A stretch of DNA of 63,994 nucleotides, the filler included, from Ministeria vibrans ATCC 50519 (Eukaryota; Protista; Filasterea), in the NCBI GenBank assembly GCA_943704425.1. It is 4 parts of 4 records of this genome, joined end to end, with 100 filler letters (N's around TTAATTAATTAA, not from the genome) between each part and the next. Parts side by side here need not be neighbours in the genome. Positions count along the whole stretch, not along the records: positions 1 to 29,686 come from CALSCP010000778.1; 3 more parts are not named here. One strand, given 5' to 3'. This document shows, piece by piece, positions 1 through 63,994 of this stretch; the first letter of the stretch is position 1; each line of letters begins with the position of its first letter. The notes under the pieces are model-generated. The model did not search any database. It was not told the DNA's origin and worked only from the letters and a program-made list of their open reading frames with translations. Made by a program: the position numbers and the translations under genes.

Positions 1-667
1 CATTGCGAATGTGGGTGGGTCGACGGGAAGCAATACCGGAGGTAGCGGCAGCGGCGGCGGCACGGGCGCAAGTTCGAGTTCGAGTTCGTCGAGCATGATT
101 GCGATTGCGCTGGGCATTGTGGGTGGCGTTTTCTGCGGCATGTTCCTTATGTTTGTGGTTGGCTACTGGCGACGCAAGCGCGGATGGAACCTGGTGGATC
201 GACGCAACTCGGCTATGATGGACCGTCAGCTGGCGCAAAGTGTGCATGCTGCCTCAGTGCGCGGCAGTGGAGCATCGTCGCCCGACTCCTCGCACCTTGA
301 CGCCAGCATTTTCCTGGCGAACCCACTGTTCTCGCCCGAGGACGAGTACAAGGAGGGACTGGCGAACCACGCGTCGCACGAGGAGGACTATATGGAACTG
401 TCGAACTTTGGACCGTCGGATCGGCAGCAGAAGCATGCATCGGGGTTCGGCGCCGATTTGGATCTTGAGGACGAGTCGCCGTCAGACCACTTCCTGCAGC
501 TGCGGCGCCAGTCGTCGATGATGCGTCCCGAGTCAACGGACTTCTCCAATGAGTACGCCAATGGCCTGTCTGATGATCCTAACAACAGCGAGACCTACGC
601 CAATACCAAATCTAATCCACCCGATCTCTATGACATGGTTGAGGGTGATGAGGAGGAGCAGCAGTGA
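1..667 (+). CDS. 3' end of a single-pass membrane protein: Gly/Ser linker, TM helix and Tyr-motif-rich cytoplasmic tail (5' part lies outside the window)
   Basis: Hydrophobic MIAIALGIVGGVFCGMFLMFVVGYW followed by the basic stop-transfer RRKR. The acidic tail carries NPLF, DYMEL, EYAN, TYAN and LYDMV. Ends at TGA 665-667 followed by AT-rich sequence. Confidence 0.75.
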   Translation, partial: IANVGGSTGSNTGGSGSGGGTGASSSSSSSSMIAIALGIVGGVFCGMFLMFVVGYWRRKRGWNLVDRRNSAMMDRQLAQSVHAASVRGSGASSPDSSHLDASIFLANPLFSPEDEYKEGLANHASHEEDYMELSNFGPSDRQQKHASGFGADLDLEDESPSDHFLQLRRQSSMMRPESTDFSNEYANGLSDDPNNSETYANTKSNPPDLYDMVEGDEEEQQ

Positions 668-1062
668 AAAACGCTGGAGAGTGTGAGAGGTAGAGAGTGA
701 GAGAGTGAGTGAGAGGTGAAAGAAACGAATTTATTTCATTAAAAAAGAACGAAGTATTTTCGAATCAAACAAACTTTTCAGGGTAATGTTATTGGTACTA
801 TTGAGTCCAAACGTTTCCATTTGTTTACCATATGCATCCAGTGGTCTAGTATGGTAGATGTATGACAACAGTTATCATTCTATATACATTTATGATTACG
901 ATTCACGACTACCATTCGTGCTCACGGCCACTTTTGTCTTTCAATGGCAAAAAAACGTTCATTGATTTACAATTGAAAAGACGTGTGTTTTTTTTTTTTT
1001 TTTTTTGGGGGGGGGGAAGAATTTTTTTTGTTTTGTTTTTAAGTGAATATTGGTGTATGTTC

Positions 1063-2089
1063 TTAGTTTGAAGTTGAACAAAGTGGGCTGATGGGAGCAG
1101 CGTTATTGACCACACTGATTTCGTTATGATCGCAGTAACCTAACGAAACGAAAGCGGGGGAAAAACACAGGGGGAATAAGTATAAAATAATAATAATAAA
1201 TAAACGTCGATGGTTGCTTACCTTGGCGACCATTGACGCAGTAAGGCGCGATACAGCGGCCTGGGGCGCAGCTCTTGGTCGCTGTCATTACAGTCTGGCC
1301 AGTCGTTTTGTACACTATGTGGCCGTCGTCGTTGCAATCGTAGAATTTCGTGCAGACAGTCCAAGTGGGCAGGGCGTAGCTAAATTGACCAGGCAGGTAG
1401 CAGTATCCTATCATGAGTTTGAGGGAGCGAGTTATTGTAGCGACCCTACTTTACTATAATCATTTTGGGGGGGAAACACAATTGGGTCTACCTTGGGTTC
1501 CCATTGCACAATTGCGCGGAGTGCATCCCATCTCGCAATTGTACAAGCCGTAGTTGAGACCATTCTCAGATGTCTACAAAATAGGCAGAAAGAGCGAGTT
1601 TAAATTTTAGTACACGTACATTTTGAGGTTGCAAAATTTTGTTCTGCAATATTAGTTTAATTTGGACTCACCACAAGTTTGTTGTTAATACACTCGTATT
1701 GAGGGCAGGCGTCAGTGACTGGGTCTGTGATGAGCGAGACTTCCAGGAACTTGTTGTTGATGCAGGTGGCTGTGACATATTAGGGAGGTGAGTACGATAG
1801 AGATTTTTGACTGCAACACCCACCCTTTCGTTTGCGGAGACACTTCGGGCCGCTCGGAAAGCAACCGTTTGTGCACACTTTCCCCGTGATGGCCTGACCA
1901 GTTTGTCCATCGATCACCTGTCCCTCGACACACGTGTTCTCGGGCGGCGGAGGCTGTGGACAATCAGGCGACAAGGGCTCGGCGGTGAGTGCACGGGTGA
2001 TGGTATACATGCAATGACCTAGAGCGGGCAGAGAGAGAGGAGAAAGAAACAAAGTGATAGAGAGAGAGGAGGGAAAGAAACAAAGTGAT

Positions 2090-2125
<36 letters not shown>

Positions 2126-2457
2126 AAGAAACAAAGTGGTAGAGGGAGAGGAGAAAGAAACAAAGTGATAGAGAGGGAGAGAGATTCAGATGTGTTCCTC
2201 CATCGCCTTGTTGACTCCCAAATTCATACCCTTGCGACCCTCAACGCACTTCAGAGGATCCGCAGCAGAGCAACCATCGACGCAAATCTCGCCAGGGAGT
2301 AGAACAGGACCGTCGTTGTTGGTGGGATTAACGAAATGCACCTTTCCGTCGATGCAGAGGTAGGGGGAGGGCGGGGTAGTGACGTCGTCGGACGACACGG
2401 CAACGTCGAGTTGTGGGTCGTCGTCGCGGATGTCATCGACGCCCGAGACACCGCCCT
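1063..2457 (-). CDS. Multi-exon Cys-rich, probably secreted protein with repeated C-[IV]-[DEN]-[GN]...C-x2-G-C modules; first exon uncertain (see 3061-3535)
   Basis: Exons joined by GT-AG introns give GGVSGVDDIRDDD...YLCIDGKV...CVDGCS..KC / GHCMYT...TCVEGQV...CTNGCF..KC / ATCINNKF...ECINNKLV / GYCYLPG...CAPGRCIAPYCVNG / GYCDHNE...PLCSTSN*, with TAA at 1063-1065. Confidence 0.6.
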
Positions 2458-3060
2458 AGGGGGGATGGAGGAGTGGGTGAGATTGGGAAAGAGACCACCT
2501 TGCACATGGCGCTCCTTAGTACCCCTAAGAGCAGGTAAGGGGGAGGGGGGAGGGGGAGGGAGGCCGAAAGAAAAGGAAGAGCGAAAATTGATGTTCGTCT
2601 GATGCAGTTTGTTTCAGCAATGTGCCTGCACAGCGGACTGGGGAGGTATCGTGCTAGCGTGAACAACCACATGCATGTAGATGGATGCAGATAACGAGGA
2701 AGGCGGCACTCTTAGAGTCGAGAAAACGCAAACGAGAAAAGGTATTTTTGGAGTGAAAGACAAACGAGAGACGCTCATGCAAGACATTGGGCCGGGCTGT
2801 ACGGAGTCGCAACCGACAAGTACTCTCGTCATGCAAACCAGGGGGCGGCATGTGCGCCCGCGTCTCATAGTTTGATTCAGCTGGAAAAATTGAAAAAAAA
2901 AAAAAAAAAAAACACAACACAACACAACAACAGAAAGAAAAGGGGAGAAAACCGCGCAGCAATCTGGTGGGTATGGCACGTATACAGATTATCTACACGC
3001 GGGGCGGAGCAGGGCGATGGGCTGGCTCGAGAGGAACAGAGTTTCAGGAAAAACTCTTAC

Positions 3061-3129
3061 ACTTTCGGCAAAAGCAACGACAGCAAGGCTGGACAGCAGA
3101 ATCAGGCTGGCAAGGGTGGGAGCTTTCAT
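3061..3129 (-). CDS. Signal-peptide exon, copy 1 (MKAPTLASLILLSSLAVVAFAES)
   Basis: ATG at 3129; 23 codons with n/h/c-region layout and an A-F-A cleavage motif, immediately followed by a GTAAGA donor. Confidence 0.6.
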
Positions 3130-3466
3130 AGTAAGGCAATTACGAGCGGAGAAAAGCGGGAGTTGATTAAAATTTTGAATGAGAATTGAGAGTTATTACT
3201 TATTATTATCGAAAAAGTGACTGTTGAGTCGTTGAGTGTTACTACGAAAACAACAACAACACAACAACAAAGGCATTAGGTAGATCTGAGGGCGGGGAGG
3301 GGTCGCGCAGCAGAGCAATCAGCACGAATCGGTATGTAGCATACGTACAACACGATAGAGCACGCGAGAAGTGCAGGAGTCGGGCGACGGAGAGGGAGAG
3401 ACGGGAAATTCACAAACAGGCAAACGCGGTTCAAACGCGGCTTATTTCAAACTATTTTTATCTTAC

Positions 3467-3535
3467 ACTTTCAGCAAAAGCGACAATAGCAATGCTGGCC
3501 AAGAGAATCAGGCTGGCGAGAGTGTGGACTTTCAT
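3467..3535 (-). CDS. Signal-peptide exon, copy 2 (MKVHTLASLILLASIAIVAFAES)
   Basis: Paralog of 3061-3129 with the same length and the same GTAAGA donor; substitutions keep the hydrophobic core. Confidence 0.55.
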
Positions 3536-3747
3536 TATAACGCAAATGTGAGGTCTCACGTCAGGAGAGTCGAAGAGAATGACAGAGAGACGAAATGAAA
3601 ATAAATATAAAAACGAATGAATGAACAAACGGCTGAGTTTAGTGAGTTAAATACGTCATGTTACATTAATGTCATTTTTCATAAATCTACTCCACAGTAC
3701 ATCAAGCAGTATGCGCATACTCTACATGCATATGTGTGTGAATCTCA

Positions 3748-6228
3748 TCATTGTTGCACAATCGGAAGACCGTGAGTAGCATTCATATTGGGGGGCACAT
3801 GTCGAGGCCTGCGGACGTCAGGTGAGGGCGTCTCCGGCTCGCGCTGCTCTCGAGGATTACGCACCAGAATGAGGCCGGTAGAGGAAGAGGAGAGAAGGGG
3901 GGTGGAGTGGGACTTGTCATGTGCGAGGGGGGCGACGGAGGGACGCAAGCCGGCGCGACGGTGGTGGGCCAGGAAGTAGGCGCGCGGGCTAGCGTAGAGG
4001 GTGGCACGCGCAGGGAGGAATGGGGTGATGGTATGGTGAACGCGGAGGGCAATGGGGGTCCAAAGGGGTCGTTCGTGAGCAACGAGAACGGCGTGAAAGC
4101 GGCGGGAGGTCTGGTCGAGCTGGGCAAGAGCAGCGGGGGTGTCGTGCAGGAAAGAGAAGATGTGAACGAGAAGCTCGGCGGGCAGGAAGTCAAAGTAGTT
4201 GAGCTTGTGAAGCGGGGGAAGGGCTGCTGAGGTGGAAGGGGTGTGGGCGGAGAGGATGCCTGTTGCACCCAGCACGGTTGTCATGAGGGTGCGCACAAGG
4301 TGATTTGGAAGGAGGGTGGAAGAAAAAAGGGGCTGTTCGGTGACGGGGGAGATGCGTCCGTGAGCGGACCAGTAGGCGCGCAGAGCAAAGCGGTCGTAGG
4401 TAAAGCCGTCGACGGCAACGACCGGATCAACCATAAACTGCCCTGAGATGGGACAGACAAACTGGGCGCGGGCCATGGAAAGGAGAGGCCCCGTGCGTTG
4501 GCTCAGAGGCGTCTCGAGCAGAGCATCACCGGTGGGAGTTGTCGGGTCGACGTCGTCCATGAGATTCTGTGCACATGCGGCTGCAGTAGTGTGCTTGTCG
4601 ACGTTGCCAGTGCGCAAGACGACACAGTTGTGCTGCGCGAGACGCAAACGGCCCTCGACGGCCACGCGACGGGCGCGCTCGAGGGCAAGAGAGGCGTTCG
4701 CGGCGGCTAGGAGCGATTCGAGCTCGCGGAGGGAGCGCGCCTTGTCCTTGCCTGCTGTGGGAGCATGGTTGCGAATACTGGCAGCACGGTCACCAAAGCG
4801 CAGCGTGGAGAGCGTCTGCGAGGTGCAGACGCGTGCGGTGGAGCAGCACACAATGAGGGTGGTGCATGAGTCGGAGCCAAAGGAGTTCTGGAGGATACGC
4901 GTGAGCTTACTGTCGCGGTACGGAATGTGGACATGCGGAACGGGCGCGGCAGTGCGGTCGTGCTTACGACGCTGCTCGAGACGCGTCTGCTTGCTCAGTG
5001 CCTGAATGACGTTGCCGAGCGCGAGCAGCGATGTGTTGATGAACTGCCCTTCGCACTCGCGCTGCGCTGCTTCGTCGCGCAGCCGTCGAAGTTCGCGCTC
5101 GTCGACAACACCATCCAGCGCCCACGACAGGTCGATATCGGTGCTGCTCTGTACCGTCTCTGAGCCGGCCAGATCGACGAGGTACAGTTGGGAGAGGGAA
5201 CGGACGCGACGGGCGCTGTCGTTGCGCTCAAGCGTCACAACGCTGACCGAGTGCGAACGGCTCGAGTGTGCATTGGAGTCCATTTTGGCAGTGAAACGGG
5301 CCTGTTGTGCCTCGGCAAAACGCTGAAGAGCCTCTTCGGGCGATTCAACACGAACCTGGTTGGTGCCGTTGAGGATGAGTCCGCCTTGGCGCGCCGCGTA
5401 CTCGGCCGGGCTCATGTTGCGCGCGTTGGCGTTGGCGACGGTCGGCGTGCGCACCATGAGGCGCACGTTCTCTCGGCTGTACTCGGGGGTGGCAAGCAGG
5501 TCGCGGACCGTCTCGTTGTACACTTCGACGCAGGCAACGTGCACAAAAAAGTCAAGCTCTCCCTGAGCACGCTGACGAGTGAGGGCCACCAGGCGAAACA
5601 CCTCGTTGACGGACTCGTGGGTCATGGCACTCATGGTGTGCGTCTTGCCGGCACCCGTCTGTCCATACGCGACGAGCGAAGCATTGCGCCCGGCGACAAA
5701 CGCTTCAATGACGGGTGTGCAGACGACTGTGTTGATCTCGGCGTCGGGACAGGCCGGCTCAAACACCCGCGCGAACTGGAAGCGTGTCTCGACGTCGACG
5801 CGCTCGCTGTGGCGCGACACCTTGGTCTGACGCACCGTCAGGTGTGTGGCGTTACGCGCAACTGTCATGTCGAGGCTGGGATCGGCGGTGGGTTCGCTGA
5901 GATCCCGTTCGTAGTCGTTGATCGGCCGGAACCGAGCAAAGACGCGTATCCGCTGATCGGCAAGCGCTGCGTCCAACATGACGCCCTCGGCAGAGGCGTA
6001 CAAAGAGTCGTGCATCGAATCAGAGGCAGACAGCGACGGCACAGCGCCATCGTCGCCGTCAAGCCCAAAAGGACCCGCTGGTTCGGGTCGAGTAAGATCA
6101 ATCTCACCCGACTCCACTGCCTCAAGCTCGCCTGCACTCGTAGCCGCGGGAAGAGAAGTCCCCGACTCATCGCCATGGTGTTCATGGACGGGCGTGGTTG
6201 CGTCGACGTTGCTTGCAGATGAAGACAT
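3748..6228 (-). CDS. Kinesin motor protein with C-terminal U-box and F-box domains (intronless, 826 aa)
   Basis: Motor motifs: RVFARFRP, P-loop GQTGAGKT, switch I NAHSSRSH, switch II DLAGSE, HIPYRDSKLTRILQ, TLSTLRFG. Then a short coiled coil, a U-box (FVCPISGQFMVDPVVAVDGFTYDR...SPVTEQPL...LLPNHLVR) and an F-box (FDFLPAELLVHIFSFL...LAQLDQTSRRF). Confidence 0.92.
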   Translation of the reverse strand: MSSSASNVDATTPVHEHHGDESGTSLPAATSAGELEAVESGEIDLTRPEPAGPFGLDGDDGAVPSLSASDSMHDSLYASAEGVMLDAALADQRIRVFARFRPINDYERDLSEPTADPSLDMTVARNATHLTVRQTKVSRHSERVDVETRFQFARVFEPACPDAEINTVVCTPVIEAFVAGRNASLVAYGQTGAGKTHTMSAMTHESVNEVFRLVALTRQRAQGELDFFVHVACVEVYNETVRDLLATPEYSRENVRLMVRTPTVANANARNMSPAEYAARQGGLILNGTNQVRVESPEEALQRFAEAQQARFTAKMDSNAHSSRSHSVSVVTLERNDSARRVRSLSQLYLVDLAGSETVQSSTDIDLSWALDGVVDERELRRLRDEAAQRECEGQFINTSLLALGNVIQALSKQTRLEQRRKHDRTAAPVPHVHIPYRDSKLTRILQNSFGSDSCTTLIVCCSTARVCTSQTLSTLRFGDRAASIRNHAPTAGKDKARSLRELESLLAAANASLALERARRVAVEGRLRLAQHNCVVLRTGNVDKHTTAAACAQNLMDDVDPTTPTGDALLETPLSQRTGPLLSMARAQFVCPISGQFMVDPVVAVDGFTYDRFALRAYWSAHGRISPVTEQPLFSSTLLPNHLVRTLMTTVLGATGILSAHTPSTSAALPPLHKLNYFDFLPAELLVHIFSFLHDTPAALAQLDQTSRRFHAVLVAHERPLWTPIALRVHHTITPFLPARATLYASPRAYFLAHHRRAGLRPSVAPLAHDKSHSTPLLSSSSTGLILVRNPREQREPETPSPDVRRPRHVPPNMNATHGLPIVQQ

Positions 6229-6429
6229 TACAGAAAAATTAATGTTGAATGTGATATGATAACATTTTAGTTTCTTATTTATTATAATTGATTCTTATTA
6301 TTTATCTCATCCAGCCGTAACAACGAACATGCACTCATCGGTCATCGGTCATCGGTGCCTATTCGGCAATCGCTGATTCATCTGAATTGTCTTTGTCACT
6401 CATGATACACTTGATACAAAATAATCATC

Positions 6430-7178
6430 TCAGTAGAACTCCACTGAGTGCAAAAGGGTTCGGCCTATTTCCGTCTGGATCGCCTCGAGAATTTCATCAA
6501 TGTCCTCATCAAGATCGTCGGACTGATCGAGACGCCGACACAGCACAAGGACGTCATTGGCGGCCAGCTCCGCCTCCTGAGGGTTGTCGCGGATCTCCAG
6601 GCCAACAACATGGACCGGCCGCGAGAGCGTCTCCGGCCGGCGCTGCATGTGGTCCACCACTTGGTCAAACACTCGCTCTTCCGCCGTCACGATCACGTCA
6701 AAAAGCTCGCTGGTCGATTGAAAGTGTTCTGGAGACAAAAGGAACGAGGAACGTTTCAGCACTCACACACACACACACACACACACAAAAGCAAATCGTT
6801 CGTTTCCCCACCTGGCGCCTTCTTGACGCTCATATTTCTCTCCAGCAGTGCGAGGATGCCTGTGTCCGAGTACAGCGTCGGGTCCTGCGCCACGAGTGCG
6901 TCGTAGATGTCTTCGTAGGGCGTTCCAAAGTCAAAGCAGTTGGGATCGTCGACGGTCTTTCCCGGCAACCGCACCATGTTGCCCGATCCGTACGACTCGA
7001 CCCGGAACTGGTGATCTCTAGCACCGTTAGACAATGGGGTGGGCGCCAGTGTGCGTGAGCTTCAGCGCGAAATACAAAGCAATGACTGATTTTACCTGAG
7101 TGTTGCGTGAGCACTCATGCTGCGATTCATGTTGCTCGAGCACACCATGGCATATCGGAACTTGGATGGCGTCGACAT
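6430..7178 (-). CDS. SSU72: RNA polymerase II CTD phosphatase Ssu72 (3 coding exons)
   Basis: Catalytic VCSSNMNRSMSAH (CX5R), SYGSGNMVRLPG, FGTPYEDIY, FDVIVTAEERVFDQV, IRDNPQEA, C-terminal HSVEFY. Confidence 0.95.
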
Positions 7179-7417
7179 AGACCTCTGAAAAAAATAAATT
7201 AAAAGTTTAAAAAATAAAACTGTGTGAAGGAGTGAGTAAAATAGTGTCAAAGATATTAACGAGAGTGAGTAGGGAAAGACGGTGTTCAAAGCTCAGTGAC
7301 ACATATATCACACAGTATGGCGTGTGTGCACAGTGCACAATGTACAATCGCTACAGAGGTCGATGGTTGCTCGCAGATGGTAGATCAAGGAAGGATATGG
7401 AATCTCATGATTATGTA

Positions 7418-9198
7418 AAAGAAGAAGAATGGATTATGTAGAAGAAGAAGAAGAATACAACCCATTTATTAATGATACAGTCACCACGCGAAGACACAGC
7501 CAGACCGCCTTGCAAACTCGACCGAAACTCTAGAGGTAACATGGGAGAACAGTGGCAGGTCATAGTGCTGTGTCGACGCTATCCAGTGAGGCAATCGCAA
7601 TGGTACGCCATACCCCCAGAGGAGGCTTAGGGCTCTGACACCATGAAGGTGTCTGTCGGCAAGGTGTGTAAAGTCGAAGTCGTGGTTGAGGCAATCGGAT
7701 CGGTGGTCGGCGGCGGCAAGTCCAGGTGGCTGCGGGGCGCTCCCGTGGTACACAGGCGGGGCGGGTCGGCTGTAGGGCGGCTGGTGTGCTTGTTGTCGTG
7801 ACTGTGTGTTAGATTATGAGGATAGAGATATGGATGGGTAGGGGGGGAACACGAGGGGTTCGGAAGGGTGAGTCAATGGGTGGCGTTGACGGCGACGATG
7901 AAGCATTTGTACATCTCCCCCAGGGGATGAAGTGCTTCATAGTGCGTGTCGTTGGTCGCGCGCAATGCCTCGGCAAGGGTCTTGCCGACCAGTGAGTCAT
8001 GTCGGTGTCGGTACACCGCTGGGTGAGCACAGTGGAGCAGGAAGTGTTCTGGGCTCTCCAGCGGTGGTTGTTGCAGTTGTTGTTGTTGTTGTTGTTGTGG
8101 CTGTGGGATGGCTGCGCACGCCCGACACCGGAACGTGTCGACCGACGCGCCGGCGGGGATGTTGAAGCGCGCAAAAGCTGGGCCCGCCATGCCCCGGTTG
8201 ATGCAGGTGGTGCCCGTGATGAGTGCGTTGCAGCGCAGCAGTAGCAGCACTTGCCCCGATCTCTTCGGCATCTTGCTCAGGTACTTGGATGTGCTCAGTG
8301 GGTTGTACCTCCTGTCTTTGAGTGGCGACGCGCTCGTAGGTCCGCTGAGGCTGGGCGTGTCTTGGAGACGCGCTCGCCACTCGTTTGTGGACAGACTCTC
8401 CGCTGCCTTCACGAGCTCGCCGTCCTTGACACGGTCGTAGCACAGGACCCGTCTTGCTGGCGCCCCCGCCGGCATTGGGTGCAGCGTCTCGAGCGTGTTG
8501 AGGATCGACAGCGCGTGAAAGCGCTTTTTCGCTCTCGGAGCCGCCGCTGCTCTTTCCGGGGTGTTCGNNNNNTTGCTGGCGCCCCCGCCGGCATTGGGTG
8601 CAGCGTCTCGAGCGTGTTGAGGATCGACAGCGCGTGAAAGCGCTTTTTCGCTCTCGGAGCCGCCGCTGCTCTTTCCGGGGTGTTCGCCAGCAGTGCCTCG
8701 AACACCTGAGATGCCAGGGGCACCACCGCGAGGGTCGTGCCTCTCGCCAAGTGTTGAAGCAGGCCCGCTTGCAGCGCTCTCGCACGGCCGGCGACCGGCT
8801 CAATGCCAAGCTCACCTTGCAGTCCCACCAGTGGTGCAAACTGTGGTGCGCGCGCGAGTCGTCTGAGGTCTTCGTTCTGCAAGAGGTTTAGCTCGTCGTA
8901 CTTCCCTAATGGCAGCACAATCGTGGCTTGTCCAAAGTCCATCGCGCTCCTCACGGCCTGGACATACACGTTTCGTAGGGCACCCACCCGTAGGTCCCGC
9001 AGAAACACCCGCTGCCACACAGCGCGTGCCTTGCCATACCGCTCCTTGATCCCCGCCGAGATTGACTGGGCGAGCCTGAGCCTGCGTGTAGGGCGCACAC
9101 CCGGTTCCGGTGTGGGAGCCGTGAATGAGCCGTTGATACAGAGGCCAAGGTACTTGAAGCCCTTTTGGTCGTCGACTCGCCTGAGCGCCACGCCGTCG
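7418..9198 (-). mobile_element. 5'-truncated non-LTR retrotransposon (RTE/RTEX-like layout): end of RT domain, CCHC zinc finger, (TTC)n tail, 13-bp TSD
   Basis: FKYLG RT motif; YVQAVRSAMDFG and LQGELGIEP thumb-region motifs; CRAC...ESPEHFLLHC knuckle; TTC repeats at the 3' end. TCATGATTATGTA flanks both sides (7405-7417 and 9199-9211). GC-rich insert in AT-rich flanks. Confidence 0.9.
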
Positions 9199-9531
9199 TC
9201 ATGATTATGTATAAAATTATTTCTATTGTGATGAATAAATGAAGTGAAAAGTTGACTCAAGGAGATGAAATAGTACAATAATATTTATAATAATAATTTA
9301 TTTACAAATTACAGTAAAGAGCAATGCAATGCTTCCAATAATTAATGATAAAAAATATTATTATTATTATTTAAAAAATATAAATAATTATTATTATTAA
9401 TAATAATTATTATTATTATAATTTTATGCAAACATCAGTTTCTCCCGAACGAAAGATCAATCATCAATGATCAAAGCCGGATCAAAGCCTAATTAGTCTA
9501 TTGGCTATTTAGCATTTACTTTTTTGTGACA

Positions 9532-10165
9532 ATGGCGGGCATGTCTACGATGCGCAAAGCCTCGTTGGCTGCTGCTGCTGCTGCAGCGGCGGCGGCGCTG
9601 TATGTGTATCGGGCGCAGTCTCGTCGTGGTCGGCACTCTCGCTCGAAAGCGTCCACTGTCGATAGCGTTGATCGCGCACTCTCGACCCACGACCAAGCAG
9701 AGGCTGCTGCGGCTGCAGCCCAGAGCAAGAAGAACAAGAACCGTGTGGCTGTGGATCGGCAGTTTCTGAGTCGTCTTACCAAGTTGCTCAAAGTGCTCGT
9801 TCCGGGCATCTTCAGCAAAGAGGCCGGCTACATTGTGCTTACACTCTCGACAATGGGTACGATACACCACCTCTTAGTGATTGTGTGCTCGCTCATTGCT
9901 CTGATGACTTGGTTTGATTGTCTTTTTGCTTTTTTTTTTTTTTTTTGGCTAAAACTTCTCACGTCTTTTTCTCTCTCACCTGCACAGTGTTGCGCACCTA
10001 CTGTGACCTCTGGATGATTGCCAACTCGACGGCCATTGAGGCTTCCATCATTGCCCGTTCCTACGAAGGCTTCAAACGCCACATTCTTCTCTTTGCGCGT
10101 GCCATGATCCCCATTGCCTGTGTCACCGGTACACTCAACGCGCAACTGAGTAAACGTCTCATGTT

Positions 10166-10260
<95 letters not shown>

Positions 10261-12362
10261 TTTCCCTCTCCCTTTCCCTCTCCCTCTCTCTTTCTCCCTC
10301 TTCCTTTCCCTGTGTGTGCGCGCTTTAGCTGGCATGAAGTACTCGCTGCACGAACTTGCACTGCGCTTCCGCACGCGTCTGACGCACCACCTGTACAAGG
10401 ACTACCTTAAGGGCTACACCTACTACAAGATCAACAACCTGGACAACCGCATTCAGGTATGCAAAGAATTTGAGTGGAAATAACAAAGTAGGCGATTGAC
10501 ACAAATGGTTGTGCGTATTCAGAATCCCGACCAGCTGCTGACGCAAGACGTCGACCGCTTTTGCCAATCGTGTACGGATTTGCTGCAGAACGTGAGCAAA
10601 CCCTTTCTGGACATTATCATCTACTCGCGCAAGCTGACGGGCACGATTGGTGGCCAAGGGCCCGCGTCGATGCTTGCCTACCTGGCCTTCTCGGGGGTCG
10701 TCTTGACGCGTCTGCGCCGCCCCACAGGCCGCTTTACCGTCCAAGAGCAGCAGCTTGAAGGCGACTTCCGATTTGTTAACACCCGTCTTATCACCCACTC
10801 CGAAGAGGTATGCTGATCTGCAGTTGCATTGCATGTATATGCTCCTGTCTTCTCACCACTTGTCATCTGTTGGGATATAGATTGCATTCTACAATGGCAA
10901 CCTGCGCGAACAGACTGTCTTGGAGCGCTCGTTCAACCGTCTTGTGGCGCTACTGCGACGCTCTATTGAGTTCCGGCTGGGCATGGGCGTCGTGGACTCG
11001 GTCATTGCCAAATACATTGCGACCGTCGTGGGCTTCACTGTCGTCTCTCGTCCTTTCCTCGATTTGTCCCACCCGCGTCATCTCACGTCGTCCCATCGCG
11101 AGATCATGGAGGACTACTACCGCTCCGGGCGCATGCTCGTCAACATGGCAGGTCCGACATTCTCATTGCTCTGTTGTCACTTTGTTTTTCTCTCTCTCTA
11201 TCACTTTGTCTCTCTCTCTATCACTTAGTCTCTTTCCCTCTCTCTCTCTCCTCTCTCTCTTTCTATCACTTTCTCTCTCTCTCTCCTTTCTCTCTCTCTC
11301 TCTCCTCTCTCTCTCTTTCCTCTCTCTCTATCTTTTTATCACATCTTTGTTTCTCTCACTCTTGTTTGTTTCGTCCTCGTTTCTCTCTTTTCTCTCTTTC
11401 TATACATTCTTATATATTAGGTGCTGTGGGTCGTCTTGTGCTTGCCGGCCGTGAACTGACTCGTCTGGCGGCCTTCACTGCGCGCATGAATGAACTGACT
11501 GAGGTGCTCAAGGACCTCAACCAGGGTCGCTACACCCGCACCATGGTTACGGCGCCCCTTACCGATGCTGATGGCGAGCCTACGCGCGCCCTTGTTGCCA
11601 ACTCCGGCAAGGTCACGTACCAGGACCACATTATTCGATTTGACAATGTCCCGTTGGTCACCCCCAATGGCGACCTGCTCGTCTCCTCCCTTGACTTTGA
11701 GGTGCGCTCCGGCTGCAATGTTCTCATTGCCGGTCCCAATGGCTGCGGCAAGAGTTCTCTCTTCCGCATTCTTGGTGAGCTTTGGCCCCTCTTTGGTGGT
11801 CATCTGACCAAGCCCAGCAAGGCCAAGCTCTTCTATGTGCCTCAGAAGCCCTACATGACGCTCGGCACTCTCCGTGACCAAATCATCTATCCCGACCTCG
11901 CCGAGCGCTGCAAGGAGAACGACGACCTTCTGCGCAAGTATCTTGTCGAGGTACCACAGAGCAGTGTTTTTTTTTTCTTCTTTTTTTCAATTAGTGTACA
12001 TTAATGTAATGCCTTCCCTTTGTTAGGTCAAGCTGGACTACCTGTGTGACCGTGATGGCGGACTTGACGCTGTCCAGGACTGGATGGACGTGCTGTCGGG
12101 TGGCGAGAAACAGCGTGTGGCCATGGCACGTCTCTTCTACCACAAGCCGCAGTTTGCCATTCTCGACGAGTGCACGTCCGCCGTGAGCGTCGACGTTGAG
12201 GGTTTCATCTACGAGAAGGCGCGCGAGCTCAACATCACCCTGTTTACCGTGAGCCACCGCAAGTCGCTTTGGCGTCATCACGAGTACGTTTTGCAATTTG
12301 ACGGCCGTGGCAAGTACGAGTACCGTGAGATCAAGCACGGCGAAGAAGAGTGGGGTTCTTGA
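9532..12362 (+). CDS. ABCD3: Peroxisomal ABC half-transporter, ABCD3/PMP70-like (multi-exon)
   Basis: [20 protein letters not shown] region [14 protein letters not shown], Walker [30 protein letters not shown], signature LSGGEKQR, Walker [12 protein letters not shown]. Confidence 0.93.
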
Positions 12363-12434
12363 TCAATGCAACGAAGAACCTTTTTTTATATCTTTCTCTT
12401 TTCAAATTTTTCAATTGTCTTTTCATCTCATTGC

Positions 12435-15272
12435 ATGGACGACTCTCAGTCGGGTCCTGACAGACCGGTTGAGGTAGATCGACCCGGCGGAAGCGAGACG
12501 GAGCGTCGTCTGAGGCGACAGCTGCAAAAAATCATTGATGCATTTCAGAAACGTGAGACGGTGTGGAAAGAGGCGGAACAGACGCAGGCGTCGCTCAAAC
12601 GCCAGCTCGACGCCGCCATGGACATTGTCAAGCCACTGCGTGAACGGTTGCAGGCGACCCAAGCGGAGTTGGGGCAGCAAAAACGACGCGAGGCGCAACA
12701 GGAGCAACGCGATCGTTCACGCGACGTCCTCATCCGACAGCTCGAAAGTCGCATACGCGACGCCGACGACGCCGAGAAAAAGCGCGTGGCCGAGTCTACG
12801 ACGATCGATGGCGCGTCGGCAAAAGATCTCAAGCGACGTCTCGTGGAGAGTGAGCGCCTGGCGCGCTCCTACGAGTCAGACCTGGTTGTCGGACAACGAC
12901 TCATTGCCACGCTTCGCGAAAAGAACACAGCGCTGCAGTCTGCCCTCTCCCGTGCCACCGCCGCCACCGCTGCCTCCTCGTCGTCAGCACACGCAACCGA
13001 ATCGGCTCTCGAAGCGCGCATTTCTCAACTCGAAGACGATTTGCGAAGCGAACGATCGCGCGCCAAACGTCTCGCTCACGACCGCGACGTTGCCCAACGA
13101 GCGCTCGATGCTGCACGAGATCAGGTTGCGTCTTTGCAAGTATCTCAATACGCCACCGGTAGCAGCAGCAGCAGCAGCAGCGGCGGCGGTGGTGGTGGTG
13201 GTGGTGGCGGTGGCTTAACAGCCCTGAGTCAAGCGTCACCGTCGAGCTCGGTGCTGTCCTCCACCGTCTCTCCCAACTCTACCATCGCACACACGTCCAC
13301 CACGCGCATTCCCACAAAGGTGTGCCTTGAACTCATCACGAGCAGCGAGAGTGAGAGTGAGAGTGAGGAGAACGGGAGGAGTGGAAGTGAGAGTGTAAGT
13401 GAGAGCCGCGACAAGCAGCACGATGCGACCCACCTCGTCAAGCCCGTCGTTGTCAAGGCCCAACCAACGGCGAGTCAACAATGGAAACGGCTTCGAGCGG
13501 ACGTCTCAAGCAAACGCCTTGTTGACAGCAGTGACGACGATGAAATCAGCCCTGTCAGCAAGTCAACGGTGAAGCTGGTGCCGCGACGCAAACGCCAACG
13601 TACCATCCCCGCCGCCACGACCACTAGTACGACCACAGCAACAGCGACAGTTGATGCGCCGTTTGCCATCTTTGACGACGACGACGACGACAACAACAAC
13701 AGCAATAACAGCCGCCAGGACACTCCGACTGCAACACGGTGCCGTGTTGATGCCGCCGAACATGACCTCGACTTGTCGTCGTCGTCAGCCGACGAGGAGT
13801 CTGAGCTCAGCGACTCAGGGTGCTTCCTTCGATGGCCACACACAGACACAACTATCACTGCTACTGTCTCAACTACTACGACCGCCACCGCTACTACTAC
13901 TGCAGCGCTGTCGGAAGTGAACTGCAGCGGTGATGATGAGAGAGAGGCCGAGGGCGAGGAGGGTATTGTGTTTAGTGAGGGCGATTGGGCCTTTCCCTGG
14001 CCGGCCGTGCGCGAGACCATCCGCTTTATGGCAAGTAGCCAACGCCATCCGGAGCTTAGTGTGCCCTTTGAAGCGAGCGGACTCGATGACACGTCCAAGT
14101 CCTTGCTAGATTCGCCACCCTGGTGGGTGCTCACGCCCGCCAGTGCCATTCTTGCGCGCGTGGTTGTGCCCTCGTCACAGACCGACTGTGTCGAAGGGCT
14201 CTGGCGCACGCGAGTGCCGTCCACCAATGATCCTCTCATGTTCACCCGTGTCCTCATTCATCACCTGGGTCTCGACTCGTCTGCGTCCCTCACTCACATC
14301 TACCGTCTTGCATCCTTCACCCGTGCACTGTTTCCCTCTGATGTGCTCCTGCGTCACAGCACAAGTGCCATTGCGATGCTTCTTCTTGGCTCAGAGCCCA
14401 CTCAGAGTGCTCTCATGCGACGACTGTGCCAGTTTCATGCGTGCCTTGCCCGTCTCACCCGTTCCCTCCAAGCTGCACATGCCCTTTTTCATCGTCTTGT
14501 GATGGGCTCACGCAGTGGACTAGCACCTCTCATGGCCTCCTATGCCTATGTGTGGCCACGCGCAGTGCGTGCCAACACCTCTGGCTTTGTCGCGACCGTC
14601 CAGCGCGTTGTATTGCAACAGGTCGCCTGTGAAGACGACACGGAGGAGAGCGAAGAGTCACTGGCGCTGCTTGAGCGTCGTTGTGCCTGGCCTGTGTCTG
14701 CAGTGCAGCTCAAGGATGACGATAGTGCCGTGGTGAGTGCGCTGGTGGAGTCGCTTTCTTGTGGTGTGCGGGTGCGCAGTGCTTGTCGTGCTCTTGACAT
14801 GCTCGGCGTGCACTTTGGCGCAGACTTTGCCTGTCGTGTTCTGTTGCAAGACCACGTTTGGCCGCGCGTGAAGGATTGCGTAGCCAAGTGGCTTGCAGGT
14901 GACGACGAAAACGACGGAGGAGGCGTAGGGAGCGCTGATGATGATGATGATAATGCAACACGAGAGGAGATCAAGTGTGCTGTAGCGCTCATGATGCTCG
15001 CCGGGGATCTTGTGTTCCACGCACGTCCGACATCTCACAGTGCCACCGCTGTGATTGTCCATGAATGGGCTACGCTGGTACGCACAGCACTGACGGGTCT
15101 GCTGCGCTGTGCCGAGCAGCATCGTATCCCTCTCTCGGTGCGCACCACTGTCTGTGATGTGCTTGTGAAGCTCTCCGCCGGAGACCCAGCCCACCTCGCG
15201 CCTGCGCGTCTTTGGTTTGATGCACAAACGACTGCGACACGCGAAAACTGTCGTTTAGCGGTGCTTTTGTAA
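12435..15272 (+). CDS. Large intronless protein: N-terminal coiled coil, Ser/Thr/Asp low-complexity middle, helical C-terminal domain; function unknown
   Basis: About 945 open codons with coding-like GC content; heptad-rich first ~230 aa; probable NLS PRRKRQR. The ATG at 12435 follows a short AT-rich spacer after the ABCD stop. Confidence 0.75.
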   Translation: MDDSQSGPDRPVEVDRPGGSETERRLRRQLQKIIDAFQKRETVWKEAEQTQASLKRQLDAAMDIVKPLRERLQATQAELGQQKRREAQQEQRDRSRDVLIRQLESRIRDADDAEKKRVAESTTIDGASAKDLKRRLVESERLARSYESDLVVGQRLIATLREKNTALQSALSRATAATAASSSSAHATESALEARISQLEDDLRSERSRAKRLAHDRDVAQRALDAARDQVASLQVSQYATGSSSSSSSGGGGGGGGGGGLTALSQASPSSSVLSSTVSPNSTIAHTSTTRIPTKVCLELITSSESESESEENGRSGSESVSESRDKQHDATHLVKPVVVKAQPTASQQWKRLRADVSSKRLVDSSDDDEISPVSKSTVKLVPRRKRQRTIPAATTTSTTTATATVDAPFAIFDDDDDDNNNSNNSRQDTPTATRCRVDAAEHDLDLSSSSADEESELSDSGCFLRWPHTDTTITATVSTTTTATATTTAALSEVNCSGDDEREAEGEEGIVFSEGDWAFPWPAVRETIRFMASSQRHPELSVPFEASGLDDTSKSLLDSPPWWVLTPASAILARVVVPSSQTDCVEGLWRTRVPSTNDPLMFTRVLIHHLGLDSSASLTHIYRLASFTRALFPSDVLLRHSTSAIAMLLLGSEPTQSALMRRLCQFHACLARLTRSLQAAHALFHRLVMGSRSGLAPLMASYAYVWPRAVRANTSGFVATVQRVVLQQVACEDDTEESEESLALLERRCAWPVSAVQLKDDDSAVVSALVESLSCGVRVRSACRALDMLGVHFGADFACRVLLQDHVWPRVKDCVAKWLAGDDENDGGGVGSADDDDDNATREEIKCAVALMMLAGDLVFHARPTSHSATAVIVHEWATLVRTALTGLLRCAEQHRIPLSVRTTVCDVLVKLSAGDPAHLAPARLWFDAQTTATRENCRLAVLL

Positions 15273-15561
15273 TAATATGATGTTTAAAAGTTTGTGTAAC
15301 CTAAAATGAAAACAATGACTCAGACTCCGCTCCGTATCTTTTGTGCTCGGCGGCCAGCGGCCCCCCAGGCGCAGGCGCGCAACGATTTGATCCTCCACTC
15401 GCTGTTATTCTATATTATTATTATTATTATTATTATAATTATTGTATATAATTATAATACATTTTTTTCATTTTTCCTCCGCTGATTCCTTCTGACAATC
15501 ATTCACTAATCACTCATCAGACTTCAGAGTTTTTTTTCTTCTTTTTTCTTTTGATAGGAAC

Positions 15562-16470
<909 letters not shown>

Positions 16471-17093
16471 GTGACGCACGACTCTCTAACCCCTTCAAAC
16501 ACTGCCACCTAGCTAATGGTGTTGTTTTGATTCCCAATTGGGGTTTATAGCGTGACTCCCAAGGCACCGACGGGCGGACAAAAGGCTGCTTCAAAGACGA
16601 AGAGTGTTGCGGCAACGGGTGCGAAGATTGCTGGCACGGGCGCAGCTTGGGGGTTTGGAACGGGGTTGGGGAGAGCGGCCGCAGGAGCGATTTTTTGAAT
16701 GAATGTGTATGCTTGGCGCTCAAACGAAGATCAAATTCATTCAATTGCACTTCAGCGGGCAGTGAGACACATCCAAAACGTTCAAAGTGGCACATCTATT
16801 CAATCTGTGAGTCCACTCGCCCGACTCATGCTAGTTAGACAAAGATCACAAAAATAGAGAGAGAGAGAGTCACGTTGAGGGAGACGAATGAGAGACCTGA
16901 GGTATGGAGATAAGACGCGCAGGCAGGTGATCATTAATTTCAAATCAAGTCAATTAAAATTTATTAGTCACTTTGCCACGTTTCACACACACACACACAG
17001 TTTCCTTCTCTATATCATAAGCCATCGAGTTGGGTGCACCCGTATCAACGCTCCGCAGCCCATCGTGTGCCCATTTGCCGCTCTCCCGCCACA

Positions 17094-20000
17094 ATGCTTC
17101 GCTTTGCTCTCCACGTCACTATTGTGTGCGGTCTTCTCGTCAGCCAGACGACTGCCTGTAAGAGCCCCGCCTCCCCTCCCAGAGCTGCCCATTCCCCTTC
17201 AGAGATCCTCTCCTGCATCGCCAACGCCTCTCTTCTTCGCTTCTGTCGTTTTCAGCTCTGGCGTAAATGGCTATTTTTTGAACTGTTCGTCGAACAAATA
17301 TGGAAAAAATCCCTATCGCGTCGCTCCTTTACGTCTCCCTTCTCTTCCCGATCCTTGAAAACACCGAATACAACCGTGTGTCGATGTGGAGTTCTCGCGT
17401 ATGCCCTCGTCGTGGCGTTGTTTTTTTTGGTGAAGATAACGTTCGTGATCTCACCTCCGACATCCTCCGCATTGCATCGATGCACTGCCCCCGGACGTCC
17501 GCCCCGTGCCACGCCTCACTGTAATCGTGACCCCCCTCACCTCTCCCTGTGTTGTCTGTAGCCTCCTGCGGGTCCTTCTCGCTCGACGCAACCAATGCTG
17601 ACGACGTCATTGCCTCAATCAGTACTTGCGTCTTCAGCATCGTCGATAGCCTCACCATCCACGGTCCCACGTCTCTCACACACTTTGTCATGCCTCCGTA
17701 AGTGTATTGTATCTCCGTGTGCAGTCTTTGTCTCTGTGCGTCGAGTCGTCTCCAGTCATCATCGCTCAACCCTTTGATTATCTCGTTGACAGAGGCATCA
17801 GTGCCATCGGCGGCGACGTCATTGTGGGCGACACAACGGACTTGATCAGTGTTGACTTCAACAACGTCTCCAGCTTCGGCGGCGATGTCAAGGTGACCAA
17901 CAACTCGGCGTTGACAACGGTGGATTTGGCGGTGGCAGACACAGTGTCGGGCACCTTCGAGCTGTACAACAACTTTCTGGTTGACACGGTGCTACTGAAC
18001 TCCCTTGCGACTGTCGAGGAGGCCTTCAACATCACCGAGAACGCCGCTCTGACGCAACTGCTGCTTCCAAGCATCGTTGCGCTCGATGGCGACGTGTCGA
18101 TTGTCGACAATGCCGCTCTCGTGGCCCTCAACGGCAGTGCTTTCCTCGCCGTCTTCTGCAACACGGAGAACACCGAGTGCACAGTGCGCATCGATCGAAA
18201 CGCTGAACTCGTCTCACTGACGCTGTTCAAGCCGTTCCTGACCAGTCCTCTTGAGCCCTTCTCCGAAAGTCGTGTCCTTCATCTCCACGTCAACTCCAAC
18301 CTCAAACTCCCCTCCCTTGAGCCCTTTTCCTACTTTGACGGTCACGTTGGCACTTTGGAGTTGTCTTACCTCTCAGTTCAAGAGTAATGAAAAAAAAAAT
18401 AAGACAATGAGAAATGTGTGACTGACAAGGTCTCTTGTTTGCGTAGTCTGACTCCATTGTCGTCGCTGGACAGTGTGGGCGAGTCGCTCACCATCAAAAA
18501 CATGCAGCAACTCTCCTCGCTGGCGGGCCTCAGCACTCTGCTCGTCACCAGCTCCCTCAAGACCCTTGAGCTCGAGGATCTGCCTCTCATTTTCTCTCTC
18601 GCTTCTTTTCTCACTGTCGCCACCGGTCCCGAAAACGCAAACGACCTTCACATCTCCATTTCTGCTCTCGCAGGTTTGACGTCTAGCTCTGCGCTGGATG
18701 ACCTAGATAATCTCTTCAACATCGTAAGAATACCGAGGGAATAAAAATTTAATACCGAGGGGAATAAGAAGCAGAACTGCATACAAAAATGCTCATTCTT
18801 AATATTTTTGATTTGTTAGGTGAAGCGTATTGAACTGAACGACATCCCAGTGTTCCCACTGGAAATGGGCACATTCACACTGAACCCTGGCGAAGTGGAG
18901 CTTCGCAACATTGACACAACGAGCGTTGGGTTTGTCTCTGTGCGTTTTCCCTCTCTCACCGAACTCATCATTGCGCAATGTGACCTGCTCTCCAATCTGA
19001 CCACTTGGACGTCGTCGAGCGTCACACAGCTCACACTCGCAAACAACGCACTTCTCACCTCCCTCGAGGGTCTCTCTTTCCCCGGCAACACAGCGCAACG
19101 CATCCTCATCAAGAATAACCCCGTTCTCACGGACCTCGATGCCCTCCTCTCCGTCACGGTTATTGAGGAAGCGCTTGAGGTAAGACTCATCTACTCCTCT
19201 TCTTACACACACTCACACTCTCTATCACGTTGTTTCTCCCTCACTCTCACTCTCTCTCACTCACTCACTCACTCACTCACGCTCTCTATCACTTTGTTTC
19301 TCCCTCCCTCCCTCCTCTCTCTCCTCTCCCTCACTCTCTCTCTCTATCTCTTTTTTTTTTTTCTTCTTCTCTCGCTTGCCTTGTTGTAGATTGATGGAAA
19401 CCTTCAGCTGACGTCGCTGCAGGGTCTGAGCAGCGTCACGCGCGTCGGCACACTGCCGGGGGAAGGCGATGCGGGTGTTGGGACATTGTACATTGCCAAC
19501 AATGATGCGTTGCTCGACGTTAACATGACCAGTCTGCAGCATGTGGGCAGCGACGGATCGTCGAACTACGGCACTCTCTTCCTCTCCAACAACAACCTTT
19601 TGCCCTCCCTCGCCGGTTTGTCTGGGTTTAATGGGATCATTGGCACACTCATCATCGACAACAACGACAAGCTCGCAAGTCTCCATGGCCTGCACAATGT
19701 TGCCGATGTACGTGAGCTGCTCAACATCACCAACAATAGCTTGTTGGACATGCCCCCGGCGTCCTGTGCATTACCTCTCTCGGGTGCTTCAACACGTAAG
19801 ACCACAATTCAAAAAAAAAAGTCAAACTAACAAACCAATATCAAACAAACACACTTTTTAGTGAAAGATCTTTATGTGGTAAACAACCCATCGCTTGTGG
19901 TGATGCGCTGCTTCAACGCCTACACTTCCATCGACAATGTGAATGTCGTGGACAACGCCGCCCTCACCACCATCATCTCATTCAACAATGTCCCGAGCAT

Positions 20001-23000
20001 GAATCACTTGCGGGTCAAGGGTAACCCTGAACTCACCACCTTCGACGCCATCTTGTCCACCGGCAGCCTCCTGACGCTTGACTCGCTCATCCTCATCGAC
20101 AACCCCAAGCTCACCAGTCTGACTTTCTTCTCGTCGATCACTGATCTCGGAGAGACCGGATCGTCCCAGGAGTACTCGCTCTACCTCGAGGGTCTCGACC
20201 TCATCGAAGATCTGTCCTTTCTCTCGACCGTCCAGGTCTTTAGCGACGGCAACATTTTCCTGCGCACCATGAATATCCAGTCGCTCTTTGCCAACCTCAC
20301 ATATCCACCGACGCTCACCAACGTTGGCATTGCCGCACAACACTGCCCTCTCCTCGAGCGTCTCGACCTTCCCCCAACCACCGCGACGCTGCGACACCTC
20401 CAGTTGCAACACCTTGACAGTTTTGTTGAAATCCCTGCGCTTGCGGGTCCCACGCCCTTTATCTTTGGCGACGTCGAGTTCCGCAACCTTGCCGTGTGGA
20501 ACCCTACGGTGTACGCACACACTCCCATTTCGGTGCAGGGTGCCCTTGAAATCACGAGCAACCCGGCCCTGTGGTCGCTCTACTTCATCCGCAGCTTCAG
20601 CGACGCTAGCTCCATCGTGCTGCAGTACAACACTGGCCTCGTCGACATCAGCGACCTCTCCTCGGTCATTTCGTACAACTCACTGAAGCTGCTCGACAAC
20701 CCCGAAATCCTCGTGGCCACTGGTCTCTCGCCGGTGCCCACCAAGGCCTTCGAACTCGAGGTGCAGCGCAACAACAAGCTGACACAACTCGAGGGATTCA
20801 ATGCTGCCGTTGAGTTTAGCGGCGTCGTCATCAAAGACAATGCCCTGCTCAACGCTATTGACATTGCTGACAGTGCGCCCGACTTCAACAGCGTTACCGT
20901 CACAAACTTGCCCAATCTTGAGAGCTTGGTCATGTTCGACGCGGCTCTCAACGGCAGCTACATTGAGGTGTCGAGTCTTGCCAAACTCGCCTCCATGGTG
21001 GCCTTCCCCTTCCTCACTTCCCTCGCCGGCAACCTCCAAGTATCCATGCTCGATGTGCTGCCCCGCTTCAACAGCTCCTTTTCGCGCATCAAGAATGTCA
21101 TCGGGAACATCGATTTGATCGACAATTCTCTGCTCGAAGCCGCCTCCTTTGACGACCTCGAGACGGTCGGCAAACGACTGCGCGTCAAAAACTGCGATGC
21201 TATCACGGCCGTTGCCTTTCCCATGCTCAACGAAGCCAACCTGTTGGTCGTCTCCGAGTGTAACAACCTGAAAAAAGTTGAGCTTGATTCGCTTCCCTCG
21301 GTCAGCTCGGGACTCCACATGCGCGACAACCCTCAGTTTCTCAGTCTAACCGCGCCCTTGCTCACATCGGTGGGGCTTGGGGCGAGCACTGAGTTTGATG
21401 GGGGCAGCGAGTCGTGCCGTGACATTATCGTGAGCAATCTTTGTGCGCCATCAAACGCCGCGTGTACTTCGTGTGGTGGCTCCAGCGCCTGCAAAGGTGG
21501 CTGTCCCAGCAACGGCTGCAACTTGTGTCAGGGAACCCACGGCCTCTGGTTCGTGGCCTTGCCCAAGCTCGACAAAATAGTTCTACCGTCGCTCCTCACC
21601 GTCTCACAATTGTTCTTCCTCGACACGGGTCTGCTCGAGCCGCGCGGCCTCGAGGCAGTCACCACCATCAACGGTGTCTTCGAAGTGTACGACAACCAGA
21701 AAATGTTCACACTGGCACCTTTGAAAGGTCTTGTTACGGTGAACGAACTGGTGGTTGCGTCCAACCCGGACCTGTGCTTCAATGCGACGCGCTGGGCGCC
21801 CATCTCGACGGACCCACCACAGGTGAGTGATGTCATTGACGCCAACACCAACACGGTGTGTCTTCTGGAGGAGTTGTCGACCGCCAACACTCAGCCGGGC
21901 AGCGAAGCCGAGGCCGAGACGCTCGTGGACCTGGTGCTCGTTGCCATGGGCGGCGAGGCAGGCACGTGGGCAACGGACGCGTCACATTTGGAGGCGGGGG
22001 CAGTTGAGAACAACCTTATTGCGTCGCTCGAGGGTGTCACCAACTATACGAAGAACGAGGCGGAGGCGAGCGGCATGGTGTCGACGACGCTCATTTCCTC
22101 GACCGGTTCCGCCATCAAAAACATCTTTTTGCCCGCGAGTATGACGCGCATGCGCTCGGCGGGCGTCTCCAATCGCATTCCCGCCGTGGTTGCGTCGTAT
22201 GCGGTCGCCGTGGCCAAGACTCTGCCCTGCGGCTCCAACACAACGCTGAGTGGCAGTGACGTTGATGTGAGTGCCGTGCGCAAGTTTCCAAGCGACCTGG
22301 CGGGTGTTTTCACATCGACGGGCGTGCAGTTTCAAGTGCCTCTCAACTTTACGAAGACACTCAATGCGAGCACGTGTCAAACGGTGGAGTTCAGTACGTT
22401 TGTGACGGATCCATATGTGCCGGTGCAGACACAGACGATCCGCTCGAGCGTTGTTGTGTTCAGCGTAGACGGCACGACAGTGAGCAACCTGACTGAGTCG
22501 GAGGCGTTCGTATTTACGTTGACGCACACGTCTACGGGTTCGACAGGCGATGTATACGCGTGTGTGTGGTGGGACAGGGACACGACACTGTGGACAACGA
22601 GCGGTTGCGAGGTGGTTGCGTCGACGACTACGTCGACAACGTGCCGCTGCAACCACTTGACGTCTTTTGCAGTGCTGCTCGACGTTAATGGCTCCAGCCA
22701 ACTTGCGGGTCTCGAGGTGCTCACCTATGTCGGTTGTGCCCTCTCCATGATTGGTGCAGTCATTTATATTTTGACGTTTTCGATTTTGCGCTCGCTTGCG
22801 ACTGGCCCCACCTATCTCGTGATGAATCTGTGTGTGGCCATCTTTTTTACCAATCTGGTCTTTTTGGTTGGCATTGATCGCACAAGCAATGTGTCGGCGT
22901 GCACCGCCTCGGCCGCCTTCCTCTACTTCTTCCTCATGGCCTGCTTCTGCTGGATGTTGTGTCTCTCGTACCAGCTCTACGGCATGCTCGTGCAGCTCAA

Positions 23001-24588
23001 TGTGTCGTCAGGCAAGGCGTCGCTCAAGCCCTACCTGCTGTTTGGTTGGGGCACGCCCCTGGCGCTGATGGTGGTGCTGGTGATTGCAAATGCAGCAAGT
23101 GGCGGTGCAGTGGAGCTGGGCAACACGACCAACTGCTGGATTGGGTCGCAGGGGGCGCTCATTGGTGCCTTTCTTGTACCCGTACTCATTGTCATTGTGA
23201 TCAACATGATTGTGTTTGGGCTGGCAGTGCGCTCGATGGAGACGAACCGACGTGCGCAGAAGGGTCGCTCGGGTCCGAACGCGAGCGGCAATCATCGTCA
23301 GACCATGATTGTGTACGTGAGTCTGCTGCTGACGCTTGGCTTCACTTGGCTCTTTGGCTACCTGGCCATTGTGTCGACGGCTGTCTTCTGGTACCCGTTT
23401 GTCATTTTCAACTCGGCGCAGGGCCTTCTGCTCTGCCTTGTGTACTGCTTCCGCTCGCGTGTGCGTGACGCGTGGCGCGTGTACTTGGGGATGGATCGGT
23501 CGCAACCGAGCAAGAGCGACAAGAGCAAGGGTACCAAGTCAACGGGTGTCTCGACCGGCACCAAGAATGCGAATGGTAGCAGCGGCGGTGGTGGTCGCAG
23601 CGGTGTGATATCTGGCGTGATGCGCAGCTCGACTATGGGCGCAGGTGATAGCAGCAGTCGGGCCATGTCGAGTGTGGCGGTGGCCATACACGGACCGGAT
23701 ACGCCCGAGGCGCACCGACGCAACACGGAGGAGATTGAGTTGGACTGCCTGAGCGACACACACAGTGGCGAACATTTGCTGTCGGAGAAGACGCGCGGCA
23801 AAAACAAGAACAACGACAAGTATGGGTTTGCGACGACGGACGTGACCGAGTCGATGATGGACGAGTTTGAACAACATCCCGAACTGTACGGCATAGCAAC
23901 GCCCGCCGACACGGTCGAGGACGATCAGACGTTTGCGCGGGACGAGCCGACATGGACAACGGATGAGCCGTCGCCGTTTGACGCGGACGCGCAACGCGGA
24001 TACATTCGTACGGGTGACGTGACGCAGTCGATGGTGGAGGATTTTAATATGAATCCGTCGCGCTACTTTGACAATGGCGGTGAGTCGGGACGATCGAGTA
24101 CCGGTGGCGTTTCGGTTGACATGAAGAGTGTCGGCAAGGGCGGAACACTCAAGTCGCACAAGGGGGGCAAGGCAAAGAGCAAGCCGGCGACACTGTCTGC
24201 GGCGACTGGCGAGCGACGTCAGTCATTGAGTGGCAAGAGCGAAAGGTCGACAGCGGCAGACGAGCTGCTGTTTGCGGGTATGGCGGACGTCCGGGGTGCC
24301 TACAATACACGCGAGTGGGCCAACCCCATTATGGGCGATGGAGCAGGCTCGGCGTCGTCTGTGCCCGCGCCACCAGCCATTGTGACCACTGTGGACAGTG
24401 GCAGTGCCCTAGCCAGTCCCCCACGTCCGCGCCAGGCCCGTCTGAGCGCCACCATGGACGCTTCGCCGCTCATGGCCGCCGCACACGCACTTGGCGAGAG
24501 TGTGGCTGCCATTATGAGTCCTAAAGTGTCTCCGACGACAAAGAGACGACCTATCACTAGCCCGCCCAGTTCCAACTCGATCAAGTAG
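17094..24588 (+). CDS. Adhesion GPCR: signal peptide, many receptor-L-domain/LRR-like repeats, GAIN/GPS, secretin-type 7TM, long cytoplasmic tail
   Basis: Signal MLRFALHVTIVCGLLVSQTTA then a GTAAGA donor. Many L-x-I-x-x-N-x-x-L-x-x-L repeats over several exons. GPS CVWWD...WTTSGC...CRCNHL/TSFAVLL (~22561-22680). TM segments LTYVGCALS, NLCVAIF, ACFCWM, FGWGTP, CWI, LLLTLGFTWLFG, FNSAQG. Ends at TAG 24586-24588. Confidence 0.93.
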
Positions 24589-24603
24589 ACAATGAGTGAG
24601 AGA

Positions 24604-24657
<54 letters not shown>

Positions 24658-24783
24658 AAGGAGGGAGAAAGAAACATAGTGATAGAGAGAGAGAGAAGGA
24701 GAGAACATCGATTTAATGGCACTGTTTGTAATGCACAAGACCAATACTATACTATTTATCAGAATGATTCAAAGAAGAGGAAC

Positions 24784-24814
<31 letters not shown>

Positions 24815-24847
24815 CGTGTGAGTGTGTGCTTGAGTCATGAGTGTGCA

Positions 24848-25992
<1,145 letters not shown>

Positions 25993-26643
25993 GTAGTGAA
26001 CGGTAAGAGTGGGAGTGGTGAATGAAATGAATATAAATTATGATAAAAGCAACAACACTGAATGCAAACCACTTTCTAAGCTACGACTCGCGCCTACGAG
26101 AGTGTCGAGAGCCGAGAGGGAACTGAAGAGTCAAGACCAACTGATAGTTGACAGTAAAGCAACAAGAGGATGTGACGGACATTGTGGCGACGACACGCAA
26201 GTGAGTCGCGCGTGAATAAGTTTGACCCACAATGGAAGGAGGTTGCCGTGAATTGGTTTTGAGTTGCACCGGTGCGCCCACGTGCTTTTCTTTGGTGTCG
26301 AAATAGCCACGCCTGTCGCGACGAATAAAGACGTCCGTCAAGGTGCCAACGATACGTCCTCCTGGACTATCATCGACCAAGAGCCCTTAACGAAAGGCGA
26401 GCAGGAACCACGTTTGGAAAATCAGTTCCAATGCGGAGGGCCGAAACTCAGCCGAAATTTTATGTTATTTTTTTTTGGTTTATTATTATATTTTTATTTT
26501 GTTGTTGTGTTCTGTGACTGGTTTATTTTGACCGTGCCACACTAGAAAAACCTAGGGTCAATGAGAAGTCTATTAATTTTTATATTTGCGTAAACCAATA
26601 TTCACTGTGTTTCTCTACTAGTTGTCTTTTTCATTCACTTTTG

Positions 26644-27895
26644 TCACAAGGACACGTTGACGGCATCACCTGTAGCGAAAACTACAGCATGTAACTGATT
26701 GCGCCCAATCACAACGGTGTGTCTGCCAGGGAAGACCGCGCGGCGACCAGTGCGGTCAACGGTGCAAAAGGCACAGTGATTGGAGATGCCATGGGCGGCG
26801 CGAGTGGGGAAGGACAGCTGGCGTGACTCTCCTGGCTGCAGGAAGACCTTCTCCAGGCCAAACAGTTGGCGAAGGGGCGCGTCCGGTTGTGCGGAGCTGC
26901 TTGTGTACGCCTGGACGGGCACAGCGCCTGCGCGGGACCCAGTGTTTTTCACGACGACAGAGTAGGTGAGTGCACCCGACGCGAGTGCCTTGGTTGTCAG
27001 GGTGTGCGTGTGCTCCGCCGCGTTCTGCGGCGCATCGCTCCAGTCAAACGTGAAGTTGGTGTAAGACAGACCGTCACCAAAGTGCCAGAGTCCGCCCGGA
27101 TAGAATCGGTATGTGCGACCTGGGCCGGCGCGCATCGACATGTCGACCATCGACACCTGGTTGACATAGTCGGCGGGGTACACAGTGAAGGGCATCATGC
27201 CACTGGGGTTTACATCGCCAAAGAGCACGTCGGCCAAGGCAGTGCCAGCACTCTGGCCCCCTTCAAATACCTCTAGCACCGTTGCGACATTGTCGCGCAC
27301 CCAGTCCACTGCCAACGGCCCCCCGTTGAGCAGCACCACCACGGTGCGCGCATTGGCAGCAACCACACGGCGTACCAGCGCGCCCTGTGCTCCCGGAAGA
27401 TCAATCTGCTCGCGGTCCTTTTGTTCACCCTCTACCGTACTGTCAATGCCCACACACAACACTACAATGTCCGCATTGCGAGCCGCCTTTTCAGCCTCAT
27501 CAAACCCTATTAAGAACTATTAATAGACAAACAAAGTGAAAGCCTCGCGGCGCGACCTTGCGTGCTTGTGTCCTTGACATTCTTAAGCCCGGGTGCATAC
27601 GTGACGGTTTGGGCGCGCTGGGCAATGCCGTGGCGCAGCGTAACAGTAAATGCAGGAGCATAGTCTGACTTGGCACCCATCAGCACCGCTGCGTCGTCCG
27701 CCAGCGGCCCAATCACCGCAACGTGTTGGTGCGCAGAGGTAGGGAGCAGGGATGCAGAGTTGTTCAGAAGCACAATGCTACGTAGAAAATGCACAATGAT
27801 GGGACATACATAATAATAATAATAGATATATTGATATAAGATGAACCTCTCTTGAGCAGCCTACAGAAGGAAAAGAAGAACATGCAAGAGTCAAT

Positions 27896-27989
<94 letters not shown>

Positions 27990-28338
27990 AAGAGAAACAA
28001 AGTGATAGAGTGAGAGAGATTTAGTGGGATCAAACCTGAAGGGCCAGGTGACGGGCGTCGGGGGCATCAAGGGATGACAGGGAGAATGCAAGAAAGGGAT
28101 TGCGGGCGGGCGGGTCAAATAGGCCTAACTTAAAGCGCATGGCAAAGACGCGCTCGAGAGCCTTGTCGAGAGTTGCGTTGCTGAGGAGTCCCTGTGCAAC
28201 GGCTGAGCCCAGAGCGTTATTGTACGTGTCGCCACAATCAAGATCGCACCTGTAAGTGGCGAAAGAGAGTGAGTGAGTGTGAGCGGGTTCTGAACGGGTG
28301 CATTAGTATGTACATATGTAAGAGTGTGTACATGAGTG

Positions 28339-28435
<97 letters not shown>

Positions 28436-29450
28436 CGTACCCGCCCTTGACACCCTGTGCCGATGCGTGTGCAGCGTCCTTTGAGTAGTTGTGTGCGGAG
28501 TAGGCGTCCTTGATGGCATCGCAATCGGACACAATCAGACTCTCATAGCCCCACTGCGACCGCACAATGTCGTTCTGTATCGAGCCATCAAGACACGCTA
28601 CAATGTTAACAGAGAGTGAGTGGGTGAGATGCGCCCTATCACTCTCTGTGTGTGTCGTACCGGGTGTGCCATTGATTGCGTTGTAGCTGCACTGTAAATG
28701 GAAAAGAGAGGAAGAGAAAGAGAGGGGGAGAGAGAAGAAAGAAACGAAGTGCGAGAGAGAAGGAGCAGATGAGTGTGCGTTGATGTGAGTATTACAATCA
28801 TAATTATTATAATAATATTATTATAATTATATTACAATAATTATTATATTTATATGAATATCTCATATTATAGTGTACTCTCTACCATGATTTGTGCCAC
28901 TTGGGTGTCTTTGACGCACGAGTGGAAGGCCGGCAGATACGTTTCCGTGAGATCCCGTTGCGAGACAATCGCATTGAACGAGTGTCGTGAATGGCCCTCC
29001 CAACTCTCAACGCTGTATGCAGTCAGGTGCTGTACAAAGTACCACAGAGAACAAAATTGATGGAGTAAGAATAAAATAATACTAACTATTATGATTAGTA
29101 TAATAAGAAATAATTTATTATTATTATTATTATGACTATTAATTTTATAAACAAACTGTACGGTAGTCTGTGGGGTACCTTGCAACATGCGGCCATCTGC
29201 AGGTAGGTCTTGTCGGAGCCCTGCATGCCTTTCACAAAGCGCACCGAGTAGAGCCCATTCCAGAAAGGATCTTCCGAGACGGACTCCTGGAAACGGCCCC
29301 ATCGCGGGTCTCTACTCGAGTTTGGGTTACATCGACCTCCTAAAGTGGTCGTACCTGCCAATGTTCATGGTGGGCCCAAAGATGTTGAGTCCGCCACCAA
29401 TGTTGTTGAATACCTGTCCCTCGGCAAGGTTGTTCACTGCGCGCGCCTAC
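26644..29450 (-). CDS. Glycoside hydrolase family 3 (beta-xylosidase/beta-glucosidase-like) with C-terminal Fn3-like domain; 5' end lost at the gap
   Basis: GPTMNIG/RDPRWGRFQESVSEDP, ACCKH, CSYNAING, catalytic IVSDCDAI, SIVLLNN, AVIGPLAD, EGEQKDR, GDVNPSG..P.T.Y, GRTYRFY, FGDGLSYT. Confidence 0.92.
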
Positions 29451-29504
29451 GAGAACAGTGGAGTGAGCGAGTGTGTGAGTGTGAGTGTGCGTCTGTCTGT
29501 GTGT

Positions 29505-29574
<70 letters not shown>

Positions 29575-29635
29575 CTTGTATCACTTGTTTCTCCCTCGTT
29601 TCTCTCTGTCACTCTTTGTTACTCCTCCTTTCTCC

Positions 29636-29686
<51 letters not shown>

Positions 29687-29786
29687 NNNNNNNNNNNNNN
29701 NNNNNNNNNNNNNNNNNNNNNNNNNNNNNNTTAATTAATTAANNNNNNNNNNNNNNNNNNNNNNNNNNNNNNNNNNNNNNNNNNNN
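29687..29786. other. Artificial contig-joining spacer (N-TTAATTAATTAA-N)
   Basis: All-frame stop linker inside an N run; the same structure occurs three times in the window. Confidence 0.95.
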
Positions 29787-30309
29787 TAAGCTATACCAGA
29801 GGCAAACGTCCATGTTTATCCCTTGGTTTCCAAAGCAAGTTCCTTCCACCTCCACTCACTCCCAAAAGATCAAGAACAGCTGATGTTTTCTTTTGTTTTT
29901 TGGAGGGGTTTGTTGTTTTGGGGAAGTTTTTCTCTGGCTTGTGCTGATCTCACATTTTCTTTGTTTTTTTCAAAATTTATTCTCATGATTGATAATTATA
30001 TTATAAAAATAATAATAATTATTATTTTTATTATTATAATTTATTTCTATTCATTTGAGTAACCTTCTATTCCTATTTCTATTATTCGACCATGCAAATA
30101 AAGCATTGAAGACGCCAGAGGGCGGTCGGTGTTCGTGTGTGTAGCACACACAGTAGGCCAAAAGCAAGAGAAAGGCGGAAGACGCAATAAGCGTAGAAAG
30201 TGAGAAAGTGAGATTTTTAAAAGATAGTTTTAGTAATGCAAATTGAGAACTAAGCTGGCCAACTGAAGTGGCATTGTGTATGAGGGTTTGGTGTCGCATA
30301 TACTAATTT

Positions 30310-31151
30310 TTACTTGGGCAGGCCGGCGGTGATGCGCTGATTTCGCATTGCAATGGCGAGCCACTCGACTTGAGAGAGCATGCTGGGAAGTTGGTGCAGC
30401 AGACGATTGTCAGAGTCGGTGGGAGTACCGTCTTCATGAAACATGCTGGAAGCAGTGGGATAGCCCACCGTCTACTTACAAACAGTGCTCGATCGGTGTG
30501 TGTGATGTGCGCTGTGTCACACTTGGTTTGTGTACCTTACTGACTGGGAGACAGCCCAGCTCGAGAAGGATCGTGCGCAGTGCAACAATGCCACGCATGC
30601 CACCCCAAGGACCAACAGAGTAACCAATACACCCTACAAGCTGCTTGGTGAGAGGAGTGGAGTGGAGAGAGAGAGAGAGTACCGCTCGGCTTAAACGCAA
30701 AATTAGACCCTCCAAAGTGGCCCAGGAGCGACGCGAGCGCTGGAGGCACCGAATGGTTGTATTCGGCAGTGACGACGATGATGGCGTCGGCCTCCTTGAT
30801 CGTCTGCGCCATGGCGTCCTGTTTGGGATTGTCGCCCGCCTTCAAGAAGAAGTGCGGCGTCCTCAGCTCCGCGTCGCCCTCCAGCGCGCCGCCATCGCCA
30901 AAGCACTCCAAGGGGTCAAACACTGTCAGGTCGTGCGTGACCTAAGAAGAGCGTCAGCGAGAGAAGCAGAGACAAACGCGAACGGGTTGTTGGTTTACCT
31001 TGTCTGCTCCGCAAGTGGCTGTCCGCGACTTGATCGTATCAACAACATGTGCAAGCACTCGAGAGCCCAGACGAGAATCACCTCCCCACGACGGGACGCA
31101 ATTGCGCGCAGAGCCCATGAATAGGACCGTTTTCAGTGTAACAGATGACAT
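30310..31151 (-). CDS. NAD(P)H-dependent FMN reductase / quinone-azo reductase (flavodoxin-like; 4 exons)
   Basis: FMGSARN FMN-binding loop, [36 protein letters not shown]; ends AGLPK* (TAA 30310-30312). Confidence 0.9.
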
Positions 31152-31199
31152 AAATAATAGTAAATATACTGTTGTGAACTTACGATAATAATTACGATC

Positions 31200-31238
31200 T
31201 GTATCATTAATAAATGGGTTGTATTCTTCTTCTTCTAC
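31200..31238 (+). mobile_element. 39-bp extreme 3' end of the same LINE family, with a 14-bp TSD
   Basis: TGTATCATTAATAAATGGGTTGTATTCTTCTTCTTC is the exact reverse complement of the 3' end of the element at 7418-9198. TAATAATTACGATC flanks it at 31186-31199 and 31239-31252. Confidence 0.88.
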
Positions 31239-31540
31239 TAATAATTACGATCATTCATCATTGAAGACATTGATATTGAATATTTATTATTTACCGATTA
31301 TTAGTTAGTCACTGAAAGAATCAGGACACACCAGATTGTCTTTCTGAGATGATCTTATTGAAGGATTGTTGTTTGTTTTTCTTATTATTGTTATTATTAT
31401 TGTTATTATTATTGTTATTATTATTATTCTGGCTTCTGAGGGCTCAACTGCCAAATTCCTTTTTTCTTCTTCTGTATAATATCCCGTTTATCTTAATAAT
31501 GTCATAAATGAAGTACATTTCAATAATGTTCGTGTTTGTT

Positions 31541-33793
31541 TTACATGACCACTTCAACAGCCACGGCAACATTGACTGCAGCCGCATTGAGCACCGAATG
31601 CGCCAAAGCATCGGGAACATAAACCAGATCACCCGCCCTTTGGACGCCTTCCCAGCGAGTGCAGGCAGGGAGAAGGTGCACTTGCCAGTCTGTCGCAGAG
31701 GTGTGCTCGCGCACAGGTCGTTTGCTCAGCACAGCGCATTTGGCCTCGAGGATGCTCCAGTGCTTTTCACCCTCAAACAACACATTGATGGCATCCAAGT
31801 GGAAGTGAAACGGAGCACCCGTGTGCACGCCACCCACCATGAGCTGCCACGGGTGAGTGCGGCGCGAGCGGAACGGCTCAGGGAAGTGCACATCGCGCAT
31901 GAGCATGCGATGGCGCATAACCAACTGGTTATCAAACAGGTACAATCCTTTCTGAAGCACATTGGCCTTCGCATCATGGCGATCATCATCATTGCTATTA
32001 TCACTACTACGCTGAGTGAGTCGAAGTTGCTCAGTGAACGCGCGAAAGGTCATTGGAACCTCAATTGCACTCGCATCCGATTCTTCCGATGCACTATTGT
32101 ACTGACGTGCATATGGAATCAGACCCACACGCACAGTCTCACTCCCCAAATGCTCATTCAAATAGTCGAGGGTCCATTGTGGGTGCCAGTCATGTGCAAT
32201 GCCACGGAGAATAAACGGGCGTTGCAGTGAGATGTGATCGCGCCAGAGCACATTGGGAGAAGGGAGAGAGGTGAAGATGGGAATAGATTCGGCGGGTGGT
32301 GCACTGAGGGAGTCCATTTCGAGTGGTGTTTCCGTGAGAATCACAGTGGAGAAGTCGCTGTGATCGCAGCGAAGAGAAGAAGGCAAAGACGAGTTGTCGA
32401 GAAGGAGAATCTGATCAACGAGAGTGCGCACGGGGCGTCTTTGTTGTTGCGAATGGAGCAGACGTGACAGATCGATTGCAGAACGATTGAATGAGTCGCG
32501 CTCTGAGAGTGCACTGACAAGGGACGCATGCGCGTTGCGCTCGAGTGACACACACGCCATGGCTTTAAGTGTGGCGTCAAAATTACGCACAACAGCAATG
32601 TGAAGTGGATTCATTGCAAGTGGAGAGTCACTCTGTTGGGTCTGGTGAGTGAGTGCGGAGTGAAGGTCAGAGGTCGAGCGCAGAAGGAGTGCCACTGCAT
32701 CAGCATCACCCACGTCAGCCGCCATGTGCAGCGCTGACCACCCGCGCGTGTTGCGACTCGTGATACGTGTGCGAAGTGCTGGACATTGCTTGAAAAGCCG
32801 ACGTAACAATCGTACGGTGAGGGCACTAATGTACGGGAAGAGTTTGTCGCGTGTGACGACGCGTGCGCCGTCTTCGACTATGTCCTGTGGGAAATCAAGC
32901 TTCCACGTCGCAAAAGTGTTGTGTGTGTGGGTGTCTTGATGGCCACACCACGGCGAAGGAGCTCCGTCGTGCTTCAGCAGAAGTGTAGCGACTGTTTTGA
33001 ATGTGTTTTTTGAGCTGACCGCAAAGTGAAGGGCGTTCCAACCGTTGTACGACGCACCGGTCGCCGTCGAGGTGGCACACTCTCCAAACCGCTTTGAATT
33101 GGACAAGAGACCCACTGCATCCTCGTAGCGCAGGTAAACGGCATAGTGAAGGGCGGTGCGCCCGTGTCCATCGCGAGCCGATGCGTCCCACTCCTTGCTG
33201 ACAATTCCTCGCAGTGTCTTGGTGAAATTCCCATGCTTGCTCACGCGCGCGCAGTGATCGAAGTGCTGGCGTTCGTCATAGCCTTTCAATGCAAAGTGAA
33301 CGCTGGTCATCGCGCCCGGAGGTTCGAGAGGGCCTTGGCAGGAGCAAACAAGTGAGCAAAAGACACACACACACAGACACACAGACACACACACACACAC
33401 ACACAGACACACACACACACACACACAGACACACACACACACACACACAGACACACAGACACACACACACACGTACACACAACATGTCATATGTCACTTA
33501 CCAGGTGTATTCTTGTCAACTGCGGTTGCTTTCAGACGAGCGCCGTTACGCTCAAGAAGACGGACAAGATCTAAACGGCCACGGTATGCGGCAAGGTGGA
33601 TGGCGGTCGGCGACGGCGAATGAGAGGACTGCGACGCTTGCTCGAGTGCGAGGCCCGCAGGAAGCAACCCTCGCACGGCCGAAGTTGCGTTTCCCTGGAC
33701 TATTGCGCGGTACAGCAAGCTCTGGGTCACCTTTGGATCCACTTGGCCCAGTGATCCCGGCAGAAGCAGCAGGAGAGCGATGAACACGATCAT
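31541..33793 (-). CDS. Signal peptide + ankyrin repeats + JmjC (JMJD8-like cupin) protein (2 exons)
   Basis: Signal MIVFIALLLLLPGSLG. Ankyrin cores TAIHLAAYRG, GRTALHYAV, GWNALHFAV, GWSALHMAA, MNPLHIAV. JmjC RPFILRG...WTLDYL, GAPFHFHLDAINVLFEGEKHW, QRAGDLVYVPDALAHSVLN. Confidence 0.88.
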
Positions 33794-33908
33794 CAAAAAA
33801 GATTGATTGTGTCAAAACTCAAAACTCAAAAGTCAAAATCTCAAACGAATCATTGAATGATCTCATAAGTTAATAAAGTTATTAAAGTTATTAATTTGCT
33901 TCTTTGTC

Positions 33909-36469
33909 ATGCTGCTGGACGTCTCGTTGTACAACGACCTGTCTCGGCACGAGATTGCGGGCGGGTTTGCTCTGATCGTGGTCTTCTATGCCATCTACAA
34001 GTCATTGACGCGCTGGCGCGATCCTATCGTCGAGACGCGCTATCTGGACAAGCTCGAGGCGGAGCGGGAGGCTCTACGGGCCAAGGGAACGCCGCTGTCG
34101 CCGCCTGGCCGCTACTGTGTTGTTGGTACGTTGGGGTTTGCGCATTTGTGTTTGGCGTTGGTGACACACACTCCTCCGCTTCCACGCGACAGGCGCCGGC
34201 TTCTGCGGCCTCGGCATCTGTGCTGCATTGGGGCGATGGGAGTTTGACTACGATTGCTTTGAAGCAGACGTAAGAGATTCAGAGGATTGATGGGATGAGT
34301 TTTGACGTCTTCGTTTTCGCTTGTTGTGTCTCTTATAGGACTGTGTTGGCGGAAATTGGTACCACGGCGTGTACGAGACGGTGCACATCATCTCGTCGCG
34401 ACGCACCACCGAGTACAAGGACCTCCCCATGCCCCGCTCGTTCTCTGAGTTTCCCAGCAAAGACGAAATGTTTCGCTACTTGTCGCACTATGCGCGTTTT
34501 TGGGATGTCAAGCGCCACATTCGCTTCAACACCAAAGTTGCAGCAGTGCATCCCATTGAAAAGGGCGAGCAAGGGTACGACGTGGAGCTCGAGGATGGCT
34601 CCATGCACCACTACAAGGTATTACGTTATTTCAGTAGTGTCATTGTCTGATTAATAACGACATACGCAGTAATTGCGTATTTTCATAACAACAACGCACA
34701 AGTGCAAACGACCACAAGCCAGTGGAATGATACTAAAGACGCACACTTTTTTGGTGTGTTGATAGGGAGTGATTATCGCCAATGGACACCACTGGGATGC
34801 GCGATGGGCTGGACCGTACCCGGGGACCTTCAGCGGCATGCACATGCACAGCAAACAGTATAAGGAGCCGAGCGTGCTTGAAGGGAAGCGTGTCTTGGTG
34901 GTGGGTGGGGGAAACAGTGCCTGTGATATTGTCGCGGAGGCAGCTCGTTTTGCTCGCTCTGCTCATGTGTCCCATCGCAGAGGTACTGAGAGGGAGAACG
35001 AGAAGTGTGTGCGTGTGTTTAGTGTGTGCTTATTGTGTGTGCTTATTGTGTGTGCTTATTGTGTGTGCTTTTGTGTGTGCTTTTGTGTGTGTAGTGTAGT
35101 GTGTATGGTAGATATTTGTGTTGAGTTTTGTTATTGTTTTGTGAGGGGTATTGATCGTGTGTGTATGTGTATGTGTATGTGATAGGTTATTGGTTTTTGC
35201 CGCGTACTATGTTTGGAATGCCGTCAGTGGAAGGAATTTTCCCGTGGATGCCACTCTGGTAGGCACAATAATTTATGGCTCCAATCCGCAATCCTATCTC
35301 ACTTTTCCCTCAGGTTTCAGCGCTTTTTTATCGGCCTTGCCCTTCGCTTAGTCGTTGGCAAATACACTGACTACGGTCTCAAAGAACCAGATCACAAACT
35401 CTTTGATCATCATCCGACGATCAACAGGTAAAATAGACAATATACTCATAACATGAAAGAAACGGATTTTTGTTTCTGTACAGTGATCTTCTGAACTATA
35501 TCAAGCTGGGACGAGTGACACCACACGCAGACATTAAGGAATATGACGGGCATACAGTCCGTTTTGAAGACGGTTCATCTGATCAATTTGATTTGATTGT
35601 TCATGCAACTGTAACCTGTTTGCATTGCAAGTCTCTCTTTCTCACACTAAGTATTTTACTTTCGTGTGTGTATGCGCGTGTGTCGTGTTTTTTTTGTTTT
35701 TTTTTGTTTTTGTAGGGATATCACGTTTCTATTCCTTTGCTCTCTTCGGATGTTCTGACGTGGTCGAAGCATCCGATCAACGGTCGAACGTACCCGGATT
35801 TGATTGAGGGAATGCTCATTCGGGACTATAAAGTATATGAGTTTTCGTGATTATTCACTTTGATTTATTATTTTCTTTCGTTCTTGTGTGTGTGTGTATA
35901 CGTGTGTGTGTAGAATCTGATTGTGTTTGGGGTGGGCCAGCCTCGCTACGGTGCTGGACCACTCATTACAGCAGGTGAACTTACCTACTTCTAGCCCTAA
36001 CCCTAATTCTAACCCTAATGACTAAATACATTGCTTTTGTGTGTCCGTTTAGGCGCTGAGGTTCTCGCCAAAATGCTGCGCATTCAGGAGGATTTGTCCG
36101 CTCCACTCGCAAATGTCCTTCATCGTCTGGGCTCTCCCGTCCTCTCCCAAAAGACGAACATGGTCGATCCTTACTTGAACGTAAAGTCATTCATTCATAA
36201 AACTGTATCACGCACCGCCTCTCACTGACATACTCACAGTGCTTCATGTTTTTATTAATCACACTCACAGTGCCTCACCTGTGTCAACTCTCTCTCTCAC
36301 TCACTGACCGACTCCCCCTCACTCACTGTCGCCTACTACTGACTTACTTACACTCTTCCTCACCGACCCACCGTGTGTCCCATAGGATCCTCATGTGGTG
36401 TTTACGGGTGCTCTCGAAGCTCTTTCCGCTCTCTCAAACTTGACCAAACTCGCAAAGCTTTTCTCTTAA
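33909..36469 (+). CDS. Flavin-containing monooxygenase (class B) with N-terminal membrane anchor (multi-exon)
   Basis: FAD motif VVGAGFCGL, GGNWYHGVYE, IIANGHH, FMO fingerprint FSGMHMHSKQYK, NADPH motif VVGGGNSACDI, HATGY; ends AKLFS*. Confidence 0.92.
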
Positions 36470-36506
36470 AATCGCCACAATTTTTTATTTTTATTTTGAA
36501 ATAATC

Positions 36507-38957
36507 TCATTGAGCGCTCTTTCTTCGGCCTTTTGGACTGTTTCTAACGTCGATTGCTCCTTCTCAGTGATTGATTGAATGTCACACAAATCACTCGCCT
36601 AAAACAACAACGAAAATAATTTAATTCAGAGAAAAGAGAGAATAGGAAAAGGCAACGAATGTAAGTCAACAATGATAATAATATAATAATAGCGTGAAAG
36701 AACTGAAACGAATACTGACGAAAACTGTCCATAACATTGAAATGAAAAAACCTAACGTTGATGGAAAACGGTCCATGAAGTCGACACAAAAAGGTGATTT
36801 CACAGTAAATAATGAAACGAAAATGATCAAACAAAGAACAAAAAGGTGAATAACATCATGTTTTTTTGTTGGTTATGACCTGAGAAGGGTCCAGCAAATG
36901 AAAATGTTTCTTCGTAATAACACACTGCTGAACAGCGTTTGTGCGTGAGTCGAGAAGGGGACTCACATGAGCCACACTCGCAATCATTCGGTTGTCTTTG
37001 CGGCGTGACAGAACCATTCCAGTCCATTCCTCACCAGACCTAATATATAGTGAAGAGATTAGAGTACTATTATTATTAAAGCTTCTTCATCAATCAGTGC
37101 CCTTTATGTAAAGGAAACACATTGACTGTCTGTCGGTCTGACAATTTCCAAATGCTCCATTGCAACTTACGAGATTTTGGATTGAATCTCTTGGGATTTG
37201 GCAGTCATTGAGGGACAAGAAATACAGCCAGTGACGTCACGAGCCGCTTTACCAATGACTTCAGCACGAGAATATCCTTTGAGAGCGATACCAAAGCAGA
37301 AAAACAACAAAATTTAGGGAGTGAGGGAGCAAAACAGTTCAGATTTGTACCAGTCATGATTTCCCACGTTGGATCGACAAACACATAATTGTTATCCGCG
37401 TCCGTTATTTCCACAGTGAGCAGGGCTGCAGATCCCAGCTAAAACATAATAATAATAATAATAATAATAATTATAATAATTATTATTTTTGTGGTGATTT
37501 TGAGTTTTTTTTTGAACCATTTAGTACCTTTTTCTGGAGCGTCTCATTTTCCGTCATTAATTTCTGGACATTTGACTGCGCCTGAAGGTTCTGCTTTGTA
37601 AGCAATTCATTGTGTTTACGGTGCTCTTTGATCGTCTGAGCGGCAGTTTGAGCAACAACGGCGCGAGAAGGGGTTTTGGAGGAATGGGCAAGAGACGGAA
37701 GGGAGAGAACGAGTTCGTGCATGGAGTCGCGGAGCTTGGTGCGACTGCGTTGTTCGGCGGCTTTGTGGCTGGGCGGACGGTCGCTGCTGCTGCGCTTCCG
37801 TGTGCTTGTGGCGGTGGCAGTAGCGGTGGCAGAGTCGGGTAGGTCGGAGGAAGATGCTTCTGAGGAAGCGTAGTTGGGTGGGACGACGTTGAGAGGTGGA
37901 GCGTGATTGTGGAGTTGGTAGGTTGGCGTTTCCACTTTGATGGTGGGGATGTCAAGGTGTTGGAAGGCAATCTCGGCGGGGTCTGTAGCAGTGGGTTCGG
38001 CAAAGGCAGCGGGAAGGGTAAAGGCCGTGAGGTCGTCAACCATCTCGGCAAAGGCACTCGGGAACTGGTTGGTGCCGAGACGTGCCGCCGCCTGGGCGCC
38101 GTACACCGTGCTCACGCCCTCCTCAATCAAATTGCCCATGTCTACGTCGTCGTCGGCCACCTGGCGTCCGCCGAGCTCGCGCACGTCGCGCAGAATGTTT
38201 TCCAGACTCAGGTCACTCAGCTCGCGCCGCAAAAACTCTTCGCCGCTCGTCAACACCACAAACTGCCGCTCGAGCACCTGGTCGCTGCTCACCAGCTCAA
38301 CGCCTGTCTCGGTGAAGAGGCGTGCCGTTGCACACGGCGTCGCGTACACCAGCTAAACGAAAGAGACGAGTTTACACTCAGATATCTCGACAGACACGAC
38401 AGCGACACACCCCGCGTGAGTCCACAGCAAACCCCAGACAATAGGAACCCCAGGCGGGCAAGAGCGCGTCGGCAACGGCAGTTTGACGCGCACTTATCGG
38501 CAAAAACTATTTTGACGGATACCCAGAAAAAAATGCACAGAATACAACTCACCTCGTGAAGGTCGGAGAGGGAATTTTGAAAGGGTAGCTGAGTGTGAAG
38601 GCGGGCCGAGGTGGCGGTAGCGGCGTCAAAGCGTCCGTCGTTGCGCAAAACGATCACCACAACCATAACGCCACTCTCCGGTCGATCGACGTCACGCGGG
38701 CCGCTGGAATGACAAGAGTGGGCAAGGTAGAAGGCAGGAGGCACGGCAAAAGCGCAGCTCGTGGCCCGATTGAATGATTAAAAAGTTGTGACTTTGCGAT
38801 TGCGCCGCACTCTCTTCTCTCTGTACACACACACATACAGCATTAGCAACTGGGAGTTCTCGCGACCAGCAGTGTACAGTTCATTAAACTCTCTTTCATG
38901 AGCTGGATCCGTGGATCGCATGGTGGAAGCACCAGTTTCACGGTCGTTCCCATACAT
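36507..38957 (-). CDS. Transcription factor with DCX-like (ubiquitin-fold) domain + bHLH-leucine zipper + PAS/PAC domain (about 7 exons; start uncertain)
   Basis: Phase-consistent GT-AG splicing gives VIVLRNDG...ARLFTETGVELVSSDQVLERQFVVLTSGEEF (DCX-like); SHKAAEQRSRTKLRDSMHELVLSLP...SRAVVAQTAAQTIKE plus zipper; VEITDADNNYVFVDPTWEIMTGYSRAEVIGK...CISCPSM...SGEEWTGMVLSRRKD...VSPLLD (PAS/PAC); last exon ASDLCD...EESAQ*. Confidence 0.8.
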
Positions 38958-39057
38958 TGAGTTCAATGAGTTGTCGTGTCAAATACTCACCAAATACTTA
39001 TTCAAATTTGATCTATTGTGGACGAATCACTCTGTCCTGGCTGTCCACGCTCATACA

Positions 39058-40043
39058 ATGACGACGGTATCTTCCACAGAAAGGCGAACCTTCAATTATC
39101 CTTTGTGTGTTGTAAGTTGACAGTTTGAGTTGCTGAGAAACAACTGATCCCTCGCTCACTCCTGCGAGCCTCTGCAGAACGGCGATATGCCCGATGAAAT
39201 GCGCATCGAAACGATGGACCTCTGCGTGACGGCCGTTGAGAAGTATTCGACAAACAATGAGGTATTGGGGTTTCGTATCTTAGCAACCAAACCATAAAAA
39301 AAACCTGTTTTACTATTCCCTTGCATTACATCGTGAGGCGACTGGCGCTCAAGCCACATATGTAATATGGGCCATGCTTTGACAACGCGTGCCAATGTCT
39401 TCGGATGAAGTTTTACAATATTTTTGGCATCGTTTGGTTTGTGCATTTGGTTTGTGCATTTCACAGGACCATTTCAGTGTCGGTATATCCAGCCCAAGAG
39501 CACACGACGAAGTCCTGACCGGTGGATCCTGTTTGTGAATAAGAGAATGCCTCCGGCGAATGCAAGTGACGTCAATTTATGTCTGTTGCGATTGAGAGAT
39601 TGAGAGAGAGAGAGAGAGTGAAGAGAGAAACATAGACAGAGAAACAAAGTGATAGAAAGAAAGAAAAGTGATAGAGAGAAAGAAAAGAAGTGGTAGAGAG
39701 AGAAAAAGTGATAGAAAGAGCCAAAATGAGAAAAAAAGAAAGTTATAGACAGAAAGAAACAGAGTGAAAAAGAAACAATCATTGTGTCTTACACTTTCTC
39801 ATATTGTCTTTGGGCTTAACAGTTGGCCGCGAAATTGATCAAAGAGACAATGGACAAAAACTACGGACCGTCCTATCATGTTATAGTGGGTAAAGCAAAA
39901 AAAAACACACAAGTGAAAATATGATGTTATGTTTTGTTTTCTTTTTAGGGGAAGGATTTGGATTTGAAATCACGTTTGCACAGAAACATATGATTTACGT
40001 GTTTTTTGGTGGAAACATTGCGATTCTTGTTTGGAAAATCTGA
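39058..40043 (+). CDS. DNAL4: Axonemal dynein light chain 4 (LC8 family; 4 exons)
   Basis: Spliced: ...FNYPLCV/NGDMPDEMRIETMDLCVTAVEKYSTNNE/LAAKLIKETMDKNYGPSYHVIVG/EGFGFEITFAQKHMIYVFFGGNIAILVWKI*. Confidence 0.92.
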
Positions 40044-40132
40044 TTTGATCACTTGAAATCGGAAATAATGTAAATTAATATGATTGTAATATAAATTATT
40101 ATACAAAAAAAAACCAATAGGGGTTGATTAGA

Positions 40133-40441
40133 TCAGTCAACGGAAAATCCAAACTTGCTACTCCACACTCCGTCCGGTCGATTAGCCTATGGGAGAAGAA
40201 ACATACAAAAGATATTAGTAAGTGCAAAATATAATACGAACATGTTTATACCTCTTTATCGATTGCCTCCCACTTTTGACCAGCTTGAACCGCTTTGCTT
40301 CTCACCGGCGACTTTTTCAGCTCAATTCCGTCGTAGGTTTCGCGCACTGTCAGTGATCCAGTGTCCTTTCCGTTCATTCGTGGCCCAATCTGGACAATTT
40401 GCGGCAGTCCGTACATCAGATCGTCGTCATCTTTGGGCTTC

Positions 40442-40478
<37 letters not shown>

Positions 40479-42323
40479 GGTGGATTACAAAAGGACACCG
40501 ACTCAACACAAATGCCGTACTGCCATGCTTTGCCGGTACGCTTCACTTCAGGCGACGCTTCTTTTGCTTGTGCTGCGGCCATTTCGAGTTTCTTCATCTG
40601 CTCCTGCAGACGCGAGCCTTGCCGCAGCGGACGTGCCGTCGGCGACGCATTCGCCTGCTGTGTTGCTGCTGCTGCTGCTGCTGCTGTTGTTGTTGTTGTT
40701 GTTTCGACTGTCTCTGCCTTATCCGAGCTCGTCGATGCCTTTCTGGCTGCCTTCTCCTTCTTCTTCTGTTTGCGCCGTTCTTCGCGTTCCTCCGTCGACG
40801 ACGACTTTTTCCTTGCAGCCGTTTTCTTCTTGGACACAGCCGCCGTGGCAGTAGCGGCACTTTCTGACGCCGCTTCGTCGTCAATAGGAATACTACGCGC
40901 CGAGCCACTCGCCGACAGGATCGAGACCTGCGAGCGAAATGCCTGACCGCTCCCACTCTCGATATTGGTGTGGTGCAGCGACGTCATGGACGCAAATCCG
41001 GAGTGCAGTCCATTCTTCATGGGCTCGGCAATACTCTCGGGTGGCACAGCATCCGACACAACTGCCACTTTGGCAGGGACAATCTCTGCAAGCGACGTGC
41101 GGCGCTTCCCCGTGTGCTCTGCTGCAGCTATAGTGCGTGTAGCCAATGAAGATGCACGGCGGTTCTGATGCGTTTTCTCCGCTCTTGACTTTCTCGGACT
41201 CATGCGCGTCGTGGGGGTTTGGTCTCCCTAAAAAGAACACCAAAGACTCATGAGCAAACAGCACAGACGAGCCGGATATAGTATATAATTATATTAATTT
41301 CTTGCTGTTACCACTCGACTGGCAAGCGCTCCTTCGTCCATGAGCCACCGCTGTCCGCCTTCAAAAGTCTCCTTCCCCCTGGGAAAATGCGGCTCGGCAA
41401 TCCCATCGTCTCGTGTTGCTCGTCGTTCTACTCCACGTACATGTAGCGAATCTCGATGGTCTACAGGATACAAAAACCACTCTGTTGAGTGCTCTGCATC
41501 GGCTTCGTTTTGGGGGGGAGGGGGTTTGATTAGCGACACAATCTGGCGATCTGCACCTTCAAGATCCGCGTCGATGGAGCTTCGGACAAAGGTCTGGGGG
41601 TCCGTTGCATCGTTTTCATAGTGGTTTCCAGTACTAGATAATGCCATGTGTTCGAGCGCAGAGAGGGTGACCGAGGGAGTGGTGGAGGACAGGTTTGAAT
41701 TTGCCTTCTGCGCCCCTCGCTTGTACGATGGTGCGCTTAGCGACGGCATTTCGACGCGCTCGGCCTCCGTGCGCGGCGTAGACGCCCTGGAAACGGCCTG
41801 CTCGGCGACCATGGCATCCGCGCCACTCACCGGCTCGCCATTTAAGGCGCTTGAGGCGGTAGTTTCGGACGTTGCAATCGACGGCTTTCGCGGCTGCTGG
41901 TCGAAGCCCCACTGGCGCTTCTGCGAGCGCTCTCGTCGCACCTTTGACTTCCTCTTCTTCCAGCAGCACACGCCAATGACAATCCCCATCACAAGCAGCC
42001 CTGTCACGGCGCTGCCCACCGACACGATAACCCAGCCGGTGGTGTCTACGTCACATGCGCGTCAGTCAAACGGAACAAGAGAAAAAAAAAAAACAATGCT
42101 CTGCAGCAGCAGAGACAACGCGCCCCATCGCATTGTTTTAGGAGCCACGGGAAAGTGGGTAGCGAGTGTTTTGAGAAGTGTAAAGGGGCTCTTTGGAGGT
42201 TTTTTTCTTCTTTTTTTTTTTTTGAACGTGTGAATTATTTTTGGGGCGGTTTGTCTCACCTAATGCAAAGACGGGTGTGGCGAAAAGACAGAGGGTTACA
42301 AGGCCTAGTATGGCCGAGGGCAT
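40133..42323 (-). CDS. Type I membrane protein with very short ectodomain and long disordered cytoplasmic tail (multi-exon)
   Basis: Signal MPSAILGLVTLCLFATPVFA then GTGAGA donor. TM GWVIVSVGSAVTGLLVMGIVIGVCCW followed by KKRKSKVRR. Later exons are ORFs 41294-42025, 40442-41203 and 40246-40509; last exon ANRPDGVWSSKFGFSVD*. Confidence 0.7.
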
Positions 42324-42440
42324 GGTTTTTATTCACTTGAGTTGAATAATCTGAGTTGAGATGAGTGAAGAAGAAGAAGATGTTGAGACAAGTGATAAGT
42401 ATAATATTAATGAAATAATATTGAAATTGAATAATGATAA

Positions 42441-42475
42441 TAATAAATGGGTTGTATTGAAGTTGTATTCTTCTT
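42441..42475 (+). mobile_element. Degenerate remnant of the LINE 3' end
   Basis: TAATAAATGGGTTGTATT followed by GTTGTATTCTTCTT, matching the terminus of the other two copies; no clear TSD. Confidence 0.5.
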
Positions 42476-42666
42476 GTAATATTATACTACTCTTAAAATA
42501 CAAAACTTTAATCTTTAAAGAGTGGTTCGTGAGCCATGTTATTTAAGAAGATGGCTGGAAAACTAAAATAATAATACATGTAGTAAAAATTATCAATCAG
42601 TTGTATTACAAACACACAAACACACAGCTAACACTCCGTTACTAGTGACTGCTACAAGAACAAAAA

Positions 42667-43768
42667 CTACTCCTTCGTCTGGTCGGTGGCGGTCTTGTCA
42701 GAAGAGGGAGTCTCGGCAGTGGAGGAATTCTCGGCCTCTGCTTTGCGACGGAGCGCCTCTTGCTCGGCCAGCGCTGTGATTTGAGCCTGGAACGACTGCA
42801 GACGACGCAGATTGTCGGCTTCTCGACGGTTGAACTCGTCGAGTTGGCGTTGGGTGGTGGGGAAGCCGTTGGGGAGACGCACAATGGGCTCTGAGTCGAG
42901 CTTGCCGTCAATGACAGCCACCTGGAATTGCGTGATGCGGTCCTCGTCAGGGATCACATTCATGTGGCGCATGCCGGTGAGGACGCTTTGCGAAAGGTCC
43001 GAGACGGCCACAGTAAGGTCTTCGCACGTGGCCCACGTCAACTAGGCAAGTAAGAGAGAGAGAGCGGTGGGGTGAGACATGAGAGCAATGCACAGTCCAT
43101 CACATACATTGCCAAACATCGCTGCCGCGGCAAACGTGACATGGGAACCCTCGCAGTTGTCGACTTGGCACGTCTGTACGTTGGTGCTGACCTCGACGCG
43201 CACGTTGCGGCACGAGATAAGGTCGATCGAAGCGGTCATGATTTTGTCGGTGATGCGGATTGTTGTGTCCTCGCAAAACTGGATCAGAACCTTGATCGAG
43301 GGCTGCACCACAGTAAACTCACACCCCTTGCATCGTGCAATCACAACTTTGTTGTGTTGTGACGGAACCTAGCAGTAATGAAACAATCAAACGAGCGGTT
43401 GAGTTGAAATTTTTTTTCACTTTCTCTTTTTAATACCTCAACGCGGCCAGTTTCGCCTTCGCGGTCCTCTACAGCGCAGTCAGCTGTACGAGAACGCACC
43501 AAGCTCGCCATGAACTAAAACGAAATGAATAAAAAATAATTTAATCCGATGACTTGTACATTTTAGTCATCAAAATTCAAATGAGACATCAAACCACAGC
43601 TCAACGATTATTCGAACTCTCTCACGAGAAGTGTTGTGTGTATATTGATAAGGAAGAGATCGATAAAGCAAGCACAATAGCACATTGTATCCTTACCATG
43701 TGTGCGTCAACAGCGCGCTTGGGGGGCACGGCTGAGTTGGGTGTGGCTGTGGTGGAAGGCGCGGACAT
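42667..43768 (-). CDS. C-CAP/cofactor-C-like (CARP beta-helix) domain protein (4 exons)
   Basis: First exon MSAPSTT...VDAHM then GTAAGG donor. Beta-helix repeats KVVIARCKGCEF, KVLIQFCEDTTI, SIDLISCRNV, TCQVDNCEG; TQFQVAVIDGKLDSEPIVR; ends QTKE*. Confidence 0.75.
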
Positions 43769-44058
43769 CGTGGAAGAGACGCTTGGCGGTGGAGAGGTGG
43801 ATAGGGGAGTGGGGTGGCGGGAGAGGGGGACTGGAAAGATGCAAAAAGAAGTGAGCAGGCTAGATGGGGGTTTGAGGGGAGTTTGCGGCTGTGCGTGATG
43901 ATGTGACAAAATGCGCGCCAAGTGCGTTGAAAAAAGTACTCATTTGGTTTGTCAACCACCTCAAAAAAGGAAACTTATGATGCGCTAGAATAAACGTACA
44001 TTTCATCTTGTCAAGGCGTTTACTACCACAACAGGTCTTTGCCGCACACATTTGAAAA

Positions 44059-44228
44059 ATGAGAGTTCAAGAGAGAGAGTTCAAGAGAGAGAGTTCAAGA
44101 GAGAGAGTTCAAGAGAGAGTTCAAGAGAGAGAGAGTTCAAGAGTTCAAGAGTTCAAGAGAGAGAGTTCAAGAGTTCAAGAGGGAGTTCAACAGTTCAAGA
44201 GTTCAAGAGTTCAAGAGAGAGAGAGAGA
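44059..44228. repeat. Tandem array of GAGTTCAA cores separated by variable (GA)n
   Basis: About 14 AGTTCAA cores in ~165 bp just downstream of the NOP14 stop. Confidence 0.9.
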
Positions 44229-44265
44229 GAAGAGAAGTTGATTACTATTCATATTTTTGTAAACT

Positions 44266-47200
44266 TTATTTCTTTGACTTTTGACGGACTCTCCTTCGCT
44301 CGCGTTTCTCAGCATTGCTCTCACTCTGCTGAGCCTGCAAGAGCGAGTAGAGACGCTTGACCTTGCCTGCACGGTCTGCGTCGTTCTCGGCGACCTTTTT
44401 GGTGTGTTCGCGGGAGAGGAAAGCGGCGTCGCGTCGGAGTTCGCGCAGCGCTCCCTTCTTCTCTTGCTTGTGCATGTACTGTGAAACAGTGAATGTGTGA
44501 ATGCGTGAGTGTATGAGTGAGTGGGTATAAGTGAGTGAGTGAGTGTATGAGTGGGAGCGTGAGTGTATGAGTGTGTATGTGGATATGAGTATCTCAGTAC
44601 GTGAGGAGTGAGAAAGAATATGAGAGTGAACGACACACTCATTATTGTGAGATTTATTGTACCTTGAGTTTCTTGAGGTCGTTCTTATCCTTGTCCGGAT
44701 CGCGTCTGTGGCGTCTGATCTCATAGTGGTCATCAAAGGCAGGTGCGTACATGCGGATAGGAGTGGGGCGATGGCGCTGGAGGGCCAGAGGGACACGATC
44801 CGTTGTGGTATCAGTGGAGTGTGTGAGATCCGACAGGGTGTGTGTGACGAGGGTGACCAGTGGATGGGACGATGACAGATGCACTATGAGAGAGAGAAAA
44901 AGGAGAGAAACAAAGTGATAAAGTGTGAGAGGAGGGAGAAACAAATCGATATAGAGAGAAACAAAATGATAGAGAGAGAAACAAAGTGATAGAGAGAAAA
45001 ACAAAGTGATAGAGAGAAAAACAAAGTGATAGAGAGTGATAGAGAAAAAAAGTCAAAAGATGCCGTAAAAGCCAGAGATTATTATTCATATTTTATCACT
45101 TACGATTGAGTGTCTCTGAGAGGGAACTAAGTGCTTTGAGTGGCGGCGAAAACAGATCAACTGCGGCTGAACTCGCTCCGTACAACTTGACGAATCGCGA
45201 TAGAAGAGATAGTGCCACTCGAACAAGTCGCAATCTTCAGATAGATAGAGAGAAAGAACAAAGTGTATATATATATATATAGAGAGAGAGAGAAAGAGTC
45301 AGTCCCTGTCACATCACGCTACTTTTTTTTCGTTACTTGAACACATCTGACGAATCGACAGAAGTAGAACTTGATAGAATCGCAATGGGATCCAAAGGAG
45401 CAGCAAAACCAGTTGTAGAGTCATCAATAAGAGACGAAGAGCGCAGAGAGTCCACTGAGACACTGAGAAGGTGTTCTGCAAACACTGGCGGAGAAATCGA
45501 CCCGTCATCAACACTCACAACAGTCCGTTTCTTTTGCTTCTTCTTCGCGTCCGGTTCTTGTGATTCTGTTGCGATCGAAATGCGCTCAATGACTCCAGTA
45601 AGGAACGCAATGACTTCCGGAACGAGTCGCTTTGACTGCTCAACGTGCTACATATAGAATAAAAAAACACGGTTCAAGCTAAGCTACGATTTTTGTTAGT
45701 TAAACAGACTTACATGGTACAAAAGATCCACTGTAAAGAGAGCAGTGAGCAAGTGACGAGTTGACGCCACAATGCGACGGGAGAGAGACTCAGCAAGAAA
45801 GAGAGCGGTGGGAGTCGTCACAGGATGTTGAAGATCAGATGGAGGGAAGAGTAGTGCAAAGAGACGACAGTGTAGAAGAGTGGAGAGAGTCGGAGACGAC
45901 ACTGCGGGAACACGGACAGGGTGATAGAGATAGAAATGTTATAAGAGTTAGTCATGTTCAAAAAAGAGGGGAAACAATTTGATGTGATTCGTTGTGGGAG
46001 AAAGCAAGAGATCGTGAGAGAAGAGTAAAGGAGAGAAGAAAGAAAGAAAAAAAACAAAAAAGTACTCAATATGAAAGCGTACCGTTCTTGTTGAGTGCGT
46101 TTTCCATCAAATGGTCTCTAGCGCGCACCAGATACGCTCGTGCCTCGTTGGCCAGTGTGACAGGCGCAATGGGCGCCAGGTGTGCCAGTTCGCGCGCAAA
46201 ACCATCCACCAGGACCACATTCAATGGCGACTGCGCACTCTCATGTGTGAACTGTCCAAACTCACAGCGCAAGAGCGTTGCGAGTTTCTCGCGATTCTCT
46301 GCTTTGGCTGCAATCGGATGGCACTTGCGAATGCGCTCGAGAATCAACAACTGATCGGCTGTCGAGTGACCCTCAAGCAGCGCGTTCAGCTCCTCTCGGT
46401 CGTCAGGCGCACTAAACACAAACGGAAGCTGTGCGGCTGCTTCAGCTGCGCGTTCCTTCACCCGCTGCTCCCGATTCTCTTCCACTCGCTCTTCCTCGTC
46501 CTCCTCGTCCTCCTCACCTGACTCGTCAGATTCACTTGCAAGCTCAATATCAGAATAACCCTCACTATCATCATCGTCGTCATCGTCATCCTCACTCCCT
46601 TCATCATCATCTTCTTCTTCGTCTTCCTCCTCCTCGTCATTCTCACTCCCGCTTTCACTCTCACTTTCCTCACCACTCTCTTCTTCCCCTTCGCCAGGCA
46701 TAATCAGATTCCCCTCGTCATCATAGTACACCTCTTTGCGTCCCCTTCGCATTCCTCGCGTGTCCTCTGCCCACTCATCCTCCAACTGATCCGCGCTAAA
46801 CACCCCCTTGCTCTTCTTCTTCTCCTCGCGTGTGTCGTTCGGGTCTTCCTCTCCTCGCATCCGTCGCAACCGCTCATTCTCCAGTCGCTCCAGTCGCGTC
46901 TTTTCCTCCAACTCCCGCTCCTCCTGCGTCTTCAGTCGGTCTGTCGCATGTGCCCTGCGCTCAAAACCCATCTCACGCACCATTCGATCGTACTCGTCTC
47001 CTCCTTCGCTCTTCTTCTCCTGACTCTTCTTTGACGCCTCCTCCGCAATCGTCTCGCTGGCCACAAACGTCCCATTGGCCTTCTCCTCTCGCACGCGCTT
47101 CAACGACGCCTGCAGAATCGATATCGCATCGTACGCTCCATCTCCTGCCTCTCTATCACCATCGCCGTCTTCAGTCGCATCATCACGCTTGCGCTTCTTG

Positions 47201-48193
47201 TCCTCCTTCTTCTGCGTGTCCCGTCGTGTAAGAAGTCCCGCGATCGCATCAAACTCCTCGTCCAGCTGCTCCACCATCGTCTCTGCGTCCTCGCGCTCCT
47301 TCTCGCGCTCGTACCGATGCAACTTGCTCTTTGAGATCACTTCTTCCATAATCTCCTTGCGTGTCCGGTGCGGCGCTGCATCGCCCTCGTCGCCTCCGCC
47401 AAAGTGAAGGTCGCGCACGGTCGCTCCGTCGTGTGCGCCCGCCGAGTGCTTCGGCGCTCCTTCACCCTTGCGCGCCCACTTGTCCGCACGCATGTCATGA
47501 TCAGCGGCAGCATCAAGTGCCGCCGAGTCGGCCAACTCCTTGTCCTCAAAGTCGTCAATGGGCCGTCCACCGTGCGTGAGTCCCAGCAGCCCCACGCCAT
47601 CTTCATCGTCATCGTCGTCGTCGTCGTCGTCTCCATGCGCGCCAATCCGCGCAGCACCCTGGCCAAAACCATCGTCGTCGTCCAAGTTGAACAGACGTGC
47701 GCGGTGGCGCGCCTGAGCCGCCATAAAGCGACGCAACTGCCGATCTTCATCGCTGATGCCCTCGCGACCTTCCCCAAAACGACGGTCGACAATACCGCCC
47801 GCTCGTCCGCGTCGTTCCACCTCCACCAGCAGCGTCTGGCGCCTACGAGCCTCGCCCTCGGCACGTGCCACAGCACGAGAGCCCTTCTCCCCTCGTATTT
47901 TGCTGCAGAGGGGCGCAGGAAATATCAGCGGATCGAACGACCCAAAAAAATGTGCACACGCGAACGATTTTAGAGCCAACGCACCCCCCCTACTTACCGG
48001 CCGAGTACGTCAAACTTGCGCTTGGTCACGCGGAGCTCGAATGGGTTCTCTTTGACCTGTGGCGACAGAGCGAGAGTGAAATGAGGGAAGCCATGCGACA
48101 CACGTTGTTCCTTTGCAAAAAACGCACCTGCGCCGTCGACTTCTTCGCCACCTCGCCCGGCATCGAGCGCGTCTTCTTCTTCTTTCCAGTCAT
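44266..48193 (-). CDS. NOP14: Nucleolar protein 14 (SSU processome; multi-exon)
   Basis: NPFELRVTKRKFDVLGR, DRRFGE, LFNLDDD, GLTHGGRPI, HFGGG, RKEIMEEVISKSKLHRYER, YDRMVREMGFERRAHATDRLKT, KQEKKGALRELRRDAAFL. Confidence 0.95.
44900..45045. repeat. Intronic tandem array of the AAACAAAGTGATAG-(AG)n unit
   Basis: About 6-7 exact or near copies in a NOP14 intron; the same motif recurs at many other loci in the window. Confidence 0.85.
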
Positions 48194-48311
48194 CCCTCAA
48201 ATGTGGCAGAAAAAGAAACAAATTTGATCGTTTCAACTTTTATTTGTTGATCATTTCACTTATTCACTAAATTTCACTTTCTTTTGTTCATCTCTCTCTC
48301 TCTTTTGCACC

Positions 48312-48566
48312 ATGTCTTTCATTGACGTCACTCCCGACTCCCACTTCCCCATCCAGAACCTGCCGTACGGCGCCTTCACCACCGCTGCCAATGTAAGTCT
48401 CTGAGTGACTTTTCCCTCTTGCTCGCCTCCCCGCTGCCGTCTCGGCCTCTCCACCCTTGAAAACTTCTCGCTGATCCCCGTTCCGTTCGCCTGAACCCTC
48501 TCCGCATCCATCTGGCTGTGATTCTCACAATTCTTTTTTTTTTTTTCACCTTTCCCTTTTCTTTCC

Positions 48567-48608
<42 letters not shown>

Positions 48609-48892
48609 AGGACACCCAGCGGCTGGGCGTTGCCATTGGCGACCAGATTCTCGACCTGAGTGCGACAGCGCACTTGTTCACGGGGCCCCTCATGTCTGCG
48701 CACCAGAACACGCTCAAGCAGGTCAGAAGTGCGATTGTCATCAGACTCATCATGATCACTGTCAGTAGTAGCGTGTCAGTGCCCACTGCACTCTCCCACA
48801 CACACACACTCTCTCTCTCTCTCACCCTCCCCTGTGACGCCTACATTAGTATCGTACTGTTTGGTTGTCAGTGCCCACTGCACACACACACA

Positions 48893-48989
<97 letters not shown>

Positions 48990-50343
48990 ATCTTCACCTG
49001 CGACGCCTAATCTGTTGTGGCGACCGATTCTCTTGATGATTTACTCGGGGGATTGATTGGGTTGATTTCTGACACACTTGGGGGGTTTGTTATGGTGCGC
49101 AGTCGACCTTGAATGCCTTTATGGCACTTGGCAAGGACGCGTGGGCCGAGACACGCCAGACACTTCAGCGTCTGCTGTCGTCCGACGAGGGAACACTCCG
49201 CGACGATGCGGAGCTCCGCAAAACGGCATTTGTGTCACAATCAGCAGCGACAATGCACTTGGCAGTCAGCGTTGGCGACTACACGGACTTTTACGCGAGC
49301 ATCAGCCACGCGACTAACGTGGGTACGCTGTTCCGCAGCCCAACCAACCCACTGCTGCCCAACTGGAAGCACATCCCGGTTGGCTACCACGGCCGTGCGT
49401 CGTCCGTGATCGTCTCGGGCACTCCGCTCCACCGTCCCTGTGGCCAGACCAAACCCAAGGAAGACGAGCCGCCCGTCTATGGTCCCAGCAAACTTCTCGA
49501 TTTTGAACTCGAAATGGTATTATATGGCAATAGTTTCTCTCATCCTAAAGCGAGGCTGTGGTGTTGTAGGCTTTTTTTGTGGGCACTGGAAACAGTTTGG
49601 GAGAGCCTATTCCGATTCACAAGGCTCAGGATCACATTTTTGGAATGTCCATTATGAACGACTGGAGTGGTAAGAATAAGAAACGAGACTAGACTGAGGG
49701 AACTTCGTTTGAGTGTTTTGGTCAGAATCACTTTCTTTATTTCGCTCAATGTCAATCGAAATGTCACGCATTTTCTCATCAATCAGTCGTTCACTCACTC
49801 ATAATTCTGATTGTATAGCGCGCGACATTCAAAAGTGGGAGTATGTGCCCCTGGGGCCGTTCCTGGGCAAGTCGTTCGGTACGTCAGTGTCGCCGTGGGT
49901 GGTGACGATGGAGGCGATGGCGCCCTTTGCCGTGGCCAACCCAGAGCAGACGGACCCGCAGCCACTGCCGTATCTGCGCCACGCTGACCCGTACACCTTT
50001 GATGCGACGCTGCAAGTGCGCATTAAGCCTGAGAATGAGAGCGCCGCGTCGCTTGTGTGCTCGTCCAACTTGAAGAATATCTACTGGACAGCCAAACAGA
50101 TGCTCGCACACCACTCTGTCAACGGATGTAACATGCGCACTGGCGACCTCTTTGCGAGTGGTACCATTTCGGGGACAGAGAAAGACTCATTTGGATCGAT
50201 GCTTGAGCTCTCATGGAGGGGAAGCAACCCCGTTGCCCTTGCTGAGGGTGGTGGCGAGCGCAAATTTATTGCCGATGGTGATACCGTTGAGATGACTGGC
50301 TTCTGTCAGGGTGACGGGTTCCGGTAAAATAATTGTGTATTTG

Positions 50344-50380
<37 letters not shown>

Positions 50381-50477
50381 AATTTTGAATTGTTTCTTTC
50401 CCCACCTCTCCACTCGTAGCGTTGGCTTTGGTGTTGTTGAGAACAAGGTGTTGCCTGCCAAGCCGATGACCTTTTGA
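48312..50477 (+). CDS. FAH: Fumarylacetoacetase (multi-exon)
   Basis: [106 protein letters not shown]. Confidence 0.97.
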
Positions 50478-50751
50478 AAACTTGATCAAAATACATGACA
50501 ATCAATTATTAATCACCGTTGGCACTCAGTCTTCCGTTTTCTTTCGAGGGCCCTCCGGCGCATTGAGCCTGAAGGGCGCCGCAATGGTGCACCGGGGACT
50601 GCTGTGCACAGGGTTACCTGTGCCCCCGTACATTCTTTCATGGGTGTATCAGTGCGTCTATGGGCTTCTTTTGAGACATTTTCGTCTAGCTAGGGAGTAT
50701 CTAGTGTCTACGGAAAGTATTGTGCTGCTATTCGTTTGGTAGAATTATTAT

Positions 50752-51899
50752 TTGTACATTGACTACACCTCTGTACTATTCATTTCTTCCAGCCGCCATC
50801 GTCTCGTGTGTGTGTTGTGCGAGAAGTACGTTGGAGTGAGCGAACTCAAAAGACATCTCTCCTCGTTCCACGCCGACCTGTTCACCGCCGCCGTCATGTC
50901 TGCTGCACCATACGACCCCGCGGGATGGAGGACGGTGTACAGCGCGAGGGTGCGTGCGTTGCTGGAGGAGGAGAACGATGTGTTTGCATTTGCCTACCAC
51001 AACATTGAAGACGAGTTGGGCAAACTGTGGAATGCGCCGGCTCAGCGAGTCCCTGCTGGGTATGCGGCATGGCTGGCGTGTGCACGAGGACAGCAGGAGA
51101 AGGAGCAAAGTCAAGATGGGGAGCGGACTCGGTTTGAGCTGCTGGGGAACGGGAAGGTGCGGTGTCGGAGTCGATTGGTGGACGGACGAGTGTGTGCGGG
51201 TCTGGGATTTGCGCCTGAGCGGGTGAAGACTCATTTCGAACATTGCCATCCACGGAGTGTGTTCCGTGTGAACTGTGTGCTCTGCAAGAAGGATGTGTCT
51301 CCCTCTATTTTGAAGGCGCATTTAATTCGGTATCACCCTCTGCAGTTTCCTTCTGGTGTTGGCGACTGGCTGAGTGTGTACTCTTCTCATGTGCGAGTGG
51401 AACTGGAGCAGGGGGGCGACCCGCATGAGAATATTGAACGTGAGATGGGACTGTTGCGGGTCTTTGAACGTGCTCCTTCGTCTTTCCAGGAGTGGCTGTT
51501 GCGGGCAGAGAGAGTGCCTTTGAGCGATGTGCCGATGGTCGATTCAAATGTCGGATGGAACGACCCGTGTTGGGAGTGCAGTGTAATACGGCGCCATTTG
51601 CAAAGGGGAAAGTGGGGATTCACTTTGCAGCGTATCATCTTCTGAGTGTGCATCGCACAAAGTGTGTCATTTGTGGCCAATCTCTGAGTCAGGCAAATGG
51701 TCTCCCTCGCCACCTTCGTCGATGTCACAGTGATCTATTCGCGTCGGAGGAAAGTCAATGGCGATCTGTGTACGAGAAGGCAGTGCGGAGTGCCTTGGAG
51801 AGAGAGGGAGTGGAGGAGAGTGAGATTGAGAGTGAGTTGATGATGTTGTATGAGCATGAGAAAGTGCCCGCTCAATTTCACAAGTGGGCTATGCAATGA
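50752..51899 (+). pseudogene. Zinc-finger repeat protein (three C2H2/BED-like finger + helical modules with two linker fingers), frameshifted near 51510; pseudogene or sequence error
   Basis: Repeats CVLCEK...LKRHLSSFH...WRTVY, CVLCKK...LKAHLIRYH...WLSVY and, in another frame, CVICGQ...LPRHLRRCH...WRSVY. The frame switches at an (AG)4 tract. Confidence 0.7.
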
Positions 51900-52030
51900 G
51901 CGCTGAAAGTCACATCTTGTTTGCTACAGTAATACCTGAATATACTTCATTGTTTTTTTTTTCAATTATGTTAGAAATTTTTTTTATTTGTGAGATACTG
52001 ATGATATGAAAGTGTGTAAAAAAGTGTGTC

Positions 52031-54667
<2,637 letters not shown>

Positions 54668-55132
54668 GGCCCGTCGAATAATAACCAAAAAAAAGGATTG
54701 CAGGCGACGAGGCGTTGTGTTGACTCGTTGAGATCGGCGAATACGATCAAACTCGGACAAGTGACTACATTGTTTTTCAACTTTTCGTTCTTGCGCTCAA
54801 ATTGTGCCGCTTGCCTTGGCGCCTCTCGGCCTACAACGTCTATGATTGTATTAAGAAGGCTCTGTCAACGCGTCTCGCCTCTTTCCAGGCCCCTGCAGTG
54901 CCCAGCGGACCCTTTAATTTCGCCGACTTGGCGTCACAGTCGTACGCTCCATATGAATACGCCGCGATCACACGTCTCTCACTCAGTCACTCTCCCAATT
55001 CAACTATTCATCACTCATTCTTTTCTCTGTCCACCCCCCTCCCTGGCCGCCACCATTCTCTCTCTCCTTGCTGCCCTCGCTGCCTATCTCCTTCTCTTTC
55101 CCTGTCCAGACTCACTCAACTCACACACCAAA

Positions 55133-55655
55133 ATGGAATTCATCGACCAGAAGATCGCTGAGGGAAAGGTTGTCATGTTCTCCAAGAGCTACTGTAAGCC
55201 TACACACACCGCTTGGGTGCGACTGCGCCCGCCCCCAGTGGCTGTAGCGACGCCCAGACGTCTTTTTTCCCCTTATCGTTCTGAGATGAACCCATTTTCT
55301 TTTTTTTTAAACCTTCTCTCGCGTTTTCTCTTCAAGGCCCGTACTGCAAGAAGGCCAAGGATCTCTTTGCCGGCATCAACCAGCCCATTGTTGTCGTCGA
55401 GCTGGATAAGATGGGTACGATTCGAGCGAGTTTGAATGGACAATGGATAATCATATTATTATTACATTTTGGGGTTTTTCTTCTTCTCACTGTTGTGTGT
55501 TTTGTGTAGACAACGGCAGTGACTTGCAGGCCAAGCTGCTTGCCAAGACGGGCCAGCGCACTGTCCCGAACGTCTTCATCAACGGCAAGCACATTGGTGG
55601 CTGTGATGACACTTCAAAACTGTTTTCGTCCGGTCAAATCAAGACGATGCTCTGA
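55133..55655 (+). CDS. Dithiol glutaredoxin (CPYC; 3 exons); possible in-frame N-terminal extension from ATG 54842
   Basis: VVMFSKSYC/PYCKKAK (active site split by an intron), VVELD, TGQRTVPNVFINGKHIGGCDD. Confidence 0.95.
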
Positions 55656-55871
55656 AGCGCGCACTCCTTGTTGCACTACCATCAGCTTGTATCATCACAC
55701 ATGCACACTTTAACAAGTACAACAGTACTCATTTCCGATCAGATCATCAGAAATCAGTTTTGAGTAACTCATAAGTTAGTTAGCAGATTAGATTAAGAAT
55801 TTCAATTTTTTTCATTGATTGGCCATATCTACTGTCGGGTTTGTAGTGGCCAGTAGCCTTCACCCCATAGC

Positions 55872-56463
55872 ATGCCTGTATAGCAAGCCGCGAGGACACC
55901 CATCATTATATCTAATCAGTCTCTTCACTTGCCTCCTCAGCGACTCGGCTCGTCCGCCACCGCCCGACGCCAAGTAGACCTGGGAAGCGACCGACGGCGC
56001 GACCCACACGCGTCCGAGGCGCCTGTGGATGACGATGACACCCGTGTGCGCGCCAAACTGCGTCGCGTTGCTGCGTATTTTACGCCTGAAGGGTGGCTCA
56101 AACTGGGAATCTTTTTTGCGCTGTTGGGACTGGCACGCGAGCTCGAAGTGATGGCTGTCTACCTCGTAGTGGCGGCCATGTATGCACTGTACACGTCTAT
56201 GCAGCCCGGCACGCGAAAAAAGGGCGAACTGAGTGCCTATGCTGCTTTTAATCCGGGCTTCCGCCGACTCGACGGAGAGACGTCGGCCGAAGAGATGACG
56301 CGACAGATGACTCGCGGCATTGCCGGTATGTATCATCATTATCCTCAATGTTTGTGTAGTTTTCTTCTTCTTTTCTCTCTCTATGTGTGTGTGTGTGTCA
56401 TTCTTGCGAGGTACTAATCGCAGTCTTATGTTATGTGTAGGGTTTGCGGCAAGAGACAAGTGA
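55872..56463 (+). CDS. SAYSD1: SAYSvFN-domain membrane protein (start uncertain)
   Basis: Hairpin TM WLKLGIFFALLGLARELEVMAVYLVVAAMYALY then RKKGELSAYAAFNPGFRRLDGETSAEEM; last exon GFAARDK*. Confidence 0.85.
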
Positions 56464-56875
56464 GTGAAAGTGTAAACAACGAAGTGAAAATATTCTGTAT
56501 TATTACATTATGACGTAGTGTAATGTGTGTATGTATGTATGTGTGTGTGCTTGTTTTTGGCTTTGCGTAGCTGTATGAATGGTGTACAGGGAGTAAGTAT
56601 ATGTAGAGAATGAACGAATGAAACGACTCATCATCAATAGTAACAACAGTCACAGTCTGTTGCGATCTTGTAGTTAGTTCACTACTCACTAGCTCTCTTG
56701 TTTCAACAGTGACCCACTACACGACTACAGTCACTCAGGTCTCAGCCTCTCACTCTGGGGGATCTCACTGTGTCTGTTCGACAGTTCAATTTTCAGTATT
56801 TCATTATCGTTAATCGTTTTGTGTTATCGTCGATCGAATCAGTTATCTTTTTCTCGCTTTTTGTTGCACATACAG

Positions 56876-57075
56876 ACCTCGACGCCACCACCATGGTAAG
56901 CAATCGCTCCAGAGCGCCCACACACGCCGTTTCGTCGTCGAGACGATCATGATGTTCTTTTTCCCTCTCGTGTGCGCCATCGTGCGGCCACAGCCACTCC
57001 GCTTCGTCATAGCACTCACACAGGATCCAGTGTATTGTATTGCTTCCATTTGCGAAGTGGGTTTCATAAGAACCT
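56876..57075 (-). CDS. Probable internal exon of an unidentified gene cut by the gap
   Basis: Open, GC-richer segment (HFANGSNTIHWILCECYDEAEWLW...ALERLLTMVVASR) after a poly-T tract and before a GT donor; no recognised motif. Confidence 0.3.
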
Positions 57076-57092
57076 CTCGTCAAAACTGACTT

Positions 57093-57125
<33 letters not shown>

Positions 57126-57225
57126 NNNNNNNNNNNNNNNNNNNNNNNNNNNNNNNNNNNNNNNNNNNNTTAATTAATTAANNNNNNNNNNNNNNNNNNN
57201 NNNNNNNNNNNNNNNNNNNNNNNNN
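57126..57225. other. Artificial contig-joining spacer
   Basis: N-TTAATTAATTAA-N. Confidence 0.95.
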
Positions 57226-57239
57226 AATTATTTTTCTCT

Positions 57240-60200
57240 ATGGCGACGGACGAGGAAGCGCCAAACTCAGAGCGCGCCGCCTCAGAGGAGAGGCAAGGGG
57301 CGTCTGCTGCCGCGCAGGACACGTCTGCGCCGCCGTCGCCCTCCAAGAAGGCGCCTGGGGTCTTCAACTTTGTGCGTGGCATTGACCTTAGTGGAAACGA
57401 GTAAGTTCACGCCATCGCCGCACGGCCCCCGCGCCTCTCCGCGCCGCCTCCGCTCACCCTCCACCGCGCCCTCCGTCGCGCCGCCCTTGTCTCGTCCTCT
57501 TTCCCGCAGTTTCAGCGTCTCTGCGGTCCCTGATCAGCTTGGCTCTCTCCACAATCTCGTCTGGCTCCGCCTCAACCGCAGCCACATTGCCGAGCTGCCA
57601 CAGTCCCTCACCAAAGCACCCAGGGTACCGTACCAGCTGTGTTCTGCGTCTTTGTTTATTATTTTTTCGTTCAGATGAGAGAGAAAAGAGAGTCATAACA
57701 CACGCATAGCCAAGGCCACACACACACCCAATCCAATCACCTGAGAAGACCCACGNNNNNNNNNNTTTTTTTTTTTTTTTTTTTTTTTGAAATTCTTCGT
57801 TTTTTAGCTGGAAGAGCTTTCTGTGACGCGCAACAACCTCCGAGCGCTGCCCACGGGACTCTCGTCTGCGCAAGAACTGCACACGATCAATGCGCGACAC
57901 AACAAGATCACCTGCGATGGTTTGCCCACTGCGCTCTTCAGTCTGTCGCAGTTGACTACGCTTGATCTGAGGTACATAATGTGTCTCTCTGCACCGCCCT
58001 TGTCCTCACCTCTTCTGCGCTCTAGTTACAACGAACTCACGGAGCTCCCGCTGGAAGTGAGCAATGCCCGCCATTTACTTGTGCTTTCCCTTGCACACAA
58101 CAAACTCACGAGCGACCCCGAACGTCTTCCGCCGCGTCTCTTTGCCAACTGTACCGATCTACAGTACCTCGATCTGGGCCACAACCTTCTTGACTCACTG
58201 CCGGTGCAACTGCGTCGCGTCACGCAACTCGACACGCTCATTGTGCGATGTAATCCACTCGCGACGCACAATTTTCTGCGTCCAATTTTTGCGCTGCACT
58301 CTCTGCGCGTTCTCGACCTGTGCGACACCCAACGCACCCCCGAGAACCTTCCCGAGTCTCTCTCAGACCTGGTTCTTCTTGAAGAACTTGATCTGAGCCA
58401 AAATGCTCTCGGTTCCTCCCTTCCCTCTTCCATCTTCTCTCTCACTCGTCTCACTCGTCTCAACCTCAGTGGCTGTGGTCTCACTTCACTCTCTCCTTCC
58501 ATCCAACTCCTTGCCCTCCTCAGGACACTCAATCTTGCCGACAACGAACTCACTGTAAGAAAGAAAGAAAGAAACAAAAGCAAAAAAAAACAAAAAAACA
58601 AAATAATAGTTACTCATGGTGTTGGACAAAATTTGGTAGGAACTACCGGAAGAGATTGGGTATCTTGTTGAGTTGCGTCGGTTGTTTTTGAATGGAAACC
58701 GACTGACGGGTCAAGGAGAGACCTTTCCCGTGACGATGTGCACACTGTCGTCGCTTGAGGTGCTCAACCTGAGCTTCAATGGTCTTCTTGAGCTGCCCAT
58801 TGTGGTGTGTGATCTTACGGCAATGCACACGCTGCGTCTCTCCGGAAACAAACTGGTGACACTTCCACCGACCATTTGGGAGCTTACGGCCCTGACACAG
58901 CTTGTCACGACCAACAATCCCGATCTGGTGATGCCGCCACGTGCGCCGTCATTGCGCTCGGACCAGACATACGGTGTCGACTGGCGGCCATCGCAGCACA
59001 CGGGCGCGCCTGTAGCGGCGGATCCCGCGGCCGAGGCCGCGGCTCAGGCACGTGCTGCGGCTGCTGAGAAAACCAAGAAGCGACGTGTGGTGGGACAGTT
59101 GGGCAGTGCGAGTGCGGCACAGCACACCGACCAAGACGCTGAGATGGTGCTGTTAGGCATGCGACGTGTGGCGGGCGACGACGCGACAACTTCCAATACC
59201 AACAAGCACGGTTCGGACTCGGACCGCAGCGATGATGATGATGATGATGACGACGATATTGGTGCATCGTTGGGCGACGGATCGGGCATTCCGGGCGCAC
59301 CCCCACGACCCAAGCGTTGGAACGAGCGACTGCGACGCCCCAACATTGACTACTCGGACCTATTTGGCGACTATGACTGGGAGTACGATCCCGAGAGCAC
59401 CAGCAATAATGTGTACATGTGGCGCATTGAGAACTTTGTGCCCATCGAGGTGGACGAAGCGATGCACGGGCACTTCTACGACGCCGATGCGTACATTGTG
59501 CTGCGAGTGTTTCTTGACGACAAAGGAGTGTCGGCGCACGAGATTTACTTTTGGATTGGTGAGCGCGCGTCGCTCGACAAGAAGGCATCGGCGGCCATTC
59601 ATGCGGTCAGTCTGCGCAACCACCTGTTGGCGACGTGCATGGCACAGCGAGAGGAGCAGGGCGACGAGAGTGACGAGTTTTTGCGTGTCTTTGACAACGA
59701 CCTTGTCTATGTCAAGGGTGGCACCGAGAGTGGCTTTTTTGCGGTGCAAAAGACCACCTATCCGACGACGCTGTACCGTTTGTTTGCGCGCACGCGTGAT
59801 CCTGTTCTCTCGGCGGTAGCAATCACGGCCGAGTCGCTCTCGTCGCGTGGCGCTTTTCTTCTCGATGCCGGCCTCACCATGTTTGTGTGGTGTGGCAAGC
59901 AGTCGCCGGGCACACAGCGCTCCAAGTGCCGTCTGCTTGCCGAGAAGATCAACAAGACGGAACGTCAGATGCGCTCGACTATTCATCTTGTGGACGAGGG
60001 CGACGAGACGCCCGAGTTCTGGGCGACGATCGGCAACGAGCGCACTCCCGAGATGATTGCGGCGTCCGAGTCACGTGTGGATGCCGAAGACGCACTCCCT
60101 TCGCGTCTCTATCGTGTCATGCTTGGCAAGGGTTACCTCGAGCTGCCACAGGTCACGCCACCGAGTGGGGTGCTTACGCAAGAGTTGCTCGACAAGAAGG

Positions 60201-62045
60201 GTGTCTACGTGCTTGACACGCACATTGACGTGTTTGTGTGGGTGGGACAGAAGAGTGCTCGGATTCTGCGAGCGGCCGGCGTGAAGATTGCGCAGGAGCT
60301 GGCGGACATGGTGCAGCGTGAGGAGCACGCGAGTGTGCTGAGTGTGGTGGACATGGCCGAGACCGTTGCGTTCAAGTCGCACTTTAGTGGCTGGGACGAT
60401 GTGGTGGGCGTGGACCACACGCGCGCCGGAGTGGCACCCTCGCTCACGGTGAAGCAGATGCAAAATCGTGTCAAAGCTGAGCCACCGGCGCCCAAGGAAG
60501 TGATGCCACTGCGCTCGGACCTTGCCGCGCTCTACCGTCCTCCACGCGTCCTTTCCACCGACAAGGAGGCGCTTGTGTTTGCCAAGCAAGCCAATCGTTC
60601 GCTCGAGAAGCTCGAGTCGTTTGTACTCGAGGGCAAGTCGTTTGTCAGGCTTCCTAAAGAGGAGGTAAGCGAAAGAAAAAAAGGTGTATCTCTTCCTTCG
60701 TTTTATATCTGTGTTTGTGTGTCTTACACCACTTTTTTCCCCTTCTTTTTTTGCGCTAGTTTGGACACTTTTACTCGGGGGAGTGCTATGTGTTTTTGTG
60801 CACGTACTGGGTGGCGGACGAGGAGGACGAGAGCACGACGGGAGCAGAGGAGGACGATGAGATGGAGCATGGACACATCGAGTGCACGGTGTACTTTTGG
60901 CAGGGGCGCATGTGTGCCAAGATGGGCTGGCTCACGTTCAAGTTTAGCTTTTTGCCGGCCATGGAGCAGCTTGTGGAGCAGAACTTTGGGTGTGGACTGA
61001 CGATTATGCGACAGTGGCAACAGCGTGAGTGCGAGTTGTTCCTGGCGCACTTTAAGCGACGCTTTGTGGTGCATCAAGGGTCGCGCGGTGCGCCACGGAT
61101 GAACGAGAAGGGCGATGTAGAGGCGGTGACGTTGTTCCAGGTGGGTGGACTGGGCGATCTGAACACGGTGCGGTGTGTGGAGACGTACGAGGTGACTGCT
61201 TCGCTGCTGTGCTCTCGTCGGTGTTTCCTTCTGCGCGTGCCGTTTGATCGGGAAGGAATGCTCTATGTGTGGCTGGGCAAGTACGCCACGGAGAACGAGC
61301 GGACGATTGCGAATCAGCTGGGTGACATGATGACGGGCAAGTACTCGCGCCAGACTGTACTGGAAGGAGAGGAACCCGAGAATTTCTTTTGGTATGGTAT
61401 TGGGGGACAGAAGGAGTACGACACACGCGAGAATGTTGCGCGCCCGCGCGTCTTTCTCTGCTCCAATGCAACCGGGTTCTATCGTGTCTCTGAACTCGAT
61501 GCGGACTTTTGTCAGGATGATTTAGTGGAAGATGATTGTTTGTGTAAGGCGCCAAAAAGAAAATGAATAAGTGAGTGAGTAACAATTGTGTGTGTTTTTT
61601 TTTGGGGGGGGGGTTTGATAGTGATTGACAGTGGCGAGAGGGTGTTTGTGTGGATTGGCGCTTCAGCACCCGATGTGGAAGCGAAATTGACTGAGCGCAC
61701 TGGAAAGGTACACATATATTTTCAAGTGTTTTTTTGAGTGAGACTAATTGAATGGCATTGCACCCACAATTGAAACAATTGAACGGGATTGAGTGAATGA
61801 GGTTGAGGGAATAAGTTTGAATGGGAGTTTTTGACTTCTGTTTGATTTTTTTTAGGCTTACATTGAGAATTTGGGAGAAGGAGCGACTCGCGAAGGACCA
61901 ATTGTGGTCAAGGCAGGAAACGAACCAGAATCGCTGAAAAAGTGCTTCTTTGCTTGGGACGAAAACGGTAATGGTAAAAAAGAAAGAGAGTAGTATTGAT
62001 TATTTTGTTTTCCTTTTAGGACCAAGGCGAATGCAGCTGTTGGTT

Positions 62046-62048
<3 letters not shown>
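57240..62048 (+). CDS. FLII: Flightless-I homolog (N-terminal LRRs + gelsolin repeats; multi-exon)
   Basis: FVRGIDLSGNE/F, many LRRs, RWNERLRRPNIDYSDLF, WRIENFVP...HGHFYDADAYIVL, IYFWIG...LDKKASAAIHAVSLRN, REEQGDESDEF, RLYRVMLGKGYLELPQV, FVLEGKSFVRLP, VYFWQGR, EGEEPENFFW. Confidence 0.95.
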
Positions 62049-62142
<94 letters not shown>

Positions 62143-62242
62143 NNNNNNNNNNNNNNNNNNNNNNNNNNNNNNNNNNNNNNNNNNNNTTAATTAATTAANN
62201 NNNNNNNNNNNNNNNNNNNNNNNNNNNNNNNNNNNNNNNNNN
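62143..62242. other. Artificial contig-joining spacer
   Basis: N-TTAATTAATTAA-N. Confidence 0.95.
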
Positions 62243-63897
62243 GATTTTTCCGTTGGGACACGACGTGCATGACGACGCAACGGCGCCAGAGTAGGTGCCG
62301 GCCGCGCAATCGAGACACAGTTCGGCCGAGGCCGCGCTGTACTTTCCTGCGCCACAGTTACTGCATGTGGTGGAAGCCTTTCCTGCGGAGTATTTGCCGG
62401 CGGTGCAGCTGGTGCAAATAGACGCCAGAGCGCCACTGAAAGTTCCTGCGCTACAGTCAATGCATGTGGACGATTTTACTGGAGAATATTTGCCGGCCGA
62501 GCAGCTGGTGCAAGTGGTCGCCATGGCACCACTGAACGTTCCGGCCGAACATGAGGTACAGCTGCCTGCCTTGGATCCACTGAGAAGAGAAGCAGTTTCA
62601 TAATGATGTGTACAGTTGCTTTTGACTTAGAACAGCTGTTTACCTGTAGGTACCAGCGGGACAGCTGTAGCACGTCTACAAGCAAGATTAAAGCTTTAAG
62701 TAACCCCCCCCCCAAAAAAAAAAAAAAAAAAAAAACAAATACACCGTACCGATGAAGACGAAGGAGCGTACTTGCCTGCTGCGCAATTTATGCATCCGGA
62801 GGCTTTAGCGCCTGAGTATGTTCCACTGGTGCATGACGGACAAGTACTATAATGAAATAGTAATGAAAACTATTCTGAAAGCCACATAAGCTTGCAGAGA
62901 ATCGAACCTTCCGGTAGTGGTGGAGGAATACTTTCCTGCCACACAATTGGTACAACTACCAACACTCGAGGCGGAGTACGCGCCGTAGCCACAGTTCTTA
63001 CATGACTATGGTAGCAGTGAGCGAGAAAATAGATGATAATATCGACTGATGCGTACCGTTGCACTCGAGGACGAATATTTGCCCGCAGGGCAAAATGGAC
63101 AAGATGTCGCGGAGTAGCTGGCCTGGTACTTACCAGCGGCGCATGCGGTGCAGCTGCCTGCGTTGGTGGTGCTTGAGTACCTTCCAGGAGAGCAGTTGGC
63201 GCAAGCGAGACTGTGTGAGAGAAGAACAGAGTCAACAAGGAGCTGAGGAAAAACTGAAACACAATGAATGGTATTTCGTACTAATGGTTGCAGCCGCACT
63301 CGCCACAGTCGTTAGAGCACCAAGACCAATTAAGCCACCAGCCGCAGTCGCACGAGCTACAAAAACATTGTAAGTTGACCGAATGAGAGTGCAGTATCGA
63401 GTAAGGTTCTGTATGAATAATAGTTCTTTCTTCTTGGGGATATAAATAGGGTTCCGATACGGTACGTGGGAATGTGAACGCTTGGTTCAGTGCAATTCGT
63501 GTCTGTGGGGACGGGAGGTGGCACCCAACAAATGTCCAAGCAAGGGCTGACCCACAAGCTGTACTCAACCGCAACTGATAACAATAAAAAAAAGCGAAGG
63601 AGATAACGAAGAGATAACAACTCCCAAGCCAAATGGGAGTTCGAATGAAGTTCGAATATCGATAAGTTCGATAACCGAAACGAATTGCGCTTACTTGCAC
63701 TCTTGGCACGACGAGGATGAGTAACGGTACTTGCCCGATCCACAGGTTGGTGCGCCCCGCGCCTGGCGACTGAGCGTCGGTAGGTAGGACGCACGCGCAA
63801 AGCGAGATTTCTCAAATTTAGAGTTTTCAGTGGCGACGACAGCAGAGAGAGACAATGCCAGCACCGCCACGAGAAGGAGAACAGAGAAGCACCTCAT
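62243..63897 (-). CDS. Secreted or surface Cys-rich repeat protein (ephrin-receptor-like/GCC2-GCC3 repeats); 3' end lost at the gap
   Basis: Signal MRCFSVLLLVAVLALSLSAVVA; many C-x2-C-x-A-G-[KT]-[YF]-S repeats over several exons (CTACAAGKYQ, CTSCSAGKYS, CIDCSAGTFS, CSNCGAGKYS). Confidence 0.88.
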
Positions 63898-63994
63898 GCG
63901 GTCTTAGGAGCGGGGTGGAAAGAGTGAATAAAAATGATCTTCGGACATGGCACCTTAATCTTTCCGTACCGACCTGTGACAGTTTTTTTTTTTT

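What the first reader, a model, noticed from the sequence alone, without database searches (positions are those of the whole stretch)
3748..6228. Kinesin fused to both a U-box and an F-box: a possible motor-driven ubiquitin ligase
Seen: one uninterrupted ORF with an intact motor (P-loop, switch I and II), a coiled coil, a U-box (~4270-4465) and an F-box (~4080-4200). Known: U-boxes recruit E2~ubiquitin directly, whereas F-boxes bind Skp1 in SCF ligases, so these are two separate routes to ubiquitylation. I do not recall this three-domain architecture in described kinesin families. Inference: a microtubule motor that carries or positions E3 activity, for example at the flagellar tip or spindle, or that limits its own lifetime. 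It is intronless among intron-rich genes, which hints at a retroposed or chimeric origin. The fusion does not depend on any splice prediction.
Basis: partly seen in the sequence, partly recalled or inferred. Interest (0 to 1): 0.85.

Follow-up and report, generated by a model that had tools for sequence, protein, structure and literature searches.

The report
Kinesin with U-box and F-box tail
This is a real, intact gene for a microtubule motor whose tail carries two ubiquitin-ligase modules (a U-box and an F-box). It is not a one-off chimera but a member of a widespread, apparently unstudied protist kinesin family that was not detected in animals, fungi or plants.

Summary
Window 3748-6228 (minus strand) is one uninterrupted 826-aa ORF. 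Pfam places a kinesin motor (residues 99-485, E 6e-72), a U-box (589-646, 37.2 bits against a cut-off of 21.4) and an F-box-like domain (680-724, 32.9 against 24.3), all above the curated cut-offs.

AlphaFold2 and structure searches confirm a U-box fold (rmsd about 1.2 A to plant PUB and CHIP U-boxes). They give moderate support for an F-box fold (Z about 7 to the F-box parts of FBXO3 and FBXO31 in their Skp1 complexes). A homodimer model of the stalk plus U-box passed its controls (0.50 against 0.00).

The architecture is not unique to this genome. The same order recurs at about 30% identity in Amoebozoa, Heterolobosea, Hemimastigophora and dinoflagellates: motor, coiled coil, U-box, F-box, then a conserved near-C-terminal S-[KR]-G-L-x-L-[FV] motif. 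A ciliate and a chromerid carry a version without the U-box.

The motor is most like kinesin-1 but falls outside the kinesin-1 clade. I found no paper that describes the fusion.

E3 activity, Skp1 binding and motility remain inferences. Read laying failed, so the transcript was not checked.

The parts
3748..6228 (-). Complete single-exon coding sequence (826 codons plus stop at 3748-3750)
   Evidence: ORF list; one search gives a stop-to-stop frame of 848 aa; one search shows it is single-copy in the 29.7-Mb assembly.
5947..6228 (-). N-terminal extension (residues 1-94), mostly disordered and low in complexity
   Evidence: pLDDT is 31-47 across residues 1-90 in the whole-protein AlphaFold2 model. 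This region is not conserved in the family alignment.
4759..5946 (-). Kinesin motor domain (residues 95-490), closest to kinesin-1, with lengthened loops around helix alpha4 (L11 and L12)
   Evidence: Pfam Kinesin E 6.4e-72. The best solved relatives are kinesin-1 heavy chains, E 4e-38. pLDDT is mostly 90 or more.
5641..5664 (-). P-loop GQTGAGKT (residues 189-196)
   Evidence: Invariant columns G189 Q190 T191 G194 K195 in the 43-sequence alignment.
5251..5265 (-). Switch I SSRSH (residues 322-326)
   Evidence: S322, S323, R324 and H326 are invariant and S325 nearly invariant.
5158..5175 (-). Switch II DLAGSE (residues 352-357)
   Evidence: Invariant columns D352-E357.
4609..4734 (-). Neck and stalk coiled coil (residues ~499-540), the predicted dimerisation helix
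   Evidence: Helix 500-540 at pLDDT about 95. In the homodimer model the contacts run from 499 to 538 at 3-4 residue spacing.
4264..4473 (-). U-box domain (residues ~586-655; Pfam core 589-646)
   Evidence: Pfam 37.2 bits. phmmer to the PUB12 U-box gives E 1.5e-9. Foldseek to 7xed gives TM 0.84, rmsd 1.2 A. VIA-align gives Z 10.8. pLDDT is 92-97. The U-box pair also forms part of the dimer interface.
3952..4206 (-). F-box plus following helices (residues ~675-759; Pfam core 680-724)
   Evidence: Pfam F-box-like 32.9 bits. VIA-align matches the F-box parts of FBXO3 in its SKP1 complex (Z 7.0) and of FBXO31 in its Skp1 complex (Z 6.8). pLDDT is about 70-85.
3856..3882 (-). Conserved near-C-terminal motif S-[KR]-G-L-x-L-[FV]-x-P (here S-T-G-L-I-L-V-R-N, residues 783-791)
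   Evidence: G785 is kept in 40 of 43 sequences, L786 in 36 and L788 in 40. The motif also occurs in U-box-less relatives. It is modelled as a short strand (786-788); the 781-790 block has pLDDT about 71 in the whole-protein model against 50 in the tail-only model.

Best explanation
The ORF is a genuine, single-copy, single-exon gene. It encodes a member of an old and widespread but unnamed kinesin family.

The protein has an N-terminal motor closest to kinesin-1, with a kinesin-1-like neck-linker sequence. This predicts movement towards microtubule plus ends. A roughly 40-residue coiled coil follows and makes a parallel homodimer, which brings the two U-boxes together as in CHIP-type U-box dimers.

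The tail then carries an F-box and a conserved terminal S-K/R-G-L-x-L-F/V motif. There is no WD40, LRR or other substrate-binding domain.

The most likely mechanism is that the motor places ubiquitin-ligase activity on microtubules, most likely towards their plus ends. The dimeric U-box would recruit a charged E2 directly. The F-box would dock Skp1, and through it possibly a cullin-RING core. The motor and stalk would supply the targeting that a substrate-binding domain supplies in ordinary F-box proteins.

Shown: the domains, their folds, conservation of the family, presence of the partner genes, and a modelled dimer. Inferred: direction of movement, E2 and Skp1 binding, ligase activity and substrates.
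For: **Domains and folds**
- All three domains score above the Pfam cut-offs.
- All 43 aligned relatives carry Kinesin and U-box; 20 score as F-box-like and 10 as F-box at E <= 0.01.
- The rest align in register across the F-box.
- U-box fold: 7xed TM 0.84, rmsd 1.2 A; CHIP U-box TM 0.84; Z 10.8.
- F-box fold: Z 7.0 and 6.8 to the F-box segments of FBXO3 and FBXO31, both solved bound to Skp1.

**Conservation**
- Invariant U-box residues are C592, P593, P602, D607, G608, R613, S627 and P628.
- The family has members in Balamuthia, Stenamoeba, Phalansterium, Nematostelium, Acrasis, Hemimastix, Polykrikos, Yihiella, Symbiodinium and Amphidinium.
- Profile scores show a clean gap: tailed members score 636-921 bits, and other kinesins 599 bits or less.

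**Motor and dimer**
- The nearest solved motors are kinesin-1 heavy chains, and the alignment runs through the neck-linker start.
- Homodimer model of residues 485-660: score 0.50, best of three controls 0.00. The runs agree in at least 54% of contacts, and partner pLDDT is at least 63.
- That mark was reached by 17 of 29 eukaryote proteins solved as homodimers and by 0 of 30 solved as single chains. The pass may come from memory of solved U-box dimers.

**Genome context**
- The genome encodes Skp1, cullins and many F-box genes.
- The DNA stretch is held at 0.99 of its sampled words in an independent 2022 study. It is held at 0.91-0.93 in four runs under a second organism label.
Against: - No biochemical or expression evidence exists.
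- F-box support is weaker than U-box support. A single-sequence search against solved structures gives only E 0.39 to the Fbxw7 F-box. Z about 7 is in the range the tool warns can be a common helical arrangement.
- The window protein sits on a very long branch (1.46 changes per column) and is not placed with support.
- The branch uniting all tailed kinesins is weak (73/84), and four tail-less sequences lie inside that group.
- Two routes to ubiquitylation in one polypeptide have no characterised precedent that I know of, so how they cooperate is speculation.
Confidence: 0.6

Rival explanations
1. Self-regulating motor. The U-box, F-box and terminal GLxL motif act mainly on the kinesin itself, through autoubiquitylation, SCF-dependent turnover or tail-to-head autoinhibition. 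They would limit when and for how long the motor is active, for example once per cell cycle, and would not ubiquitylate other substrates.
For: - No substrate-binding domain follows the F-box.
- The near-C-terminal S-K/R-G-L-x-L-F/V motif is the best-conserved tail feature and also survives in relatives without a U-box.
- The 10-residue block around the motif rises from pLDDT 50 to about 71, and a short strand (786-788) appears, only when the motor is present in the model. This is compatible with a contact outside the tail.
- From general knowledge, F-box proteins are commonly autoubiquitylated, and kinesin-1 is autoinhibited by a short tail motif.
Against:
- Conservation of the whole E2-binding surface across very distant lineages fits a catalytic role at least as well.
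- Self-regulation and substrate targeting are not mutually exclusive.
Confidence: 0.22
2. Non-catalytic tail. The U-box and F-box are kept only as protein-binding or dimerisation modules with no ligase output. For example, the U-box would act as a dimer clamp and the F-box as a Skp1 adaptor in a non-SCF complex.
For: - The U-box pair contributes much of the modelled dimer interface (residues 604-610 and 638-655).
- Dinoflagellate members have lost the canonical Leu-Pro start of the F-box, and only 20 of 43 members score as F-box-like.
- From general knowledge, non-SCF Skp1/F-box complexes exist, such as Ctf13 in the yeast kinetochore CBF3 complex and Rcy1.
Against: - The residues that are invariant across the family include the two loops that contact E2 in solved U-box-E2 complexes (C-P-I and S-P). 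The closest structures are themselves E2 complexes.
- A pure dimer clamp would not need those loops to be conserved.
Confidence: 0.13
3. Lineage-specific chimera, retrogene or assembly mis-join. Unrelated kinesin and E3 pieces would have been joined recently in this genome, or only in its assembly.
For: - The ORF is intronless, while Skp1 and the adjacent Ssu72 gene are split.
- The protein sits on a long branch.
Against: - The same order of motor, coiled coil, U-box, F-box and GLxL motif is found in at least four other deep lineages.
- The stretch is held nearly complete in independent studies.
- Other long intronless ORFs are common in this genome.
- The gene is single-copy with no parental copy elsewhere in the assembly.
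Confidence: 0.02

Closest known systems
Kinesin-1 (conventional kinesin heavy chain, KIF5/KHC)
   Same: - N-terminal motor whose best solved matches are kinesin-1 heavy chains (E 4e-38 to 1e-34).
- The next-best database hits after the tailed family are mostly fungal and animal KHCs.
- A kinesin-1-like neck-linker start is followed by a dimerising coiled coil.
   Different: - It falls outside the kinesin-1 clade, which has 15 rows and support 96/86.
- The stalk is short (about 40 residues).
- No Pfam-recognisable kinesin-1 tail domain was detected; the tail is instead a U-box plus an F-box.
- Loops L11 and L12 are lengthened.
CHIP/STUB1 and plant PUB U-box E3 ligases
   Same: - U-box fold with rmsd 1.1-1.7 A and 26-37% identity.
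- A coiled coil lies ahead of a U-box that is modelled as a symmetric dimer, as in CHIP (2c2l, 2f42).
   Different: The substrate-selecting part is a microtubule motor in place of TPR or armadillo repeats, and an F-box follows the U-box.
F-box proteins of SCF ligases (FBXO class, such as FBXO3 and FBXO31)
   Same: - F-box-like Pfam match above the cut-off.
- Structural match to the F-box segments of FBXO3 and FBXO31, both solved with Skp1.
- Skp1 and cullins are present in the genome.
   Different: - The F-box lies near the C-terminus, not ahead of a substrate-binding domain.
- No WD40, LRR or other receptor domain is present.
- Skp1 binding is untested.
IFT172 C-terminal U-box-like domain (eLife 2026, PMC13290226, seen)
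   Same: It is a U-box-type module that travels on microtubule-motor machinery. By its title and abstract, it links intraflagellar transport to ubiquitin.
   Different: - There the U-box-like domain sits on a cargo-adaptor complex and is described as ubiquitin-binding.
- Here a canonical U-box is fused to the motor itself.
- The family here is also not restricted to ciliated organisms.
Monosiga 'F-BOX-KISc' kinesin (paralogue group X12) in Wickstead et al. 2010, PMC2867816
   Same: It is the only kinesin with an F-box recorded in that 45-genome survey.
   Different: - The F-box is N-terminal to the motor and there is no U-box.
- No relationship to the present family was tested.

Membership tests
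Kinesin superfamily | Motor domain with P-loop, switch I, switch II and the microtubule-binding elements | tested here: met
   Pfam Kinesin 242.7 bits across the full 327-position model. The motifs are invariant in the alignment. The motor is modelled at pLDDT 90 or more.
Kinesin-1 family | Motor groups inside the kinesin-1 clade in a motor-domain phylogeny | tested here: not met
   The careful IQ-TREE run (59 rows) gives a kinesin-1 clade of 15 rows (96/86) that excludes the window protein and all tailed kinesins. Caveats: the window row has a long branch, and reference families other than kinesin-1 and kinesin-4 were not sampled.
Kinesin-1 family | Long stalk and a tail with the light-chain-binding region and the IAK autoinhibitory motif | tested here: inconclusive
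   Pfam finds only U-box and F-box-like domains after the motor, and the stalk helix is about 40 residues. No Pfam-recognisable kinesin-1 tail was detected, but the IAK motif and the light-chain-binding region were not searched for specifically.
U-box E3 ubiquitin ligases | U-box fold (a RING-like fold without zinc ligands) recognised by profile and by structure | tested here: met
   PF04564 scores 37.2 bits against a cut-off of 21.4. Foldseek gives TM 0.84-0.87 and rmsd 1.1-1.2 A to PUB U-boxes. VIA-align gives Z 10.8.
U-box E3 ubiquitin ligases | Conserved E2-contact loops (the Ile of C-P-I and the Pro of S/C-P-x-T) | tested here: met
   C592, P593, S627 and P628 are invariant across 43 sequences; position 594 is I, L or V. 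The mapping onto CHIP I235 and P269 is from my own knowledge, not from a tool.
U-box E3 ubiquitin ligases | E2-dependent ubiquitin transfer | not testable with these tools
   This needs a biochemical assay.
F-box proteins (SCF substrate receptors) | F-box motif recognised by profile | tested here: met
   PF12937 scores 32.9 bits against a cut-off of 24.3, E 5.6e-8, and 37.7 bits in the six-frame genome search.
F-box proteins (SCF substrate receptors) | Three-helix F-box fold | tested here: inconclusive
   Z 7.0 (rmsd 2.7 A, 72 residues aligned) to FBXO3 residues 11-84, and Z 6.8 to FBXO31 residues 64-143. The right segments are matched, but Z is below the level the tool treats as safe for helical folds. 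pLDDT is about 70-85.
F-box proteins (SCF substrate receptors) | Binding to Skp1 | not tested
   The genome's Skp1 is split into several exons.
F-box proteins (SCF substrate receptors) | A substrate-binding domain (WD40, LRR or other) beside the F-box | tested here: not met
   No such Pfam domain occurs in this protein or in the 43 relatives. After the F-box helices the tail is disordered apart from the GLxL motif.
U-box/F-box-tailed kinesins (unnamed family defined here) | Motor, short coiled coil, U-box, F-box and the near-C-terminal S-K/R-G-L-x-L-F/V motif, in that order | tested here: met
   All five elements align in register with members from Amoebozoa, Heterolobosea and dinoflagellates. 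Profile scores separate the family from other kinesins.

The most novel reading that the evidence does not exclude
A kinesin family of deep, possibly last-eukaryotic-common-ancestor age physically couples microtubule motility to two ubiquitylation routes: direct E2 recruitment by a dimeric U-box, and Skp1/SCF docking by an F-box. It has been overlooked because animals, fungi and plants lost it. Its conserved terminal GLxL motif would be a new regulatory or cargo-binding element.
Probability: 0.4. Interest if true: 0.8.

Novelty: new variant of a known kind. Interest (0 to 1): 0.62.

Why it matters
Kinesin tails normally bind cargo; a tail that is itself a ubiquitin ligase would be a different way of using a motor. 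It would deliver or concentrate a protein-modifying enzyme at defined places on the microtubule network.

The family spans Amoebozoa, Discoba, alveolates, Hemimastigophora and this marine protist. It may therefore add a member to the ancestral eukaryotic kinesin set reconstructed in earlier surveys, where no U-box kinesin was recorded (PMC2867816).

It also offers a natural case of a U-box and an F-box in one polypeptide. That makes the question of whether the two routes cooperate, for instance in an E4-like way, directly testable with a small recombinant tail.

The value here is as a lead. Everything about function is inferred from sequence and models.

Tried and rejected
1. **Laying reads to check the transcript and the junctions.** No letters of 7187-7222 were sent to any search tool afterwards.
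3. **Region-restricted homologue search with the tail only (residues 575-800).** It returned nothing at E <= 0.001. This reflects the word index and the database size, not absence, because the index-free search did recover family members.
4. **Index-free search with the 250-aa tail.** Of the best 150 hits listed, 148 were new, and most were U-box proteins with more than one matched stretch. Only four short proteins (P0146, P0169, P0220, P0224) showed U-box plus family-type F-box without a motor. At least P0220 and P0146 begin inside the post-motor coiled coil, so I take them for fragments. They do not show that a free-standing module exists.
5. **Skp1-F-box complex prediction.** It was left out because the genome's Skp1 is split into exons of about 26-64 residues.
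6. **Monophyly of U-box kinesins alone.** It is rejected by the trees: 6 changes are needed, at least 3-4 of them forced. Adding the F-box-only relatives puts all tailed proteins on one side of a weakly supported branch.
7. **Cilium-specific role.** This genome does have IFT57, but the family also occurs in amoebae that, from general knowledge, lack flagella.
8. **Identifying the organism.** The assembly is 29.7 Mb in 2860 contigs. Its DNA also turns up in seawater and algal metagenomes.
Full report
**1. Observation**

Window 3748-6228 on the minus strand is one uninterrupted ORF of 826 codons with an ATG start. The stop-to-stop frame is 848 codons.

Pfam hmmscan finds four families above their curated cut-offs:
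- Kinesin, residues 99-485, 242.7 bits, E 6.4e-72.
- Microtub_bd, which overlaps the motor.
- U-box PF04564, residues 589-646, 37.2 bits against 21.4.
- F-box-like PF12937, residues 680-724, 32.9 bits against 24.3.

The P-loop, switch I and switch II are present and sit in invariant columns of a 43-sequence family alignment.

**2. Structure**

AlphaFold2 on residues 500-826 with the family alignment gives:
- a long helix (model residues 2-41, that is protein 501-540) with 10-residue block means of 95-97 pLDDT over its first 30 residues;
- a disordered linker;
- a U-box at pLDDT 92-97;
- a helical F-box region at about 70-75;
- a disordered tail.

The U-box matches solved structures closely:
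- Foldseek against the PDB gives TM 0.84 and rmsd 1.2 A to the OsCIE1 U-box solved with its E2 (7xed).
- It gives TM 0.87 to the GmPUB13 U-box, and CHIP U-boxes score similarly.
- Sequence search of solved structures agrees: PUB12 U-box at E 1.5e-9, and CHIP at 2e-5.

An all-against-representatives structural search gives Z 10.8 for the U-box. For model residues 176-260 it picks out the F-box segments of FBXO3 (Z 7.0, in its SKP1 complex) and FBXO31 (Z 6.8, in its Skp1 complex). The right segments are hit, but the Z values lie in the range the tool warns can reflect a common helical arrangement. I count the F-box fold as moderately supported, with the Pfam score as the main evidence.

The whole-protein model shows a well-formed motor at pLDDT mostly 90 or more. 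It has a disordered N-terminal 86-90 residues and an extended helix at 377-423 that includes the lengthened loop ahead of alpha4.

A homodimer prediction for residues 485-660 passed its controls:
- The score was 0.50 and the best of three controls 0.00.
- The runs agree in at least 54% of contacts, and partner pLDDT is at least 63.
- The mark was reached by 17 of 29 eukaryote proteins solved as homodimers and by 0 of 30 solved as single chains.
- The tool warns that a pass may come from memory of solved U-box dimers.

The interface is a parallel coiled coil (contacts from 499 to 538 at 3-4 residue spacing) plus a symmetric U-box pair (604-610, 638-655). This is the arrangement known from CHIP.

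**3. Relatives**

The first homologue search showed no close relative; the best is 31-36% identical. It did show dozens of proteins with the same Pfam string, Kinesin + U-box, with or without F-box-like.

Cluster look-ups name the sources:
- Amoebozoa: Balamuthia mandrillaris, Stenamoeba, Phalansterium, Nematostelium.
- Heterolobosea: Acrasis kona.
- Hemimastigophora: Hemimastix.
- Dinoflagellates: Polykrikos, Yihiella, Symbiodinium, Amphidinium.
- Many unnamed metagenome contigs.

Scanning all 43 aligned members gives Kinesin in 43 of 43, U-box in 43 of 43, F-box-like in 20 and F-box in 10.

The alignment shows that the members without a Pfam F-box hit, mostly dinoflagellates, still align in register through the F-box. 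They share the ...SFLD..SL.R......W..LL..DF pattern but have lost the leading Leu-Pro.

Two further shared features tie the family together:
- A proline-rich L-P-D-L-x-P linker between the U-box and the F-box.
- A near-C-terminal motif S-[KR]-G-L-x-L-[FV]-x-P. G is kept in 40 of 43 sequences and the two leucines in 36 and 40, and the motif usually lies 7-17 residues from the end.

A profile built from the family separates tailed members (636-921 bits) from everything else. The next hit is a Lutzomyia-labelled entry at 599 bits; the rest, including kinesin-1, score 537 or less.

**4. A U-box-less branch**

An HMM of the family's F-box region also hits a set of kinesins of about 590 aa that have no U-box. 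These keep the F-box and the terminal G-[LIV]-x-L-F motif. They include the ciliate Blepharisma stoltei and the chromerid Vitrella brassicaformis. The constant core of the wider family is therefore motor, coiled coil, F-box and GLxL motif. The U-box is present in most lineages but absent in that branch.

**5. Phylogeny of the motor**

The best solved matches are kinesin-1 heavy chains. After the tailed family, the next-best database hits are mostly kinesin-1.

In a careful IQ-TREE analysis of 59 motors, kinesin-1 proper forms a clade (96/86) that excludes all tailed kinesins. All 35 tail-positive rows lie on the other side of a weak branch (73/84), together with six rows scored as tail-less. 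Two of those six (P0082, P0087) do carry the tail by eye.

The window protein has a very long branch (1.46) and is not placed with support. I therefore call the motor kinesin-1-like but not a kinesin-1. Monophyly of the tailed family is plausible and unproven.

**6. Genome context**

- The assembly is 29.7 Mb in 2860 contigs, and the gene is single-copy.
- Skp1 is present at two strong loci plus a paralogue. Cullins (several loci), at least 36 other F-box loci and only three other U-box loci are also present.
- IFT57 is present, so the organism builds cilia.
- Skp1 is cut into small exons.
- The ORF just upstream on the same strand (6430-6762) is only the C-terminal half of Ssu72 (Pfam positions 88-189), so that gene is split too.
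- Other kinesin loci show open frames of 1338-1625 aa, and the window has ORFs of 968 and 1575 aa. A 2.5-kb intronless ORF is therefore not exceptional here.
- The 2.8-kb stretch is held at 0.99 of its sampled words in an independent 2022 study of the same organism label. It is held at 0.91-0.93 in four 2025 runs of a second label, and partly in seawater and algal metagenomes.

Together with the conserved architecture elsewhere, this rules out a mis-join or a recent chimera for practical purposes.

**7. What could not be done**

No read-level check of the transcript exists, and those places were not sent to any search tool afterwards.
- The Skp1-F-box complex was not modelled, because it would have needed a joined Skp1. 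That step is left out.
- Model coordinates are not exposed, so I could not see what the GLxL strand touches in the whole-protein model.

**8. Mechanism**

Shown:
- an intact motor;
- a modelled dimerising coiled coil;
- a canonical U-box with its E2-contact loops invariant across the family;
- an F-box with a canonical start in this protein;
- no substrate-binding domain;
- a conserved terminal motif;
- the partner machinery in the genome.

Inferred:
- The protein is a plus-end-directed homodimer.
- Its paired U-boxes recruit charged E2.
- Its F-box docks Skp1.
- The motor supplies the spatial targeting.

Rivals are a mainly self-regulatory tail, a non-catalytic scaffold tail, and a chimera or artefact. 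The last is effectively excluded.

**9. Literature**

Six full-text searches (and the supplement search) found no description of a kinesin fused to a U-box. The 45-genome kinesin survey of Wickstead et al. 2010 (PMC2867816) records no U-box kinesin. Its only F-box kinesin is an N-terminal F-box form in Monosiga. The architecture is visible in database annotations, but as far as these searches reach it is unnamed and unstudied.

**10. Verdict**

The gene is real and the architecture is supported. The fusion is ancient and widespread and did not arise as a local accident. Its function as a motor-borne ubiquitin ligase is a good but untested inference. It is a new variant of known kinds (kinesin, U-box E3, F-box protein) and a worthwhile lead for kinesin and ubiquitin specialists.

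Noticed in passing
P0037, P0045, P0054, P0057, P0063, P0066, P0069, P0070, P0072, P0082, P0087, P0088: A sister set of kinesins of about 590 aa keeps the family's F-box and terminal G-[LIV]-x-L-F motif but has no U-box. It includes the ciliate Blepharisma stoltei and the chromerid Vitrella brassicaformis. The U-box was therefore either lost there or added later elsewhere.
   Followed up: partly
window 3856-3882 (-), residues 783-791; family alignment A1: The near-C-terminal motif S-[KR]-G-L-x-L-[FV]-x-P is almost invariant across the family, and I could not link it to any known binding partner. It is modelled as a short strand. The 10-residue block around it has pLDDT about 71 in the whole-protein model against 50 in the tail-only model, which hints at a contact outside the tail.
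   Followed up: partly
window 6430-6762 (-): This ORF encodes only the C-terminal half of an Ssu72-like phosphatase (Pfam positions 88-189, E 1.4e-30). Its stop lies about 200 bp upstream of the kinesin start on the same strand, so the intergenic spacer is very short. The Ssu72 gene must have at least one intron.
   Followed up: partly
window 19861-24588 (+): A 1575-aa uninterrupted ORF encodes an adhesion-type GPCR, with a GPS motif (E 2.8e-13) followed by a secretin-family 7TM domain (E 5.2e-42).
   Followed up: no
window 12366-15272 (+): A 968-aa uninterrupted ORF has no Pfam match at E <= 0.01.
   Followed up: no
P0110: One metagenomic family member carries ankyrin repeats N-terminal to the motor, as well as the C-terminal U-box. 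This shows further domain accretion within the family.
   Followed up: no
P0319, Cladorrhinum sp.: A fungal entry annotated as kinesin heavy chain has a full ubiquitin-conjugating (E2) domain (E 5.9e-51) N-terminal to the motor. It may be a gene-model fusion, or an independent link between a kinesin and the ubiquitin system.
   Followed up: no
P0146, P0169, P0220, P0224: Four short proteins (190-301 aa) have U-box plus the family-type F-box but no motor. At least two start inside the post-motor coiled coil and look like fragments of full kinesins from short contigs.
   Followed up: partly
L002 and L011 (G000 contigs C173 and C2018); window ORF list near 6387-7058: Long (CA)n, (GA)n and (TA)n microsatellites fill introns and spacers in this genome. 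They show up as TH, RE and YI dipeptide runs in the ORF translations.
   Followed up: no

What the first reader, a model, noticed from the sequence alone, without database searches (positions are those of the whole stretch)
36507..38957. DCX-like + bHLH-leucine zipper + PAS/PAC: an apparently undescribed sensor transcription factor
Seen: the ORF track shows only fragments, but phase-consistent introns join a DCX/ubiquitin-like domain (~38236-38670), a Max/Mlx/USF-type bHLH-ZIP (H..E..R basic residues present, one usual Arg replaced by Ser) and a single C-terminal PAS/PAC (~36915-37420) of the ITD...MTGYS..EVIGK...W.G....RRKD type. Known: animal bHLH-PAS proteins lack a zipper and have tandem PAS-A/B; this PAS style is typical of microbial sensor kinases and PDE8; DCX domains bind microtubules. 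Inference: an independently assembled ligand-sensing bHLH factor that may be tethered to microtubules. It is head-to-head with the axonemal gene DNAL4.
Basis: partly seen in the sequence, partly recalled or inferred. Interest (0 to 1): 0.85.

Follow-up and report, generated by a model that had tools for sequence, protein, structure and literature searches.

The report
Holozoan DCX-like bHLH-zipper-PAS transcription factor
This is a real seven-exon gene for a dimeric DNA-binding factor with a doublecortin-like front domain and a single sensor (PAS) domain; it belongs to a small family found in single-celled relatives of animals, one member of which is already cited as the pre-animal "bHLH-PAS" gene.

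Summary
On the minus strand, seven GT..AG exons (38957-36491) give one open frame of 518 codons. Every internal junction is collinear with proteins from other species (Syssomonas, Chromosphaera, Corallochytrium, Creolimax, Ichthyophonus, Amoebidium, Sphaeroforma, Capsaspora, Pigoraptor). The family carries Pfam HLH plus one PAS. Its bHLH-zipper is closest to Max (E 2.9e-11, against 0.004 for the best animal bHLH-PAS protein). Its PAS is closest to NifL, MmoS and LOV domains, but lacks the LOV flavin residues and has an invariant CxxC. The N-terminal domain of a homologue folds confidently as a ubiquitin-like beta-grasp, and DCX domains are its top structural neighbours (Z 9.7-9.1), only slightly above CIDE-N and generic UBLs. 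No Pfam DCX threshold is met.

"Undescribed" is only partly right. The Capsaspora member is almost certainly the known pre-metazoan "bHLH-PAS", and single-PAS bHLH-PAS proteins are described in algae. What I could not find in print is the conserved DCX-like domain, the zipper, the Max-like bHLH and the CxxC PAS. Microtubule tethering remains speculation. No RNA evidence could be obtained. This is a new variant of a known kind, of moderate interest.

The parts
38839..38957 (-). Exon 1 (tentative): ATG at 38957, 39 codons plus 2 nt. It could instead be 5'UTR.
   Evidence: In frame with exon 2 across a GTATGT..CAG intron. No homologue has matching residues.
38553..38703 (-). Exon 2: first half of the DCX-like beta-grasp domain (VIVLRNDG...). 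The alternative start Met is at 38666-38664.
   Evidence: Aligns with the family N-termini (VTLFxNDG...). The closest relative, L002, has an intron at the same place.
37528..38352 (-). Exon 3 (275 codons): second half of the DCX-like domain (38352-38218), an acidic/hydrophobic linker with conserved motifs (38217-37771), the basic region and HLH (37770-37609), and the leucine zipper (37608-37528).
   Evidence: phmmer gave 14 family hits. PDB hits: Max E 0.003, then Pho4 and Myc. Profile A5 against PDB: Max 2.9e-11. Homodimer model ipSAE 0.71, best control 0.00. Coordinates were checked.
37351..37438 (-). Exon 4: start of the PAS domain (LLTVEITDADNNYVFVDPTWEIMT).
   Evidence: Collinear with the family motif TVEITD..FVDHMWEIV.
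37171..37276 (-). Exon 5: middle of the PAS domain (YSRAEVIGK...), carrying the family-invariant CxxC at 37226-37215 (CISC).
   Evidence: Both Cys are invariant in alignment A1 (C377 and C380 of P0002). Coordinates were checked.
36880..37039 (-). Exon 6: the PAS beta-strands (GEEWTGMVLSRRKD...), ending ...HFHLLDPSQ.
   Evidence: PDB best hit is the NifL PAS at the matching position. Alignment.
36491..36598 (-). Exon 7: C-terminal tail (ASDLC...ISK) and the TAA stop at 36493-36491. AATAAA follows at 36489.
   Evidence: The junction FHLLDPSQ|ASDLC mirrors Capsaspora FHLLDPMQASSVC. Without this splice the frame ends 7 codons later, at 36858-36856.
38958..39186 (.). Spacer of about 230 bp shared with the divergent dynein light chain gene; a likely bidirectional promoter.
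   Evidence: Follows from the positions of the two genes. Promoter activity was not tested.
39187..40043 (+). Neighbouring gene: an LC8-family (DNAL4-like) dynein light chain, exons 39187-39261, 39823-39889 and 39949-40043.
   Evidence: Pfam Dynein_light PF01221 is hit by three collinear pieces at profile positions 9-35, 36-58 and 55-85. Splice sites were read.

Best explanation
An intact, spliced gene of an opisthokont, most likely a unicellular holozoan whose proteome is not in the databases. It encodes a member of a small holozoan family with a fixed architecture:
- a single N-terminal DCX-like ubiquitin-fold domain;
- a disordered acidic/hydrophobic linker with two short conserved motifs, probably for activation or partner binding;
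- a Max-like basic-helix-loop-helix-leucine-zipper;
- a single PAS domain placed directly after the zipper.

Shown or modelled: the architecture, the H-E-R basic residues that recognise CACGTG-type E-boxes in Max, and a confident parallel homodimer running through HLH and zipper.

Inferred mechanism: the protein binds class-B E-boxes as a dimer, and the PAS domains at the end of the coiled coil modulate dimer geometry or partner choice in response to a signal. The PAS resembles the NifL/MmoS/LOV type but has lost the LOV flavin-contacting residues. It carries an invariant CxxC at the N-cap of the F-alpha helix, usually followed by Pro. I therefore favour thiol-redox, metal or haem sensing over flavin photochemistry.

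The N-terminal domain is more likely a protein-protein or oligomerisation module, as CIDE-N, KHA and the Grainyhead C-terminal UBL are, than a microtubule anchor.
For: Gene model: open 518-codon frame, GT..AG introns, consistent phases. All internal junctions are collinear with homologous proteins.

Family: 14 phmmer hits among 1.84e9 representatives, named as Syssomonas, Chromosphaera, Pigoraptor, Corallochytrium, Creolimax, Ichthyophonus, Amoebidium, Capsaspora and Sphaeroforma. Pfam HLH is found in 10 of 10 aligned members and PAS/PAS_9 in 10 and 9 of 10.

bHLH-zipper: family profile against PDB gives Max 6.8e-15 over bHLH plus zipper. The bHLH-zipper-only profile gives Max 2.9e-11, USF2 2e-7, Pho4 1e-6, SREBP 4e-5, Myc 1e-4. 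H, E and R align with those of Max. The homodimer of the window's own residues 183-275 scores ipSAE 0.71 against a best control of 0.00. That mark was reached by 21 of 30 solved homodimers and 0 of 23 solved single chains. The three runs agree in 100% of contacts, partner pLDDT is at least 83, and contacts run in heptad pattern to residue 273.

PAS: the AF2 model of the closest relative has pLDDT 90.8. Foldseek top hits are the NifL FAD-PAS at 7.7e-9, then LOVs and MmoS. phmmer gives NifL 6.5e-6 and phot1 LOV1 1.7e-5. The CxxC is invariant.

N-terminal domain: AF2 pLDDT 89.5, beta-beta-alpha-beta-beta. DCX domains are the top three of 48,161 chains, at Z 9.7 (rmsd 3.4, 92 aligned), 9.1 and 9.1. 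Foldseek's top hit is TgDCX at 2.5e-4. ESM Atlas gives KHA 0.94, DCX 0.89/0.86 and CIDE-N 0.85.
Against:
- The window's own exons give no Pfam hit when searched singly.
- The joined protein was not searched or folded. The two structure models are of homologues (L001, L002), not of the window's protein.
- The homodimer pass may be model memory of Max-like complexes.
- The window's first DCX half is divergent: the family-invariant Cys before RLY is Leu here.
- DCX stands only about 1 Z unit above CIDE-N, ELMO-RBD and generic UBLs. PF03607 is never hit, and PF25510 reaches only 15.6-18.2 bits against a cut-off of 30.4.
- The sensing chemistry of the PAS is pure inference.
Confidence: 0.7

Rival explanations
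1. One reading: a previously undescribed, independently assembled ligand-sensing bHLH factor that is held on microtubules (or the axoneme) by its DCX domain and released on signal, co-regulated with the divergent axonemal dynein light chain gene.
For: DCX domains, which bind tubulin, are the best structural matches. The tubulin cofactor E and B UBLs are also in the list. The gene is head-to-head with a Dynein_light gene, about 230 bp away. Similarity ranking favours an origin separate from the animal bHLH-PAS proteins.
Against: The family is not new to the databases or to the literature. The domain is single, whereas microtubule-stabilising DCX proteins use tandem DC repeats. No Pfam DCX threshold is met. 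CIDE-N, KHA and GRHL1_C, which are oligomerisation domains, score about the same. Some homologues come from taxa without known flagella (my own knowledge of Capsaspora and Creolimax, not tested here), so a link to axonemal genes is not general.
Confidence: 0.1
2. The family is the true orthologue or ancestor of the animal group C bHLH-PAS factors (a single origin in Holozoa, as the literature states). Animals would later have lost the zipper and the DCX-like domain and duplicated the PAS.
For: Mills et al. (PMC5800844) and Fortunato et al. (PMC5064789) treat the Capsaspora bHLH+PAS protein as group C and argue for one origin. The domain order bHLH then PAS is the same. BMAL1, CLOCK and ARNT are detectable with the bHLH profile at E 0.004-0.2. 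Weak PAS_11 hits (E 0.005, 0.015) occur in 2 of 10 members.
Against: The bHLH scores 46.8 bits to Max against about 20 bits to BMAL1. No animal PAS-A or PAS-B appears among PDB hits at E<=1 for the PAS, whereas NifL, LOV, MmoS and Aer do. The family has a zipper and a single PAS. No animal or choanoflagellate member was found among 1.84e9 representatives.
Confidence: 0.2
3. Two genes or a decayed locus: the transcript ends at the unspliced stop at 37483, so that the DCX-bHLH part and the PAS part are separate products, or the PAS part is a dead remnant.
For: The long ORF does end at 37483-37485 if the 89-nt intron is retained. No RNA data were available.
Against: Every homologue has the PAS fused directly after the zipper. 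The intron 37527-37439 is 15% GC, has a GTACTA donor and a TTTTAG acceptor, and keeps the phase. The three PAS exons are intact and retain all family-invariant residues.
Confidence: 0.03

Closest known systems
Capsaspora owczarzaki CAOG_08129 (XP_004342730 / KJE98111; 'hypothetical protein' / 'BHLH domain-containing protein'), very probably the pre-metazoan 'bHLH-PAS' of Sebe-Pedros et al. 2011 as cited in PMC5064789 and PMC5800844
   Same: Same family and same collinear architecture: N-terminal DCX-like domain, linker motifs, SHK..EQR.R basic region, zipper, single PAS with CxxC, and a C-terminal FHLLDP.Q....C tail. On the quick tree it is the nearest named relative of the window and L002 pair.
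   Different: About 30-37% identity only. The window's gene has six introns and a more divergent first half of the N-terminal domain. The papers I could read describe only 'bHLH + PAS'. I could not confirm the locus tag in any paper or read the 2011 paper.
Max / Myc / USF / Pho4 group B bHLH-leucine-zipper factors
   Same: H-E-R basic-region residues, HLH and a contiguous zipper. Max is the best PDB match by far. A Max-like parallel homodimer is predicted.
   Different: One basic-region Arg is Ser (EQRSR against ERKRR). Group B factors do not carry a PAS or a DCX-like domain.
Animal group C bHLH-PAS factors (ARNT, BMAL1, CLOCK, HIF, AhR, SIM, NPAS)
   Same: bHLH followed by PAS in one transcription factor. 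A sensor domain is coupled to a dimeric DNA binder.
   Different: The animal proteins have tandem PAS-A and PAS-B, no zipper and no N-terminal UBL. Their bHLH and PAS are much weaker matches than Max and NifL/LOV.
Algal RITMO1 (PtbHLH1a)-type bHLH-PAS proteins of diatoms and other microalgae (10.1101/271445)
   Same: A single PAS C-terminal to the bHLH, a short C-terminal tail and an N-terminal extension of variable length. That paper already lists Monosiga and Capsaspora proteins beside them.
   Different: No DCX-like domain or CxxC is reported there.
NifL PAS1 / MmoS PAS-A (FAD redox sensors) and LOV domains (FMN photosensors)
   Same: The best sequence and structure matches of the PAS domain, including the W.G....RRKD and P.. 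.G strands.
   Different: The LOV GxNCRFLQ motif and the two flavin-contacting Asn are replaced (A/A..T, S, S in the window, by the alignment). The family has instead an inserted, invariant CxxC(P)xM at the start of F-alpha.
Doublecortin (DCX) domains: human DCX/DCLK1/DCDC2, Toxoplasma TgDCX
   Same: Beta-grasp fold with the same order of elements. A sequence pattern (F/Y)xNDG ... (L/V)(F/Y)T..G.E(L/I) ... VVS.GE.F recalls YRNGD ... lyt.dG..v ... yv.s..e.F (this comparison is from memory). DCX domains are the top structural matches.
   Different: The domain is a single copy. It fails the Pfam thresholds, with only sub-threshold PF25510 (DCDC1 ubiquitin-like) hits in 3 of 10 members. Tubulin binding is untested.

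Membership tests
bHLH (Pfam PF00010), group B bHLH-zipper | Score at or above the Pfam HLH gathering threshold (20.7 bits) | tested here: inconclusive
   The window's exon 3 alone gives no HLH hit at E<=1. Family members do: all 10 of A1 match, and most are above the cut-off at 21.8-35.8 bits. The window's bHLH is found by phmmer against Max at E 0.003.
bHLH (Pfam PF00010), group B bHLH-zipper | Basic-region His, Glu and Arg at the E-box-contacting positions (H5-E9-R13) | tested here: met
   SHKAAEQRSR aligns H, E and R with Max HHNALERKRR. The residues are invariant in A1 (H252, E256, R260 of P0002).
bHLH (Pfam PF00010), group B bHLH-zipper | Helix 2 continues into a dimerising leucine zipper | tested here: met
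   The family profile covers Max residues 2-80, which is bHLH plus zipper. The homodimer model scores ipSAE 0.71 against a best control of 0.00. That mark was reached by 21 of 30 solved homodimers and 0 of 23 solved single chains. The runs agree in 100% of contacts and partner pLDDT is at least 83. Contacts run in a/d pattern at 251-273. This is a model only and may reflect memory of Max.
bHLH (Pfam PF00010), group B bHLH-zipper | Sequence-specific binding to CACGTG-type E-boxes | not testable with these tools
   Needs EMSA, DAP-seq or protein-binding microarrays.
Animal group C bHLH-PAS | Tandem PAS-A and PAS-B after the bHLH | tested here: not met
   There is one PAS domain only in the window model and in every homologue.
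Animal group C bHLH-PAS | bHLH closest to ARNT/BMAL/CLOCK/HIF/AhR rather than to group B | tested here: not met
   Profile A5: Max 46.8 bits (2.9e-11), against BMAL1 about 20 bits (0.004), CLOCK 0.03 and ARNT 0.1-0.2. HIF, AhR, SIM and NPAS are absent at E<=10. This is a similarity ranking, not a phylogeny.
Algal RITMO1-like bHLH-PAS | Single PAS C-terminal to the bHLH, with an N-terminal extension | tested here: met
   The architecture is as described in 10.1101/271445 and as seen.
Algal RITMO1-like bHLH-PAS | Sequence or phylogenetic affinity to PtbHLH1a clades | not tested
   No RITMO1 sequence could be obtained. None appeared among the 14 hits, but that query lacked the PAS.
PAS domain (PF00989 / PF13426) | Score at or above the Pfam gathering thresholds | tested here: inconclusive
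   The window's PAS is split over three exons of 29, 34 and 53 codons, which give no hit singly. The closest relative, L002, scores PF00989 26.1 bits against 22.6. Homologues score PAS_9 31.9-39.3 bits against 27. The joined window protein was not searched.
PAS domain (PF00989 / PF13426) | Five-stranded antiparallel sheet with C/D/E/F-alpha helices | tested here: met
   The AF2 model of L002:2877-3254 has pLDDT 90.8 and the expected order of elements. Foldseek gives E 1e-8 to NifL, LOV and MmoS. The window's exons align to it without gaps at the junctions.
LOV (flavin photosensor) subfamily | GxNCRFLQ motif with the photoactive Cys, and flavin-contacting Asn/Gln | tested here: not met
   In the phot1 LOV1 alignment, N, C and Q of NCRFLQ and the two strand Asn fall on non-equivalent residues (window: A, A, T, S, S). 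Only the basic residue is mostly kept.
DCX domain (PF03607) / DCDC1 ubiquitin-like (PF25510) | Score at or above the Pfam gathering threshold | tested here: not met
   PF03607 is never hit. PF25510 is hit in 3 of 10 homologues at 15.6-18.2 bits against a cut-off of 30.4. There is no hit for the window exons or for the L001 N-terminus.
DCX domain (PF03607) / DCDC1 ubiquitin-like (PF25510) | Beta-grasp fold with DCX domains as nearest structural neighbours | tested here: met
   For the model of the homologue's N-terminus (pLDDT 89.5): 2dnf Z 9.7 (rmsd 3.4, 92 aligned), 5ikc 9.1 and 6b4a 9.1 are ranks 1-3 of 48,161 chains. The margin over CIDE-N (8.6) and UBLs (about 8) is under or near 1 Z, so these are close to tied.
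DCX domain (PF03607) / DCDC1 ubiquitin-like (PF25510) | Tandem DC repeats and microtubule binding | tested here: not met
   There is one copy only. Tubulin binding cannot be tested with these tools.

The most novel reading that the evidence does not exclude
The protein is a cytoskeleton-parked, redox- or metal-gated transcription factor. In this reading its single DCX-like domain holds it on microtubules or the flagellar apparatus, and oxidation or metal loading of the invariant PAS CxxC changes the dimer and releases it to E-boxes. The 'pre-metazoan bHLH-PAS' would then be a separate invention, unrelated in origin to the animal HIF/AhR/CLOCK factors and lost before choanoflagellates and animals diverged.
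Probability: 0.08. Interest if true: 0.8.

Novelty: new variant of a known kind. Interest (0 to 1): 0.45.

Why it matters
The Capsaspora bHLH+PAS gene is used in the animal-origins literature as proof that bHLH-PAS factors (HIF, AhR, CLOCK) predate animals. This window adds a new, deeply divergent member.

The comparison it prompted shows that the family is widespread in Ichthyosporea, Pluriformea and Filasterea. It also shows a conserved third domain (DCX-like), a zipper, a Max-like bHLH and a NifL/LOV-like PAS with an invariant CxxC. If proper trees confirm the similarity ranking, the 'pre-metazoan bHLH-PAS' is a parallel invention, and animal group C would again be animal-specific.

The family also offers a compact, experimentally tractable sensor-to-DNA module, because Capsaspora, Corallochytrium and Creolimax can be transfected. 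Its signal (thiol redox, metal or haem) is unknown.

Tried and rejected
- Pfam on each exon alone: blank.
- The search for homologous proteins on the long ORF: nothing. With the family alignment it returned only members already known plus one bacterial PAS kinase; the word index was capped at 8000 candidates.
- Two metagenome scans, one with the family alignment and one with exon 3, found no relative.
- phmmer of the homologue's N-terminal domain against PDB gave only spurious WD40-repeat matches and no DCX.
- The fragment-only N-terminal alignment A4 was misaligned and was dropped.
- tRNA and Rfam scans of the piece were blank.
- Literature: no paper mentions CAOG_08129. No paper combines doublecortin, HLH, PAS and Capsaspora. 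Sebe-Pedros et al. 2011 is not held.
The extra splice restores the family's FHLLDP.Q....C tail.
- LOV-type flavin photochemistry was rejected on the residue mapping.
- The joined spliced protein was deliberately not sent to any search or fold. Only frame openness was computed in scripts. One search wrote a joined translation to scratch, and it was never used.
- The tree is a quick, unfinished search with many long branches. It is used only as a hint.
Full report
WHAT IS THERE

The ORF track between 36.4 and 39.0 kb shows only fragments on the minus strand. The longest is a 288-aa ORF that ends at a stop at 37483-37485. I read the strand and checked splice sites and phases by script. This gives seven exons: 38957-38839, 38703-38553, 38352-37528, 37438-37351, 37276-37171, 37039-36880 and 36598-36491.

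All six introns are GT..AG and 74-280 nt long. The frame is open for 518 codons, with one terminal stop (TAA 36493-36491) followed at once by AATAAA. Exons are 41-61% GC (six of the seven 45-61%). The four 3' introns are 15-39% GC, whereas the two 5' introns are 51% GC and show no contrast with the exons.

- Exon 4 starts at 37438, not 37439.
- An intron inside the PAS domain (37350-37277) was not listed.
- A last intron (36879-36599) was not listed.

Exons were searched one by one by reference, and scripts only checked that the frame is open.

IS THE MODEL REAL?

The support is comparative.

phmmer of exon 3 against 1.84 billion representative proteins found 14 relatives. The source records name them as follows:
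- Syssomonas multiformis (three paralogues)
- Chromosphaera perkinsii
- Pigoraptor chileana
- Corallochytrium limacisporum
- Creolimax fragrantissima
- Ichthyophonus hoferi
- Amoebidium parasiticum
- Capsaspora owczarzaki CAOG_08129
- Sphaeroforma arctica SARC_01821
- two metagenome or SRA contigs

Several of these names appear to denote transcriptome assemblies, which would carry no introns. All seven window exons align to these proteins in order. Every internal junction falls inside conserved sequence with no residue missing or added...LHE|LVY......QKK|LGSAALLTVEITD, WEIMT(G)YSRAEVIGK...KIS(S)GEEW.G. The last splice turns FHLLDPSQ + ASDLC into the same tail as Capsaspora FHLLDPMQASSVC.

The closest relative is a 3.7-kb JGI metagenome contig (L002, 36-37% identity). 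It has an intron at the same place between the two halves of the N-terminal domain.

Exon 1 alone has no counterpart in any homologue. The family's N-termini start a few residues before the first strand, exactly where exon 2 has a Met (38666). The protein is therefore either 518 or 466 aa long.

A separate PAS gene, or a product truncated at 37483, is very unlikely.

THE THREE DOMAINS

(a) bHLH-zipper. Pfam misses it in the window's exon alone but finds HLH in all ten aligned family members.
- Against PDB sequences, the window's exon 3 hits only Max (E 0.003), Pho4 and Myc.
- A profile of only the bHLH-zipper pieces (window, L002, L001) gives Max 2.9e-11, USF2 2e-7, Pho4 1e-6, SREBP-1 4e-5, Myc 1e-4 and Cbf1 5e-4.
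- The best animal bHLH-PAS proteins trail far behind: BMAL1 0.004, CLOCK 0.03, ARNT 0.1-0.2.
- The His, Glu and Arg that read CACGTG in Max are aligned and invariant.
- A homodimer model of the window's own residues 183-275 scored ipSAE 0.71 against 0.00 for the best of three controls. That mark was reached by 21 of 30 solved homodimers and 0 of 23 solved single chains. The runs agreed in 100% of contacts and the partner's pLDDT was at least 83. Contacts run in a heptad pattern to residue 273. The tool warns that such a pass can be memory of solved Max-like dimers.

(b) PAS. Homologues pass PAS_9 or PAS thresholds, and L002's PAS scores 26.1 bits against a cut-off of 22.6.
- The AF2 model of L002's PAS, built with the family alignment that includes the window's exons, has pLDDT 90.8.
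- Its best structural matches are the FAD-binding PAS of NifL (7.7e-9), many LOV domains and MmoS.
- By sequence, NifL scores 6.5e-6, phototropin LOV1 1.7e-5 and MmoS 2e-4. No animal PAS-A or PAS-B appears at E<=1.
- The printed LOV alignment shows that the NCRFLQ motif and the flavin-contacting Asn residues are not kept.
- The family instead has a short insertion with an invariant CxxC, often CxxCPxM (window: CISC, 37226-37215). It sits at the N-terminal cap of the F-alpha helix of the model. In thioredoxin-like proteins that position makes a reactive thiol pair; in haem-PAS proteins that helix carries the axial ligand (both from general knowledge). This is why I favour redox, metal or haem sensing, but nothing here tests it.
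- The two divergent Syssomonas paralogues that appear to lack the N-terminal domain in the alignment (their assemblies may be incomplete) also lack the CxxC.

(c) N-terminal domain. The sequence pattern (V.LF.NDG ... RLY ... ARLFT..GVEL ... VVS.GE.F) is conserved across the family, although the window's first half is divergent.
- Pfam gives only sub-threshold hits to PF25510 (DCDC1 ubiquitin-like domain) in 3 of 10 members. It never hits PF03607.
- An AF2 model of a homologue's domain (L001:161-445, pLDDT 89.5) is a beta-beta-alpha-beta-beta grasp.
- Foldseek ranks Toxoplasma TgDCX first, at 2.5e-4 and 1.2e-3.
- VIA-align against 48,161 representative chains ranks three DCX domains first: 2dnf Z 9.7 (rmsd 3.4 over 92 residues), human DCX N-DC 9.1 and TgDCX 9.1. 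CIDE-N (8.6), ELMO RBD (8.5), the tubulin cofactor E UBL (8.3) and ordinary ubiquitin-likes (7-8) follow.
- ESM-Atlas features give KHA 0.94, DCX 0.89/0.86 and CIDE-N 0.85.

'DCX-like ubiquitin-fold domain' is therefore a fair name. Membership of the DCX family proper is not shown. The domain is single, whereas microtubule-stabilising DCX proteins use two (general knowledge).

SURROUNDINGS AND SOURCE

About 230 bp upstream, on the other strand, lie three collinear exons of a dynein light chain of the LC8 family (PF01221). From memory of the human sequence it is DNAL4-like. The head-to-head arrangement is confirmed.

Downstream of the gene lie an FMO-like gene and an ankyrin + cupin/JmjC ORF. 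Further upstream lies Nop14. The Nop14 ORF is at most 37% identical to anything in 5.8 billion proteins, and its best hits are animals and fungi. No near-identical copy of the gene of interest exists in the collections.

The source is therefore an opisthokont whose proteome is not in the databases. A quick, unfinished tree puts the window with L002 (support 92) and nearest to Capsaspora. This is a hint only.

COMPARISON WITH WHAT IS KNOWN

bHLH-PAS factors were long held to be animal-specific. A Capsaspora gene has been cited as the exception since 2011 (PMC5064789). Mills et al. state that the combination occurs only in animals and Capsaspora, is absent from choanoflagellates, and 'evolved only once in holozoans' (PMC5800844). 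Annunziata et al. describe about 90 algal bHLH-PAS proteins with a single PAS and an N-terminal extension, and place Monosiga and Capsaspora proteins beside them (10.1101/271445).

The bare combination is therefore not new, and the family's members sit in the databases as hypothetical or 'BHLH domain-containing' proteins. I could not find the following in print:
- the conserved DCX-like domain;
- the zipper and the Max-like character of the bHLH;
- the NifL/LOV-like PAS with its CxxC;
- the spread of the family through Ichthyosporea, Pluriformea and Filasterea.

The similarity rankings favour a group B bHLH-zipper that acquired a microbial-style PAS, over an ancestor of animal group C. I could not build the trees that would decide this, because no animal or algal sequences could be obtained.

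VERDICT

The gene is a new, divergent member of an existing but uncharacterised holozoan family. That family's architecture is a variant of the bHLH-PAS theme.

The most likely mechanism is an E-box-binding homodimer, or a heterodimer within group B, whose PAS-CxxC senses redox state, a metal or haem, and whose N-terminal UBL serves protein-protein contacts. Microtubule tethering is possible but unsupported.

Noticed in passing
window 39187-40043 (+): A three-exon LC8-family dynein light chain gene (DNAL4-like by my memory of the human protein), divergent from the transcription factor gene with about 230 bp between them. Further 5' exons were not looked for.
   Followed up: partly
window 31544-33490 (-): A 649-aa ORF combining ankyrin repeats with a C-terminal Cupin_8/JmjC domain, which is the family of FIH/HIF1AN-type hydroxylases that act on ankyrin repeats. 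Its apparent N-terminus is a translated (TG)n microsatellite (CVCVCV...), so the real start is probably further in.
   Followed up: partly
window 46069-47979 (-): A Nop14 ORF (Pfam E 1.7e-100) that is at most 37% identical to any of 5.8 billion database proteins, with animals and fungi as best hits. The source genome is from a lineage not represented in the protein collections.
   Followed up: partly
window 34369-35179 (+): Exon pieces of a flavin-containing monooxygenase (FMO-like PF00743, E 1.5e-14 and 2.5e-7) lie between the ankyrin-JmjC ORF and the transcription factor gene.
   Followed up: partly
L002:1382-1537 and 1908-2042; L002:2667-3254: The closest relative (JGI metagenome 3300071654 contig) shares the intron that splits the DCX-like domain. 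Its bHLH, zipper and PAS lie in one uninterrupted ORF, whereas the window has three introns there. L002 also carries (CA)n microsatellites like those of the window. The called protein P0001 appears to read through introns at both ends.
   Followed up: partly
P0008, P0012 (Syssomonas paralogues): Two divergent paralogues with HLH plus PAS appear to lack both the N-terminal DCX-like domain and the PAS CxxC in the alignment, which suggests the two features go together. The source names suggest transcriptome assemblies (not checked), so the proteins may be incomplete.
   Followed up: no
window 37439-37527 (-): The intron between the zipper and the PAS is 15% GC and is largely an (ATT)n run. If it is retained, the frame stops after 14 codons, at 37483-37485.
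   Followed up: no
window 38217-37900 (-): Two short motifs in the otherwise poorly conserved linker are shared across the family: ..L.E.(L/V)..(V/L)Y.. and L.(S/E)(I/L)F.N(I/M).(L/F)P(S/T). They are candidate activation or docking motifs of unknown function. The window and L002 also share FP.AFAEM(V/I)(D/E)D and PTY.
   Followed up: no
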